Assembly (NCBI GenBank): GCA_963843575.1
Contig: CAWJKZ010000026.1
Span: 126,085 to 190,084, forward strand
DNA length: 64,000 nt
From: an uncultured Acidobacteriota bacterium
GTDB lineage: Bacteria; Acidobacteriota; UBA6911
Reading direction: 5' to 3'
Below the pieces are notes generated by a model that saw nothing but the letters and a program-made list of their open reading frames with translations, ran no database searches and was not told the DNA's origin. Both the position numbers and the translations under genes were made by a program. This document shows positions 1-64,000 of this stretch, one piece after another. The stretch's first letter is position 1. The number at the start of each line of letters is the position of its first letter.

Positions 1-2342
1 TCTGGATCGGGGAGTACGACGTGACGCGCCGCTTCGTCACCCGCGCGCTCAAACAGCAGGACAACAGCTACAGGTTCGAATTCCAGCACGATCTGCGCTT
101 CGGCGGATCCGCCTCCACCGGAAGGGTGCGACGATTCGACCGCACCAAGCGCGAAGTCGGCACCGTGTCGTTCAAGGGGGGAACGGCCCTGGGCGAGAAA
201 CGGCTGCAATCCAGGCTGAACTTCAAGAGCGGGGACCGTTATGACTTCACCAAAGTTCAGAAAGCGAGGGAAGATCTGAGGGGCTACTTCGCCTCGGAGG
301 GGCGGCTCGAGTCAAAAGTCTCGGTCAGCAGGAGCGGGGAAGACGGCAAGGTCGACCTGGCCTTTGCCGTGACGCCGGGACCGCGGGTCCGCTTCTTCTT
401 CGACGGGGATCCCGCACCGCGCGGTGCGGCCGAGAAGGTCGCCAGCGTCTGGAGCGACGGTGTTTTCGATCTGCAGCGTGTTCAGGATGCGGTGCAAGCC
501 ATACGCCGCTCCCTGATCGCCGAAGGGTATCTGCAGTCCGACGTCCGTTACCGCATAGAGCAGGAGGGAGAGGCGAAGGATGTCCACTTCACCATCCGAC
601 GGGGTGCGACGTTTCACGACGTCCAACTCGTCTTCAGCGGGAACTCGGACGTCGAGTCGGCGGAACTGCGGCACCAGATCGTCGCGGCGAAGCTGGAGAA
701 CGCGGTCTACAACGATCCGTCCCAAGTTGTCGACCTGCTGGCGAACTATTACCGAACCCAGGGCTACACTCACGCCAAGGTGGAGTCGCCGAAACTGGAC
801 TTGAACCCGTCGACGGGCTCCGGACGTGTCGAGATCCCGATCAAGGAGGGTCCCCGGTTCAGGATAGGGCAGGTCGTTTTCCAGGGAAACACCCTCTCCG
901 ACGATACCCTCAGGCGAGCCTCGGCTCTCGGCACCGGGACCATTTTCGCCGCGAGGGAGGTTGACGGTGCCCTGGAACGGATCGACCGCTTCTATCACAG
1001 CCGCGGGTATAACGATGCGACCTTCGACTACGAAACCCTGCTCGACGACAGCACCGGTCTTGCCGAAGTGCGGTTCCGGATCGAGGAGCGACGACGGACC
1101 GTGATCCAGAGCATCGTGGTGCAAGGTAATGAACGGACCCCGACCTCGTTCGTGCGCAAACAGTTGAGCATCTCGGAAGGGGAAATTCTCGATCCCGAGG
1201 CGATCGCTCGTTCCCGCCGGGCGCTCTACGATACCGGGGTGTTCACTCTGGTCGATTTCGACACGCAACCAGCCGATGCCGTTTCACCGGCGGGAAACAC
1301 GAAACGGGTGGACATCACGGTCAAGCTGCGCGAGGTCAAACCGTACCGTTTCCGTTATGGGGGATTCTACGATACCGACCGCGGCGCTGGTTTCACGGGG
1401 GACATCTCCAACCGCAATTTTCTCGGGCGCGCCGCCGTCGTCGGGCTGCACACGCGCTACGACGGAACGATGAAGGAGGCCCGCACCTATTTCGGGCAGC
1501 CGTTCACATTCGGCATTCCGCTACAGACCAATGTCACGGCGTTCGTCCAGCGGGAGTCGCGCCCGGCCTACACCCTCGACAGGGTCGGCGCTTCCCTGGT
1601 CCAGGAAAAACAACTGCACGACCGCTATATCCTGAACTATGGCTACCGGTATGAACGGGTCAAGGCTCCGCAGGGCTTACCCGACCCCCTGCTCCGATTC
1701 ACGAGCATGGTGCCGCTGGCACGCCTGACTGCGAGCATCACGGGGGATACGCGCGATGACATGCTCGACGCCACCCGCGGCTCGTTTCACTCGCAGGCCC
1801 TCGAGTACGCACCGGGGCTGCTCGGCGGGGATGCCCGCTTCGTGAAGTACTTCGGCCAGTATTTCCGCTACGTGCCCTTGAGCCGTCCTCAGAGGTTGTC
1901 CTCAGGCCGCGTCGTGCCCCGCTTCGTGTATGCAGGCGCGCTGCGCATCGGGCTATCCAAGGGCTTGGGAGGCCAGGAAGTGATCACGCCGGAGCGGTTT
2001 TTCGCCGGCGGCGGGACCACGATGCGCGGATTCCGGCAGGACCGCCTCGGCCCGCTGGACGAAAACGGCAGGCCCGAGGGGGGGGAAGCCATGTTCCTCT
2101 TGAACAACGAGGTACGCCTGCCGTTGTTTGCGATCTTCGGCGGCGTCGGCTTCGTCGACATCGGGAATGTCTACCCCAGCGTTCGGGATTTCAATCCCTT
2201 CGATGTGCGAAAATCGGCCGGCGTGGGGCTGCGCGTCCGTACGGGGTACGTGGTCATCCGGGCGGATTACGGCGTCAAGCTCGATCGCAGAACCGGCGAG
2301 AGCCGGGGAGCCCTTTTCTTCAGCATAGGCCAGGCCTACTAG
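1..2342 (+). CDS. BamA/TamA (Omp85) family outer-membrane protein with several POTRA domains, 5'-partial
   Basis: Frame is open from the window start. POTRA-like repeats (FxGN...YxxxGY), barrel motif RFFAGGGTTMRGF, and C-terminal FFSIGQAY. Confidence 0.9.
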   Translation, partial: WIGEYDVTRRFVTRALKQQDNSYRFEFQHDLRFGGSASTGRVRRFDRTKREVGTVSFKGGTALGEKRLQSRLNFKSGDRYDFTKVQKAREDLRGYFASEGRLESKVSVSRSGEDGKVDLAFAVTPGPRVRFFFDGDPAPRGAAEKVASVWSDGVFDLQRVQDAVQAIRRSLIAEGYLQSDVRYRIEQEGEAKDVHFTIRRGATFHDVQLVFSGNSDVESAELRHQIVAAKLENAVYNDPSQVVDLLANYYRTQGYTHAKVESPKLDLNPSTGSGRVEIPIKEGPRFRIGQVVFQGNTLSDDTLRRASALGTGTIFAAREVDGALERIDRFYHSRGYNDATFDYETLLDDSTGLAEVRFRIEERRRTVIQSIVVQGNERTPTSFVRKQLSISEGEILDPEAIARSRRALYDTGVFTLVDFDTQPADAVSPAGNTKRVDITVKLREVKPYRFRYGGFYDTDRGAGFTGDISNRNFLGRAAVVGLHTRYDGTMKEARTYFGQPFTFGIPLQTNVTAFVQRESRPAYTLDRVGASLVQEKQLHDRYILNYGYRYERVKAPQGLPDPLLRFTSMVPLARLTASITGDTRDDMLDATRGSFHSQALEYAPGLLGGDARFVKYFGQYFRYVPLSRPQRLSSGRVVPRFVYAGALRIGLSKGLGGQEVITPERFFAGGGTTMRGFRQDRLGPLDENGRPEGGEAMFLLNNEVRLPLFAIFGGVGFVDIGNVYPSVRDFNPFDVRKSAGVGLRVRTGYVVIRADYGVKLDRRTGESRGALFFSIGQAY

Positions 2343-2490
2343 ACCCCTGAAGTGCGTGAAGCATGGAGCGCGCCGCCTGCGGTGGCGTCGAGCCGCCCGT
2401 TCCGCGATCCGGCCGATACTGGAACTCTCTTCGGGGACTGGCTATAGTGGTGCGGAGTCGTTCTCTCAAACCCGTTCCGGGGGTGTCCCC

Positions 2491-3477
2491 ATGCACGTTT
2501 TCGAACTGACCCGCCGACTTATCGAAATAGAGTCGATCACAGACAACGAGAAATCCGTGGCTCATTTCCTGTCCGAGTACCTCGTCGGCCTCGGCTATGA
2601 AGTGAACCTGCAGGAAGCAGCCCCAGGCCGATTCAACGTGCAGGCGCTGGCGGGCACGCCCGACGTGGTCTTTACGTCGCACATCGACACGGTGCCTCCT
2701 TACCTCCCGTTCGGTGAAGACGGGGAATACCTCTACGGCCGGGGCGCGTGCGATGCCAAGGGCATCGTGGCCGCTCAGATCGAGGCCGTCGAACGTCTGA
2801 AAGCCAGCGGGGAACGCCGCCTCGGGCTCCTGTTCGTGGTCGGGGAGGAACGTAACAGCGCCGGAGCGCTCCACGCAAACCTGCACCCGGTGGGATCCCG
2901 GTGTTTCATCGACGGGGAACCGACAGAAAACAAACTCGCCATCGGGTCCAAAGGATCGCTCAGGATCGAAATCTGCGCGACCGGGAAGGCGGCCCACTCC
3001 GCTTACCCGCACATGGGGGAATCCGCGATCCTGAAGCTGCTCGACATTCTGCAGGACTTCCGCAGCATGCACTTCGAACCCGATCCGGTGCTCGGCACAA
3101 CGACGTTCAACATTGGCACTCTGGAGGGCGGGACCAAGCCCAACATCGTTCCCGACCGCGCCCGGGCCGAGGTCATGTTCCGGTTTGTGGAGCCGTGCGA
3201 GGATCTGAAGAAGCGGATCGAGGCTGTCATTGGGGGACGCGCGGCCTTTCGCTACCCCTTCGAGGTCCCGATAGTCCGAATGAACGTGGCCGAGGGATTC
3301 GAAACCACCGTAGTTTCGTTCTCGAGCGACGTGCCGTTCCTCACCGCGTGGGGTCGTCCGTACCTGCTCGGCCCCGGCTCAATCCTCGACGCGCACACGG
3401 CTCACGAACGGATCTCAAAAGCGGAGCTCCTGCGCGGGGTCGAGCTGTACGTCGAGCTGGCGCGCTCTCTATTGTGA
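2491..3477 (+). CDS. M20/M25/M40 family metallohydrolase (ArgE/DapE-like deacylase)
   Basis: Motifs SHIDTV, YGRGACDAKG, VGEE, GEPT, GKAAHS, AHTAHE. Confidence 0.88.
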   Translation: MHVFELTRRLIEIESITDNEKSVAHFLSEYLVGLGYEVNLQEAAPGRFNVQALAGTPDVVFTSHIDTVPPYLPFGEDGEYLYGRGACDAKGIVAAQIEAVERLKASGERRLGLLFVVGEERNSAGALHANLHPVGSRCFIDGEPTENKLAIGSKGSLRIEICATGKAAHSAYPHMGESAILKLLDILQDFRSMHFEPDPVLGTTTFNIGTLEGGTKPNIVPDRARAEVMFRFVEPCEDLKKRIEAVIGGRAAFRYPFEVPIVRMNVAEGFETTVVSFSSDVPFLTAWGRPYLLGPGSILDAHTAHERISKAELLRGVELYVELARSLL

Positions 3478-4491
3478 CGATTCCGGTATGCCGCGCTGCA
3501 AGGCACGGCGCTGGGCGTGGAGGTTGCGCTCAGGGGTCAGGTCAGGGATCTCGCATCCGGCGGCACTGATGCAGCGAGTTCCGCCGCCCCGTAGGCACTC
3601 CGCCACGGCCTGGCACACCTGGTCCTCGCTCCCGCGCAGCATGATCTCCACCGGGTCGAAGTTCCCGCAAAGCGCCGGCCCGGTGGCGCCATAGCACTCG
3701 GCGGCACTCCTCAAGTCGACCATCCAGTCGAGGTCGACGATGTCGGCGCCCGTCTGGCCCATCAGCGCGACGATATGCGTCGTGTCGCCGCAGATGTGCA
3801 GCCGGCATATCGCGCCCATTTCCCGCACCGCGCGGAAAATCCGTTGTTCGCCAGGCAAGGCGAATCTGGCGTACATGCCGGGAGACACCTGCGAGGCGAT
3901 GGCGTCTCCTAGCCCGATGATATCCGCTCCTGCCTCGACTTGCGCTCTCGCGAACGCGATTTGCGCCACTGTGCAGACCTCGAGCAGTTCCTGTACCCAC
4001 GCCGGCCGGTCGTACAGATCCATCATCAAGGCTGTGTCGCCCCTGAGCACGTTGGCCAGCGCCAGTGCCCCCTCGACCCAACCCATGACGGGCAGCTCCC
4101 CGGTTGCGCGCTCGTGGAGCAGGCGCACTCCCTCCAGCCGGTCGCTCATGCGCCGGCCGTCCGCCGGCGCCGGTATACGGAGGCGAGCCAGGTCCGCCGG
4201 TTCGACCAGCAGCGGGTGCCGCCGGAGCGGCAGGCCGTCCGGCGGGAATTCTATCTCGGTTCCGCAATCCGCCGCTTCTCGGTAGGGATCCGAGATGGCC
4301 TGCACGATATCCAGGCCGAATTTTTCGGCCGTCGCTAGGTTCGCCCGGGTCAGAACGCGGTAATCCAGGTAAAAGGAGGCCAGTGGCTCCCCGATCTGGT
4401 GAGCCGCGAAGGCCATCACGATGTCGAAGTTTGGTGCCCGGTCCACCGCTTCGCCGCGGATCCTGCTTGCCAGCCGCGCGACTGAATTCAC
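3469..4491 (-). CDS. Uroporphyrinogen decarboxylase family protein (MtaA/CmuA-like methyltransferase fold)
   Basis: LHICG, GNFDP and C-terminal AAGCEIP motifs. GGAGG upstream of a GTG start. Confidence 0.85.
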   Translation of the reverse strand: MNSVARLASRIRGEAVDRAPNFDIVMAFAAHQIGEPLASFYLDYRVLTRANLATAEKFGLDIVQAISDPYREAADCGTEIEFPPDGLPLRRHPLLVEPADLARLRIPAPADGRRMSDRLEGVRLLHERATGELPVMGWVEGALALANVLRGDTALMMDLYDRPAWVQELLEVCTVAQIAFARAQVEAGADIIGLGDAIASQVSPGMYARFALPGEQRIFRAVREMGAICRLHICGDTTHIVALMGQTGADIVDLDWMVDLRSAAECYGATGPALCGNFDPVEIMLRGSEDQVCQAVAECLRGGGTRCISAAGCEIPDLTPERNLHAQRRALQRGIPESSQ

Positions 4492-4673
4492 TTTTCCTAA
4501 CCTCCGAACCCGGCAGAATTGCGGCTCATGGTAGCGCAATTACGCGGTTTTGACACCAACTTGAAACGAGGGTTTGACTTGCTCTTAGCCCGCGCCTGAT
4601 GTATTTTGCCGTGCGTAGGAGTTTGCCGCCCGGCGAGGCGGTTGCCCCCCAACTCGAATCAAGGATTTTATCA

Positions 4674-4973
4674 ATGTCCGACAGGTTGATCGAACTGGCT
4701 CTCGAAACCCTTGAGCTGCGTAAGGCTGCCATCCAGGCGGAGATTGAACAACTGAGAGCCCAACTGAAGTCCCAGGGCACGGCTCGCCCTGCAAGCGGAG
4801 CTACGCGGGCGCCCAAGAAGGCCGTGCGCGCCCAAAGAGGCCCCAGGTCCGCCTCCGCACGCAAGGCGCAGAGCGAGCGTATGAAGGAATTTTGGGCCAA
4901 GAAAAAAGCGGAGGCGGCCGGCAAGAACAACAAGCCCGCAGCCAGTCCCGCCAAGAAGAACGGCAAAGAGTAA
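4674..4973 (+). CDS. Small basic Lys/Ala/Arg-rich protein (coiled coil plus histone-like tail)
   Basis: LELRKAAIQAEIEQLRAQL coiled coil followed by SASARKAQSERMKEFWAKKK. Confidence 0.7.
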   Translation: MSDRLIELALETLELRKAAIQAEIEQLRAQLKSQGTARPASGATRAPKKAVRAQRGPRSASARKAQSERMKEFWAKKKAEAAGKNNKPAASPAKKNGKE

Positions 4974-5143
4974 CAAGGTCGCCACAAAGGACTCCAATCG
5001 GCCAATTTGTCACGTGACAGGCAGTGGGTATCGGTCTGTCTCGGGTGCCTGTGACCGGTTTCGGCAGTGCGCACCCGATATCGACTATTGGCGGCGCGGC
5101 CGCTGATTTGGATTAAAATGCTCGCTTTCCGGCGAGTGTACCG

Positions 5144-6877
5144 ATGTCCAATGCACGCACGGGCTCAGAAGAAAAACCGGCCGCTCCGGGTTTGCTCGGA
5201 CTCGTGGTCACCCTCGGGGTGGTCGCATTCGTCTACCGGGAGGCGTTCCTGGGTTTCTTCGTGCAGGACGACTACGGCTGGCTCGAGTCGTCGCGCTTCG
5301 GGGGAATCGGGGAGTACCTCCAGTGCTTTTTCCGGTTCAACCCGGCCCTGACCTACCGTCCCCTAAGCCAGGAGACGTTCTTCTGGGCGGGGCAGCATTT
5401 CTTCGGGCTTGACCCTGCAGGGTTTCACGCCGTCAGCTTCGCCTTCCACTTGGCCGGCTGCATTCTTCTTTACGCGCTGCTGCGCCAATTCTTCGATCCT
5501 CTCCCCTGCCTCGCCGGTACCCTCGTCTACGGAGTGCACGGGGCGCACCTGCGCTCCGTCTACTGGATCTCCGCTCTGCCCGAGCCGATGGCACTCTGTT
5601 TTTATCTGGCCGCCGTGCTTCTCTTCATACGGTTTGACCGGACCGGCAACCGCACTCCCTTTCTGTTGAGTGTCGTCGCAATGGGACTCGGAATGATGTC
5701 CAAGGAATCGATCCTGACAGTTCCCCTGGTACTCGCCGCCTACGCGCTGCTTTTTTCTCCGCGCCGGCTCTTGTGGACCGCGCCGTTCTTCCTGATGTCC
5801 GGAGCCTACACTGTCCTGCGGCTCACCAGCGAAGCGGTCAAGGCGGCTCCCTATCCTCTGACCTTCGGACGAGCAGCCTGGAGCAATCTGATGGCCTACG
5901 CCTCATGGGCGTCCGGCCTGACCGAAACAATGCTCAAGGTGAAACTGGGCTGGGGGGCCGAAGCGCTCTATCCGCGTGTCGCCGCCGGGTTCGCGGCGGC
6001 GGCCGGCATCCTCTTTGTCGTGGCGCGCCAGAAGAGAGTGGCGGGTCTGGCGTTGCTTTGGTTTCTGTTGGCTCTTCAGCCGGTCCTTTACTTCTGGCAG
6101 CACATCGATCCCTACTACCTGGCCCCCTCGCTCGCAGGCTTGGCACTCCTGGTCGCGGCCGCCTGCCCCGCGACATTGTCTCGAAAGGCGCTGGCCCGCG
6201 GTCTGCCTGTGGCGCTGGCAGTCGGATTTACCGTCTGGAGCTCGGTTGCCGGGGTGAAGCTCGAAGGACGCTGGTGGAACACGCGTTCGCTCGAGGGGCG
6301 TAACATCCTCCGCCGGATGCCTGAAGTGGATCGACAGGTGCCACCCGGGCGGATCGCTTACCTGTTCGGTTTCACCGAGAGCCAGTTCGGAGTCATGCAG
6401 CGGGATGCTGCCCTCAAAGCCTTCGGGTTCTCGCCCGGACGTTTCATTCTCGTCGGGCTGGACCCCGATACGCCCTGGCAGATCCGGAACCTTGAACGAC
6501 ACGGGGGACTGAGGGACTATCACTGTTTCGTTTACCGGGGCGGCGAGTTCGTCAACATGACCGAGGCTTTTCGCCGTCGCCCGGGCAGGTTCCTTGTCCC
6601 CGTGGGGTTGAGGGTGAGCCCGCTCGACGTGCAGGCTGGGCGGGACACCCTGATGCTAACGACGTTGAACCTCGACGCTCGCGCAATAGACGTCCAGTAC
6701 ACGCTCGACGGCAAGGAAATGCCGCCGATCCTGTTCTGGCCTCTGAACAAGGGCGGCACCGCCACCTTGCGTGTGGACGCCAGCACGCGGAAGGGCGAAT
6801 ACCATTTCACCGCAATCCGCGATGCCGAGGAGCGCGAAGCCTGGTATCCCGTCGACATTCGCGTAACCGTGCGATGA
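5144..6877 (+). CDS. GT-C membrane glycosyltransferase (PMT/ArnT-like) with C-terminal beta-rich domain
   Basis: N-terminal QDDY and YRPL motifs, SKE motif, many TM segments. Confidence 0.75.
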   Translation: MSNARTGSEEKPAAPGLLGLVVTLGVVAFVYREAFLGFFVQDDYGWLESSRFGGIGEYLQCFFRFNPALTYRPLSQETFFWAGQHFFGLDPAGFHAVSFAFHLAGCILLYALLRQFFDPLPCLAGTLVYGVHGAHLRSVYWISALPEPMALCFYLAAVLLFIRFDRTGNRTPFLLSVVAMGLGMMSKESILTVPLVLAAYALLFSPRRLLWTAPFFLMSGAYTVLRLTSEAVKAAPYPLTFGRAAWSNLMAYASWASGLTETMLKVKLGWGAEALYPRVAAGFAAAAGILFVVARQKRVAGLALLWFLLALQPVLYFWQHIDPYYLAPSLAGLALLVAAACPATLSRKALARGLPVALAVGFTVWSSVAGVKLEGRWWNTRSLEGRNILRRMPEVDRQVPPGRIAYLFGFTESQFGVMQRDAALKAFGFSPGRFILVGLDPDTPWQIRNLERHGGLRDYHCFVYRGGEFVNMTEAFRRRPGRFLVPVGLRVSPLDVQAGRDTLMLTTLNLDARAIDVQYTLDGKEMPPILFWPLNKGGTATLRVDASTRKGEYHFTAIRDAEEREAWYPVDIRVTVR

Positions 6878-9612
6878 TGCGAAAACTCTACCCGGTTTTC
6901 TTTTTTGCGGCCGCGACGGTGCTCGTCTTCTGGAAGGTCATCTTCCACGAGGAGTTCACTCTCCTTGTCGGCGGCGACATGGCCTCGTCCTACTACCCCT
7001 GGTTCGAGGTCGCGTCCTACTGGCTCAAGCGAGGAGTCTTTATGCTCTGGGACCCCTACGTCTATGCCGGCAAGGTGAACATGGGAGAACCCCAGCCCGG
7101 GATTTTCTACCCGCTGAACTGGCTATTCATGCTGCTTCCGTCCAAGGGGAGCGGCGTCAGTCTCGGCGGGTTGCAGGCGCTGCTCATCCTGGACTATTTC
7201 CTCGCGGGCCTGTTTACCTACCTCCTAGCCCGTTCCATGGGCATGTCGGGGGCGGGGGCTGCCTTGGCCGGTCTGGCGTTTGCCTATGGCGGACAGGTCG
7301 CCCATCTCTACGGGTATGTGAACGTCCTGAGCGGCTTCGTCTGGATGCCACTGGCCCTTGTCTTCTTCCGGCGCGCGCTCTCGGCGGCAACCTGGACGTC
7401 GCGCCTCAGGGGCGTGGCCGGGGCCGGCTCGTGCCTGGCGCTGGCCTTTTTGCCGGGACACCACGTCCCAGCCTTGCACACGGGATTCCTGCTGCTGCTC
7501 GTCGCCGCGTTTGTTCTCGTCACCCGGGGTACGCCCCGCCTGTCCGACGCGCTGCGGGTGTCGCTCCTCCTCGGCCTGACCGCGCTGACTTCGTTGTCAC
7601 TGACTGTATTCCAGTGGCTCCCGTCGGCGCAGTGGGCGCGCACCGTATTCCGCTGGGTGGGGATGGGTCCGCCGGTCCGCTGGGGCGAGAGCGTCCCGTA
7701 TTCGATCCTGCAGCAGACCTCCAACGCCAGCCCCCAGGATGCACTCTCGCTGGTTCTGCCGTATGTCACCACCGGTGCGAACCTCTACACGGGCGGCCTG
7801 GTCATCTTCCTTGCATTGGTCGCCTTGCTCTTCGTGCGGAAACGCGAGGCCTGGTTTCTTGGTTTCACAGCGATCCTTTATTTCTTCCTGAGCTTGGGTC
7901 GCTTTTCTGTGCTGCATGGCTGGGTGAATACATTCGTCCCCGGTCTGTGGTTTGCGCGTGAGCTGTTCTACTACCTGGTGCCGATGCAACTGTGCATCGC
8001 GCTTCTCGCGGGCTGGGGACTCGATTGCATCGTCGAGGGTCCCGGCACCGCAGCCGACCGCGTGTTCGAGGGTTTCCTGAGAAAAGCCAGCTGGTGTCTG
8101 GCCGTCCTCGTCCTCGGCTCGGCGGCGCTGATCGCGTTCCTCTTCCTTCACCAGAGACTGCCCATGGCCCACCCGTTCATCACGGCGGTCGCGGGGCTGG
8201 CTTCCCATCTCTTTGTGCTCGGCCTACTGCTGTTTTATTTCAAGAGGGGGCGCATTGGGCCACGGGTCTTCGCGAGCTCCCTCGTGCTCCTCGTGCTGGT
8301 CGACCTGGGTTCGCATCTCGCCATCGACATTAGAACGAAGTCTTCCCCTCCCGGAGAGAAGAACACATACGTGCGGGCGTTCTGGAGCATGCCCGCCCCG
8401 GCCGAGCGGCTCAAGGCGATGCGCCAGGCGGAGTATTTCCGGGTCGACGACCCGTCGGGTATCTTCCCCCCAAATTACGGCGACGCCTGGCGCCTGGATG
8501 CGACCATGGGGCACGGGGCCACGGCCCTGGTCGACTACTTCGATTTCCGAGGCACCGGTTGGGAACCTGCGTCGAATGCTTCGGCGCTTCTGAATGTGGC
8601 TTACTTCCCGAGCCGAACCGAGGTGACCGGCATGGAACGGCTCGGGGGAGAGGGAGTGGCGATATACCGAAATCCCCGCGCCGTTCCGCGCGCCTTCGTG
8701 CCGTCGCGTTTCCGCTGCTTCTCCAAGCGCGAGGAGTTGCTGTCGTGGCTGGCATCCCCCCTGTTCGACCCTCGGGGAACCGTCCTGTTGGACTGCGCCG
8801 ACCTCGGCACGCTGCCCCTGGAGTACAGGGCGCCCGAGTGGCGGGACGACGACGGCGTCGAGGTCAGGCTGACACACCGGCGTACCGCCGGGGATCAGGC
8901 CGCCGCTGGGCTCGCCGAGGACAAGCGCCCGGAGTTCGCGAAGTACCAACCCCCTCCAGGCTGGAGTGTCGGAGACGAGCTTTCCTTCGAACTTGATCCT
9001 TCCCAGGAGACGCGATTCTTTCTCGTCGTAGGCTACCGCCCCGTGCGGGGGGCGGCATCGCGGTTGCGCCTGCTCCTGGAGGGCGCCGGGGAAAAGCGCG
9101 AGATCTACGCCGATCTTCCCGGCAGCGTCGCCGAGGGGCCGGGGCAGTGGCTGAGGGCGAGTGCCGACCTGGGGATTTTGCGGCGCTTCCCCTACAAGCT
9201 GTCGCTGAAAAAAGACGAGCGGTGCACCGCGCTGCTGGACAGCTTCCGGGTGGCGCGCTCGGTGTTCCCGCCGGACCAGGAACAGGCGGGAACCGTAAGG
9301 GTGACGTCCCTCAGGCCGAATGTCGTCCGGCTCAAGGCGCAATTGCGCCGTCCGGGATTCGTGGTCCTGAGCGAGGTGAACTACCCCGGCTGGGAGGCGC
9401 GAGTCGACGGCAAGCCGGCGCCGCTTCTGACTGGCGACTACATTCTGCGCACGCTGCCCGTCCCGGCCGGGGAGCACGACATCGAACTCACCTTCCGGCC
9501 CGCGGCCTTCCGCTGGGGGCTGGTGCTGAGTCTGTTGTTCCTCGCGGCCATGCTGGCTTTCCTGGCGTGCGGCCGAAGTTCGAAACCGTCCCGTCTCGAC
9601 CCCTTCCAATAA
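6874..9612 (+). CDS. YfhO family GT-C membrane protein
   Basis: LWDPYVYAG...FYPL near the N-terminus. C-terminal LSEVNYPGWEARVDG...VPAGEHDIELTF. Confidence 0.88.
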   Translation: MMRKLYPVFFFAAATVLVFWKVIFHEEFTLLVGGDMASSYYPWFEVASYWLKRGVFMLWDPYVYAGKVNMGEPQPGIFYPLNWLFMLLPSKGSGVSLGGLQALLILDYFLAGLFTYLLARSMGMSGAGAALAGLAFAYGGQVAHLYGYVNVLSGFVWMPLALVFFRRALSAATWTSRLRGVAGAGSCLALAFLPGHHVPALHTGFLLLLVAAFVLVTRGTPRLSDALRVSLLLGLTALTSLSLTVFQWLPSAQWARTVFRWVGMGPPVRWGESVPYSILQQTSNASPQDALSLVLPYVTTGANLYTGGLVIFLALVALLFVRKREAWFLGFTAILYFFLSLGRFSVLHGWVNTFVPGLWFARELFYYLVPMQLCIALLAGWGLDCIVEGPGTAADRVFEGFLRKASWCLAVLVLGSAALIAFLFLHQRLPMAHPFITAVAGLASHLFVLGLLLFYFKRGRIGPRVFASSLVLLVLVDLGSHLAIDIRTKSSPPGEKNTYVRAFWSMPAPAERLKAMRQAEYFRVDDPSGIFPPNYGDAWRLDATMGHGATALVDYFDFRGTGWEPASNASALLNVAYFPSRTEVTGMERLGGEGVAIYRNPRAVPRAFVPSRFRCFSKREELLSWLASPLFDPRGTVLLDCADLGTLPLEYRAPEWRDDDGVEVRLTHRRTAGDQAAAGLAEDKRPEFAKYQPPPGWSVGDELSFELDPSQETRFFLVVGYRPVRGAASRLRLLLEGAGEKREIYADLPGSVAEGPGQWLRASADLGILRRFPYKLSLKKDERCTALLDSFRVARSVFPPDQEQAGTVRVTSLRPNVVRLKAQLRRPGFVVLSEVNYPGWEARVDGKPAPLLTGDYILRTLPVPAGEHDIELTFRPAAFRWGLVLSLLFLAAMLAFLACGRSSKPSRLDPFQ

Positions 9613-9637
9613 GGCCGGCTTCGGGCGTGCGGTTCGG

Positions 9638-12133
9638 CTATCTCACCACCACCCGGCCCTGGACCCGAATCCATCCCTCGGGGGCAGCCTCGGCTGAATC
9701 GCGAATTGCCCGGTACTCGTAGACACCCTTCGGCGTGTCCCGGTCCACGAAAACCGTCGCACCGCCCGAGTCGTCGAGCCGCCATCCATAGAGGATGGGC
9801 ATGAGCTTGCCGTCGATGCTGTAGAGCACGTCGATGTAACGGGCGTCAAAGTCGATGACGCGCAGCGCGAGCGTGCTTTCCCCCGCGATGACCTCGGCGG
9901 GCGTCAACTCCAGCCGCACCCCCGGGATGGTGGCATAGCCTCCGATGACGGCGTCGGCGTCGGCCTCAGGCCGTTCGATGGGCCTCGGGTTGAAGTCGGT
10001 TCTCAGCTGCAGCGGGCCCTCTGAAAGATAGAGATAGTCCAGATGAAGCACCTGGTGTTCGGAGGTCGGCTGGACGCGTATTTCATGGCTTCCGGCAGAG
10101 ATATCCCCAACCTCGACTCCGCGCAGGTGCCAATCCGCCGAGCGCCAGCCGTAGCCGCCCGTCGGCTCCAGCATCAGCGCACCCACGTCGCGTCCATCCA
10201 ACGAAATCCGGCACCCGTGCGGCCTGTCGGCGGCAAAGGCATACCGCAGGTAAAGCAGGACGTTGTGAATCGGGCGGTCCGGGGCGAAGCGGTACGTCGC
10301 GAAATCGCTCGCCCGCTGGCCCCAGGAGAATCCCAGCAATTCTCCTCGCGATGCGCCCTTCATCCTTTCCAGGCCGCCACCCGAACGAGCGTCCCAGGTC
10401 TCGGCCTCCCGGAGGTAGAATGCCCGTCCCCGGGCGACGTGATCGGCGAGCTCCGGCTGGACGGTTTCATAGGCGACCGCAAGGGGTACCCCGTCCCGCT
10501 GGTAGAAGGTCGCCATGCGCCGCGCGCCGACGGAGTAGTTTCGAAGGGCGGCTTTGAAGAGGTCGTACGTGTGCAGGGTCTCGAATCTCGGCACATGGAA
10601 CAGCAGGACATTTCCGGGATTCATCAAATACGGGACCAGAGCCGCAATCTTTTCGGCGTTCGTCGGTAGGTAATTCAGTTCCGCGAAGACCTCCTTCTGG
10701 GCGACCTTTCCGTGCGTCAGGACTGAGAGTTGCGATCCGAATCCCCAGTCCATCAGGGCGAAGTAGCGGTCGGGGTGTCGAGAGGCAAAATCCGCCACCC
10801 GGTATATGGCATCCGACCAGTTTCCCCGGCCGCCCAGGATCTCGAAAGATTTCAGGTATGCAGTTCCGAGCGCGAACTCGGCGAGAAGAAACGGGCCGGC
10901 GACGACCCCGGCGACGATCCGGGCTCGCGTCGCGCCCGGACCGATCACCTCACGGATGGCGCAGATCAACTGCCACAGCCCGAGCGCCGTCAGCATGTGG
11001 GTAAACGGGAAAATCATCACGGCGTGGTGGGGTCCTGTCGCCTGGGCAGTGACGAGGATGAACAGGCAGAGAAAGGCCAGCAGCAGTACCAGGAACAAAA
11101 CCTTCCTGGGGTCTGCGAGCCTTCCGCGTGTGCGCCGAATTCCGATGGCCAGGAGGGCGACGAGCAGACCGTAGAGATTCCAGTCCCTGTCGAGGGGAAT
11201 CGCACGCGGCAGCCAGTCGAGGAACCGCCCCGCCTCTCCCGCGGAGTCGCGCGACATGAGCCGGGCAATCTCGCCCGGGCCGGGCTGGTGCACCAGGTCC
11301 TGGATCGCTCTCCCGTCCACCGTCCGCTGGAAGAGCTCGCCGCGAGAGGCGAGTGATCCGGGTCCGGGAGTTCGGAGCAGCGATTGTTTCTCAAAGGTCC
11401 GAAGCGGGTAGACGATGTTGAATGCGACGAGCGGGGCGCACCCCAGCACGAAGAAGATCGCGGCGACCGCTGCGTTCGCGGGCCGGACCAGTGCCCGGAA
11501 CTTCGCCGGGCAGCACGCCAGTCCGGCCGCTGTGAGTGCGGCGATGAACCACACGAAAACGATCTTGTCGTAGAGGCCGAGCCCAAGCAGGAAGGCCCCG
11601 GCCCCCAGCAACACGCGGCTCCCCTTTGCAGCCCAGCGCCAGAGGTAGTAGAGCGAGGCCATCTTGAGCGCCGTCCCGAGCGCCACGGGTCCCCAGTCCA
11701 GCTTATTGGAGAAGATGAATGAGGGGTCCAACGCGAGCAGCAGCAGACACAGCCGCGCGGAGGCGGTTCCCAGCAAGTCGCGCGCGACCCGGAAGGTGAA
11801 TCCTAGTGTCACGACTCCGACGAGAACCACCGGGAGCCGCACGCTCCAGACACCGCTTCCGAATAACGCGAAAACCGCGGCGTAGAGGTGCGCTTTCAGC
11901 GCCCCGAGATACCCCATGAGCATTAGCGGTATGTGGACGCCGCCAACGTCGAGCTGCCACTCGAGAAACGCCCCCTGCGTTCCGCCCAGGGCTGCGTTCG
12001 CGAAGAGCACCTCATCGTATTGAAGGCCCGGGAGCGGCAGGAAGGTGAGGGCAAAGAACAGGTACAGAACGGTTGCGAGGATCGGCGCCCACTGGGAGCT
12101 GATGCGAGTGAAAGGTGAAGCAGACCGCCGCAT
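9638..12133 (-). CDS. GT-C glycosyltransferase (GT39/ArnT-like) with carbohydrate-binding-like and C-terminal beta-rich domains
   Basis: YDE acidic motif after TM1, SVRLP, multiple TMs. LREAE...YLRYA...GSHEIRV...HLDYL resembles CBM6/35. Confidence 0.75.
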   Translation of the reverse strand: MRRSASPFTRISSQWAPILATVLYLFFALTFLPLPGLQYDEVLFANAALGGTQGAFLEWQLDVGGVHIPLMLMGYLGALKAHLYAAVFALFGSGVWSVRLPVVLVGVVTLGFTFRVARDLLGTASARLCLLLLALDPSFIFSNKLDWGPVALGTALKMASLYYLWRWAAKGSRVLLGAGAFLLGLGLYDKIVFVWFIAALTAAGLACCPAKFRALVRPANAAVAAIFFVLGCAPLVAFNIVYPLRTFEKQSLLRTPGPGSLASRGELFQRTVDGRAIQDLVHQPGPGEIARLMSRDSAGEAGRFLDWLPRAIPLDRDWNLYGLLVALLAIGIRRTRGRLADPRKVLFLVLLLAFLCLFILVTAQATGPHHAVMIFPFTHMLTALGLWQLICAIREVIGPGATRARIVAGVVAGPFLLAEFALGTAYLKSFEILGGRGNWSDAIYRVADFASRHPDRYFALMDWGFGSQLSVLTHGKVAQKEVFAELNYLPTNAEKIAALVPYLMNPGNVLLFHVPRFETLHTYDLFKAALRNYSVGARRMATFYQRDGVPLAVAYETVQPELADHVARGRAFYLREAETWDARSGGGLERMKGASRGELLGFSWGQRASDFATYRFAPDRPIHNVLLYLRYAFAADRPHGCRISLDGRDVGALMLEPTGGYGWRSADWHLRGVEVGDISAGSHEIRVQPTSEHQVLHLDYLYLSEGPLQLRTDFNPRPIERPEADADAVIGGYATIPGVRLELTPAEVIAGESTLALRVIDFDARYIDVLYSIDGKLMPILYGWRLDDSGGATVFVDRDTPKGVYEYRAIRDSAEAAPEGWIRVQGRVVVR

Positions 12134-12200
12134 TGGCAAAACCCGTGACGTATTTTTCAGGACGCAGAACAACACGGGCAATGAAAGACAAAAGCCAAAA

Positions 12201-12285
12201 CAGAACGCAGATTCCGCGGATCCAACGGATTCACGCGGCCTGTCGCTAGGTCGATCCGTGGGGATCCGCGCGAATCCGCGTACTG
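12201..12285. repeat. Palindromic CGGAT/ATCCG REP/MITE-like element, copy 1
   Basis: Begins CAGAACGCAGAT and ends ATCCGCGTACTG, with ~10-nt CGGAT and ATCCG subrepeats. A similar element lies at 50043-50142. Confidence 0.7.
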
Positions 12286-12319
12286 AAAAATACGTTAACG
12301 TATTCGTGAACATCAGTAC

Positions 12320-14557
12320 TTAGTGAACTCGTCCCCTCTTCCCGCCTGCCCAGCAGGCTGCTGCCAGGAGAAGGGTTCCCAAAACCGCAAGGCCCGTTAG
12401 GGCTGCGCCGGTTAAGACAGACCGGGGGGCGTACCGCATGACGATCCGGCTCTGGCCTCCCGGCACCAGGACGCCGCGCAACAGTCCATTCACCTTGTAG
12501 ATCGTCGCCGGGGAGCCGTTGACGGTGGCCTGCCATCCCGGAAAGTGCATTTCGCTGAGGACAAGGAGCCCGCGGCTGCCGGCGCGGACCGCGAGTTCGA
12601 GTCGATCCGCCCGGTATCGCTCGAACTGCACTTCCTCGTGAGAATCGAGCGCTCTGGACTCCAGCGCCGCCTCGAGTGGTTCGCTGACCACCGCGGTGTT
12701 GAGTCCGTCGAAGTCCGGGGACTGGAGGAGACTGAAGACACGATCCTTGGAGGATTCGCTGATCGCCTGGTGAACGACCCAGCCCCGGGGATAACCGCCC
12801 GCGTTCTCGTAGACCTTCCACTGATCGTCGGTGTACACGGGACCGGGTTCGCCGGAGTTGCTGCTTTTGACGACGTACCGCACGTTCAGGTAGTCGTAGG
12901 CGCGCGGCACCGTCGTCCTGAACCTGAGAAAATCGGCCAATTCCGTCGCCGTCGTCCCTTCGGTCGTCTGGACCCCGAAAAGATCTCCGATATTCAGTGG
13001 GCCGGGAAGCTCCAGGTGGACCCTGAAGAGGCCCGGTCTGTTCTTCAGGAACTCGGCCATGTTCCGGCTGTGCAGCAGGGTAGCGAGATAATCCCCACCG
13101 GCCTTCTGTGCCCGCGCCCTGTTCTGTACGATCCAGTAGAAACCGTTCAGATCGAAGAGGACCAGCGATACGAGGACGATCCGCGCGGCCGTGGAGACAG
13201 GCGCCCGGGCCAGGTAAATGAACAGGCCCGAGCTCGAGATGATCAGCAGGAAGGAGAGGTATATCCAGTCGTTTACCTCGGGCTTGCCGTAGACGGCCGG
13301 CACCAGCAGGGCGGCCGCCACAGCGGCGATGGCCCACTTGAGGGCTTTGACGCAGGCGCCGACTCCGGGCGACGTCTCCTTGGACAGCAGCGCCTGCAAG
13401 CCGAATCCCGCCAGCAGAGCCAGGGAAAAATGCGCCAGGTAGATGAAACGCGCCGCACCCCGGGCCACCCACAGGAAAGGGACGAGCGCGTAGGCGAGTC
13501 CGTGCAGCAGCGAGTACGCGCCGAGGCTGTAGCCGAACGCAAGGACCGCGACCACGGTCAGGAACCGCACCCACCTGTCGCCCCACTTCTGCCAGATGCC
13601 GAAAGCAGCGAGCATGAGGGGCAAGACCCCGAAGTAAAGCGAGAAACCCTCGCCTCCGACAGAACCTCCGAAAGCAGTGGGAAACAGCAGGGTGGCGAGA
13701 GACCGGACCTGGAATTCGTCGTGCAGGTCGGCATACGGGATCTTCACGGTCGCGGGCACCGGGGCATCCGCGCCGATGTGGCGTACCGCGAGCGGGCTGT
13801 ATTCGATAGAGGGGAGAAGCTGGATCGCTCCCAGGCAAAAAGCGAAAAGGCCGACGACGGCGACCACGGCAATCGAACGAATCCAGCGGGACAGGGAGCG
13901 CGGCTTCTCGCAGGCGACATAGGCCGCAGCCGCTGCGACGGCCGCCCCGTCCATTATTACGATGTGGATGCGCCCGGCGAGAATGGCCATCCCCAGCGCG
14001 ACGCCTGAAAGACACGCAAACAGGGCGACCCAGCGGGCCCCCGACGTACGTAGGGCCCGGAGCAAGAACAGGATTACGAGCGGCAACCATATTCCGCTGT
14101 CGAGCATGTCCGGCCACGGCAGCTTTGCCAGGAATCCCGCCAGGGAAAAGCAGAGCGAAGACACGAAGGCGGCGAACGGCCCGAGCCCCAATTCCCTGGC
14201 GAGCAGGAAGAGAAAGCACGCGGCCAGGATGTGCGTGAGAACGTAATAATCGTGAAAGAGCTTCGGGGATAAGAGGCCCGAGCGATTCAGGGGCCAGGCA
14301 TAAAGCAGCATTTTCGGCGGGTAAAAGAGGCCCGTCTCCATTCCACCAACGAAGGTCCGCCCGGCATGGGTGTAGGGATCCCACAACGGCACGATCCCCT
14401 GGTGAAAGGCAGCCGAAGAAAAATGGTACCAGGCATAGGCCTGGTTGGCCTGTTCCTGCTGCATCAGGACGGAGAATTGCTGGGTGAGAGTGATCTTCCA
14501 GAAAAACAAGACCGTGACGGCGAAGATCAGGGACATCCACTTCAAGTTGGTCTTCAT
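12320..14557 (-). CDS. YfhO family GT-C membrane protein
   Basis: PLWDPYTHAG...FYPP. C-terminal LSEMHFPGWQATVNG...VPGGQSRIVMRY. Confidence 0.88.
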   Translation of the reverse strand: MKTNLKWMSLIFAVTVLFFWKITLTQQFSVLMQQEQANQAYAWYHFSSAAFHQGIVPLWDPYTHAGRTFVGGMETGLFYPPKMLLYAWPLNRSGLLSPKLFHDYYVLTHILAACFLFLLARELGLGPFAAFVSSLCFSLAGFLAKLPWPDMLDSGIWLPLVILFLLRALRTSGARWVALFACLSGVALGMAILAGRIHIVIMDGAAVAAAAAYVACEKPRSLSRWIRSIAVVAVVGLFAFCLGAIQLLPSIEYSPLAVRHIGADAPVPATVKIPYADLHDEFQVRSLATLLFPTAFGGSVGGEGFSLYFGVLPLMLAAFGIWQKWGDRWVRFLTVVAVLAFGYSLGAYSLLHGLAYALVPFLWVARGAARFIYLAHFSLALLAGFGLQALLSKETSPGVGACVKALKWAIAAVAAALLVPAVYGKPEVNDWIYLSFLLIISSSGLFIYLARAPVSTAARIVLVSLVLFDLNGFYWIVQNRARAQKAGGDYLATLLHSRNMAEFLKNRPGLFRVHLELPGPLNIGDLFGVQTTEGTTATELADFLRFRTTVPRAYDYLNVRYVVKSSNSGEPGPVYTDDQWKVYENAGGYPRGWVVHQAISESSKDRVFSLLQSPDFDGLNTAVVSEPLEAALESRALDSHEEVQFERYRADRLELAVRAGSRGLLVLSEMHFPGWQATVNGSPATIYKVNGLLRGVLVPGGQSRIVMRYAPRSVLTGAALTGLAVLGTLLLAAACWAGGKRGRVH

Positions 14558-14725
14558 GATTCCTTGGACTTGCAGCAGAGCTTCCGGCAACGACGGCTGT
14601 CCTACTGGGCAGCCTCGAACTGTATACCAGCGGCAGCCGGCGATGCAAGGCGGTGCCGGAGTGGGCACGCAGATCGCACTGTTTTGCGCTGCCTCGATAA
14701 CTGGAAGCAGCAGAATGCCTTGCGC

Positions 14726-14754
14726 TTGACAACCCCGGAGGTGGGTTGTAGGTT
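14726..14754 (+). promoter_or_regulatory. Putative sigma-70 promoter of fhs
   Basis: TTGACA-N17-TAGGTT about 70 nt upstream of the fhs start. Confidence 0.5.
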
Positions 14755-14825
14755 GAGGGCGCACTTGCCTGATGTGCTGGTGCTCCGCATGTGCGTCTGC
14801 TTTTGAATTTCCACAGGAGCCTACC

Positions 14826-16590
14826 GTGGCCTACGACGCGACCAGGATACCGGATTGGCAGATTGCCCAGGCTGTCGAGAAGAACATGCCCACTCCGGAG
14901 GAGTGGAGGCAGAAGCTGGGCCTCGAGAAGGACGAAGTCATCCCGATGGGGAAGGTGTGCAAGCTCGACTTCCTCAAAATCATCAACCGGCTGGGGAACA
15001 GGCCGAACGGAAAGTACATCGAGGTCACCGCCATCACGCCGACGCCGCTCGGAGAGGGGAAGACCACCACGTCGCTTGGACTCATCCAGGGCCTCGGAAA
15101 GAGAGGGAAGAACGTGGGGGGCTGTTTGAGGCAGCCTTCGGGGGGGCCCACCATGAACATCAAAGGGACGGCGGCCGGAGGCGGAAACGCTTTGCTGATC
15201 CCGATGACCGAGTTTTCGATGGGGCTCACCGGGGACATGAACGAAGTCGTCAACGCCCACAACCTCGCCATGGTGGCGCTCACGGCCAGGATGCAGCACG
15301 AACGCAACTACGACGACGAGCAGCTCCGGAAGCTGACCCGCATGCGCCGCCTCGATGTCGACCCGACCCGCGTGGAGTTCGGGTGGATCATGGACTTTTG
15401 CGCCCAAGCCCTGCGCAGCATCATCATCGGGATCGGGGGCCGGAATGACGGCTACATGATGAAGTCCCAGTTCAACATCGCACCGAGTTCCGAACTCATG
15501 GCGATCCTGGCAGTGGTGTGCGACCTAGCGGATCTGCGCACGCGCCTGGGCGAAATCACGGTGGCATTCGACCGGAAGGGGAATCCCGTTACCACCTCCG
15601 ACCTGGAAGTCGCCGGCGCGATGTGCGCGTGGATGCGCAACACCATAAACCCGACGCTGTGCAGCACGGCGGAATATCAGCCGTGCATGGTGCACGCGGG
15701 TCCGTTTGCCAACATTGCCGTGGGCCAGTCGTCGGTCATAGGGGACCGGGTCGGGCTCAAGCTGTTCGACTATCACGTGACCGAGAGCGGGTTCGGGGCC
15801 GATATCGGGTTCGAGAAGTTCTGGAATGTCAAGTCGAGGTACAGCGGCTTGAAGCCGCACGTCTCCGTGCTGACGGCCACGATCCGTGCTCTGAAGATGC
15901 ACGGGGGCGGCCCCACCGTCACCGCGGGACTGACGCTCCCGGAGAACTACACCCGCGAAAACCTGGCCCTGGTCGAGAAGGGGCTCGGCAACCTCGTCCA
16001 CCATATCGGGATCATCCGCCGTTCCGGCATGAACCCGGTGGTCTGCCTGAACGCATTTCACACCGACACGCGGGAAGAGATCAAACTGGTCCGCGGTGCC
16101 GCCGAGGCGGCAGGAGCCCGCTTTGCCCTGTCCGAGCACTGGAGCAAAGGGGGTGACGGTGCGCTCGACCTGGCCGACGCGGTTGCGGACGCGTGCCGCG
16201 AAGAGAGCGACGTGCGCTTCCTCTATCCGCTCGAGACAAAGCTGCGCGAGCGCGTCGAGATCATCGCGCGTGAAGTGTACGGGGCCGACGGCGTGTCGTG
16301 GACGCAGGAGGCGCTGGCCAAGGCCAAGATGTTCGAGTCCAACCCGAAGTACGATGAGTACGCCACCCTGATGGTCAAAACGCACCTGAGCCTGAGCCAT
16401 GACCCTGTCCTCAAGGGCGTGCCGAAAGAACTGGGTCCTGCCCATCCGTGACGTTCTGATTTTCTCGGGTGCACGATTCCTGTGCCCGTGTGCCGGATCG
16501 ATCAGCCTGATGCCCGGGACGGGTTCAAACCCCGGTTTTCGCCGCGTGGACGTCGACGTGAAGACCGGGGAGGTGATGGGCCTCTTCTAG
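14826..16590 (+). CDS. fhs: Formate--tetrahydrofolate ligase (apparent frameshift near 16425-16430)
   Basis: [40 protein letters not shown]. The C-terminus WVLPIRD...LMPG...GLF continues in another frame. Confidence 0.93.
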
Positions 16591-16690
16591 GCCGGGTTGA
16601 ACGAGGAGGCCGGCCACGGAGTCCCGGTGCGGTTCCTCCTTGGGGGCGGATTGTTCCGGCTGGTTGCGTTGTGCTAGGCTGTCGCCGTTT

Positions 16691-17488
16691 ATGGCAAGGC
16701 GTCTCACTGTCGACATCGTTATCCCGGTCTACAACGAGGAGGCGGCAATCCGCCCGTGTGTCGAGCGGTTGAGCCAGTTCCTCGCCGAAGAATTTCAGCA
16801 CCCATGGCAGATTATCATCGCCAACAACGGTTCCACTGACCGCACCCTGGGGGTGGCCAGGGAAATTAGCGCTGCGGACAGGCGCGTGCGCGTGCTTGAC
16901 CTGGACCGCAAGGGCCGAGGCTTGGCGCTGCGCAGGGCGTGGGGGGAGAGTTCCGCCGACGTGGTCAGCTACATGGACGTGGACCTGTCGACGAACCTGC
17001 GTTACTTCCCACTGCTCGTCGAGGGCCTGCGCTGCGGGTACGACATAGCGGTCGGGTCGCGCCTTATGCAGGCGTCGATCGTGGCGCGCCGGTTGAAACG
17101 CGAGGTGCTCTCGAGGGGTTTCAACTTTCTGATCCGCATGCTGTTCCGGACGCGCTTTTCCGATGCCCAGTGCGGTTTCAAGGCCCTCCGTCGCCAGGCG
17201 GCACAACTGTTGTTGCCGCACGTCCTCAACAACAGTTGGTTCTTCGACGCCGAGCTTCTGATCCTCGCCGAGAAGAACAGTTTCCGCATATTCGAGGCAC
17301 CGGTGGAGTGGATGGAAGACCTCGACAGCCGCGTACACCTGCAGGCGACCGCGGTCGAGGACCTGCGCGGGCTTGCGCGCATGCGGACCCGCCGCCTGAA
17401 ACTCGAACTGCCGCCGCGCGAAGACTCCTTCGGCTCGATGCAGACAACGCGCACGCTGGGAAGCCCCGCCCGCCGGGCGGCGGACTGA
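16691..17488 (+). CDS. GT2 polyprenol-phosphate glycosyltransferase (DPM1/Alg5-like)
   Basis: VIPVYNEE, NNGSTD, YMDVDLS, DAQCGFKA, WFFDAE. Confidence 0.9.
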   Translation: MARRLTVDIVIPVYNEEAAIRPCVERLSQFLAEEFQHPWQIIIANNGSTDRTLGVAREISAADRRVRVLDLDRKGRGLALRRAWGESSADVVSYMDVDLSTNLRYFPLLVEGLRCGYDIAVGSRLMQASIVARRLKREVLSRGFNFLIRMLFRTRFSDAQCGFKALRRQAAQLLLPHVLNNSWFFDAELLILAEKNSFRIFEAPVEWMEDLDSRVHLQATAVEDLRGLARMRTRRLKLELPPREDSFGSMQTTRTLGSPARRAAD

Positions 17489-17500
17489 GGGACGCCGAAT

Positions 17501-18106
17501 ATGTCGCTCCTCCGGCTGAAGGACCGGTTCCTGGCCAACCCTTGGGTTTACGACCACCTCCGACCCCTGGTCGTCGGCGGCATCGATCACGCGGAACTCG
17601 CCCGTTTCTGCGGCGTGGGGCCCGACGACCGGGTCTTCGATCTGGGGTGCGGAACGGGCCAGTTGGTGCCCCATATCACGTGCGCGGAGTACCTGGGCGC
17701 CGACCTGGACGAGGAGGCGCTGAAGAGGGCCGCACGCTACGCCTCCGCGGGCGTCCGGTTCATCCACGGAGACCAGTGGGATTCGGCGCTGGGCGTGCTG
17801 CGGCCGACAGTCGTCCTGATGATCGGCGTCGTCCACCATCTGGCCGACGGCGACTTCCACTCGCTCATCGACAGGTTGCGCCGGCAGGGAAGCGTGCGTC
17901 GTATCGTCACGCTCGATGTCTCCTACCTCCCAGGCGAACCGGTCAACAACCTGTTCAGCCGGCTGGACAGGGGCCGCCACGTGCGCTCCCCGGAGCGGTA
18001 CGAAGCGTTGTTCCGGGAGGGAGCCCTGCGCATCACCGTGCGCAAGACCCTTGCGACCCGGCTGCGCTACGTGCACTACATCGGATACCACCTCTCGATA
18101 GAATAA
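17501..18106 (+). CDS. Class I SAM-dependent methyltransferase
   Basis: VFDLGCGTG motif I and GVVHHL. Confidence 0.85.
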   Translation: MSLLRLKDRFLANPWVYDHLRPLVVGGIDHAELARFCGVGPDDRVFDLGCGTGQLVPHITCAEYLGADLDEEALKRAARYASAGVRFIHGDQWDSALGVLRPTVVLMIGVVHHLADGDFHSLIDRLRRQGSVRRIVTLDVSYLPGEPVNNLFSRLDRGRHVRSPERYEALFREGALRITVRKTLATRLRYVHYIGYHLSIE

Positions 18107-18251
18107 GCACGCCCAAGCCTGATGCGGGCGGCCTGCGGAAACACTCGCTCAGGGAGCACCAGGTCTGCCAAGGGAAATGTTCCCCGTAACCTGTGCCTGC
18201 CGGAGGTGCCCCCTGACGCCGGATCGTTAACCCGCCGCTAGTTACCGCGCA

Positions 18252-18267
18252 TGGCATGACGATTGCC
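18252..18267 (+). promoter_or_regulatory. Sigma-54 -24/-12 promoter
   Basis: TGGCAT-GACGA-TTGCC (GG-N10-GC) upstream of 18316. Confidence 0.7.
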
Positions 18268-18315
18268 TTCAGCTTTTGAGAGTAAGTGGGTAATTCAATC
18301 AGGTAAGGAGGCAGT

Positions 18316-19140
18316 ATGTTTTGCAGAACAGGAATCGTCCTTTCCGCCTTGGCGCTCGGGTTGACCCTTGCGGTACCGCAGGCGAACGCCGACGTGTGGA
18401 ACAAGAAAACTGTCATTACCGTTCGGGAAACATTGCGAATCCCGACGACAACCCTGCAGCCCGGCAAGTACGTTCTGAAACTGGCGGAATCGGCTTCGAA
18501 CCGCCATATAGTCCAGATTTTCAACGAAGACGAGTCCCAGGTGCTTGCGACGATCCTGGCGATTCCCAATGAACGACTGGAGCCGACCGGCGATACCGTG
18601 CTCGAGTTGTGGGAAACACCCAAGGGAGAGGCCCGGGCGCTTCGGGCGTGGTTCTACCCAGGCGACAGCTTCGGCCAGGAGTTCGCGTACCCGAAAGCCG
18701 AAGCGACGGCTTTGACGGCTGAAGTCCACCAGGAAGTCCCTGCGCTTTCGGCGGAAGACGAGGCAGCCCTTGCCAGTCGGTCGACGAACTCCTCCGGATC
18801 CGAGGTCGCGGCGAACCGCCCGGAAACCGCTGCCCCGGCGCAACCCTCCGCCCTGGACGACAGCACTCGCGAGATGGCGAGGACCGACAACGAAAGCACT
18901 CCGCCGCCGGCTCCCGAGACCCACAGCTCGGCGAGTGACATGTCGTCCAGTTCTTCCGACCAATCCGCCAGCGAAAAACAGGACAGCTCGGGTATGGCGA
19001 CAGAGGAAACCTCCGGAGCACATTCCGCATACGCCGGGAGTGAGCTCCCCCGTACCGCGAGCTTTCTCCCCCTTCTCGGCCTGACCGGCCTTTTGGCCGT
19101 CGGCGCCGCCACGGTCCTGCGTGCAGCATCGGGCCGTTAA
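18316..19140 (+). CDS. Secreted protein with C-terminal LPXT sorting signal (sortase substrate)
   Basis: Signal peptide, folded N-terminal domain, Ser/Thr/Pro-rich linker, then ELPRTAS, a hydrophobic segment and a basic tail. Confidence 0.8.
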   Translation: MFCRTGIVLSALALGLTLAVPQANADVWNKKTVITVRETLRIPTTTLQPGKYVLKLAESASNRHIVQIFNEDESQVLATILAIPNERLEPTGDTVLELWETPKGEARALRAWFYPGDSFGQEFAYPKAEATALTAEVHQEVPALSAEDEAALASRSTNSSGSEVAANRPETAAPAQPSALDDSTREMARTDNESTPPPAPETHSSASDMSSSSSDQSASEKQDSSGMATEETSGAHSAYAGSELPRTASFLPLLGLTGLLAVGAATVLRAASGR

Positions 19141-19331
19141 TCCCCCCGGGTCTCGGGAACGGGAGCGGGCACCCGCACCCGCGGAGCCGCAATCCCTTTC
19201 CTGGCGTGCCTTTCAGGCCAGGAGGCCGGGTCGGATACCCTGGTGCTCCTGCCCATCCTCGAGTAATATTACAGGGGGAGGCGTTGCTTCCTGGCGCCCC
19301 CCCATCTGAATTCCAGGCTGTTCACCCCGTA

Positions 19332-20270
19332 ATGAGATTCATAACGCTGGGCTTCTTTTTCGTACTGGCAGTCACGGTCGCTCTGGCCGTGGTGCAGGAC
19401 GAGCCGGGCGACTCCGCGAAGCCCTACACCATGGCCGCCAGGGTCGAGATGGTGGCACTTGACCTCACCGTCGTCGATCGCCGCGGCTCTTTTGTTTCCG
19501 GTCTGACCGAAGGCGATTTTCGGGTCCTCGAGGACGGCGTACCCCAGCAGATCAAGCTCTTCAGCCACGAGGACGTTCCGGTGACGATTGGCCTGGTCGT
19601 CGACAACAGCGGCAGCATGCTCGAGAAACGATCGTATGTCATCGGCGCCGCGCTCGCGTTTGCGCAGTCCAGCAATCGTGACGACGAGCTTTTCGTAGTT
19701 CATTTCAACGACGACCTGGATTTCGGACTCGGGCCGGGCGTCGATTTTACGAGCGACGTCGGACAACTCAGGAAAGCCCTGTTGCGGTTGACGTGCGAAG
19801 GACGAACGGCGCTCTATGACGCTCTCACTGCTGGGCTGCTGCACATTAGCAGGGGCCGGTACCAGAAAAAGGCGCTGCTGGTTGTGAGTGATGGACAGGA
19901 TAACGTCAGCGGAACGGGTTTCGAAGAGGCGCTCGAGCTGGCCCGCCATTCCGGCGTTGTTATTTATACGATCGGGGCGTACAACCCCGTCACCGACCGG
20001 CACAACACCAAGGTGCTCAAGAAACTGGCCGACGTTACGGGGGGGCAGTTCTACTTTCCCTCGGGTCTGCCGCAGATTATCTCCCATTGCCGCCGCATCG
20101 CCAAAGGGATGCGCACCAGCTACAGGGTCGGCTACTACTCGACCAACACCCGGCGCGACGGCGCATACCGCCATGTCGTCGTAACTGCCGGCCCACCAGC
20201 CAGAGGCAAACTTGCCGTGAAGGTACGCGAGGGGTACTATGCCCCTCCGCCGGACGGTTCCGGGAACTGA
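19332..20270 (+). CDS. VWA domain protein (Acidobacterial VWFA-related type)
   Basis: DNSGSM MIDAS, TALYDA, SDGQD, TGG, YRVGY...VREGYY. Confidence 0.88.
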   Translation: MRFITLGFFFVLAVTVALAVVQDEPGDSAKPYTMAARVEMVALDLTVVDRRGSFVSGLTEGDFRVLEDGVPQQIKLFSHEDVPVTIGLVVDNSGSMLEKRSYVIGAALAFAQSSNRDDELFVVHFNDDLDFGLGPGVDFTSDVGQLRKALLRLTCEGRTALYDALTAGLLHISRGRYQKKALLVVSDGQDNVSGTGFEEALELARHSGVVIYTIGAYNPVTDRHNTKVLKKLADVTGGQFYFPSGLPQIISHCRRIAKGMRTSYRVGYYSTNTRRDGAYRHVVVTAGPPARGKLAVKVREGYYAPPPDGSGN

Positions 20271-20337
20271 AAGCGGGGGAAGATTTCCCGGCTTCTCTTG
20301 TCAATCCCGGCCCTCAAGCTATCCATCCCTTGTCGGT

Positions 20338-20684
20338 TACGCCCACGAATTGCGCCCCGCCGGAGAGCTCGACCTGCCTGCGGAGGGCCTCAGAGAGAAC
20401 GGGATCACCGCAGCCGAAGTCAGGATGGCCGAGTGCTTGGTGGAGGCCATGGTCGGCGAGTGGGAGCCAGGCAAGTACCGGGATGAGTACCGCGACGACC
20501 TCATGGCCCTGACGAAGGGTTGATCAGGGCGACTCGGGCGGTCGAGGACGCTGAGGCGCCTAAGCCCAGAAGTTCTGCAAAGGTCGTAGACATCCTGGAC
20601 CTGTTGAAGGAGAGCGTCCAGCGGGCGGATAAGGGAGAGCCCCGGGAAAGAAAAAAGCACGAGGGGCGGCGCATAGCCGGATAG
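20338..20684 (+). pseudogene. Ku (NHEJ) C-terminal remnant
   Basis: YAHELR...EVRMAECLVEAM..EWEPGKYRDEYRDDLMAL, then AKVVDILDLLKESV in another frame. The N-terminal core is absent. Confidence 0.75.
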
Positions 20685-20781
20685 CGCGCCTCCTTTGGCG
20701 GCCGGGGAATAAATTCCTGTCCCGGAACCTGGAAAGCCCGTTCCGTGAATGGAAGCGGTTGAATCCTGTGCATTTCACTCG

Positions 20782-20797
20782 TGGTACGGCTCTTGCG
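20782..20797 (+). promoter_or_regulatory. Sigma-54 -24/-12 promoter
   Basis: TGGTAC-GGCTC-TTGCG upstream of the 20913-22553 operon. Confidence 0.65.
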
Positions 20798-20912
20798 TCC
20801 CGTGCGTCGAGATTTTCTTGAGTTTAGTTGTGAAGGGCCATAGTCGGGTGTCACGAGGTGGCTGGTGTTGGAATGACGCCCGCCACGAGTTTCCTAAGGA
20901 AATGGGGGGATC

Positions 20913-21257
20913 ATGGACGAGAGAGAAACCGTCAACCCGGGCAGTCCGGGCGAGTCTGGGGACGGACGTTCCTTCAAGGCATCCCGGTTCGAAGAGGCCA
21001 AGAGGACCGTGGCAGACAAGCTCCACGACGCGGCCGGGGCGCTCAGGGGCAAGACAGCCGAGCCCAGTTCGGGCCTGGGCCGCTATGGCTACCAGGCATC
21101 CGACTGGCTCGACCGCTCCGCCGAGTATGTCCGCCGGTTCGATTACCAACGCGCTAACGCGCAGGTGAAAGACTACATCCGCGACAATCCGGGCCGGAGT
21201 CTGCTTATGGCGGGCGCGGCCGGCCTGATCATCGGAGCACTCGTCCGACGACGGTAG
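20913..21257 (+). CDS. DUF883/ElaB/YqjD-like tail-anchored protein
   Basis: Helical N-terminus and YIRDNPGRSLLMAGAAGLIIGALVRRR tail. Confidence 0.75.
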   Translation: MDERETVNPGSPGESGDGRSFKASRFEEAKRTVADKLHDAAGALRGKTAEPSSGLGRYGYQASDWLDRSAEYVRRFDYQRANAQVKDYIRDNPGRSLLMAGAAGLIIGALVRRR

Positions 21258-21273
21258 AGGAGTATTGATTTTT

Positions 21274-21687
21274 ATGAATAGAGTGCTGACCAAAGAGGAC
21301 GTACCTGTCCTGCAGCGGGAGTCGTTTGGCGAACTGCTCGGCCAGTTGGCCGGCCACTCGGCAGCGCTTGTCCGGGATGAGATCGAACTGGCGAGGCAGG
21401 AAACACGCGAGAAGTTGCGTTCTCTGAGCAGCGGCGCGATCACCCTTGGAGTCGGGGTGGCCCTGGTCTGGATGGCTCTTCTGACGTTGTGCGCTGCCCT
21501 CGTGGTCGGCCTTTCCGCCCACATGGGCCCGGGACTGGCCGCGCTGGCTACCGGGTTGGGGCTCGCAGTGATCGGTGGGGCCATTGGCTTCGTCGGGTTC
21601 CACCGTTTGAAGAAAACCGGGCTTACACCGAAGAAAACGATACGGTCGCTGAAGGAGAATAAGGAATGGCTGAAAGAGATGACCTGA
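21274..21687 (+). CDS. YqjE-like 'phage holin family' membrane protein
   Basis: LVRDEIELARQE, two TMs, PKKTIRSLKENKEWL. Confidence 0.8.
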   Translation: MNRVLTKEDVPVLQRESFGELLGQLAGHSAALVRDEIELARQETREKLRSLSSGAITLGVGVALVWMALLTLCAALVVGLSAHMGPGLAALATGLGLAVIGGAIGFVGFHRLKKTGLTPKKTIRSLKENKEWLKEMT

Positions 21688-22175
21688 AACTCAATGCCGA
21701 ACGAAGCACAGACGCGATCCGCCGCGACATCGCGGCAAAGCGGGAAACGATCTCCGAGACCGTCGACAGGCTGGGCGAGCGCATTCAGGAGAAGCTCGAT
21801 TGGCGAGGCTACGTCTCCGAATACCCCTACTGGGCCATTGGTGCGGCGGCGGGACTGGGCTTTGTCGCGTCCCAGTTGATGCGCCGGCGTGCCTCTCCGC
21901 TCGACAGGATTTCCTATGCGGTCAAAGACACGGTCGAGGAATTGGGGGACCAGGTCCGGCATGCACTGGGCGGGGCCCTCGTTAGGGCGAGCGGGCGCGG
22001 CCTGGTGAAAGGCACGCTCTACGGGATGGCTACCAAGATCGCCGTCGATTGGCTGAAGGGGGCGGCATCCAACGCGCTGAGTTCAGGCAACCACGACGAA
22101 TCCGCGCGACCGACGCCCTCCGCAGCGAACGCGTGGGCGCACAATCCAGAACCAAGCTCCACCAGGCCAATCTAG
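21666..22175 (+). CDS. DUF3618 domain protein
   Basis: IRRDIAAKRETISETVDRLGERI followed by a TM segment. Typical position after YqjE. Confidence 0.75.
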   Translation: MAERDDLKLNAERSTDAIRRDIAAKRETISETVDRLGERIQEKLDWRGYVSEYPYWAIGAAAGLGFVASQLMRRRASPLDRISYAVKDTVEELGDQVRHALGGALVRASGRGLVKGTLYGMATKIAVDWLKGAASNALSSGNHDESARPTPSAANAWAHNPEPSSTRPI

Positions 22176-22205
22176 GTCTGACGGACTTACTGACGAGGAG
22201 GAACT

Positions 22206-22553
22206 ATGGACGCTGAAAACACCAACCCCGATCCTAACCGGCAAATCGCGGCCGGCCCCGGCAGCACCAACCCGCGAGATCTCCTCAACCGCGGCAGCGA
22301 TGTCTACAACCAGACCAAACAGACCGTGAGCCAGGCGTACGACCGAACCGCACGGAAGCTGAGCCAGGGGTACGACCAGGCGATCAGCTACGGACGCGAC
22401 AATCCAGGAACAGTGACGCTGGTCGCATTCGGTGCCGGGTTTGCCCTGGGATTGCTTCTGTCCGGGACACGCCGCAGCCGCACAAGCCGGTACGCCGAGC
22501 CTATCGTCAACGTGCTTTCCGACATCGCTCTCGATTTCGTACGCCATCGCTGA
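22206..22553 (+). CDS. DUF883-like membrane-anchored protein
   Basis: YGRDNPGTVTLVAFGAGFALGLLL. GAGGAGG RBS. Confidence 0.7.
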   Translation: MDAENTNPDPNRQIAAGPGSTNPRDLLNRGSDVYNQTKQTVSQAYDRTARKLSQGYDQAISYGRDNPGTVTLVAFGAGFALGLLLSGTRRSRTSRYAEPIVNVLSDIALDFVRHR

Positions 22554-22623
22554 GCCCAAACGAAACGAGGCGCCCGGTTGCCGGGCGCCTCGCGCAATCT
22601 CCCAACACAAATCTCGTCACAGG

Positions 22624-22845
22624 CTATTGTGCCGGCACGTGCCGGTCGTCGAACGTGCCAATCCGCTCCTCTACTTCCCGTTCTGCCCGTTCCTTGTTGT
22701 ATCCATACCGCTCCTGGATCTTCCCAATGAGCCGGTCCTTGGACCCGGCGATCTGGTCGAAGTCGTCCTCGGTTAGACGACCCCACCATATCTTCAGGTC
22801 GCCCTTCATCTGTTTCCATTTTCCCTTCAGGATGTCACTGTTCAT
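22624..22845 (-). CDS. CsbD/YjbJ family stress protein
   Basis: ILKGKWKQMKG..WGRLTEDD...GKIQERYG. Confidence 0.92.
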   Translation of the reverse strand: MNSDILKGKWKQMKGDLKIWWGRLTEDDFDQIAGSKDRLIGKIQERYGYNKERAEREVEERIGTFDDRHVPAQ

Positions 22846-22896
22846 CCCCGATGCCCTCCTTGCATTCATTTCGAAGCTCCCCGCTCTACCGCGTAC

Positions 22897-23082
22897 TCAC
22901 GAACGGGTAAGCACTTCTTCCGGCCGGTCCACGAACAAGTCCGCGTCCCGATCCCGAGAAAGCTGATACACGGCGTCGAAGCACGCATCGCAAAAATCCA
23001 AGTGATCGAGAACTGCGAGTTGATCGTCGAGTTCGAGCCGCTTGTCGAGGTATTCGACCAGTTTGTCAAAGTCGCATTTCAT
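22897..23082 (-). CDS. Small zf-HC2 (anti-sigma-type zinc finger) protein
   Basis: MKC...YLD..L......HLDFCDAC (HxxxCxxC). Confidence 0.7.
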   Translation of the reverse strand: MKCDFDKLVEYLDKRLELDDQLAVLDHLDFCDACFDAVYQLSRDRDADLFVDRPEEVLTRS

Positions 23083-23134
23083 CGCCCACCCCCTGTCGTG
23101 CCGGCCGGGAGCCGTCACCGTCTGTCGCCCGCTT

Positions 23135-23284
23135 CTATACCACCCTGCGCCCGCTGATGAGCTGGAACACCACGGCTACGATCGCAAGGACCAGCAGGAT
23201 GTGGATGAACCCGCCAAGCGTGTAGGACGTGGCAATACCCAAGAGCCAAAGCACCAGCAGAATCACGAAAATCGTCCAAAGCAT
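23135..23284 (-). CDS. lmo0937 family small membrane protein (49 aa; not in the ORF track)
   Basis: Manual translation MLWTIFVILLVLWLLGIATSYTLGGFIHILLVLAIVAVVFQLISGRRVV. Confidence 0.88.
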   Translation of the reverse strand: MLWTIFVILLVLWLLGIATSYTLGGFIHILLVLAIVAVVFQLISGRRVV

Positions 23285-23373
23285 CTATACCACCCCCCCC
23301 TGTTTCAGAATTCCTACGGCGCCGAACCGACAGCGGGTGCAGCGCTGAACGGCTTCGCCGTCACCGCAAGGTA

Positions 23374-23389
23374 TGCAATTAGAGAACCA
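23374..23389 (-). promoter_or_regulatory. Sigma-54 -24/-12 promoter
   Basis: TGGTTC-TCTAA-TTGCA on the minus strand upstream of 23284. Confidence 0.55.
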
Positions 23390-23608
23390 GATGAAACAAC
23401 TGGCACGCAGCCGCGGTAGCCCCCCAAAATCAAAGGCCCTGATGCTGGCGCGCCTGTGACGGGAGGCGTAGTAACCACTCGCGGACGAGGAAAGATTCCC
23501 CATGGTGACGGGACACCGGCGGACGCGGCAAACCGGACGTACGGTCCCGCGACAACGCCGTGCTGAACGGCGCTTGGGGGAGACATTGTCAGGTATTTTT
23601 TGCGCATT

Positions 23609-24096
23609 TCAGCGCACTACCTCCGCGCCGCAAGCATCCAGGATTTTGTGGGCGATACCCTTTCGGTCCGCATGCGCATAGACACCGACGAGCATTGCCC
23701 CTTTTACGAGCTCTTCGTTGTAGAACCTAGCTTCGTGCTCGGGTATGCCCAGCCCGACGAGGGCGCCGGTCAAGCCGCCGGCGGCTGCGCCAGCTCCGAC
23801 CCCGGCGAGCACCGCAACGACGGGCCCCGCGGCGAGCAGTGCGAGTCCGGGGATTGCGATTGTTCCGAGAGCGACCAGGCCTGCGGCGACGCCGCCAAGT
23901 ACGCTCCGACGGTGGCGCCCGTGGCCGCGCCTTCGGGTGCCTTTGTGGACATTTCGAGACCAAACTCGCGACCTCGCGTCGCCTCCGTCATAAGAAGGCT
24001 GATATCGTCACGCGAGAAGCCTGCGCGCATCAGGTCGTCGATCGCGCGTTCCGCCGCTTCCCGTGTTTTGAAGATCCCTGATACCAAGACTGCCAC
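23609..24096 (-). CDS. General stress protein (glycine-zipper, YflT-like), apparent frameshift near 23905
   Basis: GIFKTREAAERAIDDL..AGF..DDIS in one frame. GGLTGALVGLGIPEHEARFY in another. Confidence 0.75.
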
Positions 24097-24132
24097 CTTC
24101 TGCTCCTCCTGTCTGATGATTTAAAACCGGGG

Positions 24133-24321
24133 TTAATCGGCTGCGGGTTTTGTGGGGTCAAGTGTCGCCAACAGATCGCGCAATTCGTCGGCGTGCTCCT
24201 CCTCGTTGGCGAGCACCTCCTCCATGATCCGCCTGAATGTGATGTCGTCGTCGCCGAGGAAACGGATGAACCGGTTCAGGACCGGGATCACCTCCTGCGT
24301 GGATTTCGTCAGGTTCTTCAT
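24133..24321 (-). pseudogene. Ferritin/bacterioferritin-like C-terminal remnant
   Basis: IRFLGDDDITFRRIMEEVLANEEEHADEL matches the last helix (EEEH). Only about 62 aa remain. Confidence 0.65.
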
Positions 24322-24363
24322 ATCTCTCCGAAAGCGGCTCTCCCAAAACGGCGTCACCAGGAT

Positions 24364-24379
24364 GGCAAAACGACTGCCG
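24364..24379 (-). promoter_or_regulatory. Sigma-54 -24/-12 promoter
   Basis: CGGCAG-TCGTT-TTGCC upstream of 24321. Confidence 0.55.
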
Positions 24380-24717
24380 GGGCGCGGCCGGGGAGGAAGG
24401 GGGGTCACAAGACTCCTCGCAGGGATCGACCCGTGGTACCTATGCCGCTCCGGCGCTCACAGGAAGCCATTGTTCCCCACGGCAATTCTCAGGCCAAAAT
24501 GGGGCAGAGGTATCGATTTACTCCAGGGCTGAGATTCCCAGTAAGGTCAGGGGCGGCTCCCGGATGCATCCGGGGATTTCGAGGAGAGTTGCCCCTGGAA
24601 AAGTTTCCCCGGGGACCTGTCCGTTGTTGCGGGCAATCTGAGGTGATGAAATGGCGGCGGCGGCGCGCCGCCGTTGGCGTGGTGCGCGCCGCCGCCTTCC
24701 TTCCGAATAGCCGGGTG

Positions 24718-25338
24718 TCAGCCGCGGGCCGAGCTCTTCAAGCGCTGGTCAAGGACAGACCAATCGATATTCGAGAAAAAGGCCTCGATGTACTTCGGGC
24801 GCTCGGCGGGTTTGTAATCGAGGAGGAACGCATGCTCCCAGACGTCCATAATGAGGACGGGGGCGTATCCGGCGACATTTCCGGTCTCGTGCAACGTGAT
24901 CCAGTGGTTGGATATGCGGTTGGACGCCAGGTCGAGATAGCAGGCGGCCCAGCCGACGCCGCGCATCTGGCCCACCCCCACGAAGTCTGCCTTCCAGCGT
25001 TCGTAGCTGCCGAAGGTCGACTCGGCGGCCGCACGGAACGCGGAATTCGCCTCCGGCGCTCCGCCCCCGCCCTTTTTGAGGTTTCCGAAATAGTACTCGT
25101 GCAGCACCATGCCGTTGTATTCGAAGCCGAGCCGGCGCGTCAGTTCCGAATAGGAGATCATCTGTTCGGCTGCAATGCCATCGTTGCCGAGCAGTGCGGC
25201 GATTTTTTCGTTCAGTGTGTTGGTGTTCTTGACGTACCCCTGGTAAAGCCCAAAGTGCGTTTCCAGCGTCCGGTCCGATATGCCGTTTAGCCCGCTCAGG
25301 TTGAACGTCTTCGGTTTGTAGGTCACAGTACCTGCCAT
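24718..25338 (-). CDS. Fe/Mn superoxide dismutase family protein
   Basis: THFGLYQGYV, LHEYYF, DVWEHAF. Confidence 0.9.
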   Translation of the reverse strand: MAGTVTYKPKTFNLSGLNGISDRTLETHFGLYQGYVKNTNTLNEKIAALLGNDGIAAEQMISYSELTRRLGFEYNGMVLHEYYFGNLKKGGGGAPEANSAFRAAAESTFGSYERWKADFVGVGQMRGVGWAACYLDLASNRISNHWITLHETGNVAGYAPVLIMDVWEHAFLLDYKPAERPKYIEAFFSNIDWSVLDQRLKSSARG

Positions 25339-25431
25339 TTGTTCCCCCCTTGTTTGGTAGTGCTGAATACCCGCGAACGCTGCCTGCGCGCCGCGGGCCT
25401 GCAAATGGATCAGTTTGATGCGAATTCCGGC

Positions 25432-26886
25432 TCAGTTGCCTGTCACCGGGCCGTTGCCCAGAGCGTACAATTCGCCCCGGTTCATGATGAACAGGACGCC
25501 GTTGGCCGGCACGGGCGTGGAGTAGACGGAACTGCCCATCGAGTTTTCCGCAAGGACCTTGAGTTCCTTGCCGGCTTGAAGCACGGCGACATCCCCGTCT
25601 TCGTCCCCCAGGTAAACCCTTCCGTCCGCTACGAGCGGGGATCCCCACACGGCCGCCAGCATGTCATGCACCCAGAAAGGCTTCCCGGTCTGCGCATCAA
25701 GGCAGTGGAGGAACCCGCTGAAGTCGGCGATGTAAACGAGTCCACCTGCAACGGCCGCGGTGGAAATGGTACGCCGTATCTTTTCGTAATGCCAGACTTG
25801 GCCTGTCTCGGTGATGTCCCCTTTGCCGGACGGGTCGATGCAGTACATGTGCCCCATTCCCTCGCCCTGCTCGGGATCCTGCCCCGTGCCCATGAAGATG
25901 CGGTCCTGATGAAACACAGGGGTGGCGATCCCGTCGTTGCGTGATTTCGGCGACACGGCAGCTTTCGGGTTAAGGTCGAACTTCCACAACGGTGCGCCGG
26001 TGAGAGCATCGAATCCGTAAAGCCAGCCGTCGCCGCCGGGGAAGAACGCCTGCATGGTTCCGTTCACCATTCCCAGCGCAGGGGACGACCACTGCCCGTT
26101 CATGATCTTGTCCCCGGGAGAGTTGTCCTTCCAGACCAGCTTACCCGTCTTTTTGTTCACTGCGATGAAACTTGGGGCCTGTGGCGCGGGCACGCGCGCG
26201 TGGTCCTCGTCGATTCCGTTGGAGGTCTCCACGAATACGAGATCGCCGTGCATTGCCGGGGACGAGTTGGCCATATTGTGCTGCCGGACGCCGAGTTCCT
26301 TCATCATGTCGAGCGACCAGACTATGTCGGCATCGATCGTCGATTTCAATTTCTCGGCGTCGAAAGGTCCGTCGTTTTCCCCGTCAAGAAAACCTTCGAC
26401 GTCGAGGCAGACGAGCTCACCCCGGTTGGTGACGTAGTAAAGACGGTCGGCGTCGACCAGGGGCGACGAGCAGATCCCCTGGGAGGGCCAGTCGTTTGCG
26501 GCCCCCGTTTCGAGCTTGTCCGACACGGCCTGCCACAGGAACTTGCCGTCGGCCTCGCGAAAGCACATCAGGATGCCCTTGTCCCCCTCGACCGCCGGGT
26601 TCCGGGGATTGTCGTTGTTGGTCCCAGCGAAGATTTTCCCCCCGGACACCACGGGGTTGCCGTAGCTGGTGCTTCCCAGCGTGGCCTTCCACTTGATGCT
26701 CCTGCCGGATTTTATATCCCAGGAGACCGGGAGCCCCGTCTGTCCGGAAACCATGTTTCGCTGAGGAGTTCCGCCCCACATGGGCCAGTCCTGCGACGAG
26801 ACGGGCAGCACCGCGGCGGCGAAGAGTGCCGATAGGATACAGACCAGGGATGTCGCTTCAGTCGACTGCAGCAGACGCATTTTCAT
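25432..26886 (-). CDS. PQQ-binding-like beta-propeller secreted protein
   Basis: Signal peptide, DWPMWGG, repeated SSP and LDAxTGxxxW blades. Confidence 0.85.
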   Translation of the reverse strand: MKMRLLQSTEATSLVCILSALFAAAVLPVSSQDWPMWGGTPQRNMVSGQTGLPVSWDIKSGRSIKWKATLGSTSYGNPVVSGGKIFAGTNNDNPRNPAVEGDKGILMCFREADGKFLWQAVSDKLETGAANDWPSQGICSSPLVDADRLYYVTNRGELVCLDVEGFLDGENDGPFDAEKLKSTIDADIVWSLDMMKELGVRQHNMANSSPAMHGDLVFVETSNGIDEDHARVPAPQAPSFIAVNKKTGKLVWKDNSPGDKIMNGQWSSPALGMVNGTMQAFFPGGDGWLYGFDALTGAPLWKFDLNPKAAVSPKSRNDGIATPVFHQDRIFMGTGQDPEQGEGMGHMYCIDPSGKGDITETGQVWHYEKIRRTISTAAVAGGLVYIADFSGFLHCLDAQTGKPFWVHDMLAAVWGSPLVADGRVYLGDEDGDVAVLQAGKELKVLAENSMGSSVYSTPVPANGVLFIMNRGELYALGNGPVTGN

Positions 26887-26981
26887 CACCCACTCCTCGG
26901 GTCGGGAAGCATATGTCATGGCCCCGGTCGTTTCAAGGTCGCGCGGCCGTCGTTGCCAAAATCGGACCGCCCGAAATCCGA

Positions 26982-27569
26982 TTAGAGGGGGCCGATTTCG
27001 AGCAGGAAATCGCGGATGATGCGGGCCGTGAGGCCCCAGATGACATGCGGGCCATAGGTGAAGTGGTAAACGTCCAGGGGCTGCCCCAGCCGGATATTCC
27101 TCTCGACCCGGAGGAGGGCCGGGTCGAGGAAAACGCGGAAGGGGACCGTAAGGATTTCGGCGACTTCACGCGCCTGTGGGATCGTCTCAATCGGCTCGGT
27201 CAGGTAGCCCGCGAACGGGGTTACGAGGAATCCAGTGATGGATAGATAGTCGCGGAAGCGCCCGAGCAACTCGATCTTCGATTCTTCGATCCCGATCTCC
27301 TCGTAGGTCTCCCGGATCGCTGTCCTCAGCAGCGGTTCGTTTCCCTCGCGCATTCCGCCGGGAAAGGAGATCTGACCCTTGTGGGTCTCCACCTCCTCGG
27401 TTCTTCGCGTCAGCAGGAAGTGCGGTTCCCCTCCGCGCTCGAAAACGGGCATGAGTACGGCTGCCTCGCGGCTGAAGCCCTCGATTTCATTGCCCGACTG
27501 GAGCGACGAGAGCCGTCCCCGTATCCGGTGCTTCAGTCCGATCGAGGGGCCGCCGGTACCGCCGTTCAT
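26982..27569 (-). CDS. CoA pyrophosphatase (NudL-type Nudix hydrolase)
   Basis: LLTRR...HKGQISFPGG...RETYEEIG and IWGLTA. Confidence 0.9.
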   Translation of the reverse strand: MNGGTGGPSIGLKHRIRGRLSSLQSGNEIEGFSREAAVLMPVFERGGEPHFLLTRRTEEVETHKGQISFPGGMREGNEPLLRTAIRETYEEIGIEESKIELLGRFRDYLSITGFLVTPFAGYLTEPIETIPQAREVAEILTVPFRVFLDPALLRVERNIRLGQPLDVYHFTYGPHVIWGLTARIIRDFLLEIGPL

Positions 27570-28372
27570 TTCAGCCGGATCCTGGACAGGTCAATGGTCG
27601 GTTCGGGGAATTTCATATGGAGGTCTTCCAGGGTTTTAACCAGTATCCTGGATATGGCCAGGTTGCGATACCATTTGCGATTGGACGGGATGACGTACCA
27701 GGGGGCGTGCTCCGTGCTGCAGCGTGTCAGGGCTTCCTCATATGCCTTCATATAGTCGTCCCAGTAATCCCGCTCGGCGAAATCCGCTTCCGAGAGCTTC
27801 CACTGCCGTGTAGGATCTTCGACCCGGGCGCGAAACCGCTCCAGCTGTTCCTCTTTGCTGATGTGCAGAAAGAATTTCATGATGACGACGTTGTTGTCGG
27901 CCAGCAGCCTCTCGAACGCGTTGATCTGCTCGTAACGCGTCCCCCAGACCGTCTTGGGCACGAGCTTGTGCACCCGTACGATCAGCACGTCCTCGTAATG
28001 GGAGCGGTTGAAGATGCCGAACTCGCCTTTCGGTGGCACCCTCTGGTGAATCCTCCAGAGAAAATCATGGTCGACTTCTTCGGCTGAGGGGACCTTGAAC
28101 GAGGCCACCTGGCACCCTTGCGGATTCAACCCCGTCATGACGTGGCGGATGGTGCCGTCTTTTCCACCGGCGTCCATGGCCTGGACGACGATGAGAACCG
28201 CGTGCCGGTTCTCGGCATAGAGGAGGTACTGCAGTTCGGCCAGGCGCTTTGTCTGCTGGGCGAGCATCGCTTCAGCGCTTCGCTTGTTGAAGCCCGGGGT
28301 GGCGTCTGGGTCACGCCTGGAGATCAGGGCCTTGCTGCCGGGTTTTACGATCAGCCTTCTGCTCAGGTCCAT
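27566..28372 (-). CDS. ppk2: Polyphosphate kinase 2 family (polyP:nucleotide phosphotransferase)
   Basis: QAMDAGGKDG, FNRSHYEDVL, KFFLHISKEEQ, APWYVIP. Confidence 0.92.
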   Translation of the reverse strand: MDLSRRLIVKPGSKALISRRDPDATPGFNKRSAEAMLAQQTKRLAELQYLLYAENRHAVLIVVQAMDAGGKDGTIRHVMTGLNPQGCQVASFKVPSAEEVDHDFLWRIHQRVPPKGEFGIFNRSHYEDVLIVRVHKLVPKTVWGTRYEQINAFERLLADNNVVIMKFFLHISKEEQLERFRARVEDPTRQWKLSEADFAERDYWDDYMKAYEEALTRCSTEHAPWYVIPSNRKWYRNLAISRILVKTLEDLHMKFPEPTIDLSRIRLK

Positions 28373-28523
28373 ATGTGCTCCGGAAGAGACGTTCAACGGC
28401 ATGGTGCGACGCTAGTCGTGCATCATACCCCGGCCGGGTTTGGGGTGCCAGTCACGACTGGCGCCCTGGATCACCCCGGAGTATTCTTTCCCCTGAACCC
28501 TCGATATCAAACAGGAATGACTT

Positions 28524-29642
28524 ATGCCCAAGTACAGGATCGCCTGGCTTCCGGGTGACGGTATCGGCGTCGAGGTGCTCGAAGCCGCCAGGATCGTGTT
28601 GGACCGCCTCGCGTTTGACGCCGAGTACATTCACGCGGATATCGGGTGGGAGTTCTGGAGAACGGAAGGGGACCCGCTGCCCGAACGCACGGTGGCGTTG
28701 TTGGGCGGGGTCGACGCCGCGCTGTTCGGCGCCGTCACTTCCAAGCCGGCTAAGGCGGCGGAGGCTGAACTCGTGCCTGAATTGAGGGGCACGGGATTGG
28801 TTTACCGTTCGCCCATCGTCCGCATGCGCCAGCTCTTCGACCTGTACAATTGCTACCGGCCGTGCAGGAGTTATCCCGGCAATCCTCTGAATTTCAAGGA
28901 AGGCATCGATCTCGCCGTCTTCCGGGAAAACACCGAGGACCTATACTCGGGAGTCGAGTTTTCACCGGTGCCAGAGGATTTGGCAGAGGTGCTCGGGCGT
29001 CTGTCGAAACCGTTCGCGGCGTTCCGGCAGATCCCTCGCGACCAGTACGCGGTCTCGTGCAAGATCAACACCCGACGGGGGTCCGAGAGGATCGTGCGCG
29101 CCGCCTTCGCATTCGCACGCCGGAACGGGCGCCGTCGCGTCACGGTCGTGCACAAGGCAAACGTCGTGCGCGCCAGCGACGGGCTGTTCCTCGAGGCGGC
29201 GCGCGCCGTCGCGCGGGAGTATCCCGAGATCCCGACGGACGAAGCCAACATCGATGCCATGACGATGTGGCTGTTGAAGAACCCGCACAATTACGACGTC
29301 CTGGTCGCCCCGAATCTCTACGGAGACATCATCTCGGACCTGTGCGCCCAAATGGTGGGTGGACTTGGGTTCGGTTGCTCGGCCAATATCGGGGAGAAGC
29401 TGGCCGTTTTCGAGCCGACACATGGGTCCGCGCCGAAATACGCCGGCCTGTACAAGGTCAACCCCATCGCCACCATCCTCGCGGCGCGCATGATGCTGGA
29501 CTGGCTAGGCGAGGAAGCCCAGGGGCGGCTGGTCGAGCAGGCCGTCGCGGAGGTGATCCGCGAGGGTAAGGTGCGCACGTACGACATGGGAGGGCACGAC
29601 TCGACCCTCGACATGGCCGCCGAGATCGAGCGCAAGCTGTAG
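28524..29642 (+). CDS. Isocitrate/isopropylmalate (beta-decarboxylating) dehydrogenase family
   Basis: PGDGIG, RENTEDLY, VHKANV, NLYGDIISD, FEPTHGSAP. Confidence 0.9.
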   Translation: MPKYRIAWLPGDGIGVEVLEAARIVLDRLAFDAEYIHADIGWEFWRTEGDPLPERTVALLGGVDAALFGAVTSKPAKAAEAELVPELRGTGLVYRSPIVRMRQLFDLYNCYRPCRSYPGNPLNFKEGIDLAVFRENTEDLYSGVEFSPVPEDLAEVLGRLSKPFAAFRQIPRDQYAVSCKINTRRGSERIVRAAFAFARRNGRRRVTVVHKANVVRASDGLFLEAARAVAREYPEIPTDEANIDAMTMWLLKNPHNYDVLVAPNLYGDIISDLCAQMVGGLGFGCSANIGEKLAVFEPTHGSAPKYAGLYKVNPIATILAARMMLDWLGEEAQGRLVEQAVAEVIREGKVRTYDMGGHDSTLDMAAEIERKL

Positions 29643-29716
29643 GCCGTGCCGCGCGCGGGACAGGAGCCGGAAGAGTACAATCTCGCTATTCTGCGATAGA
29701 CCAAGAGGAGTTTCTC

Positions 29717-30607
29717 ATGAATCAGAGTGCAGCGCTGCGCAAAGCCATCATGGAGCGCCGGGCCGTCGTGGTCCCGGGTTGTCACGACGCCCTCAGCGCC
29801 CGGATCATTGAACAGTGCGGTTTTGAAGCCATCCAGATCTCGGGCTTCGGGGTGGCAGGGTCCCTTCTGGCCAAACCCGATGTCGGGCTCGTGCAGATGA
29901 AGGACGTTCTCGACCTCACTTGGAACATCGTCCAGGCGGTCGGGATACCCGTGATGGCCGACGTCGATACCGGCGGCGGGAATGCGATGAACGCCGCGTG
30001 GATCACGGAGCGGCTGATCGCGATGGGCGTGGCCGGCATGAACATCGAGGACCAGGTCTTCCCGAAGAGGTGCGGCCATATGGCGGGGAAGGAAGTCATT
30101 TCCGCCGACGAGATGGCCGGCAAGGTGCTCGCCTGCGCCCGGGTGCGCGACCGACTGCACCCCGAGTTCGTCATCAACGCCCGGACCGACGCCTTCGCGG
30201 TACACGGCCTCGCGGAGGCTGTGCGCCGCTGCAACCTGTACCTCGCCGCTGGTGCCGACATGGCCTTCATCGACGGCATCGCGACCCGGCTGGACATCGA
30301 GAGCGCGGTCAAAGACGTTCGCGGACCCCTGTCGGTTAACCTGATGGACGCCATCACGGGCGTGAAGACCGAGCTGATCCCCGTCCCTGAGCTGGCCCGC
30401 CTCGGGGTGGGACGCGTCTCTATCCCGGTCGCCTCCATCATGGTCGCACACAAGGCGCTGACCCAGTTTTTCACGGCCCTGCGGACTGCGCCGGATGGGA
30501 TTCTCACCGGACAGACTCAGTGGGCGTCTTCGTTCGCCGAGTTTACCGAGTTCGTGGGCCTGCCGCAGCACAGGGAGGCCGAGAGGGCGCTGTCGTCCGG
30601 GCGGTGA
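29717..30607 (+). CDS. Isocitrate lyase/PEP mutase family lyase (PrpB/Dml-like)
   Basis: DVDTG, IEDQVFPKRCGH, INARTD. Confidence 0.88.
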   Translation: MNQSAALRKAIMERRAVVVPGCHDALSARIIEQCGFEAIQISGFGVAGSLLAKPDVGLVQMKDVLDLTWNIVQAVGIPVMADVDTGGGNAMNAAWITERLIAMGVAGMNIEDQVFPKRCGHMAGKEVISADEMAGKVLACARVRDRLHPEFVINARTDAFAVHGLAEAVRRCNLYLAAGADMAFIDGIATRLDIESAVKDVRGPLSVNLMDAITGVKTELIPVPELARLGVGRVSIPVASIMVAHKALTQFFTALRTAPDGILTGQTQWASSFAEFTEFVGLPQHREAERALSSGR

Positions 30608-30639
30608 CGCGCGCGCACCCCTTTTGCCGGAGGTGATCC

Positions 30640-31930
30640 ATGGGGATGACGATTGCTGAGAAGATACTGGCCCGGGCCTGCGGCCTGGCTGCCGTGCGGC
30701 CCGGCCAGGTGGTCGAGCCGGCCGTCGACCTCGCGATGTCGCACGAAAATGCGGCGCTCGTGATCAACCAGTTCAACGAGATTTTCCACGGCACCCCGCG
30801 GTGCACCCAGGGTTTGGGATCCCGACCGCATCGCCATTATCTTCGATCACCGGGTCCCCGCCGAAAGCGCCAAGACCGCGACCAACCAGAAGAAGGTGCG
30901 GCAGTTCGTGGCGCGCCAAGGGATTGCGAAATTTCACGACATCCGGGGGGACGAGGGAGGGATCTGCCACCAGGTCCTGCCCGAAAACGGTTATGTCCGG
31001 CCGGGTGCGGTCGTGGTCGGGACCGACAGCCACACCACGACTCACGGAGCACTGGGGGCTTTCGCCTTCGGCATCGGTGCCACCGAGATGGCCAGCGTCT
31101 GGACGCTCGGCACCATACTGAACCTCGATGTCCCTTGCACCATCAAGGTGATCGTGCGGGGCCGGTTCGGAAAGTACGTTTCGGCGAAGGACCTTGTGTT
31201 GCACCTGATCGGGAAGCTCTCGGCCCAGGGAGCCAATTTCAAGGTGCTGGAATTCCACGGGGACGCCATCCGGGCCATGTCGACATCGAGCCGGCTCGTG
31301 CTCAGCAACATGGCGGTCGAGGCCGGAGCCACCTCCGGGATCGTCCCTGCCGATGCCGAGACGTTGCGCTACCTCCGTGAGGAAGCCCATGTCGAGGGGG
31401 ACATCCCGCTGGTCGCCGCCGATCCGGACGCGGAGTACGACAGCGTGGTGGAGATCGACGCCGCGATGCTCCCGCCGCAGGTCGCGCGCCCGCATACCGT
31501 CGACAACGTCGTCCCCGTACAGGAGGTGCAGGGAACCCCGGTCGACCAGATCGTCATCGGTTCGTGCACGAATGGCCGCCTCGACGACCTCGCCGCCGCC
31601 GCCAACCTGCTCCGGGGCCGGAAGATATCCGCCCGCGTGCGCATGCTCGTGTTCCCGGCATCGTGGAAGGTCTACCGCGAAGCCATGGAACAGGGCCATC
31701 TGAAGACGCTCATGGAGGCGGGGGCGGTGATCATGAACCCCGGCTGCGGTTGTTGTCTCGGCGTGCACCAGGGAGCCCTGGCCGACGGCGACGTGGCCCT
31801 GTCGACGACCAATCGCAATTTCCAGGGCCGCATGGGCAATCCGAAATCCGAGGTCTACCTCTGCTCGCCCGAAGTTGCTGCGGCCAGCGCCATCACCGGC
31901 ACCATCAGCGATCCGAGGCACCAGCCATGA
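30640..31930 (+). CDS. LeuC/HacA/DmdA-type aconitase-family large subunit (apparent frameshift near 30795-30810)
   Basis: TIAEKI, FDH, GICHQ, DSHT, GSCTNGR, STTNRNF.GRMG. Confidence 0.88.
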
Positions 31931-32466
31931 CTCAGGCACACGAGAAACCCGACAACGAGAACAAGGCCAGCCTGAATGCCCGCGTGGTGTTCGTGCTTGG
32001 GGACGACATCTCCACGGACGTCATCTACCCCGGACGGTACATGGCTACGGTGCTGCCGTCGGAAACGCCGGCCTTTGCGTTTGCCGACCACCCCGGCTTC
32101 AACGAGCGGCTGCTGCGACGGGAGGTGGCGCCCAATGGCGTCGTTCTGGCAGGCAGGAACTTCGGCTGCGGCTCTTCCCGCGAGCAGGCCGCTTCGGCGC
32201 TGCGAGGGCACAGCCTGATCGTGGTGGCCCAGGGCTTTGCGCGCATCTTCCTGCAGAACGCGGTCAACCTCGGGCTGCGCGCCATCACCTGCCCGGCTAT
32301 CGAGGCCTCCGAAGGCGACGAGCTGGAAATCGCTTCCGACAGCGTCTTGAACCGGTCCACCGGCAGACGATACGCCGTAGAGCCCCTCCCGCCCGCGCGT
32401 CAGGCCATCATGGACACCGGCGGTCTCATAGCCTATACCCGCAGGAGACTCCTCGAACGCGGCTGA
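31927..32466 (+). CDS. LeuD/HacB/DmdB-type small subunit
   Basis: GDDISTDVIYP, NFGCGSSRE, FARIF..NAVNLG. Confidence 0.88.
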   Translation: MTQAHEKPDNENKASLNARVVFVLGDDISTDVIYPGRYMATVLPSETPAFAFADHPGFNERLLRREVAPNGVVLAGRNFGCGSSREQAASALRGHSLIVVAQGFARIFLQNAVNLGLRAITCPAIEASEGDELEIASDSVLNRSTGRRYAVEPLPPARQAIMDTGGLIAYTRRRLLERG

Positions 32467-32548
32467 CGCGACCGGTCTCGATGCCGGGCGCTTGTCGGCG
32501 CGCGCAGCTTTATTCGTTTCCCGGCCGTGCTTCGCATACAATTCACAG

Positions 32549-33511
32549 ATGCGGGTCCTCACGATTGCGGCGGCGACGCTCATCCTTCTGGCGCTGGCGG
32601 CTGCGTCCATTTCCGGCCAGGAGCCGATCCGGGTACGCACCGCGCTCGTCAGCGTCCCGACGATCGTCTCAGACCCGGAGGGACGCCATGTCCCCGGCTT
32701 GCAGGCGAGGGATTTCGCTGTGTACGACGACGGCGTCCTCCGGAAGATCGAGTTCTTCGCGGCCATGGATGAACCGCTCAATGTCGCGCTGCTGATGGAC
32801 ACGAGCAAGAGCACGGTAGCTGTGCTGAGCCGGATCAGGAAGGCAGGACTGAAGTTCGTGCGGAAGCTCCGCCCCCACGACCGCGCCCTGGTCGCCTCCT
32901 TCGACGCTTCCGTCAGGGTCCTGTGCCCTCTCACCGACGACCGCGGCGATCTCGAGGAGGCGATCCGTGAGGCGAAGCCCGGCGAGTACGTCGGGACGAA
33001 GTTGCGCGACGCCGTCGTTACGATCGCCGGCACCCGGCTCAAGACGATTCTCGGGAGGAAGGCGGTGATACTCCTCACCGACGGCCAGGACTTCGGCAGC
33101 GAGTCTTCCCCGGAGCAGGCGGTGGCGTCAGTCACGGATGCCGGCGTGGTCGTGTACACGGTGCTTTACTCCATCGACCCGCGCGCAACGATGAAGAAGC
33201 TGTTCGGAGTTTCCCCGAGAGTCTCCCCGCGTGGCGCCGGGCCAGGGCGCGACTGGGTGGAGCGCGAACAGAAGGCGGCCGAACTGATGGAAGGGCTGTC
33301 GCGCGAGTCCGCGGGGCGGTTGTACCGAGTCGAGGTGACCGATCTGGACAAGGCGTTTGGGCTGGTGGCGGAAGAACTGCGGCACCAGTACCAGCTGGCA
33401 TTTTATCCCGACCCCTCCAGGTTCGACGGCAACCCTCACGAACTCCGCGTCGAGGTGTCACGCCCCGGGGCGCAGGTGCGCAGCCGGTTCAACTATCGCG
33501 TGACCTCGTAA
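32549..33511 (+). CDS. VWA domain protein (Acidobacterial type)
   Basis: Signal peptide, DTSKS, TKLRDA, TDGQD, ELRHQY. Confidence 0.87.
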   Translation: MRVLTIAAATLILLALAAASISGQEPIRVRTALVSVPTIVSDPEGRHVPGLQARDFAVYDDGVLRKIEFFAAMDEPLNVALLMDTSKSTVAVLSRIRKAGLKFVRKLRPHDRALVASFDASVRVLCPLTDDRGDLEEAIREAKPGEYVGTKLRDAVVTIAGTRLKTILGRKAVILLTDGQDFGSESSPEQAVASVTDAGVVVYTVLYSIDPRATMKKLFGVSPRVSPRGAGPGRDWVEREQKAAELMEGLSRESAGRLYRVEVTDLDKAFGLVAEELRHQYQLAFYPDPSRFDGNPHELRVEVSRPGAQVRSRFNYRVTS

Positions 33512-33784
33512 CCGGGGAGCCGGATTCCCCCGCGGCGCCCGGTTACGAGGATGTCGCTCACGCGATCAGAAGAAACACTTCGCGGTAAACATATACCTCC
33601 GCCCAAACGCGTCGACCTGTCCCGGGTTCATGAACAGGAACAGGTTGGTGTCTGAGGTGACCACGTTTATGGGCGCCGTCATGTCGAGGCTTCGTGCGAG
33701 CGGGGTAGCCGGTCTGGCGGGAGTAGCGACAGCGTAGTAAGATGACATTTCCCCGGAGTTTGCCGGGTCCAGGAGGCGAAGCCG

Positions 33785-36652
33785 ATGGTCCAGGATCTTT
33801 TCCACGCGCTCAAAGACGTTCCCGGCCGGCTCAGGCCGCTCGGCCGGGTACTACTCTCTCCCGGAGCTCGAGCGGCAGGGACTCGGGCCCGTTTCCAGGC
33901 TCCCGGTGTGCCTGCGCATCGTGCTCGAATCGGTGCTGCGCCACGCCGACGGCAGGAAGATCGGGGAGAAGGAGGTCCGTCAGCTGGTCAGCTGGGCGCC
34001 GCGGGCCGAAAGGACCGAGGAGATCCCCTTCACGGTGGCCCGGATTCTGCTGCAGGACTTCACGGGTGTGCCGCTACTCGTCGATCTGGCGGCGATGCGT
34101 TCGGCAGTGCGCCGGCTCGGGCGGGAGCCTCGCATGATAGAGCCGCTGGTCCCGGTCGACCTGGTCATCGACCACTCGGTTCAGGTCGACTTCTCAGGTG
34201 CCAGCGATGCGTTGCTGCGAAACATGGAGATGGAGTTCAAGCGCAATCGGGCGCGCTACCAGTTCCTGAAATGGGGCATGCAGTCTTTCAGCAGCTTCAG
34301 CGTCATCCCTCCCGGCATCGGCATCTGCCACCAGGTCAACCTGGAGTACCTCGCAAAGGTGGTGCAGGAGCGTGATGGGGTGTGCTTCCCGGATACGCTG
34401 GTGGGCACCGATTCCCACACCACCATGATCAACGGCCTCGGAGTCGTCGGTTGGGGCGTGGGCGGCATCGAGGCAGAGGCGGGCATGCTCGGCCAGCCTG
34501 TTTACTTCCTGACCCCCGACGTGGTCGGGCGTGCACATGCATGGCACACTGCGAGAAGGCGGACCCAGCCACCGACCTCGTCCTGCACGTGACTGAAATG
34601 CTCCGCAAGGCGAAGGTCGTCGGAAAGTTCGTGGAATTCCACGGTGCCGGGGCCTCTTCGCTTTCCGCGACCGATCGCGCGACGGTGGCCAACATGGCCC
34701 CGGAGTACGGCGCCACGATGGGGTTTTTCCCCGTCGACGAGGAAACCTGCACCTACCTGCGCGCGACGGGCCGCTCCGAGGCGCAGGTCGACCTGGTGCG
34801 CGCGTACTTCACCGCCCAGGGGATGTTCGGCATCCCCGGCAGCGGTCAGTGCGAGTACAGCACACTCCTGGATCTCGATCTGAACACCGTGCGACCTGCG
34901 GTCGCAGGCCCGAAGCGCCCGCAGGACCGCATCGAACTGGACAGTCTCAAGCGGCTCTTCGGACAGTTACTGGAGAAGCCAATCGCCCAGGGCGGCTACG
35001 GCAAGAGCGCAGATGACTCGAGCAGACGGTACGATGCAGGGATTGGTCCGAGCGGCGGTTTCCCGGATGCCCCCTTGCCCGGAGGCGGCCGGCAGGATCC
35101 CGAATCGGCTCCCGCCGGTTCGCGCGACGTCAGTGCGAAGAACACCAGCACGTGGACCGAGACCGAGATGATCAACAACCGGCCCACGGCGGACCGCGAG
35201 TTGCCCGGATACAACCTGCCGGACGGGCGGCTGAACCTCGGGCACGGCGACATCGTGATCGCGGCCATCACCTCGTGCACCAATACCTCCAATCCCAGCG
35301 TGATGATCGCGGCCGGTCTCCTCGCCAAGAAAGCGGTCGGGAGGGGGCTTACGGTGGGACGGGCGGTGAAGGCTTCACTGGCGCCGGGCTCGCGCGTCGT
35401 CACCGAGTACCTGGAACGTACGGGCTTGCAGCGCTACCTCGACCAGCTCGGGTTCAACCTGGTCGGCTACGGCTGCACGACCTGCATTGGCAACTCGGGT
35501 CCCCTCGATCCCCGGATAGAGGACGTCATCACGCGCTACGACCTGGTCACTGCGAGTGTTCTCAGCGGGAACCGCAACTTCGAGGCGCGCGTACACCAGT
35601 CGGTGAAGGCCAACTTCCTGATGAGCCCGCCGCTGGTGGTCGCGTTCGCCATCGCCGGACACGTGGGCGTCAACCTCGCCGACGAGCCTCTGGGCGTGGG
35701 AAAGGAGGGTCGCGACGTCTACCTGCGCGACATCTGGCCTACGATGCAGGAAGTCGGCGATCTGATGAAATTCGCCTTTGATCCGGGCACCTACAGGAGA
35801 CTCTACGGAGATTTTAAGGATCAGAATCCGCTTTGGAACGAGATCCCCAGCACCGCCGGGGACGTCTACGAGTGGGAGCCGGAGTCGACCTACATACAGG
35901 AACCGCCGTACTTCGAGGGATTCCGCATGCAGCCCGGCCAATTCTCGGAGCTGCGCGGCGCGCGTGCCCTGGCGCTCTTTGGCGATTCCGTCACCACCGA
36001 TCACATCAGCCCGGCGGGTGCTATCAAACCTACGTCCCCTGCCGGCGCGTACCTGCAGACGCGGGGTGTGCCTGTCGTGGATTTCAACTCGTACGGCGCG
36101 CGCCGCGGCAACCACGAGGTCATGGTGCGCGGCACCTTCGCCAACGTCCGGATCAAAAACCTGATGGTGCCCGGCGTCGAGGGTGGCGTCACCGTTCACC
36201 AGCCGACCGGCGAGCCCATGGCGATCTACGACGCGGCCATGAGATACTATGGCTCCGGCACACCCCTGATCATCATCGCGGGACAGGAATACGGAACCGG
36301 CAGTTCGCGGGACTGGGCCGCGAAGGGGACCCGGCTCCTCGGCGTACGGGCCGTGGTCGCGCAGAGTTTCGAACGAATACATCGGAGTAATCTGGTTGGT
36401 ATGGGTGTGCTCCCGTGCCAGTTAAGGGAGGGGGTAAGCGCCCAAACCCTGGGCCTGGACGGGACCGAAATATTCGACCTGGTCGGTTTTGCCCAGCGGA
36501 TTCAACCGCGCCAGGATGCGAAGCTCGTCATCCACCGCCGGGGCGGCATCGAGGATGTCCCGGTCGTGATCCGCATCGATACGCCCGTTGAGGTGGACTA
36601 TTACCAACACGGGGGGATATTGCCTTACGTGCTCCGCCAGCTGCTTTCCTAA
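33785..36652 (+). CDS. acnA: Aconitate hydratase A (apparent frameshifts near 33812 and 34528-34570)
   Basis: [58 protein letters not shown]. Confidence 0.93.
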
Positions 36653-36784
36653 CCGGGGCACACCTGAACCTCTGCGGCCGGGGCGGCCGCAGCCGCACTC
36701 GCCGATCCTTTGATGTCTCGAGCAGGCGCTATCCGCGCGGCGGTGCTTCGGGGCGAACCTCCCTGATCGGGCTTTCTGGCGTTT

Positions 36785-37192
36785 TTGCCGCTTATTCCGA
36801 AATCCTGCCGCTATCGGGTCCCGATCATGGTTACGGAAACCAGCGCATACGGGTCGGAGAAAGCCAGGCTCGGCTGGCTGGAACGCTCGGTCCAGGCGAT
36901 CAAGGAATTGCGTTCCGAAGGAGTCCCTGTACTCGGGTATACTTGGTTCCCGATGTTCACGATGATCGATTGGCGTTACCGGTTTGGTCGGGGCCCGATC
37001 GAGAAGTACCGCATGGAGCTTGGCCTGTTTAAGATGGGCGACGCCTCCTCCGGGCAGCGTTGGGACGCCACCCCGCTGGTCGACCGCATGAGGGACTGCG
37101 TGGCCGACCCGGGCCGGCACGTCGGGGAAATGCTCCCGGTCGCCGGGCGACCCGTCGAGGATGGCGCGGAAGAGGCTGGCACGAGGATCTGA
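36785..37192 (+). pseudogene. Glycoside hydrolase family 1 C-terminal remnant
   Basis: RYRVPIMVTET (nucleophile-like), GVPVLGYTWFP...DW. The N-terminal two-thirds are absent. Confidence 0.65.
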
Positions 37193-37194
37193 TC

Positions 37195-37359
37195 ATGGAG
37201 AAGCGGGAGATCAGGCTCAAAGACGGACGCTACATGGTCTTCTACACCTTCGAGGATGAACCGCCCGAGTCGGTTCCCCCGCTCCCCAGGGACACCGACG
37301 AGGCGCATGCACGCGCGGACGTACGGGGCGGCAAGGCGCCGGTGAAGCGCGATGAGTGA
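37195..37359 (+). CDS. Small hypothetical protein (LKDGRYMVFYTF) overlapping galT
   Basis: RBS and ATG. Its stop overlaps the galT start. Confidence 0.5.
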   Translation: MEKREIRLKDGRYMVFYTFEDEPPESVPPLPRDTDEAHARADVRGGKAPVKRDE

Positions 37360-38356
37360 ATTGCGCTGGAACCCGCTGCTCGGCGAATGGGTGGCTACCG
37401 CGACGCATCGCCAGGAGCGAACCTTCCTCCCGCCGGCGGACTTCTGTCCCTTCTGCCCGACGGCGCCGGGCGGGTTTCCGACCGAGGTGCCGGAGAGTGC
37501 GTACGACATCGTGGTGTTTGAAAACCAGTTCCCCAGTCTGCGCCCCAACCCGGAGCCCCCGAGTATCGACGGGAACGACCTGACGCCGGTGCGCCCTGCA
37601 CGCGGCGTGTGTGAGGTCGTCTTGTATGCCCCGCGCCACACCTCGACGCTGGCGCAAGAGCCCGTCGAACAAATCCACAAACTTATCCGGGTCTGGTCGG
37701 ACCGCTTCGAGTGCCTCGGCTCCCTTGACTATGTCGATTACGTCTTCATTTTCGAGAACAAGGGCGAGGCGATCGGGGTGACGCTGCACCATCCCCACGG
37801 TCAGATCTACGCATATCCTTTCGTCCCGCCGCGCATCCAGCAGGAACTCTCCCAAACGCGCGCGTACTGGGACCGGCACCGGGCGTGCCTGCTGTGCGAC
37901 ATTCTCCGGCAGGAGCGCGCCGACGGGCAGCGCCTCATCCTGGAGAACCGCTCTTTCGCCGCCTACATACCTTTTTTCGCGCGCTGGCCTTACGAAGTCC
38001 ACGTGGTCCCGAACCGGCACGTCCAGGCCATCACCGATCTGACACCCGGCGAACGGCGCGACCTCGCCTCCATCCTGAAGTCGCTCCTGGTCGCCTACGA
38101 CCGGCTCTTCAATGCTCCTTTCCCTTACATGATGGTCATGCACCAGCGCCCCACCGATGGGGGCGATTACGGGCACTACCACTTTCACATCGAGTTTTAT
38201 CCCCCGCTTCGATCCGCCAACCGGCTGAAGTACCTCGCAGGGAGCGAGACAGGGGCGGGCATGTTCATCAACGACACGCTGGCCGAGCAGAAAGCGGCGG
38301 AGCTGCGCGCCCTGGTTGCTCCAGCCGACTGGTCGAGCGGAGGACGACGTGAGTGA
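37352..38356 (+). CDS. galT: Galactose-1-phosphate uridylyltransferase
   Basis: RWNPLLGEWV, CPFCP, FENKG, HPHGQ catalytic motif. Confidence 0.95.
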   Translation: MSELRWNPLLGEWVATATHRQERTFLPPADFCPFCPTAPGGFPTEVPESAYDIVVFENQFPSLRPNPEPPSIDGNDLTPVRPARGVCEVVLYAPRHTSTLAQEPVEQIHKLIRVWSDRFECLGSLDYVDYVFIFENKGEAIGVTLHHPHGQIYAYPFVPPRIQQELSQTRAYWDRHRACLLCDILRQERADGQRLILENRSFAAYIPFFARWPYEVHVVPNRHVQAITDLTPGERRDLASILKSLLVAYDRLFNAPFPYMMVMHQRPTDGGDYGHYHFHIEFYPPLRSANRLKYLAGSETGAGMFINDTLAEQKAAELRALVAPADWSSGGRRE

Positions 38357-39518
38357 TGCCGAGAGGGTGAGTTGCCTCTTCCGGGAACTCTTCGGCGCGG
38401 AACCCAGGATTTTTCGGGCGCCCGGCAGGGTAAACCTCATTGGGGAACACACCGACTACAATGAGGGTTTCGTCCTGCCGATGGCCATCCACCGGGGGAC
38501 CACGGTGGCTGCCGCGCGTCGCGGCGATCGCACCGTCCGTGTGCACTCGATCAACCTGCGGGAGACCGCCGAATTCGATCTCGACAAACCCGGCACCACT
38601 CGGCGTGGAATCTGGCTGGACTACGTCGAGGGCATGGCCCAGGCGCTGCTGGGTGCGGGTGCCGCGCTTTCCGGGGCGGACCTGGTGCTCTCGAGCGACG
38701 TGTCGATCGGCGGTGGCCTCTCGTCTTCGGCCGCCCTGGAAATCTCGGTCGGAGCCGCGCTGCTCGCGGTCTCAGGGACGAAGCTCGACAAGGTTCAGCT
38801 TGCGCTCGCAGGGCAAAAGGCGGAGCACACCTATGTCGGCGCCAAGACCGGGATCATGGATCAGTTCATCGCGGCGCTGGGCAAGGCAGACCATGCGCTG
38901 CTGATCGACTGCCGCACCCTCGAGGCGGCGCTCATTCCCCTGAACCTGGCGGGGACGGCCGTCGTAGTCTGTGATTCGCGGGTGCGTCACAGCCTGGCGT
39001 CGACGGAGTACAATACCCGTCGTGGGGAGTGCGAGCAGGGAGTCGAACTGCTCCGGCGCGCGCTCCCGGGCATCCGCTCGTTGCGCGACGTCACTGCGGA
39101 ACAGTTCCGGCGCTGCGAGGAGAACCTGCCCGAGCCGGTGCGGCGGCGCTGCCGCCACGTCGTCACCGAGAATGAACGAACCCTCGCCGCGGCGAAGGCC
39201 CTCAAATCCGGCAACCCGGTCGAAATGGGGCATCTGATGTCCGATTCGCACCGGTCGCTGCGGGACGACTACCAGGTGAGCTGCATCGAACTCGACCGGC
39301 TCGTCGAGAGCGCCCTTGCCGTCCCGGGCGTGTACGGCGCGCGCATGACCGGGGGCGGCTTCGGCGGGTGCACCGTGAACCTCGTTCCCCGCGCGGCTCT
39401 CCAACGATTTCAGGAGACCGTAGCGCAGGATTACCTGACCGCCACTGGCCTCGCTCCCGCCATTTTCCCCGCCGAAGCGAGTGACGGTGCGTCGGAAATC
39501 ACCCCCCCGAGGAAGTAG
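38349..39518 (+). CDS. galK: Galactokinase
   Basis: APGRVNLIGEHTDYNEG, GLSSSAA, GIMDQ, GARMTGGGFGG. Confidence 0.96.
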   Translation: MSDAERVSCLFRELFGAEPRIFRAPGRVNLIGEHTDYNEGFVLPMAIHRGTTVAAARRGDRTVRVHSINLRETAEFDLDKPGTTRRGIWLDYVEGMAQALLGAGAALSGADLVLSSDVSIGGGLSSSAALEISVGAALLAVSGTKLDKVQLALAGQKAEHTYVGAKTGIMDQFIAALGKADHALLIDCRTLEAALIPLNLAGTAVVVCDSRVRHSLASTEYNTRRGECEQGVELLRRALPGIRSLRDVTAEQFRRCEENLPEPVRRRCRHVVTENERTLAAAKALKSGNPVEMGHLMSDSHRSLRDDYQVSCIELDRLVESALAVPGVYGARMTGGGFGGCTVNLVPRAALQRFQETVAQDYLTATGLAPAIFPAEASDGASEITPPRK

Positions 39519-39548
39519 GCACCCGCGTGCAATTCCCGGAGGTCCCCA

Positions 39549-40535
39549 GTGGTCCGGACTCCCAGACCCAAAGCCCGGAAAAAGCCCGCACCCCGCACAC
39601 GCGCCGCCTCGGCCGACGATCTCATCCCGCGCGGCACAAACAGCGCGACGGTCGAAATCGACAACCGAACCGTACGGCTGACCAACCTGCTCAAGCCGTT
39701 CTGGCCCGAGCTCGGATTGACCAAGGGCGACCTCCTGCGCTACTACGCGCGCATCGCCCCCGCCCTCGTCCCGCACCTGCGCGACCGGGCCATGGTGATG
39801 AAGCGCTACCCTAACGGCGCGGACGGTCCTCATTTTTTCATGAAGCGAATTCCCACTCCGCATCCCGAGTGGATCCGCACCTGCTCTATCGAACACGATT
39901 CGGGCAATGTCATCGATTTCCCCGTGGTGCAGGACACCGCGTCGCTGCTCTGGATAGTCAACCTCGGGTGCATCGACCTCAACCAGTGGTACGCGACCTG
40001 CGACGACGTAAACCGCCCGGATTACCTCCACTTCGATCTTGACCCGGTTCCGGATGCGGGGTTCGGACGGGTCCTCGAAACCGCGTTGCGGCTGCGCGAG
40101 GCCCTGGTTGCTCTGGGGATGCCGAGCTACCCCAAGACAACCGGTTCCAAAGGGATCCACGTGTACGTCCCGATCGTGCGTGCACCGATGCAGAAGCAGG
40201 TCTGGACCTTTGCCAAGGAGCTCGCCCGGTTTCTGGAATCCCGTCACCCGGACCTCGTCACCGCGGAATACCGGGTAGCCCGCCGTCCGAGAGGCCGCGT
40301 CCTGGTGGATTACAATCAAAACGCCTGGGGACGCACCCTCGCGTCGGTGTATTCCGTCCGGCCACGCCCAAGAGCGACCGTCTCCACCCCCGTGACTTGG
40401 CGCGAGGTCGAGCAAGGGATCCAGATAGACGATTTCCGCATCGACAACGTGCCGGAGCGTGTCGGTCGGCTAGGGGATCTCTGGGCGCCGGTGCTCGCGG
40501 ACGCGGGTCGGTTTTCCCTGGAGAAACTGCTTTGA
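39549..40535 (+). CDS. Stand-alone LigD primase-polymerase domain (NHEJ)
   Basis: KRYPNG, FDLDP, KTTGSKGIHVY, DYNQN...T.ASVYSVR. Confidence 0.9.
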   Translation: MVRTPRPKARKKPAPRTRAASADDLIPRGTNSATVEIDNRTVRLTNLLKPFWPELGLTKGDLLRYYARIAPALVPHLRDRAMVMKRYPNGADGPHFFMKRIPTPHPEWIRTCSIEHDSGNVIDFPVVQDTASLLWIVNLGCIDLNQWYATCDDVNRPDYLHFDLDPVPDAGFGRVLETALRLREALVALGMPSYPKTTGSKGIHVYVPIVRAPMQKQVWTFAKELARFLESRHPDLVTAEYRVARRPRGRVLVDYNQNAWGRTLASVYSVRPRPRATVSTPVTWREVEQGIQIDDFRIDNVPERVGRLGDLWAPVLADAGRFSLEKLL

Positions 40536-40650
40536 GGCGGGATTGGCGTCTGGTGAACCTGCCGATGTCGGCAGCGTCAAGTGGACGGGCTTCAGCCCGC
40601 CCACTTGATCAGCCGTCTCGGGATTTCCGACGCCGCTGTTTGCGTTTGGG

Positions 40651-40914
40651 TTAGACCGTGGTGCGCCGCCCGACGATCACCCGGTAGATCGCCAGGAGCA
40701 CAATAGCTCCCAGGATGGAGATGATCCATCCCGCTCCCCGCGTATCGGGACCGTAGAGGCCCAACGCGCGGCCGATGAATCCGCCAAGCACAGAGCCCGC
40801 GATCCCAAGAAGAATCGTGATGATGAACCCGCCCGGATCACGCCCCGGCATCAACAACTTTGCTATCACCCCGATGATGAGCCCGAATACGATCCAGCCA
40901 AGAATTCCAAACAT
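40651..40914 (-). CDS. GlsB/YeaQ/YmgE family stress membrane protein
   Basis: GWIVFGLIIGVIAKLLMPG...GIAGSVLGG. Confidence 0.92.
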   Translation of the reverse strand: MFGILGWIVFGLIIGVIAKLLMPGRDPGGFIITILLGIAGSVLGGFIGRALGLYGPDTRGAGWIISILGAIVLLAIYRVIVGRRTTV

Positions 40915-40982
40915 CGCTCAGCCTCCTTTGCCTCCTGTGCCCCGCGCCCGCTGAGAGCGGAGGGGGAAACACCGTGCACAGA

Positions 40983-40998
40983 TGCAAGCCCTGTGCCT
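40983..40998 (-). promoter_or_regulatory. Sigma-54 -24/-12 promoter
   Basis: AGGCAC-AGGGC-TTGCA upstream of 40914. Confidence 0.65.
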
Positions 40999-41436
40999 AT
41001 TCCCCCCCTCCTGTAGCCCGCCGGAATACAGACTTTCCACTCCGTGGTGGGAGAGGAGGGCGCCCGGTGCCCCGCGTAGCCTCGATCCGCGAACATCCGT
41101 GTTCCGGTGTTGCTTTTGTCTTTCCCGGCCGGCCTGCACTCGGGCGTCCCGTGGCCGAGCGAGCGTTAGACCCAAAATTGCTCCGGAGAACCAGGCCCAT
41201 AGCCCGGTCGAAGAAGCAACTTTCATGTTGGACATCACGCTGCCCGGGTGGAGCTCGGCTGCGGTTTTTCAGCCGCAGGAAGCCGGACGCGATCTCCAGG
41301 TCGAAGTTGCGGCGCTGCACCCGCGTATCCGATCCGGTCTGGCTTGCCCTGGGAGTGCTCGCCTTCCTGATCCTGGTTACCGTGGTCGGTGCGATTGTGC
41401 GGGGCAACCGCGGCCGGCAGATGCGATAGGCTCGGA

Positions 41437-41739
41437 ATGGCGCGAATGCTGAGAAAAGTCTTCGATTTCCGCGGGCGGGAACTCCGGGTTGCCGTTCTGC
41501 TGTTTGTCCTGTTCTTCCTGATAATCGCGGTGTTTCAGACCAACATGTTCGTGCAGCGACTGGCGAAAGGGATCAGCATCCTCGCTGCCCTTGGACTTGC
41601 CGCACTCGGTTTCGGAATGCGTTTCGTGAGCGTCGCGACTATTACAACCCTCGTCCTGCTCGGCCGGTGCGGTCTTTATGCCTGGCGGCGCTTTTACCGG
41701 ATCAGCCGTGAGAAAGACCGTGACCGTTACGCAGCCTGA
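41437..41739 (+). pseudogene. Internally deleted Npt1/Npt2-like (TLC) nucleotide transporter remnant
   Basis: N-terminal-like FDFRGRELRVAVLLFVLFFLII is joined directly to C-terminal-like NMFVQRLAKG. Confidence 0.5.
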
Positions 41740-41964
41740 CGCGGCGCGCTGAGTACAAAATCCCCGATTTGGACATTCGAGCGGCTGCGCGGGCCGATAC
41801 CGGGGAAGGCCGAGATTTAACTCGGTCCCGAATTGGAGGGACTGGGCAAGGAACTCGAGGAGGAGAAAGCGTCGGCGGCGACGTAGGCTGGTTGCAGGGG
41901 GCAGGGCGAGGCTGCCCCCTGCACGGATGGACGGGAAGAGCCCGCCGCGGGTCGAGGGGAAGGC

Positions 41965-42402
41965 CTAGCGGTTTCTGTCCGGCTTGGGCGTCGTGCGGTC
42001 GTCGGGGTGGTTCGTGTCGCCGGTGCCGGTCGCCGTGGTCGGGGCGCCGGTGGTCGACCCGTCGGTGCGGGACAGTTCCTTTGGCTCGACGTCGATTTTA
42101 TCGGTGACTACCAGCCCCGCATGCGCGCTCCTCACCATGTCGATCGCGCGGTTGCGCAATGATTCCGATGCGACGGTGCCCGTTATCTTCACCTCGTTGT
42201 TGTCGGTATCGGCGCTGACCTTCAGGTCCGCAGTCCTCAAGTCCGGATCCGAATTCAGTTTTGCCTTGATGCTGTCCTCGAGATCGGAGTTCGTCATTCG
42301 GGCGGTTCCCGTTGTCCCCCGTGATTTGTTGGTCTGAGAGCAGCCGGCCAGCAATATGCCAAGCCCCATTAAGACCAGCAGAATCAGGTTCGGTCTTTTC
42401 AT
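41965..42402 (-). CDS. BON domain lipoprotein
   Basis: Lipobox LAGC. IKAKL...LKVSA...VKITGTV...VVTDKIDV. Confidence 0.87.
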   Translation of the reverse strand: MKRPNLILLVLMGLGILLAGCSQTNKSRGTTGTARMTNSDLEDSIKAKLNSDPDLRTADLKVSADTDNNEVKITGTVASESLRNRAIDMVRSAHAGLVVTDKIDVEPKELSRTDGSTTGAPTTATGTGDTNHPDDRTTPKPDRNR

Positions 42403-42441
42403 ACTAACCTCCTTTTAACAAACAAAATCTAGGTAGACAGA

Positions 42442-42457
42442 GGCAATAGCCGTGCCA
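42442..42457 (-). promoter_or_regulatory. Sigma-54 -24/-12 promoter
   Basis: TGGCAC-GGCTA-TTGCC, near-perfect consensus, upstream of the BON gene. Confidence 0.78.
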
Positions 42458-42696
42458 TTCCGAACCGTTCCGTAATCTCTCCATCCCCTGACCTTAAGGT
42501 GCCTCCCCCCGCGCCTCCCGAACCCCTGGAGCGCCTGCGCAAGTAAATATTCCCGTGAGCCGCGCGCAGCGCTTCACCACCCCAGTTGTTCGTTGCGTTG
42601 AGCGGCGGAAGGGCCGCGGCCGGTCACGTTCGATGAGGCCTTGCGTCGCCTCACGGGCAGTCTCGGAGCCAAGGTGAGATGGCGCCGACCTGTGCT

Positions 42697-43365
42697 TCAG
42701 CGGTCGACAAGTGTCGCCCTGACGACGAAGCGCCTGGGAGCGCTGCCGACGTAGTAGAAAGGGTAGCAGGTCACGAGCGTCAGGCTGGGGGTGCGAGTGT
42801 GATCCAGAACGCTCGTGTCCGATGGGCGGACTATTTTTGTCTCTTCGACCTTATAGCGGTATCTCCCCGAAAAGGTCGTCAGCGTAATAATGTTCTCGGC
42901 GGAGATGTCCTTCAGACCGCGGAAAAAGCTGTCCCGGTGACCGGCGATCCCGAGATTGCCGGGCTGCCCGGGCAGCGGCGTTCCCTCGATGTGGCCGACA
43001 CCCTCCGAGAGCGCCTTGCTGCCGGTTCCCTCGATAACCATCACCGACAAATCGAGACTGGGGATTTCGAGGCGCCCGATCAGCGCCCCCGGAGCGTATG
43101 CCGGCGTCGACGTTCGTGGAGTAGTCACCTCGGGTGAGGTGGTGTCCGCGCGGGGCGCAGCCCGGCCCCACACCGTCTCGGTGATGAAGGTAACAAGGGG
43201 CGCGGGCCGGCCCCGAAGTACCCGGTCGAATGCCCAGTTGTAATAGGCTTGCGAAAAACGGCCGTAGACCAGGCCCCCCGCGTACAGCAGGAGCAGAGAT
43301 ACGCCACAGATGAGGAGAGTCAGTTCTGCGTATCGCAGAAGCCGCGTTGGCACGGAATTTCCCAT
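42697..43365 (-). CDS. Class D sortase
   Basis: N-terminal TM, IAGHRD, LTLVTCYPF, RFVV (His-Cys-Arg triad). Confidence 0.93.
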   Translation of the reverse strand: MGNSVPTRLLRYAELTLLICGVSLLLLYAGGLVYGRFSQAYYNWAFDRVLRGRPAPLVTFITETVWGRAAPRADTTSPEVTTPRTSTPAYAPGALIGRLEIPSLDLSVMVIEGTGSKALSEGVGHIEGTPLPGQPGNLGIAGHRDSFFRGLKDISAENIITLTTFSGRYRYKVEETKIVRPSDTSVLDHTRTPSLTLVTCYPFYYVGSAPRRFVVRATLVDR

Positions 43366-43613
43366 GGCGTCGGGGTCGTGGGGGATCTTGTCCCCGTGGG
43401 AGGCCGGGAGGTGAACTCCAAGGGTTCACCTCCGGCTGGACAGGAAGCAATCGTAGAGCCCAACGACGGTAAGTCGGTAACCGTTTACGGATCTTTCAGG
43501 TCGAGCCGCCGGCCGATTCAGGTCCAGCCAGCAACGCGGCCACACGGCGGAAGAAATTTCCCTGCGGGCTGGACGAAGGCGGCGCAATCCCACCGTGTCT
43601 CTGGGGATTGAGG

Positions 43614-43979
43614 TCAGGACGCCAGGATACGGTTTACTTCCCTGGGGAGATCGACGGGGTTAATTGGTTTTCCGATTACCCCCTTGGCGCCCATGCGGAG
43701 AAGGTCCCGCACGTCCGCCGGATCCGTTTTGGCGGTGTGGAATATCACGGGGATGTTGCCGGTGGCTTCGCTCGACCGGAGCCTCTGGAGTACATCGGGC
43801 CCGTTGAGGTCGTGCATGACCAAGTCCATGAGGATGGCGTCGGGCCGGTTGTCGCGGGCGAACTGAATCGCCTCCACGCCCCCAGTCGCCAGGATTACCT
43901 CGAAACCGCCGACTTCCTGCAGCGCTATGGAGGCGACGAGGAGCATCGCCGGGTCGTCGTCCACCACGAGAATCTTCAT
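43614..43979 (-). CDS. Single-domain response regulator
   Basis: ILVVDDD, LMDLVM, HTA, KP. Confidence 0.9.
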   Translation of the reverse strand: MKILVVDDDPAMLLVASIALQEVGGFEVILATGGVEAIQFARDNRPDAILMDLVMHDLNGPDVLQRLRSSEATGNIPVIFHTAKTDPADVRDLLRMGAKGVIGKPINPVDLPREVNRILAS

Positions 43980-43981
43980 GG

Positions 43982-44371
43982 CTACGTTATTCCTGCGTCA
44001 GCCTGAGTGCCTTGAATCCACCGTTCGATGGTCGTCACCAGGAGCCGGTCGTCGATGATCGGCTTGGTCAGGTAATCGTTGAAACCGGCGGCAAGATATT
44101 TTTCCCGGTCCCCTGCCATTGCATGCGCCGTGAGGGCGATCACCGGCAAATCCCGGAGGCTCGCATCCAGTCTGATATTGCGCACGACCTCGGGGCCATC
44201 CATCTGGGGGAGTGAGATGTCGAGCAGCACCAGGTCCGGCCGATTCTTGCGAATGCCATCCAGAGCCTGCTGGCCGCTCTCGTATTCGACAACCTCGTAT
44301 AAACCCGCCAGCAACACACGGACAAGCTCGCGGTTGTCGGGATTGTCCTCGACCAGCACTATCCGTCTCAT
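43982..44371 (-). CDS. Single-domain response regulator (DivK-like)
   Basis: VEDNPDN, LLDISLP, ALTAHAM, KP. Confidence 0.92.
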   Translation of the reverse strand: MRRIVLVEDNPDNRELVRVLLAGLYEVVEYESGQQALDGIRKNRPDLVLLDISLPQMDGPEVVRNIRLDASLRDLPVIALTAHAMAGDREKYLAAGFNDYLTKPIIDDRLLVTTIERWIQGTQADAGIT

Positions 44372-44736
44372 GATTCCCCTGCTCGCCGTTCCTGCTCGAG
44401 CCGGCTCTTGACCCTCGCGAGAGCGTCGTCCAGATTATGGACGAGCGGCGCAAGTTCTTCACCCCGGCGTTCATAAGCCAGTTGTTCGATGGTACCGGCG
44501 AGTTCGCCGAGTTCGTCCGCCCCTAGGTTGCAGCAGCTGGAACGAATCGCGTGGGCTGCCCGCTCGACTTCCGGGAGTAATCCGGACTCGAGAGCCGCAT
44601 GTGCTGCCTCGACCCTAGATTTCGTGTGCGGCAGAAACAAGTCTATCATCTTGTCGACCAGTTCGTCGCCTCCCAGTTTGTGGAGTCGCGCCAGGGCTTT
44701 GGGGTCGATAACCTGCTTTGGTGTTGAGATGTTCAC
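44368..44736 (-). CDS. Hpt (histidine phosphotransfer) domain protein
   Basis: AAHAIRSSCCNLGA..L motif. Confidence 0.85.
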   Translation of the reverse strand: MNISTPKQVIDPKALARLHKLGGDELVDKMIDLFLPHTKSRVEAAHAALESGLLPEVERAAHAIRSSCCNLGADELGELAGTIEQLAYERRGEELAPLVHNLDDALARVKSRLEQERRAGES

Positions 44737-44964
44737 CTCCCGATCCGATCAATCGAAAATACATCGGGACACTCCCCTGCTGTCAAGCCTGCTGTCCGAC
44801 CCGACCCCCGCCCGGGCAGTCTGGCGCCGGATGAACGATCAGGGAAAAAAAGTCTGATCGGGGAGCGATTCCCCGATTGCAGGAGGGCGCAGCAGGAGTG
44901 CTGAGGTGGGCCGTTCGGATCCGCGAATCCCCAAGATTTGTGGGCGTGGGTAGGGCTGTTTTGG

Positions 44965-44977
44965 CAAATATCTGATT
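44965..44977 (-). promoter_or_regulatory. IHF-consensus-like site upstream of the sigma-54 promoter
   Basis: AATCAG-ATAT-TTG matches WATCARNNNNTTR. Confidence 0.4.
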
Positions 44978-45059
44978 GACAGACATTTAGGTGTGAAATT
45001 ATTCGCCCGCTCCCGGTTCGGTTCTGGTTTTTTTCGGATCCACATCGGAACCCTTTTTC

Positions 45060-45075
45060 TGGCACCGAACGTGCT
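45060..45075 (+). promoter_or_regulatory. Sigma-54 -24/-12 promoter of the putative ncRNA
   Basis: TGGCAC-CGAAC-GTGCT (GG-N10-GC). Predicted start ~45086, just before a hairpin at 45091-45118. Confidence 0.68.
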
Positions 45076-45247
45076 TTCACCCAAGCATCAGCGGAACCCT
45101 TGAGTAGAAGGGTTCTGTTTCACGGGGCGGGTGGAGTACCGGGAATCGTTGACCCGCAACGTCGACATGGCGATGAGGGAAATAGAGGGGCTCAAGAGTC
45201 CCTTCCAAGGGTGGAGCGGCAGGGATAAGACCCGTAAGACCGCCGAT

Positions 45248-45624
45248 TGTTGTGGGCTCCGTCCCTGCCGTTCCGGTTGAGTTAGGGGGATACCGGCACG
45301 GCAGGGGCGCCCACAGCACAACGACATGCGCGGCCGTTGCCGCCAGCGGATGTGGGTCAGCTCTCGCACTACCGGCAGAGTTAGGGGGGGACCGGGAGTG
45401 CGGGGGCTCCCACAAAATAATGGGGTTGGGCGGCGGCGAATCGCTGCAACGGATTGTGGGGTTGCCTCCTGCTTTCGAGGTTTGAGTTAGGGGGGGACCG
45501 AGAAAGCAGGGGCACCCACAAACAATCGTGAATCGAGGGCTTCCCCAGGCCCGCAACGAATTGTGGGGCGAGCTTTCCTGTTTCGGCAGAGTTAGGGGGG
45601 GACCGGAGCAGGGATACGCCCCAC
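45248..45624 (+). repeat. Four structured repeat units at ~100-106 nt period
   Basis: Hairpins at 45251-45315, 45351-45414, 45455-45520 and 45562-45624. Each reads TGTGGG...GAGTTAGGGGG...CCCAC. Confidence 0.9.
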
Positions 45625-45727
45625 CCAAAATTTATGAAATTGCGATTTATTGCGAAGCGCGAGCAAAAACCCCACCATTAACTTGGCGATTCCTTAACCC
45701 GGAATCGCTCCCGCCATAAAGCCTGCT

Positions 45728-45770
45728 GTGAAAAGGGCCCGGATCATTGATTCGGGCCTCTCACCTTTTT
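45728..45770 (+). terminator. Intrinsic terminator
   Basis: GGCCCGGATC-ATT-GATTCGGGCC stem with outer GTGA/TCAC pairing, followed by TTTTT. Confidence 0.65.
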
Positions 45771-45853
45771 AGCGCGACGCCCGCCAGGGCGGCCGAGTAT
45801 CCGGGGGTGGCGAGCCGGGACGTGAATGGCCGAAGCAGGGGGATCCCTCGGGT

Positions 45854-47146
45854 ATGATCGCCGCACTGCGGAAATGGGCTCTCTGGGTTCTATGGTTCAC
45901 GCTGTCTGCCCCGGTTCTCTCCGCCGACTGCCAAGTACCTGCGCAAGCTCCGGTGGAACAGCCGAGAACAGAACCCGGGATGGAACCGGTTATCGTAACT
46001 TCCAGGGAACAGCACCTCATCGCAATGCGGGCCGCAAAGATGCGGCGTATCGAGCCATATCGACTGCGGGGGCTCGAGCGCGGGCTGGCCTGGGTAGAGC
46101 AGAAAGGCATACCACTCCTCGGCATCCGATTTAAGGGATTCCAGCCCCGAGTCGGCGGGCTGCCCACGGGCTCCGGCTTCGCCCTCGGCACGAGTTACGC
46201 TCTTCCGGAAACCGACCGTCCACACCCGGAACTGCGCGGCGTCGCGGTGTGGTCGACGCGGGGCTACCAGCTGTACGGCATACAGGTCGGGAGGCTGGAC
46301 AATGGTGAGCGCGGTGCCTCGGCCTTTGCGGATCTTGCCTACAGGTATGCGCCACAGGAAGACTTCTTCGGGCTCGGCCCGGACTCGCGGGTAGGCGATC
46401 GTAGCGACTTCCTCCTCGAACAGGCTTCCTACGAAGGGGTTGTCGGGTACCGCTTCGCATCCTGGCTGAAAACCACGTTGTCTGGGGGATTTCTGCAGGT
46501 CAATACAGGTCCAGGGACGGACCGCCGGTTCCCCGACACCGGTCGAATCTTCTCCGAGAACACCGCTCCAGGGTTGGCCGCGCAGCCCGACTTCCTCCGA
46601 TTACGGTACGACGTTGTCGCGGAGTACCGCGACACGCCGGGTAATGCCCACAGGGGAGGAATGGTGGCGGCCGCGTTTTCGCGCCTGCACGACCGGGGGA
46701 CCGGCAGCTACAGCTTCAACAGGCTGGAGGTGGACGCGCGGCAGTACGTACCCCTGGGATCTACTGCGGTGCGGGTTCTGGCACTTCGTTTCTATGCGTC
46801 ATCCGACCAGCCCGACAGCGGCGCGTCGGTGCCGTTTTATTTCCAGGAGACACTCGGCGGAGGCGACGCGCTTCGCGGATTTCGCGAGTATCGTTTCCGC
46901 GACCGCAACCTCTTTTTCGCCTCGGGCGAATACCGCTGGGAGCCGGTTCGGGCTGTGGAACTGGTGTTGTTCTATGACGCGGGGAAGGTCTTTTCACGCC
47001 GGAGCGAGTTTGGGTTCGACCGGCTGAGAAAGTCCGCCGGTGCCGGGATCCGCTTCAAGACACAGAGGAGCGTTGTTCTACGGATCGATGCCGCACGCAG
47101 CAGTGAAGGGACCCGAGTTTATTTCAAGTTCGGGCCCTCGTTCTGA
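45854..47146 (+). CDS. Omp85/BamA-TamA family beta-barrel lacking obvious POTRA repeats
   Basis: Signal peptide, LGGGDALRGF..YRF, FYDAG, C-terminal Phe. Confidence 0.85.
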   Translation: MIAALRKWALWVLWFTLSAPVLSADCQVPAQAPVEQPRTEPGMEPVIVTSREQHLIAMRAAKMRRIEPYRLRGLERGLAWVEQKGIPLLGIRFKGFQPRVGGLPTGSGFALGTSYALPETDRPHPELRGVAVWSTRGYQLYGIQVGRLDNGERGASAFADLAYRYAPQEDFFGLGPDSRVGDRSDFLLEQASYEGVVGYRFASWLKTTLSGGFLQVNTGPGTDRRFPDTGRIFSENTAPGLAAQPDFLRLRYDVVAEYRDTPGNAHRGGMVAAAFSRLHDRGTGSYSFNRLEVDARQYVPLGSTAVRVLALRFYASSDQPDSGASVPFYFQETLGGGDALRGFREYRFRDRNLFFASGEYRWEPVRAVELVLFYDAGKVFSRRSEFGFDRLRKSAGAGIRFKTQRSVVLRIDAARSSEGTRVYFKFGPSF

Positions 47147-47164
47147 TTTTGGGGGGATACGGAG

Positions 47165-48799
47165 ATGCCCAGGCCGTTGACCAGGACGCTCACCGCGCTG
47201 GTGCTCGCCGCGACGCTGTCACCGGCGCGGACACCGGGAGTGAAATTTGCGCCCGACGATCCGATCTGGGTCGACCCCGACCGCCTCTCGATTCCCGAAC
47301 CTCGTTCCGTGGAACTCAGCAAGGGGTACGACCTCCTGGAGAACACGTTCGGCGATCCCGGAGGCAAAAAGGGGTCCGCGCGCAACGTGAACACACTGGG
47401 GGAAGTGCCGGATTCAAGCTGGTACACCAATCGGATGATCGGCCCAAACGCCTTGCCCATCGGCGTTTTGACCCTGGGGCCCGGCGGCGGGCAGGGACCG
47501 GACCTTTCCGGTCCAATGATGGTAACCTCGCTCAAGCACGAGGGCATCACCCCCGGGGTGACGATCCGTGACGCGCGGGGCCAGCGGTACATTCTGAAAT
47601 TTGATCCGCTCCAGTACCCGCAGTTATCGACATCCGCCGAGGTCATCAGCACCCGGATGTTCCATGCCTTCGGGTACAACGTCCCGGACAACTCGCTGAC
47701 CCTTTTCTCACCCGGCCTCTTGCGGGTTGCCCCGGAAGCTAACGTCACGGAACCGGGCGGTGGGCGAAGGAGACTCCTGGAGTCCGACTTGCGGAAGATG
47801 CTCGAGAAGGTCCCCAAGTTACACGACGGCAGTGTTCAGGCCATGGCGAGCCTCCTTTTGCCCGGAAAGGCGCTGGGCCCGTTCAAGTACTACGGCACCA
47901 GGAGCGACGACCCGAACGATATCTTCCCGCACGAGGACCGCCGTGAACTTCGCGCACTTCGGGTGTTTGACGCGTGGCTGAACCACAACGATTCCGATGC
48001 CGTCAACACGCTCGATTCCTACGTGGAGGAAGGGGGAACGCGTTTCATACGTCACTACCTCATCGATTTCGGTACGACGCTCGGCAGCGGAGCGTTCGAA
48101 CCAAAGGCCCGGCGCGCCGGATACGAGTACTACCTCCAGCCGTGGCCCGCGCTGAGGTCAGCCATGACGCTCGGGATTCTTGATCGCGGCTGGAGGGGCA
48201 TCCGCTATCCGGACTGCCCTTCGATCGGCCGTTTCGAAGCAGATCACTTCGATCCTGCGAACTGGAAACCGGACTACCCAAATCCCGCGCACGAGCGTTT
48301 GACTCCTGCTGACTCACTCTGGGCGATCCGGATCATGATGCGGTTCGACGAGGCAACCATCCGAGCCTTTGTTCGGACCGGGCAGCTGAAAGACAACGGG
48401 GCGGAAGAGTATCTTGCCGGGGTTCTCGCGGCACGCCGTGAAAAGCTCGTGCGGCACTATCTGTCCCTGTCCAACCCGCTTGATGGTTTTCGTTTCGCCG
48501 ACAATGAGTTGCGGCTGGAATTTCGGGACCTTGCCGCGGAAGCCGGTCTGGCAGCGGTCGACCGCGAGTACGAATATCAATGGTTTGCGTTCGACAACGA
48601 TACGGAGACGGCTTCCCCTACATCGGCGCCGCAAACGACGGCGCACCTTTTCCTGCCGGTGCCGGCGGGGGAACGACCCTTTGTCAAGGTCCGGCTGCGG
48701 ACCTTGACAAAGGACTACCCTGCATGGCGACGCTATGTCGACGTGTACATCCACAACGGCGGGGATCGGAAGATCGTGGGAATCGAGCGGGAATCGTGA
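47165..48799 (+). CDS. Secreted protein with atypical kinase-like motifs
   Basis: Signal peptide, GITPG..YILKFD, AEVI, WLNHNDSDAVN, YLIDFG. Confidence 0.65.
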   Translation: MPRPLTRTLTALVLAATLSPARTPGVKFAPDDPIWVDPDRLSIPEPRSVELSKGYDLLENTFGDPGGKKGSARNVNTLGEVPDSSWYTNRMIGPNALPIGVLTLGPGGGQGPDLSGPMMVTSLKHEGITPGVTIRDARGQRYILKFDPLQYPQLSTSAEVISTRMFHAFGYNVPDNSLTLFSPGLLRVAPEANVTEPGGGRRRLLESDLRKMLEKVPKLHDGSVQAMASLLLPGKALGPFKYYGTRSDDPNDIFPHEDRRELRALRVFDAWLNHNDSDAVNTLDSYVEEGGTRFIRHYLIDFGTTLGSGAFEPKARRAGYEYYLQPWPALRSAMTLGILDRGWRGIRYPDCPSIGRFEADHFDPANWKPDYPNPAHERLTPADSLWAIRIMMRFDEATIRAFVRTGQLKDNGAEEYLAGVLAARREKLVRHYLSLSNPLDGFRFADNELRLEFRDLAAEAGLAAVDREYEYQWFAFDNDTETASPTSAPQTTAHLFLPVPAGERPFVKVRLRTLTKDYPAWRRYVDVYIHNGGDRKIVGIERES

Positions 48800-49594
48800 C
48801 TACTGGGTCTTCCGCGCCGCGATGGCGGCCGGTCGCTGAGTGACTTCGATCTCGCAGAAGTCCGCTAGGTCCGGCATTTCCTCGGGCGTCGGGGCCAGCG
48901 CGATCCGGCTGTGATAGTTCTCCGGGCCGAGCAGGAGCAATGCGAATGTCTCGGCGAAATCGCCTGCGGGTGTCTGGTAGTCGGGGCAGCGGTTGCACCC
49001 GAACCACGGGACCGACTCGCTGATGCCCCGCAACTCCCGCCAGTGGTTCCGGCGCGTGCCGTTGTTGCGCTCGAGATCGAAGGCGTGCCCGATCTCATGG
49101 GCGAGATCGAACGCCAGCAGTTCCAGGTCGTCCCCGGGCCGGACGTATACTTCGATCCGTTTCCGGTCGGATATGGTCATGGCGCGGTAGCCGGTACGGG
49201 GACCGAGGAAGACGATCTCATATCCGAGTTTCTGCCACGGGTAATGAATCAGCGCCAGCGCCTGCTGCTTCTTGCTGAGGGCCCACTCGGTTTCCAGTTC
49301 GGCGGAAACAGGTGGGTTCGTCACGACCGGAGGCGTCGTCGTGCTCGGTTCGGCCTCGACCGTCGTGCCGAGGGCGGTGCGGGCATCCTCCGCGGTTTTC
49401 CCCCCCACACGATGCTCCTCGATTCCCATCCCAACGGACTCGCCGGCGAGGGAGGAGCGATGGGCCACGACCGGTACGGTCGCGCGCTGCCATGCCTCTT
49501 CGATCAAAGGCTCCAGTAGGAGCCAAATGGAGGCCAGAAGAATAACGACGAGAGGTCTGGGCCGGTAACGCACCCGCAACCACCTTCCCGCCAT
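48800..49594 (-). CDS. Membrane-anchored zinc metallopeptidase-like protein
   Basis: N-terminal TM, LAHEIGH (HExxH), downstream DFAETF. Confidence 0.7.
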   Translation of the reverse strand: MAGRWLRVRYRPRPLVVILLASIWLLLEPLIEEAWQRATVPVVAHRSSLAGESVGMGIEEHRVGGKTAEDARTALGTTVEAEPSTTTPPVVTNPPVSAELETEWALSKKQQALALIHYPWQKLGYEIVFLGPRTGYRAMTISDRKRIEVYVRPGDDLELLAFDLAHEIGHAFDLERNNGTRRNHWRELRGISESVPWFGCNRCPDYQTPAGDFAETFALLLLGPENYHSRIALAPTPEEMPDLADFCEIEVTQRPAAIAARKTQ

Positions 49595-49897
49595 TGGGCG
49601 ACAGTCTGCCTCGGGGTGAGACCACGGACTACACCGGGGCAAACGAAGAAGTTGTGCGCAAAAAAGACTGCACGCCAGCTAAAAAGCATCAGTGCAGAAA
49701 TTCCTGAAGCGCGAGCAACGCCCCGGCCGTGCTCTCCCGGGACGCAACAGATAAACCCCTTGTATGGACGGATGGATCATACCAGCGATCGGATTGCGAA
49801 AACAAGCACTATGATCCGCCAAAGCGGCTCCACTCGGCCTTTTCACGGCATCGAGCCGATGCCGGATGGAGCGAATTTTGCCTCAGGGCCGGCCGTG

Positions 49898-49993
49898 GCT
49901 GATGCTCGTGTACTGATCTCCAAGGGTTATCAGGACATGCATCCGCTCTCCGACGGATTCGATGCGTGGAGGGAGGCAAGGTACCCCTTGGAG
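49898..49993 (+). pseudogene. Rhodanese-domain C-terminal remnant
   Basis: ARVLISKGYQDMHPLSDGFDAWREARYPLE resembles the rhodanese L.GG..AW...YP.E tail. Confidence 0.5.
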
Positions 49994-50042
49994 CGGGGAC
50001 CGGGAGTTCGGCTTGCATCTGCTGGTCACCGATTGACAACAG

Positions 50043-50142
50043 CAGAACGCGGATCTTCCCGGATTTTACGGATTCACACGGATCGGGCGCGGCCCTGCCA
50101 CCAGGTGGAAATCCGCGTGCATCCGCGTAAATCCGCGTCCTG
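50043..50142. repeat. Palindromic CGGAT/ATCCG REP/MITE-like element, copy 2
   Basis: CAGAACGCGGAT, four CGGAT units, then three ATCCGCGT units, ending ATCCGCGTCCTG. Confidence 0.72.
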
Positions 50143-50173
50143 GAAACGTTAGCGTATTTCTGAACACGAGTAC

Positions 50174-51094
50174 TTAGCTGGGGTAATAGCCCTGGCGTGC
50201 GCGGACGCGCAGCCCGGGGCGCGAGGGGATAGAAACGAGGATCTGCCGGAAGGTCCCGTCGCGGCGCTGGTCGGAGGAGTAGTATTCGATCAGGTACTGG
50301 GCCCGGAGTTCCGAGGCAATGCGTGCGAACATCGCGTCGAGCTCGGTCCCGTCGGCAGGGAGGAAGGCGGTGCCGCCGGTGTTGAGGGCCAGTTGCTCCA
50401 ACGCCCCCTGACCCGCCATGCTGACGTTGTTTAGCCGGATGGAAGGGCCGCTTGGATTGATGGCGTAGAAAATACAGTCGGCCCGCTGTACCTCGCGCAG
50501 GGCGCCGGGGAGCTCGTAGGACGTGCTGTGGTTGTCTTCGCCGTCGGAGAGCGCGACCTGGACCCGACGGCTCTCGGGTTCGGCGGACGCTCGAAGAAAC
50601 TGGGCTGCCTTCACCACCACGTCAAAGAAGGCGGTCGACTGCCGCGTGTTCGACACGCTTTCCAGGCGCGTCAAGGCCACGGACAATTCCGTGGTCCGCG
50701 GTGGCGCCAGTCCGGGTTCGGACCCGATGGTGAAGATGGACAGGGCGTCGCCGGGGCGCCAGACCTTTTTCAGGAAGCGCCCGGCAGCGTCGCGCTCGAA
50801 CTCGAACTTCGCCGACACGCTCCCCGACACGTCGATCAGCAGCGCGAGATCCAGCGAGGTTTCTCCGGGCTCCACGACTTTGGCTACAGGCTCCCGCCGG
50901 CCGTCTTCCTGGATGTGGAAGTCCTCGAGGCGCAGATCACGCACCGCGTTGCCGGATGCGTCCGTGACGGAAACCGGCACCATAACGAGGTTCGAACTTA
51001 CGCGGATCACGTCGTCTGCGGGAGGGCCGGTCTGACCGGCAGCGACCGCGAGCAAGGCGAGCGAGCATACCGCGAGTAGGGAGTGGATGCGCAT
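50174..51094 (-). CDS. VWA domain protein (Acidobacterial type)
   Basis: DVSGS, TAFFD, SDGED, TGG, ELRAQY, ARQGYY. Confidence 0.88.
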   Translation of the reverse strand: MRIHSLLAVCSLALLAVAAGQTGPPADDVIRVSSNLVMVPVSVTDASGNAVRDLRLEDFHIQEDGRREPVAKVVEPGETSLDLALLIDVSGSVSAKFEFERDAAGRFLKKVWRPGDALSIFTIGSEPGLAPPRTTELSVALTRLESVSNTRQSTAFFDVVVKAAQFLRASAEPESRRVQVALSDGEDNHSTSYELPGALREVQRADCIFYAINPSGPSIRLNNVSMAGQGALEQLALNTGGTAFLPADGTELDAMFARIASELRAQYLIEYYSSDQRRDGTFRQILVSIPSRPGLRVRARQGYYPS

Positions 51095-51160
51095 CTTGAT
51101 CCTCGCCCGGTTGCCGATCCCGTCTCGGGGCGGCGCGGGCCGCCCGGACGGGGAGAGCAG

Positions 51161-52324
51161 TTACCGCTGGGGGCCGGAGGTCTCGTTGGATGAGGCCGGA
51201 GTGGCCGTGCTGGCCGACTGCACCAACCCCTTGCTCACGAGAATCTTGACCTCGACTCTGCGATTCTCACGGCGTCCCTCGCGGGTCGAGTTGTCGGCCA
51301 CGGGCTGCTTCTCTCCATAGCCAAAGGGCGTGACCAGCCGCCGCAACGGGATCGTGTGGTTCTCGGCGAGGTACTGGATGACGGCGTCGGCGCGCCGCTG
51401 GCTCAGCCTGCGGTTGAAGGCTTCGCTGCCGTCGGACGAAGCAAATCCCGTGACCTCGATCACAAAGCCCTTCTCGGTCTTGGCCTGCTCTGCGATCTTG
51501 TCGAGGTTCTCCTTGGCTTCCTTGGAAAGCACCGCGCTCCCAGCCTTGAAGTTCACAACTGCGCTTTCGCGCACGTCGTAATCGTCCAGAGACGTGATGC
51601 GTTCATTGGCGGCCGACACCCCGGCGTTAGCCTGGTTTGCCGCTTGTTGCGCCTGCCCCGCCGCCTGTTGAGCTTGGTCCGCGGTTTCCTGCGCAGCCTT
51701 CGCCCCACCCCGGGCTGCGTTCGATATGGCTGTCAGTTCCCCGACCTGCCCCGACAGGCGTTGAGCATTCTGCTCGGACTGGCCAAGACGAGTTTCCGCT
51801 TCTCCCAGCCGGCCCTCGACGGGCGTGACGCGCGATTCGAGCGAAGTGGCGACCTTCAAATCGTCGCCCTTGATCTTGATCTCGTCCGCGATCAGCGAAC
51901 CCGAGTTGTCGCCGCGACCCTTGACCTCGACTTGCAGGCCGCGCAGCAACTGGGTCGTGGCGTAATTCTTCGCCCTGCGGAACGGGTTGCTCTTGCGTTC
52001 CTTGACCTGGGTGTTGTTGTTGAGCGCAACCGAAAGGTTCTGGCCGCGCTCGTCGAGAAGGGTGAAGCCGTCGGGCGAACGCTTGAGAATTACGCCTTCG
52101 ACTTCCATCTTCTGGCCAGCGGCGACACTGGTGTTTCCCGCTTTGTTGCCCTGTTCCTCGGTGCTTTGCGTCGCACTCTGGGTTGTGTCCCGCGACTTCT
52201 GGACATCCCCTTGTCCCTGCGTTGCTCCCTTGCTTCCATCTTGAGGACCGGCGTAAGCCGCAAGAGAAATGCCCAACAGCGCAACCAGCAATACGGACGG
52301 ATTGCGGTTTAAGTTGAACTTCAT
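51161..52324 (-). CDS. OmpA family protein with N-terminal OB-like (DUF5666-type) domain and coiled coil
   Basis: NRRLSQRRADAV, GYGEKQP, NRRVEV. Confidence 0.9.
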   Translation of the reverse strand: MKFNLNRNPSVLLVALLGISLAAYAGPQDGSKGATQGQGDVQKSRDTTQSATQSTEEQGNKAGNTSVAAGQKMEVEGVILKRSPDGFTLLDERGQNLSVALNNNTQVKERKSNPFRRAKNYATTQLLRGLQVEVKGRGDNSGSLIADEIKIKGDDLKVATSLESRVTPVEGRLGEAETRLGQSEQNAQRLSGQVGELTAISNAARGGAKAAQETADQAQQAAGQAQQAANQANAGVSAANERITSLDDYDVRESAVVNFKAGSAVLSKEAKENLDKIAEQAKTEKGFVIEVTGFASSDGSEAFNRRLSQRRADAVIQYLAENHTIPLRRLVTPFGYGEKQPVADNSTREGRRENRRVEVKILVSKGLVQSASTATPASSNETSGPQR

Positions 52325-52418
52325 CAGAGGTTTCCTCCCTGGGTTAGCTTCAAATTGGCATTGCCTGGCCAATAGGGCACCCTGCGATAAAGATGCAATA
52401 AAGGGCCCGATATTAGAA

Positions 52419-52463
52419 GGCAATTGCTGTGCCATGCTGTTAAGTTTCACTAATTCGCTGATT
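52419..52463 (-). promoter_or_regulatory. Sigma-54 promoter with upstream IHF-like site
   Basis: TGGCAC-AGCAA-TTGCC at 52419-52434 and AATCAG-CGAA-TTA at 52451-52463. Confidence 0.75.
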
Positions 52464-52609
52464 AGATGATGTTTGTGGCCGCCGTTCCCCTGGCCGGGGA
52501 CGGCCGCACACTCGTTCTGAAGGGTCGGATGGGGGGAAACGCCGAAGTCCAATCGTCGCGGCCGGCCGGGGCCCGCCCGCCAGGGGGACCGGCCGGCCGC
52601 GGGATCTCA

Positions 52610-53329
52610 TCAACGTCTGTAGTTACGGCGATAACCTTCCTCGAAACCCCGGCGATACCCGGCCTGGTAGTCGCGGCGGTCGCCGTAGGAGGACTTGTAT
52701 CCCTCGTCCGCCTCGCGATAGACCTTGTGCCGGTTGGGATCGTAGCTACGCGATTTCGTGTAGTCCTCCTCGCCTTTCTTCTGACCGTCGCGATATCCTC
52801 GATCCATGCCGCGATCAAAGGCGATGCCGTTTCCGGTGCGCTGGTAGTCGGGGTAAGCCCCCCCGGGCAACCGCGTCTCGGGATACCGTCCGGGATAGCT
52901 GTCGGGATACCGCCCGGGATAGCTGTCGGGATACCGCCCGGGATAGCTGCCGGGGTTGCCTTGTGGATAGGCGTCGGGATAGCGGCGGTTGCCGTTGCCG
53001 TTCCTGCGCCCGATGCCCCGGCCCTGGAGGCCGTCGTTGTAGCCGGACTGGTAGCCGGCCCGATATCCTTTTTTGTAGTCCCCTTTGTGGCCCATCGAGT
53101 TGGAATAGCCGTTATCGTCGCGATAGTTACGGTCCCGGTTGCCATATCTGGCACCGGCCCGACTGTCTTGTTCACCGCGGCGCAACCCGTCGGAATAACC
53201 CTGGTCATAACCCGCGCGGTAGACGCCTTCCTTGCTGTCGTCGTACCTGCTCTTGGCATTGGCAGATCCGAGCGCAAACAGGGCGATCAGCGGCAGGAAG
53301 GTTAAGGCCCAGCGTGTTTTGTGTCTCAT
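52610..53329 (-). CDS. Secreted Gly/Tyr/Arg-rich repeat protein
   Basis: Signal peptide and two GYxxGY..G modules separated by a YP-rich linker. Confidence 0.8.
   Translation of the reverse strand: MRHKTRWALTFLPLIALFALGSANAKSRYDDSKEGVYRAGYDQGYSDGLRRGEQDSRAGARYGNRDRNYRDDNGYSNSMGHKGDYKKGYRAGYQSGYNDGLQGRGIGRRNGNGNRRYPDAYPQGNPGSYPGRYPDSYPGRYPDSYPGRYPETRLPGGAYPDYQRTGNGIAFDRGMDRGYRDGQKKGEEDYTKSRSYDPNRHKVYREADEGYKSSYGDRRDYQAGYRRGFEEGYRRNYRR
52881..52952. repeat. 24-bp tandem repeat x3 within the CDS (GRYPDSYP)
   Basis: GGATACCGYCCGGGATAGCTGYCG repeated three times. Confidence 0.9.
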
Positions 53330-53479
53330 CAGTGCACCCCAAAGTTATCGTTCACCTATCTAGATGGGATCGCCCGCGCAATGTTTCAGGAGCGTGCGCA
53401 GGTTGCTCTCCGCACAGGTTACAGGCGGCGGAGATAGGTCTTGAAGCGGCGTGCAAATGCCATAAAATGGAATGATTTG

Positions 53480-56223
53480 GTGGAGGAAAACTTGATCTCG
53501 TACTTCAAGCAGCAGTTGCCGGACACGGATCCGGCGGAGACGCAGGAATGGGTCGATGCCTTGGACGACGTGGTCCGGTTGCACGGCAAGGGACGGGCGC
53601 AGTTCCTGATCCGGCGCGTGCTGAAACGTGCGCGCATGCTGCATGTCGGGGTACCGGAACTGGTGCAGACGCCGTACATTAACACCATCTCGCCGGAGCA
53701 GGAGCCGCCGTTTCCTGGCGACGAAAAGATCGAGAAACGCATTCGCCGGATGATCCGCTGGAACGCCGTAGTCATGGTGACGCGGGCCAACAAGCACTAT
53801 GACGGCATCGGGGGGCACATCTCGACCTATGCGTCCTCGGCAAGCTTGTACGAGGTCGGCTTCAACCATTTCTTCCGGGGGAAAGATGCGGGGAACGAGG
53901 GGGACCAGGTGTATTTTCAGGGTCACGCCGCCCCCGGCATCTATGCTCGCGCATTCCTCGAGGGTCGCTTCACGGAATCCCAGATGGACCATTTCCGGCA
54001 GGGAGTCCGTGCCGGGGCAGGGGCTCTCGTCCTACCCGCACCCGCGCCTGATGCCCGATTTCTGGGAATTCCCCACCGTGTCGATGGGGCTGGGCCCGCT
54101 CAACGCGCTCTACCAGGCTCGCTTCAACCGCTACCTGCATGCCGCGCAACCTGGCGAATACGGAAAACTCGCGCGTGTGGTGTTTCCTCGGCGACGGCGA
54201 ATGCGACGAGCCGGAGGCGCTCGGGTCCCTCTTCCTGGCTTCGCGCGAGAGACTCGACAACCTGACGTTCGTCGTCAACTGCAATCTGCAGCGCCTGGAC
54301 GGCCCGGTGCGCGGCAACGGCAAGATCATCCAGGAACTGGAGATGGTTTTCCGCGGCGCAGGATGGAACGTCATCAAGGTGATCTGGGGCCGCGAGTGGG
54401 ACGACCTGCTGAGGCAGGACGTCGATGGCGTCCTGCTCCGGAAGATGAACGACACGGTCGACGGGGCCTATCAGAAATACGCCACTGCAAAAGGAGATTA
54501 CATCCGGGAGCAGTTCTTCGGACCCGACCCGCGGCTGCGCAGACTCGTGGAGCACCTGAGCGACAAGGATCTCGAGAACCTGCGCCGCGGCGGACACGAC
54601 TACGCGAAGCTCTACGCCGCGTACAAGCTGGCGACCGAGCATCGGGGCGCCCCCACCGTAATCCTCGCCAAGACTGTCAAGGGCTGGGCGCTCGGCGAAG
54701 GTTTCCTCGGAAAGAACGTGACCCACCAGCTCAAGAAGATGAACCTTGATCAGCTGCGGGATTTTCGAGACCGGCTCGAGTTGCCCATCTCGGACCGGCA
54801 GCTGGAGAACGCCCCCTACTATCACCCGGGCCCGAACAGCCTGGAAATCCAATACATGCTCGACCGGCGCGCCGAACTCGGCGGCTGCCTCCCCAAGCGG
54901 GTGGTGCGCAGCAAGCCTCTGCGTCTTCCGCCCGCTGACCTGTATCAGGAATTCCGCGAGGGGACGGGAACGGGACGCGAGGTGTCGACGACGATGGCTT
55001 TCGTGCGGCTGCTGCGGCAGCTCCTGCGCAGCGAGGAAATCGGGCGCCGGATCGTGCCGATCATTCCCGACGAGGCCCGCACCTTCGGCATGGACTCGCT
55101 CTTTCGCGAGGTCGGTATCTACTCTTCCGTCGGGCAGCTCTATGAATCGGTCGACGCCAAGCTGCTGTTGAGCTACAGCGAGTCCAAGGACGGCCAGATC
55201 CTCGAAGAGGGAATCACGGAGGCGGGGAGCACCGCCAGCTTTACCGCGGCCGGCACTTCCTATGCCACGCACGGCGAGATCACGATCCCATTCTACGTTT
55301 TCTATTCGATGTTCGGCTACCAGCGCACGGGCGACCTTTTCTGGGCTTTCGGGGACGCGCGCGGACGCGGATTCGCCATCGGCGCGACCGCCGGCCGCAC
55401 CACGCTGAACGGCGAGGGGCTGCAGCACCAGGACGGCCAGAGCCAGCTGGTTTTCACGGCCATCCCCAACGCCCTGGTCTATGACCCGGCCTACGCCTAC
55501 GAAGTCGCCACGATCGTGCGCGAGGGGCTGAGGCGCATGTACGGGAACCAGGAGGATGTGTTCTACTACATCACGGTCTACAACGAGAACATCGCGCACC
55601 CGCCGATGCCCGACGGGACGGAGGATGGCATCATCAAGGGCCTGTATCGACTGCGGCAGGGGGGCGAGGGACGCGAGCGCGTCCAGCTGTTCGGGAGCGG
55701 CTCCATCCTCCCGTCTGTGCTGAAGGCCCAGCAGCTTCTGGCTGACCAGTTCAACGTCGCGTCGGACGTGTGGAGCGCCACCAGCTACCAGCAACTGCGC
55801 GACGAGGCGTTGTCTGCGGACCGATGGAACCGACTGCATCCGGCCGAGAAGTCGAAGCGCCCCTACGTCGTCGAGGTGCTCGACGGAGTGGAAGGGCCCA
55901 TCGTGGCGGCCACGGACTTCATGCGAACCGTGCCCGATCTGATCCGTCCCTGGGTGAAACAGAAGTTCGTGACCTTGGGTACGGACGGCTATGGCCGAAG
56001 CGACACCCGGGAGGCGCTGCGCCGCTTCTTCGAGGTCGACGCCGAATCCATCGCCGTCGCCGCGCTCCACGCGCTCTGTGAGGAGGGGAAGATCACCGCC
56101 GAAGTGGTGGCGCAGGCCATCCAGCGGCTGAGCATCGATCCCGAGAAACCGGATCCGATGCACCCCGGCGCGGTGCCGCGCACGGCGCTGGCGTGCGGGG
56201 AAGCCCTCGGGCAGGCTCTCTGA
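53480..56223 (+). CDS. aceE: Pyruvate dehydrogenase E1, homodimeric type (apparent frameshifts near 54001 and 54142)
   Basis: [49 protein letters not shown]. Confidence 0.93.
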
Positions 56224-56335
56224 CCCGCGCCGTGGTGCGATAACTCTTCCACCGATGCGGACGCCCCTGTGTTCCCATGGTCTGAATCACCGCTGGTTGA
56301 ACCCGGGTCTCCACGGCCCCGAGCCGGAGGTCTAC

Positions 56336-58588
56336 ATGCGTAAGCTCGCCGTTGCCCCGACCGCCCTTTTGTTGTTATGCGCGCTTCTGCCTGCGGGGGC
56401 TGCACCCCAGCCCCAGTCCGCCGCCGGGAAGAAGCAGTTCACCTACGAGCAGGTCTTCAGTCCCCCGATGGGGATGGGTGAGCGGGGCGGCGAGGGTTCG
56501 GTCACCGGACGCCTTCCTGCTGTTACGGGATGGCTCGATCCGGAGACCTACCTGGAGACCCGTGTCGATCCTCCCGGCGGACCGCGCCGCGTCTACGCCA
56601 TCCGCGCCGCGGACGGCAGCGCGCGGATTTACCGGGATTACGCGGAGGAGCAGAAAAACCTGCCGGCGGGTTTCTCCCTGCAGGGGGCCGTCGCATCCAT
56701 GCCGGACCTCGGCCGCTTCATTTTGAGCCACGAAGCCGACCTCTATTTCTACGACGTCGGGTCGAAACGGCTGCGCCGTCTCACCGCGACGCCCGGGCGC
56801 GAGGAGACCCCTCGTTTTTCGCCCGACGGCGCCTGGGTGGCCTACACGAGGGACCACAACCTGTTTGCCTACGACCTCGAAAACGCGGTCGAACATCAGT
56901 ACACGACCGACGGCAGCGACACGGTCTATAGCGGCTGGGCTTCATGGGTTTACTACGAAGAGATCCTGGGACGCGCCTCGCAGTACGCGGCGTTCTGGTG
57001 GTCGCCCGACAGCACGCGACTTGCCTTCATGCGGTTCGATGACTCGCCTGTACCGGTGTTTCCGATCTACCATGCGGGGGGACAGCACGGAGAACTGGAG
57101 AGACAGCACTACCCGAAGGCCGGCGACCCGAACCCTTACGTTGCCATGGGCATGGTTTCAGTCGCCCGGGGCGAAATCACCTGGGCTGACTTCGAGCCGA
57201 AGGCGGACCACTATCTCGCCTGGCCCGTCTGGACCCCGGACAGCAAGGCGCTGACGGTGCAGTGGATGAACCGCGGCCAGGACACGATACGTTTCTACAA
57301 CTGCGACCCGGAGAGCGGTCGGAAAATGCAGATCTTCGAACAGAAGCAGCCGTCGTGGGTGACATTCTTCGAGGATCTGCAATACCTGCGCGACGGTTCG
57401 GGGTTTCTGCTCCGCAGCGACGTCGACGGTTGGGATCACCTCTACCTGTATGGGAACGACGGCACCTTTAAGAGGCGGCTGACCTCGGGCGACTGGCCCG
57501 TCAACTCGATAGACCGCGTCGATGAAGGCGGCGGTTGGGTGTATTTCACGGGCCGGCCGACCAAGTCGTGGGATGCCCACCTGATGCGCGTCAGGCTCGA
57601 CGGCACCGGGCTGGAGCAGCTTACCGCCGGGGAAGGCACCCATCGCACGCAGGTCTCCCCGGGGGGGAAGTACTTCATCGATTCCGTCAGCACCATTCAC
57701 TCGCCTGGTACCATGACCCTGTGCGACGGCACGGGGATGGCGATCCGGTTGCTCGGGGACGCGAAGAAACCGTCCATGGAGGAATACGGCTGGGGGAAGT
57801 CGGAGCTGTTCACGATCCCGTCCGGGGACGGATTTGACCTTCCGGTGTATTGGATACTGCCGGTCGATTTCGACCCTGCCCGGCAGTATCCGGTCATCTT
57901 CAGCGTCTACGGCGGGCCGGATGCGGGGATGGTGCGCAACAGCTGGCTCGGCCTGCAGCCGCACTACTGGGCGCAGCGGGGCGTAATCACCATCAGCGTC
58001 GACCACCGCGGGAGCGGCCACTTCGGGAAAAAGGGGGCGGCCCTGATGCACCGGAACCTGGGAAAATGGGAGATGGCCGACCTCACGACGGCCGCTCGCT
58101 GGTTGCGGTCCAAGCCGTTTGTCGCCGGCGACCGGATCGGGATCGCGGGAAGCAGCTACGGCGGTTACACCACCATGATGGCGCTCACCTACGCCGCCGA
58201 ACATTTCAATTTCGGGCAGGCGGGCTCGTCGGTGACCGATTGGCAGCTGTACGATTCGGTCTACACGGAGCGGTTCATGGACACGCCCGCCGAGAACCCC
58301 CAGGGATACAAGGAGGGTGCGGTCCTCGCCTGGACGTCGCGCTACAAGGGCGGTCTCCGCATCACCCACGGCACCACCGACGACAACGTGCACCTGCAGA
58401 ACAGTCTCCAGGTCGTCGACTGGCTCACGTCAAACAACAAGCGGTTCGAGCTCATGCTCTACCCGGAGAGCCGCCACGGCATTCAGTCGGGGCAGCGCGC
58501 CCACATGAGCAGGGAGACGCATGATTTCTGGATGAGCCACCTGTTGGGCCTGACGGGGACCAACGCCGACTCCGGCGCTGCCCATTAG
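56336..58588 (+). CDS. S9B dipeptidyl peptidase IV family
   Basis: WVYYEE, YGGP, GSSYGG nucleophile, HGTTDDNVH, His. Confidence 0.92.
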   Translation: MRKLAVAPTALLLLCALLPAGAAPQPQSAAGKKQFTYEQVFSPPMGMGERGGEGSVTGRLPAVTGWLDPETYLETRVDPPGGPRRVYAIRAADGSARIYRDYAEEQKNLPAGFSLQGAVASMPDLGRFILSHEADLYFYDVGSKRLRRLTATPGREETPRFSPDGAWVAYTRDHNLFAYDLENAVEHQYTTDGSDTVYSGWASWVYYEEILGRASQYAAFWWSPDSTRLAFMRFDDSPVPVFPIYHAGGQHGELERQHYPKAGDPNPYVAMGMVSVARGEITWADFEPKADHYLAWPVWTPDSKALTVQWMNRGQDTIRFYNCDPESGRKMQIFEQKQPSWVTFFEDLQYLRDGSGFLLRSDVDGWDHLYLYGNDGTFKRRLTSGDWPVNSIDRVDEGGGWVYFTGRPTKSWDAHLMRVRLDGTGLEQLTAGEGTHRTQVSPGGKYFIDSVSTIHSPGTMTLCDGTGMAIRLLGDAKKPSMEEYGWGKSELFTIPSGDGFDLPVYWILPVDFDPARQYPVIFSVYGGPDAGMVRNSWLGLQPHYWAQRGVITISVDHRGSGHFGKKGAALMHRNLGKWEMADLTTAARWLRSKPFVAGDRIGIAGSSYGGYTTMMALTYAAEHFNFGQAGSSVTDWQLYDSVYTERFMDTPAENPQGYKEGAVLAWTSRYKGGLRITHGTTDDNVHLQNSLQVVDWLTSNNKRFELMLYPESRHGIQSGQRAHMSRETHDFWMSHLLGLTGTNADSGAAH

Positions 58589-58606
58589 AGAGGCGAAGCA
58601 TTCGAG

Positions 58607-60349
58607 GTGGCTATGAAAGCGAGATCGGTCGGATACCTTCTTTTGACGCTGCTGTGGCCCGGGCTGTCCGAGGCGCCAGCCCAGCAAGTCCCCGTCCAGG
58701 AATACTCCCTCCAAAACGGCATGAAGTTCCTCCTGGTGCCGCGCAAGGGCGACCCCAATGTGGCTGCGGGTTGGGTGGCCAAGGTCGGATCGGTCAATGA
58801 GCGCCCCGGCATTACCGGGATCTCGCACCTTTTCGAGCACATGATGTTCAAGGGGACACGGGCCATCGGCACGACCGACATCGAGAAAGACCTGCAGCTC
58901 ATGGCCCGCATGGACGCCGTCAAGGACCAGATCCGCGCCGAGGAGCAGCAACAGTTGCGCCGCCTCCGGCTGGGCGAAATCGACGATCTGAAAGATCCGA
59001 AAAACCGCACCCAGAAGCACCGCGACCTGCTGCTGGAGTTCTCTGCGCTCGAGAAAGAGGCCAGGGACCTGATCGTCAAGAACGAGTTCGACAGGATCTA
59101 CACGACGGCAGGTGCGAGCGGCATGAATGCATCGACCTCCTCGGACTTTACGGCCTACTACATCAACGTCCCCGCCAACAAACTCGAACTGTGGTTCTGG
59201 ATGGAGTCCGACCGGCTGATGAACCCGGTGTTCCGCGAGTTTTACGCCGAACGCGACGTGGTGTTCGAGGAGCGCCGAACCCGCGTGGAAAGCACGCCTA
59301 CGGGCAAGTACGAGGAGGAGTTCGACGCGCTCTTCTGGACGGCGTCTCCCTACGGCTGGCCGACCGTCGGCTGGCCGAGCGATCTCGAGGGGCTGACGCG
59401 GCGCGAAGCCCTCGACTACTTCGCGCTCAACTATGCGCCCAACAACATCGCGGCCTGCCTGGTGGGGGACTTCGACCCGGAGCGCGCCCGCCAACTCGCC
59501 GAGCGGTACTTCGGCCGCCTGAAGCGCAACTTGCGGGACCCCGACCCGGTGCGCACCCGCGAGGTGCCGCAATTAGCCGAGAAGCGCATGATCGCGTTCG
59601 CGGAGACCAATCCCGAAGTGCAAGTCCGCTTCCACACCGTCGCCGACGGGCACAGGGACGAGCCCGCCCTGGTCGTCCTCGGGGCGCTGCTGAACGGACG
59701 GACCGGCCGGCTCTACCGCTCCCTCGTGCTCGATCAGAAGGTCGCAACCGGCTCCTCGGCGGGGCAGAACGGGTTCAAGTGGGAAGGTTACTTCGAGCTG
59801 GGCGGCGTCGCCCGTCCCGAGAGCACCCCGGAAAAAGTCGAGCAGGCGCTCTATGGCGAAATCGCCCGGCTGCAGAAGGAGCCGGTGGGCGAACGCGAGC
59901 TGCAGAAGGTCAAGAATCAGTTCGCGGCCAACAGCTTCCGCCGCGTCCAGAACAACTTCTTCCTGATGCTGCAGCTCCTGCTGGCCGAGAGCAACCGCGG
60001 GTGGCGCAGCTTCAACAAGGATCCCAAGGAAATCGAGGCCGTGACGACCGAAGACGTCCGCAGGGTCGCGGCGCAGTATTTCAAGCCGGAAAATCGGGCC
60101 GTTGCCCTGTACTACACGAAACCAGCGGACACGTCGAGCGAGGACCCGCTGCTGACCGGTTTGTCGGACCAGGAGAAGGCCTTCGTCCGTCAGTTCAAGG
60201 GCATGGTCGACCAGATGCCGACGGAGAAGGCGAGAGAGTACCTGCAGAAACTCGAAGGACAGCAGTCGGCCGCTCCCCCCGAGAAGGAACGGGTGCTCGG
60301 GATCCTGCGCACTCTGCTGGAGGATAAGATCCGGAAGGGAGGGAAGTGA
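58607..60349 (+). CDS. M16B (pitrilysin-like) peptidase, catalytic subunit
   Basis: GISHLFEHMMF (HxxEH), NAST, VFEERR. Confidence 0.9.
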   Translation: MAMKARSVGYLLLTLLWPGLSEAPAQQVPVQEYSLQNGMKFLLVPRKGDPNVAAGWVAKVGSVNERPGITGISHLFEHMMFKGTRAIGTTDIEKDLQLMARMDAVKDQIRAEEQQQLRRLRLGEIDDLKDPKNRTQKHRDLLLEFSALEKEARDLIVKNEFDRIYTTAGASGMNASTSSDFTAYYINVPANKLELWFWMESDRLMNPVFREFYAERDVVFEERRTRVESTPTGKYEEEFDALFWTASPYGWPTVGWPSDLEGLTRREALDYFALNYAPNNIAACLVGDFDPERARQLAERYFGRLKRNLRDPDPVRTREVPQLAEKRMIAFAETNPEVQVRFHTVADGHRDEPALVVLGALLNGRTGRLYRSLVLDQKVATGSSAGQNGFKWEGYFELGGVARPESTPEKVEQALYGEIARLQKEPVGERELQKVKNQFAANSFRRVQNNFFLMLQLLLAESNRGWRSFNKDPKEIEAVTTEDVRRVAAQYFKPENRAVALYYTKPADTSSEDPLLTGLSDQEKAFVRQFKGMVDQMPTEKAREYLQKLEGQQSAAPPEKERVLGILRTLLEDKIRKGGK

Positions 60350-61851
60350 TGAGGACGACACGAGGCGCGCGACATGGTCTGCCGGTCCTCTGGTTCCTCG
60401 TGGCGATTTCGGCCGCGGCACAACAGGGGTCCGGCCCGTCCCACCCACGCGAGCTGAAGTTTGCGCCCCTGCAGTACTCGACCCCGCAGCGCGCCGCCTA
60501 TCGGCACCAGCTCGGCAACGGCGTGGTGGGGTATTTCGTCGAGGATCACGACCTGCCGCTCGTCACGGTTTCGGTGACGATACGGGCGGGCTCGTATCTG
60601 GACCCTGCTGGAAAAACCGGACTTGCGTTCGCCACCGGCAGCCAGTTGCGCGCGGGCGGCACGGTCCATCACAGCGCCGACCAGTTCGACGAGGAAACCG
60701 ATTTTCTCGCCGCGTCCATCTCGAGCTTCATGGGTCCGACCTCGGGGGCGGCGTCGGTCAACTTCCTCTCCAAAGACACCGCGCGGGCCCTGGAGCTGTT
60801 TTTCGACATGCTGCGCAATCCGGCGTTTCAGCCCGACCGGTTCGCGCTTTACCGGAGCCAGCAACTGCAGCAGATCGAAAGACGCAACGACCGGACCGAC
60901 GAAATCGAGGCCCGGGAGTGGAACCGTCTCCTGCGGGGCCCGAAACACTTCACCAGCCAGCCGACCACGAAGGCCTCTATCACCTCACTGAGCCGCGAGG
61001 ACCTGGCGGCATTCCACCGGCGGTACTACCATCCGGCGAATTTCATCCTGGCGGTCTCCGGTGATTTCACCACGGCCGACATGAAGGCGCGGCTTGAAGC
61101 CGCGATGGCGGGCTGGGTCGGCCCGGGAGTGACCGTTCGCTCCGTGCCGGCCCCGGATTTCTCGCCGGTGCCCGGGGTTTATCTGGTGAACAAACCCGAT
61201 GTCAACCAGGCCCGCGTCTCCATCGGGCAACTCGGAATTATGCGCGGCAACCCCGACGAGTTTGCGATCGATCTGATGAACGACATCCTGGGAGGTTCCG
61301 GGTTCACGTCGCGCATCACCAACCGCGTCCGTTCGGACGAGGGGCTCGCCTACAGCGCCGGCTCGTCGTTCTCCGCGGGCGTCTACTTCCCCGGGCAGTT
61401 CCGCGCATCGTTCCAGAGCAAGGATGCGACGGCGGCTCAGGCGGCGCGAATCGTCCTGGACGAGATAGAGCGCATACGCGCGGAAAAGGTCTCGGCCGAG
61501 GAACTGGAGACCGTGAAGAACAACGCCATCGAGATCTTCCCCCGCTTCTTCGCTTCGGCTGCCGCGGTCGCGGGCACGTTTGCCTCGGACGAACTGACGG
61601 GCAGGGACCCGAAATACTGGGACGTCTACCGTGACCGGCTCCGCTCGGTTACGCAGGACGACGTGTTGCGTGTCGCTCGAAAGTACCTCGATCCCTCCAA
61701 GATGGTGATCCTGGCCGTCGGCAACGTCGACGGGATACTCAAGGCGGACCGGGAGAATCCGCAATACGGATTCGAAAAGATTGCGGGGGGCAGGCCGCTG
61801 GTCCGGATTCCACTGCCCGATCCGGCCACCATGGTCTACCCGCCGCAGTGA
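60346..61851 (+). CDS. M16B peptidase, non-catalytic subunit
   Basis: Lacks HxxEH. Has RVRSDEGLAY (R/Y pair). Overlaps the preceding gene. Confidence 0.88.
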   Translation: MMRTTRGARHGLPVLWFLVAISAAAQQGSGPSHPRELKFAPLQYSTPQRAAYRHQLGNGVVGYFVEDHDLPLVTVSVTIRAGSYLDPAGKTGLAFATGSQLRAGGTVHHSADQFDEETDFLAASISSFMGPTSGAASVNFLSKDTARALELFFDMLRNPAFQPDRFALYRSQQLQQIERRNDRTDEIEAREWNRLLRGPKHFTSQPTTKASITSLSREDLAAFHRRYYHPANFILAVSGDFTTADMKARLEAAMAGWVGPGVTVRSVPAPDFSPVPGVYLVNKPDVNQARVSIGQLGIMRGNPDEFAIDLMNDILGGSGFTSRITNRVRSDEGLAYSAGSSFSAGVYFPGQFRASFQSKDATAAQAARIVLDEIERIRAEKVSAEELETVKNNAIEIFPRFFASAAAVAGTFASDELTGRDPKYWDVYRDRLRSVTQDDVLRVARKYLDPSKMVILAVGNVDGILKADRENPQYGFEKIAGGRPLVRIPLPDPATMVYPPQ

Positions 61852-62136
61852 GCGGTCACTAACGGCCGAAGCCCCTGAATTTCAGCGGGGGACTGCGAGC
61901 AGACGGGCCGCCGGCAGATCGCGGAGCACGCGCTCGGGCGGAAGGTGCAGCACTGTTTTTTCGAGATCCGTCGCGACGTCTACCCTGAGATACATTGCAC
62001 GGCGACCGAAACGGGGCATGGTTCTTGGGTGGAGCGCTTCCGCGCGCGTCGGCGAGGAATTGTCCGTGGCGGTGTGAGCCGGGCCGCGCGGGACGGCGCC
62101 AGCGATATTTGACCTGCACTATGGAAGGAGGCACAC

Positions 62137-62904
62137 ATGTCGGGATCGCAGTCGCAGGAGCTGGTCATCGAGGTTTGCGTCGATTCGGTGGAGTCGGCGA
62201 TAGAGGCTGAGCGAGGCGGCGCGGACCGCGTGGAGCTGTGCGACAACCTGCTGGAGGGAGGAACGACACCCAGCGCGGGCGCCATCGAGACGGCGCGCCG
62301 CCGGTTGCGCATAAACCTGCACGTGATCATCCGGCCGCGCGGCGGAGACTTCTGCTACTCCGAGGTGGAGTTCGAGATCATGAGGCGCGACATCGGCGTC
62401 GCGAAAGCGCTGGGGGTCGACGGTGTCGTCATCGGGATCCTGACCCCCGACGGCGCGGTCGACATGGAACGGACGCGGCAGCTGATCGAACTCGCGCGAC
62501 CGTTGAGCGTCACGTTTCACCGCGCCTTCGACGTGACGCGCGATCCCTACCAGGCCCTCGAAGAACTCGTCGCACTCGGGATCGACCGCATCTTAACCTC
62601 GGGGCAGGAGGCCTCGGTCGTCGAGGGGCTCGACACCATTGCCGAGCTCGTGCGCCGGGCGGCGGGCCGTGTCCTCGTCATGCCCGGTGGCGGGACGGAA
62701 CGTAACCTCCCCAAGGTGCTGGCGGTCGCCGGGGTACACGAAGTCCACGTGATCGGACTCGCGTCCGTCGAGAGCCCGATGCGCTTCCGCAACCCGCGGG
62801 TGTTCATGGGCGGCGAGCTCCGACCGCCGGAATACACCCGCACGGTCACCGATGCCGGAAAGATCAGGGCCCTCCGGGAAGCGGCCCGGCAGGCCGCTTC
62901 CTGA
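62137..62904 (+). CDS. cutC: Copper homeostasis protein CutC
   Basis: EVCVDS, RVELC, GGTTPS, IRPRGGDF, TFHRAFD, RILTSG. Confidence 0.95.
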   Translation: MSGSQSQELVIEVCVDSVESAIEAERGGADRVELCDNLLEGGTTPSAGAIETARRRLRINLHVIIRPRGGDFCYSEVEFEIMRRDIGVAKALGVDGVVIGILTPDGAVDMERTRQLIELARPLSVTFHRAFDVTRDPYQALEELVALGIDRILTSGQEASVVEGLDTIAELVRRAAGRVLVMPGGGTERNLPKVLAVAGVHEVHVIGLASVESPMRFRNPRVFMGGELRPPEYTRTVTDAGKIRALREAARQAAS

Positions 62905-62933
62905 GCCGTATGCGGTGCCGGTGTCGTCGGTGC

Positions 62934-63257
62934 CTACCCGGCCTTGCGGATGGTATCCACCTTGATGGCTGAACCGTCCCCCGACGCGGTGCCCCTGAGC
63001 ACGACCTTGTCGCCAGCGAACTTCCTGGCCTCGGCCTGCTTGTCCAGCTTGTATATCTTGCCGTCGGCGACAAGCACGGCCGCCGCGCCCGACGCGATGC
63101 AGCTCCTGGCGCAGGCCGCGTGGCCCGGGTCGGCCCCTTTCTTGGGCGCGCAGCCCGCGTCGGAGATATACCCGGTCCACTCCGCTGCATACGCGCCGCC
63201 GCCGACGAGCATCCCGAGCAGAAGTGTCGCTGAAATTCGCCTGGTCAACCTCTTCAC
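62934..63257 (-). CDS. Small secreted Cys/His protein (DUF5818-like OB fold)
   Basis: Signal peptide, then WTGYISDAGC...HAACARSC...G...KVVLRG. Confidence 0.7.
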   Translation of the reverse strand: MKRLTRRISATLLLGMLVGGGAYAAEWTGYISDAGCAPKKGADPGHAACARSCIASGAAAVLVADGKIYKLDKQAEARKFAGDKVVLRGTASGDGSAIKVDTIRKAG

Positions 63258-63328
63258 ACTCCTCAATGCCGGTCCTGAAATAGAAACCGACGCTTGAATT
63301 CTACCATGCGGCGGGGAGGGTGCTGGGC

Positions 63329-63961
63329 TCAGGGCGTGGCCACGAACCGCTTGGGCCCCGAGACGCACGGCGAGTCTCGATCGACGAAGCGGAGCGGCCA
63401 CTCGCGCGCTTCGCCGGCGTAGTCGATGCCTATGCGCGGTGTTACGGCAAGCCGCGGGGCAGGCGTCGGCCCCCCCAGCACGCGGACGGCCCCGCCGCCC
63501 AGCAGGTCGAGGCCGCTGAGCCTCGCAGTGATGCCCAGCCGCGCGCAAAGACGCCCCGGCCCGGAAAGCAGCTTCGGCGGACAGCCGTCGGGTACTCCGG
63601 CGGCCCGGAGGAGGACGGCCTCCGCGACTCCTTGGCAGCCGGTCACGACGTTGGCGCAGAAATGCATGCCGTATACCAGGAAAACGTACAGGTGGCCCCC
63701 GTCCATGTACATCGGCTCGACCCGTGCAGTCCGCCTCCCTCCCCACGAGTGTGCCGCCCGGTCCTTCGGGCCGAGATAGGCCTCCGTTTCGACGATCCGT
63801 GCTCCGTACCAGTGCCCGCGGTAGCACCGCGCGATCCAAGCCCCGACCAGCCGACGCGCGACCTCGACGGTGTCCTGGCGGAAGAAGCCCCGGTCGAAGT
63901 CGTCGAGCTCCGGCAACCGGGGATCCAGCAGTAGTCTCGAGTCAGGGGCGATCTGAGCCAT
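63329..63961 (-). CDS. DNA-3-methyladenine glycosylase (AAG/MPG family)
   Basis: IVETEAY, YVFLVYGMH, AVLLRA, GPGRL, PRIGI. Confidence 0.92.
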   Translation of the reverse strand: MAQIAPDSRLLLDPRLPELDDFDRGFFRQDTVEVARRLVGAWIARCYRGHWYGARIVETEAYLGPKDRAAHSWGGRRTARVEPMYMDGGHLYVFLVYGMHFCANVVTGCQGVAEAVLLRAAGVPDGCPPKLLSGPGRLCARLGITARLSGLDLLGGGAVRVLGGPTPAPRLAVTPRIGIDYAGEAREWPLRFVDRDSPCVSGPKRFVATP

Positions 63962-64000
63962 ATCGAATGTCCCAGGCCAAGAGGCGGGGGCCCATCATCG

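What the first reader, a model, noticed from the sequence alone, without database searches (positions are those of the whole stretch)
45060..45770. Putative novel sigma-54-driven ~680-nt ncRNA carrying four covarying hairpins with identical G-rich loops
Seen in sequence: four long stem-loops at 45251-45315, 45351-45414, 45455-45520 and 45562-45624. GAGTTAGGGGG starts at 45279, 45378, 45484 and 45589. Each hairpin is closed by TGTGGG/CCCAC. The inner stems differ in sequence but stay paired: GTCCCTGCCGT/ACGGCAGGGGC, AGCTCTCGCACT/AGTGCGGGGGCT, CCTGCTTTC/GAAAGCAGG, TTCCTGTTTCGG/CCGGAGCAGGGA. Several T-G oppositions pair only on the + strand. There is a -24/-12 promoter at 45060, a terminator at 45728-45770, and no credible ORF. 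Established: multi-hairpin RNAs with repeated loop motifs act as protein sponges (CsrB/RsmZ), Pseudomonas CrcZ is a sigma-54-transcribed sponge, and cuckoo sRNAs repeat a seed in their loops. Inference: this is an RNA class I do not recognise. It could be a multivalent decoy or an array processed into sibling sRNAs.
Basis: partly seen in the sequence, partly recalled or inferred. Interest (0 to 1): 0.92.

Follow-up and report, generated by a model that had tools for sequence, protein, structure and literature searches.

The report
Four-hairpin small RNA in Acidobacteriota
This is a real, previously undescribed non-coding RNA gene of one family of Acidobacteriota, in which a hairpin that carries a run of G's in its loop has been multiplied from one copy to four; what the loops bind is still unknown.

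Summary
Four 64-66-nt hairpins with the same G-rich loop lie at 45251-45624 on the + strand. They are the only four in the 6.68-Mb genome. No Rfam family matches.

The array is not an isolated oddity. Its 3' end (45655-45771) is a conserved module: an invariant 11-mer, a covarying hairpin, a CCTGC box and a terminator. A covariance model of this module hits 33 of 51 genomes of the same bacterial family. Outside that family it gives only marginal hits. Most relatives carry one G-loop hairpin before the module. Only this genome and its congener carry four.

Covariation supports both parts:
- Hairpin: 91.6% of cells paired, 18 of 22 pairs with double changes, 0 of 500 shuffles as good.
- Module: 94.6% paired, 15 of 19 pairs.

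A sigma-54-type -24/-12 element sits upstream in four genera. No ORF is conserved. One metatranscriptome holds contigs from inside the RNA, which is weak evidence of expression.

Function is inferred: a trans-acting RNA that displays four copies of one recognition loop. CsrA is an unlikely partner. Verdict: a new sRNA family, and here a tandem-amplified variant of it.

The parts
45060..45075 (+). sigma-54-type -24/-12 promoter element (TGGCAC, 5 nt, GTGCT)
   Evidence: Read. A 19-nt block around it is identical in the congener G001, although the flanks diverge. The same kind of element lies upstream of the homologous RNA in genera g11 and g8 (regex) and g3 (seen in the L040 sequence printed). 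RpoN and about 21 sigma-54 activator genes are present in G000.
45086..45771 (+). predicted transcript, about 685 nt. The start is inferred from the promoter and the end from the terminator.
   Evidence: Inference. Contigs of one metatranscriptome (X1) cover 45115-45316 and 45441-45626 at 99% or more. Contigs show neither strand nor ends.
45091..45118 (+). 5' hairpin directly after the predicted start
   Evidence: Minimum-energy fold. In G001 the stem is kept although several stem positions differ (alignment).
45251..45315 (+). G-loop hairpin 1 (loop motif at 45279-45289)
45351..45414 (+). G-loop hairpin 2 (loop motif at 45378-45388)
45455..45520 (+). G-loop hairpin 3 (loop motif at 45484-45494)
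45562..45624 (+). G-loop hairpin 4 (loop motif at 45589-45599)
45655..45771 (+). conserved 3' module, the constant part of the wider sRNA family
   Evidence: Alignment of 8 genomes. Covariance model R2 hits 33 of 51 genomes of the family.
45656..45666 (+). invariant 11-mer AGCGCGAGCAA, mostly unpaired in the predicted structure (two weak, non-covarying pairs only)
   Evidence: Invariant in 8 of 8 aligned genomes.
45685..45709 (+). module hairpin (9-bp stem, 7-nt loop)
   Evidence: 7 of its 9 pairs show changes on both sides and 98.5% of cells are paired, in 33 rows.
45722..45728 (+). conserved CCTGCTG box (CCTGC invariant in the 8-genome alignment)
45728..45770 (+). intrinsic terminator: stem 45728-45764, T run 45766-45770
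   Evidence: Sequence. All 8 of its modelled pairs show changes on both sides across relatives (helices 3-5).
44368..44736 (-). divergent neighbour: Hpt phosphotransfer gene, first gene of an Hpt / receiver / receiver operon (receivers at 43982-44371 and 43614-43979)
   Evidence: Pfam matches. The Hpt gene is also the upstream divergent neighbour of the RNA in G001 (84% identity) and G011 (43%).

Best explanation
SHOWN. 45060-45771 (+) is a gene for a structured non-coding RNA of about 685 nt. It belongs to an undescribed sRNA family restricted, in the genomes searched, to one family of Acidobacteriota.

The family's constant part is a 3' module: an invariant 11-mer that is mostly unpaired, a covarying hairpin, a CCTGC box and an intrinsic terminator. 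In most members the module is preceded by one long hairpin whose apical loop ends in T-A-G7 next to a CCGG/CCGG closing helix. In this genus the roughly 100-nt unit (a small hairpin, a linker and the G-loop hairpin) was amplified to four tandem copies before the two sampled species split. Each copy has since kept its pairing through compensatory changes while its loop stayed the same. A sigma-54-type promoter is conserved upstream in four genera.

INFERRED mechanism. Under a signal passed to a sigma-54 activator, the cell makes one transcript that displays four identical G-rich loops on rigid stems of about 22 bp. The transcript acts in trans as a multivalent binder, or decoy, for a partner that recognises the loop. 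That partner is a loop-specific RNA-binding protein or a C-rich RNA. The single 3' module supplies stability, termination and possibly a second contact site.

My odds: about 0.9 that it is a real + strand sRNA of a new family with an amplified hairpin; about 0.75 that it depends on sigma-54; about 0.4 that multivalent titration is the mode of action. The confidence figure of this field (0.45) is for the whole statement, mechanism included.
For: - Uniqueness and strand: the four hairpins are the only ones in the genome. The + strand folds better.
- Orthology: the congener G001 has the same four hairpins in the same order, with the promoter block and the module conserved. Between orthologous hairpins 1-3 there are 7 double compensatory changes, 6 one-sided wobble changes and 1 broken pair. 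The loops of hairpins 2-4 have 0 of 17 columns changed.
- Hairpin covariation: 15 hairpins from 9 genomes give 91.6% of cells paired, 18 of 22 pairs with changes on both sides, 0 of 500 shuffles as high, and 38-53% paired when the partners are slid.
- Module covariation: 94.6% paired, 15 of 19 pairs with double changes, 0 of 500 shuffles.
- Distribution: 33 of 51 genomes of the family. Of 86 genomes from other families of the class, only 6 match, and all of those have E of 3.8e-5 or worse.
- Copy number of the hairpin per locus: four in 2 of 30 loci (G000, G001). One hairpin on the module's strand in 19 of 30 at E up to 1. None found by the model in 9 of 30, though 2 of those 9 show the G7 motif by regex. 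A variable number of one motif beside a constant module is the pattern seen in titrating RNAs (recalled knowledge of CsrB/RsmZ/CrcZ).
- Promoter: the -24/-12 element occurs in g1, g11, g8 and g3. RpoN and activators are present.
- No conserved ORF: the 184-codon open frame on the - strand is broken in G001, and protein identity (42%) is far below DNA identity (78%).
- No extended complementary target for the loop elsewhere in the genome.
- One metatranscriptome holds two contigs from inside the RNA.
Against: - No partner is identified.
- CsrA, the obvious candidate, is absent from 12 of the 33 genomes that have the RNA. The RNA is as frequent without CsrA (12 of 18) as with it (21 of 33).
- The stems are far longer and the loops larger than in known protein sponges.
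- Most family members carry a single hairpin, which cannot be multivalent on its own. The ancestral role of the loop is therefore not titration by avidity.
- The covariation alignments were fitted to the model's structure and lean towards it.
- Only two genomes show the four-copy form.
- The expression evidence comes from contigs at depth 2.7-4.2. These show neither strand nor ends, and an RNA library can hold DNA.
- The sigma-54 element has G instead of T at the first position of the -12 box. By my own composition estimate, a match of this quality is expected about 30 times by chance in a genome of this size. Its weight therefore comes only from conservation.
- No activator gene lies on this contig.
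Confidence: 0.45

Rival explanations
1. Multi-seed base-pairing regulator. The G-rich loops are seeds that pair with C/U-rich stretches of several mRNAs, the mirror image of the C-rich-loop sRNAs. The invariant 11-mer of the 3' module may be a second seed. Four loops raise the local seed concentration or let one RNA hold several targets.
For: - The invariant part of the loop (T-A-G7 plus flanks, 9-12 nt) has the length of a typical seed and is unpaired in 13 of 13 single-sequence folds.
- The 11-mer is invariant in 8 of 8 genomes and mostly unpaired.
- Weak Sm/Hfq-like matches occur in 48 of 51 genomes of the family, 34 of them over the Pfam cut-off.
- In G000, 2 of the 4 other exact complements of the 11-mer lie within about 40 nt of a candidate start codon.
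Against: - No complement of 10 nt or more to the loop lies outside the locus, except 1-2 isolated 10-mers.
- Hybridisation energies of the loop against 51,114 candidate start regions (mean -21.6, best -38.8 kcal/mol) are no better than those of the reversed loop (mean -22.4, best -41.0).
- The 11-mer complement is no more frequent than its reversed control in four relatives (for example 12 against 9 in G001). None of the 30 fetched sites in those genomes lies beside a homologue of the two G000 candidates.
- No Hfq match in G000, which is 88% complete.
Confidence: 0.3
2. Precursor array. The transcript is cut, for example by RNase III in the 22-bp stems or by RNase E in the linkers, into four sibling RNAs of about 100 nt plus the 3' module, each acting separately.
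For: - The repeat unit of 99-106 nt is regular.
- Perfect or near-perfect stems of 20 bp or more are RNase III substrates (recalled general knowledge).
- In genus g2 the family is multiplied by separate gene copies instead, up to 6 module matches per genome. Both routes raise the dose.
Against: - Only the last unit has a terminator and the 3' module, and no internal promoter or terminator is seen.
- The RNA contigs are 202 and 185 nt, longer than one unit. Contigs cannot show ends.
- No data on processing exist.
Confidence: 0.1
3. Cis-acting leader. The structured RNA is a long 5' leader or attenuator of the Omp85-family gene that starts 83 nt after the terminator (45854-47146).
For: An Omp85-family gene follows on the same strand in G000 and G001.
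Against: - The RNA ends in a terminator whose pairs covary.
- In G011 the largest ORFs in the 1.5 kb downstream start more than 650 nt away, the longest is on the other strand, and no Omp85 homologue is found there.
- In 13 loci of genus g2 the shared downstream neighbour is a convergent cytochrome oxidase subunit II gene.
- Several genomes hold 2-6 copies in different contexts.
Confidence: 0.04
4. Not an RNA gene. It is a DNA-level repeat (REP/MITE, CRISPR-like array, recombination sites), a - strand transcript, or an array of small ORFs.
For: - Tandem, regularly spaced imperfect palindromes.
- An open frame of 184 codons on the - strand, and stop codons in the loops.
Against: - A single locus in the genome.
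- Synteny with the congener.
- G-T oppositions favour the + strand.
- Stems vary while the loops stay constant, the reverse of CRISPR repeats.
- Only one weak CRISPR-repeat match, at 45773-45796 outside the array (17 bits against a gathering score of 35).
- The open frames are not conserved, and protein identity is lower than DNA identity.
Confidence: 0.02

Closest known systems
CsrB / RsmX-Y-Z family (CsrA/RsmA-titrating sRNAs)
   Same: One transcript with several hairpins that display the same short G-containing loop motif. The number of motifs varies between lineages. It ends in an intrinsic terminator. Each loop here contains GGA within the G run.
   Different: - No Rfam match.
- Stems of about 22 bp and loops of 14-16 nt, rather than short hairpins.
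- The conserved motif is T-A-G7, not A(N)GGA.
- The promoter is of the sigma-54 type, not GacA/UvrY-dependent (the latter recalled).
- CsrA is missing in 12 of 33 genomes that have the RNA.
CrcZ / CrcY of Pseudomonas (sigma-54/CbrB-dependent Hfq-Crc sponge)
   Same: An RNA with a sigma-54-type promoter that repeats one motif several times.
   Different: The CrcZ motifs are A-rich and unstructured (recalled), whereas these are G-rich loops on long stems. No Rfam match. No Hfq was detected in G000.
Qrr sRNAs of Vibrio (sigma-54/LuxO-dependent)
   Same: A sigma-54-type promoter. The gene lies divergently next to phosphorelay genes: here Hpt plus two receiver proteins, conserved in two genera. In Vibrio, qrr1 lies beside luxO-luxU, and LuxU is an Hpt protein (recalled).
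   Different: Qrr RNAs are about 100 nt, depend on Hfq and carry one conserved seed. Here no sigma-54 activator gene lies beside the RNA or on its contig. No Rfam match.
Repeated-seed sRNAs with C-rich loops (cuckoo/CcsR RNAs, LhrC, RoxS/RsaE, 6C)
   Same: The same short motif repeated in several hairpin loops of one transcript or of tandem siblings.
   Different: Those loops are C-rich and pair with Shine-Dalgarno regions (recalled). Here the loops are G-rich, which is the Shine-Dalgarno-like polarity. No Rfam match.
Acido-1 (RF01686) and Acido-Lenti-1 (RF01687), the structured RNAs so far described for Acidobacteria
   Same: The same phylum, and they are candidate trans-acting non-coding RNAs (table seen in passages of PMC2864571).
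   Different: Neither is listed, even at E up to 10, over 44700-46000, nor at gathering score in 20 homologous loci.

Membership tests
CsrB/RsmZ-type CsrA sponge | Sequence and structure match to a curated family model | tested here: not met
   No Rfam family reaches its gathering score in the window. None of these families is listed at E up to 10 over 44700-46000.
CsrB/RsmZ-type CsrA sponge | Partner protein CsrA present wherever the RNA is present | tested here: not met
   CsrA is present in G000. However, 12 of the 33 RNA-positive genomes of the family have no CsrA match, and 9 of those 12 are 95-100% complete. At least 7 of them carry the G-loop hairpin at E below 1e-3.
CsrB/RsmZ-type CsrA sponge | Many GGA motifs in the loops of short hairpins | tested here: inconclusive
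   Each loop holds GGA at the end of the G run. The conserved element is the G7 run, and the hairpins are long. GGA is common in a genome of 64% G+C.
CrcZ-type Hfq/Crc sponge | Repeated A-rich (AANAANAA-like) unstructured motifs | tested here: not met
   The repeated motif is G-rich and sits in a hairpin loop.
sigma-54-dependent gene | -24 GG and -12 GC elements with 10 nt between them, matching TGGCAC-N5-TTGC | tested here: met
   TGGCAC, 5 nt, GTGCT at 45060-45075. It is identical in G001. Equivalent elements lie upstream in G011 and G008 (regex) and in G003 (printed L040 sequence).
sigma-54-dependent gene | RpoN and enhancer-binding activators encoded by the genome | tested here: met
   One Sigma54_DBD match. 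26 matches to Sigma54_activat, 21 of them at E of 1e-46 or better. None lies on the window's contig.
sigma-54-dependent gene | Transcription start about 12 nt downstream of the -12 element, and dependence on rpoN | not testable with these tools
   Only contigs of a metatranscriptome were available.
Qrr sRNAs | Family model match and a conserved Qrr seed | tested here: not met
   No Rfam match.
REP / MITE repeats | Many dispersed copies in the genome | tested here: not met
   4 matches, all at this locus.
CRISPR array | Near-identical repeats separated by unique spacers | tested here: not met
   Hairpin stems differ between units and only the loops are the same. The only CRISPR-repeat match scores 17 bits against a gathering score of 35 and lies outside the array.
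New sRNA family defined here (G-loop hairpin plus 3' module) | 3' module: invariant 11-mer, covarying hairpin, CCTGC box, terminator | tested here: met
   129.4 bits for the window's copy. This copy is a member of the model's own seed alignment, so it matches by construction.

The most novel reading that the evidence does not exclude
The G-rich loops are Shine-Dalgarno mimics. Each loop (T-A-G7) can pair, with G-U wobbles, to the 3' tail of the organism's own 16S rRNA. The four-loop RNA would then be a sigma-54-induced decoy for the anti-Shine-Dalgarno sequence of 30S subunits, or for another factor that reads Shine-Dalgarno sequences. That would make it a global brake or re-programmer of translation initiation rather than a gene-specific regulator.

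Predicted loop-to-tail duplexes are -11.0 to -11.6 kcal/mol. About 2-7% of random 16-mers of this genome do as well (6.9% at -10 or better, 2.1% at -12 or better). The reading is therefore allowed but not specifically supported.

A related unexcluded idea is that the G7 run, together with the G runs of the stem, switches between a hairpin and a G-quadruplex.
Probability: 0.06. Interest if true: 0.85.

Novelty: new variant of a known kind. Interest (0 to 1): 0.6.

Why it matters
Riboregulation in Acidobacteriota, one of the most abundant soil phyla, is almost unstudied. My five full-text searches found no paper on an sRNA of this phylum tied to sigma-54 or carrying such loops.

This locus offers three things:
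- A well-defined family with a clear core and strong covariation, present in 33 of 51 genomes of the family.
- A natural experiment in dosage. One lineage multiplied the effector hairpin inside one transcript. Another, genus g2, multiplied the whole gene, with up to 6 module matches per genome.
- A change of promoter type between genera.

The G-rich polarity of the loops is the opposite of the well-known C-rich seed loops. The partner is therefore likely to be something other than a ribosome-binding site. Finding it would add either a new RNA-binding protein or a new mode of RNA-RNA control.

If it proves to be an ordinary base-pairing sRNA, it is still a useful first handle on signal transduction in this group: phosphorelay, then sigma-54 activator, then sRNA.

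Tried and rejected
- Rfam: no family at gathering score in the window or in 20 homologous loci, apart from one tRNA. At E up to 10 over 44700-46000 there are only eukaryotic microRNA models, one CRISPR repeat and Clostridiales-2, all far under their cut-offs.
- MAFFT plus RNAalifold on the 13 hairpins recovered only 9 pairs, because the arms were misaligned. I replaced it with a covariance model built from hairpin 2 of G000 and G001 and re-aligned with that model.
Only 2 of the 80 loci are true members by model R2 (L097 at 66.9 bits, L071 at 60.5 bits). Two more are weak (L056 at 21 bits, L084 at 13.8 bits). The scan gave the phylum name but no distribution.
0 of 80 loci match the hairpin model, so no further four-hairpin arrays were found this way.
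- Loop targets: exact complements of 10-14 nt occur only at the locus itself, plus 1-2 isolated 10-mers. No C-run complement lies in the rRNA operon. Duplex energies against 51,114 candidate start regions are no better than for the reversed loop.
- 11-mer targets: 4 other sites in G000 (I estimate about 5 by composition), 2 of them near candidate starts. The motif is not enriched over its reversed control in G001, G011, G008 and G003. None of the 30 fetched sites lies beside a homologue of the two G000 candidates.
- Hfq: no match in G000, which is 88% complete.
- Read laying: run X20 laid nothing. In X1 no contig covers 44574-45114 or anything beyond 45626. A hole in contigs proves nothing.
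- A sigma-54 activator next to the RNA: none on contig C26.
- Supplementary files of papers were not opened. Additional files of PMC2864571, which hold the motif drawings, could not be compared by eye. The Rfam models stand in for them.
Full report
**1. The observation**

- The loop motif GAGTTAGGGGG starts at 45279, 45378, 45484 and 45589 on the + strand only.
- A pattern for the whole hairpin frame is found 4 times forward, 0 times reverse and 0 times in the reversed control in the 6,684,759-base assembly of 27 contigs, all at this locus.
- A covariance model of the hairpin finds the same four. The only other match is a partial one at E 0.47.
- The units start 99, 106 and 105 nt apart.
- Each hairpin folds alone at -33.6 to -48.2 kcal/mol. 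12 of 13 hairpins from seven genomes fold better on the + strand than as reverse complement.
- The whole stretch folds at -328.4 kcal/mol on + (z -6.5) and -283.6 on - (z -4.05), with 20 shuffles each.

**2. Known families**

Rfam 15 gives nothing at gathering score in the 64-kb window. At E up to 10 it gives only chance-level matches. In 20 homologous loci the only match is one tRNA. Acido-1 and Acido-Lenti-1 are the acidobacterial motifs listed in passages of PMC2864571 that I read. They are Rfam families and are not among the matches.

**3. Relatives change the picture**

A DNA search of 60 related genomes found the congener G001 matching query positions 192-729 at 78% identity. Six genomes of other genera matched only the last ~110 nt of the query (one, G011, ~200 nt), and one further genome (G019) gave a marginal 39-nt match elsewhere in the query.

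G001 has the same four hairpins in the same order, the same promoter block and the same 3' end.

The other genera share a 3' module: an invariant AGCGCGAGCAA, a 9-bp hairpin whose sequence changes while its pairing is kept, TCC..CC, CCTGC and a terminator.

A covariance model of this module (R2) hits 33 of 51 genomes of the bacterial family, in 7 of 11 genera. Among genomes that are at least 90% complete and at most 5% contaminated it hits 17 of 28. Of 86 genomes from 21 other families of the class, only 6 match, all weakly (E 3.8e-5 to 8.4e-4).

Two homologous loci found in named public records come from metagenome-assembled genomes titled Acidobacteria or Acidobacteriota (L097, L071).

**4. 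One hairpin is the rule, four the exception**

In the 30 loci fetched around module matches, the hairpin model gives the following:
- Four hairpins in G000 and in G001.
- One hairpin on the module's strand in 19 loci at E up to 1 (16 of them at E below 0.1).
- None in 9 loci. Two of those nine still show the T-A-G7 motif just upstream of the module by regular expression.

A genome-wide run of the hairpin model over the 51 genomes finds tandem arrays only in G000 and G001. G011 has a second, solitary hairpin on another contig with no recognisable module behind it.

The repeating unit in G000 is a small GC hairpin, a linker and the G-loop hairpin. This is the same order that precedes the module in single-copy relatives.

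The four hairpins of G000 each resemble their positional counterpart in G001 more than they resemble each other. The amplification therefore predates the split of the two species.

**5. Covariation**
- Hairpin: 15 hairpins from 9 genomes, aligned to the model, give 91.6% of cells paired and 18 of 22 pairs with changes on both sides. 0 of 500 shuffles reach any of the five measures, and 38-53% of cells pair when the 3' partners are slid by 1-3 columns.
- Module: 33 rows, 3 of them weak reverse-strand or partial matches that I did not remove. They give 94.6% paired, 15 of 19 pairs with double changes and 0 of 500 shuffles.
- Caveat: both alignments were fitted to the models and lean towards the structure. 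The single-sequence folds are independent of that.
- Orthologous hairpins 1-3 of G000 and G001 show 7 double compensatory changes, 6 one-sided wobble changes and 1 broken pair. The loops of hairpins 2-4 are unchanged (0 of 17 columns). Hairpin 1 differs in 3 columns. The count for hairpin 4 is unreliable, because the two rows were aligned in different registers.

**6. Promoter, ends and coding**

Promoter. TGGCAC, 5 nt, GTGCT at 45060-45075 fits the sigma-54 -24/-12 spacing.
- It sits in a 19-nt block that is identical in G001, while most of the intergenic region has diverged.
- Equivalent elements lie upstream of the RNA in G011 and G008 (regular expression) and in G003 (seen in the printed L040 sequence).
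- The same expression also matched far upstream in 2 other loci, L023 and L041, which may be chance.
- Genus g2 has no such element. It shows a conserved inverted repeat over a -35/-10-like pair instead (my reading of the sequences).
- G000 encodes RpoN and about 21 strong sigma-54 activator domains, none on this contig.

Terminator. The stem is at 45728-45764 and the T run at 45766-45770. Its pairs covary.

Coding. The longest open frame, 184 codons on the - strand, is broken in G001. Similarities are scattered over all frames, and protein identity is 42% where DNA identity is 78%.

**7. Expression**

The best holder of the stretch among public runs is a sediment metatranscriptome, X1, with 0.30 of the sampled words.

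Laid on 44000-47200, X1 gives three contigs at 99% or more:
- 45115-45316, inside the RNA.
- 45441-45626, inside the RNA.
- 44348-44573, in the Hpt gene.

Depths are 2.7-4.2. Contigs show no strand and no ends, and an RNA library can hold DNA. This is a weak hint only.

**8. Surroundings**

Upstream and divergent lies an operon of an Hpt protein and two single-domain receiver proteins. The Hpt gene is also the divergent neighbour of the RNA in G001 (84% identity) and in G011 of another genus (43%).

Downstream lies an Omp85-family gene in G000 and G001 only.

In other genera the RNA lies next to a histidine kinase, next to a NarL-type response regulator, or between a TonB-dependent receptor gene and a convergent cytochrome oxidase subunit II gene.

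The repeated company of two-component genes suggests, without showing, that such systems control the RNA or are controlled by it.

**9. How it may work**

Shown: a conserved structured RNA with a constant 3' module and a variable number (0, 1 or 4) of one hairpin. The hairpin's loop and stem base are conserved in sequence, and its stem only in pairing.

Inferred: the loop is the working part, and four copies make the transcript multivalent.

I rank the readings as follows:
- A decoy for a loop-specific partner, about 0.4. The reasons are that the motif number varies beside a constant module, that the conserved positions extend into the closing helix and the stem base, and that no complementary target stands out.
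- A multi-seed base-pairing regulator, about 0.3. It is not excluded, because energy-based target search is uninformative in a genome of 64% G+C.
- CsrA is an unlikely partner. 12 of 33 RNA-positive genomes lack it. The RNA is equally frequent with CsrA (21 of 33) and without it (12 of 18).
- Processing into siblings, a cis-acting leader, and DNA-level or coding readings are ranked lower, for the reasons given under the rivals.

**10. Most novel reading**

The loops look like Shine-Dalgarno sequences. The 16S rRNA 3' end of this genome was located. Predicted duplexes between the loops and that tail are -11.0 to -11.6 kcal/mol. Of 20,000 random 16-mers of the genome, 6.9% reach -10 or better and 2.1% reach -12 or better. 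A ribosome-decoy role is therefore possible but not singled out by the data.

**11. Verdict**

The finding is real. Its description as an RNA is right, and no family known to Rfam, nor any of my five literature searches, accounts for it. It is best described as a new acidobacterial sRNA family, with this locus as a tandem-amplified variant carrying a sigma-54-type promoter. The function remains open.

Noticed in passing
window 44767-44795 and 45701-45729: A 29-nt stretch just upstream of the Hpt gene is 72% identical to the end of the sRNA's 3' module and shares an exact 11-mer with it (AAGCCTGCTGT at 44785-44795 and 45719-45729). The Hpt leader is on the - strand, so it would be complementary to the sRNA's conserved CCTGCTG box. 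G001 keeps 8 nt of this and G011 none.
   Followed up: partly
window 44857-44877 (- strand): A terminator-like hairpin followed by a T run, on the - strand, lies between the sRNA promoter and the Hpt start. Its core block is conserved in G001 and a similar hairpin with a T run is present in G011. It may be a leader attenuator of the Hpt operon. It also contains a 12-mer that is the reverse complement of part of the module hairpin arm.
   Followed up: partly
loci L017-L038 (genus g2), about 150-330 nt upstream of the module: In genus g2 the RNA has no sigma-54 element. It has a conserved inverted repeat (TAC-CA, 8 nt, TG-GTA type) overlapping a -35/-10-like pair, which looks like an operator for an unknown regulator. 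The same genus holds 2-6 module matches per genome in 14 of its 23 positive genomes.
   Followed up: partly
L040 (G003), between the G-loop hairpin and the module: The hairpin and the 3' module are about 500 nt apart. The intervening ~430-nt stretch is bounded by a direct repeat of about 19 nt (one copy at its start, the other directly in front of the module), as if something had been inserted into the sRNA gene.
   Followed up: no
L318 (G011:C283) 565-632: A second, solitary G-loop hairpin lies just after the end of an ORF on another contig of G011, without a recognisable 3' module. The hairpin may be used as a module in other transcripts.
   Followed up: partly
window 43614-44736 (- strand): The operon is Hpt (122 aa), receiver (129 aa) and receiver (121 aa), with 4-nt and short overlaps. 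The ORF list's 158-aa frame at 43998-44474 is not the gene. The receiver is in the frame 43982-44371.
   Followed up: yes
window 45043-45055 and 45089-45101: A 13-nt direct repeat (92% identical) brackets the sigma-54 element. The second copy forms the 5' arm of the first hairpin of the RNA.
   Followed up: no
G000 contig C24, about 346,100 and 351,800: The 16S rRNA 3' end and its downstream sequence occur twice, 5.65 kb apart, on one contig of this assembly.
   Followed up: no
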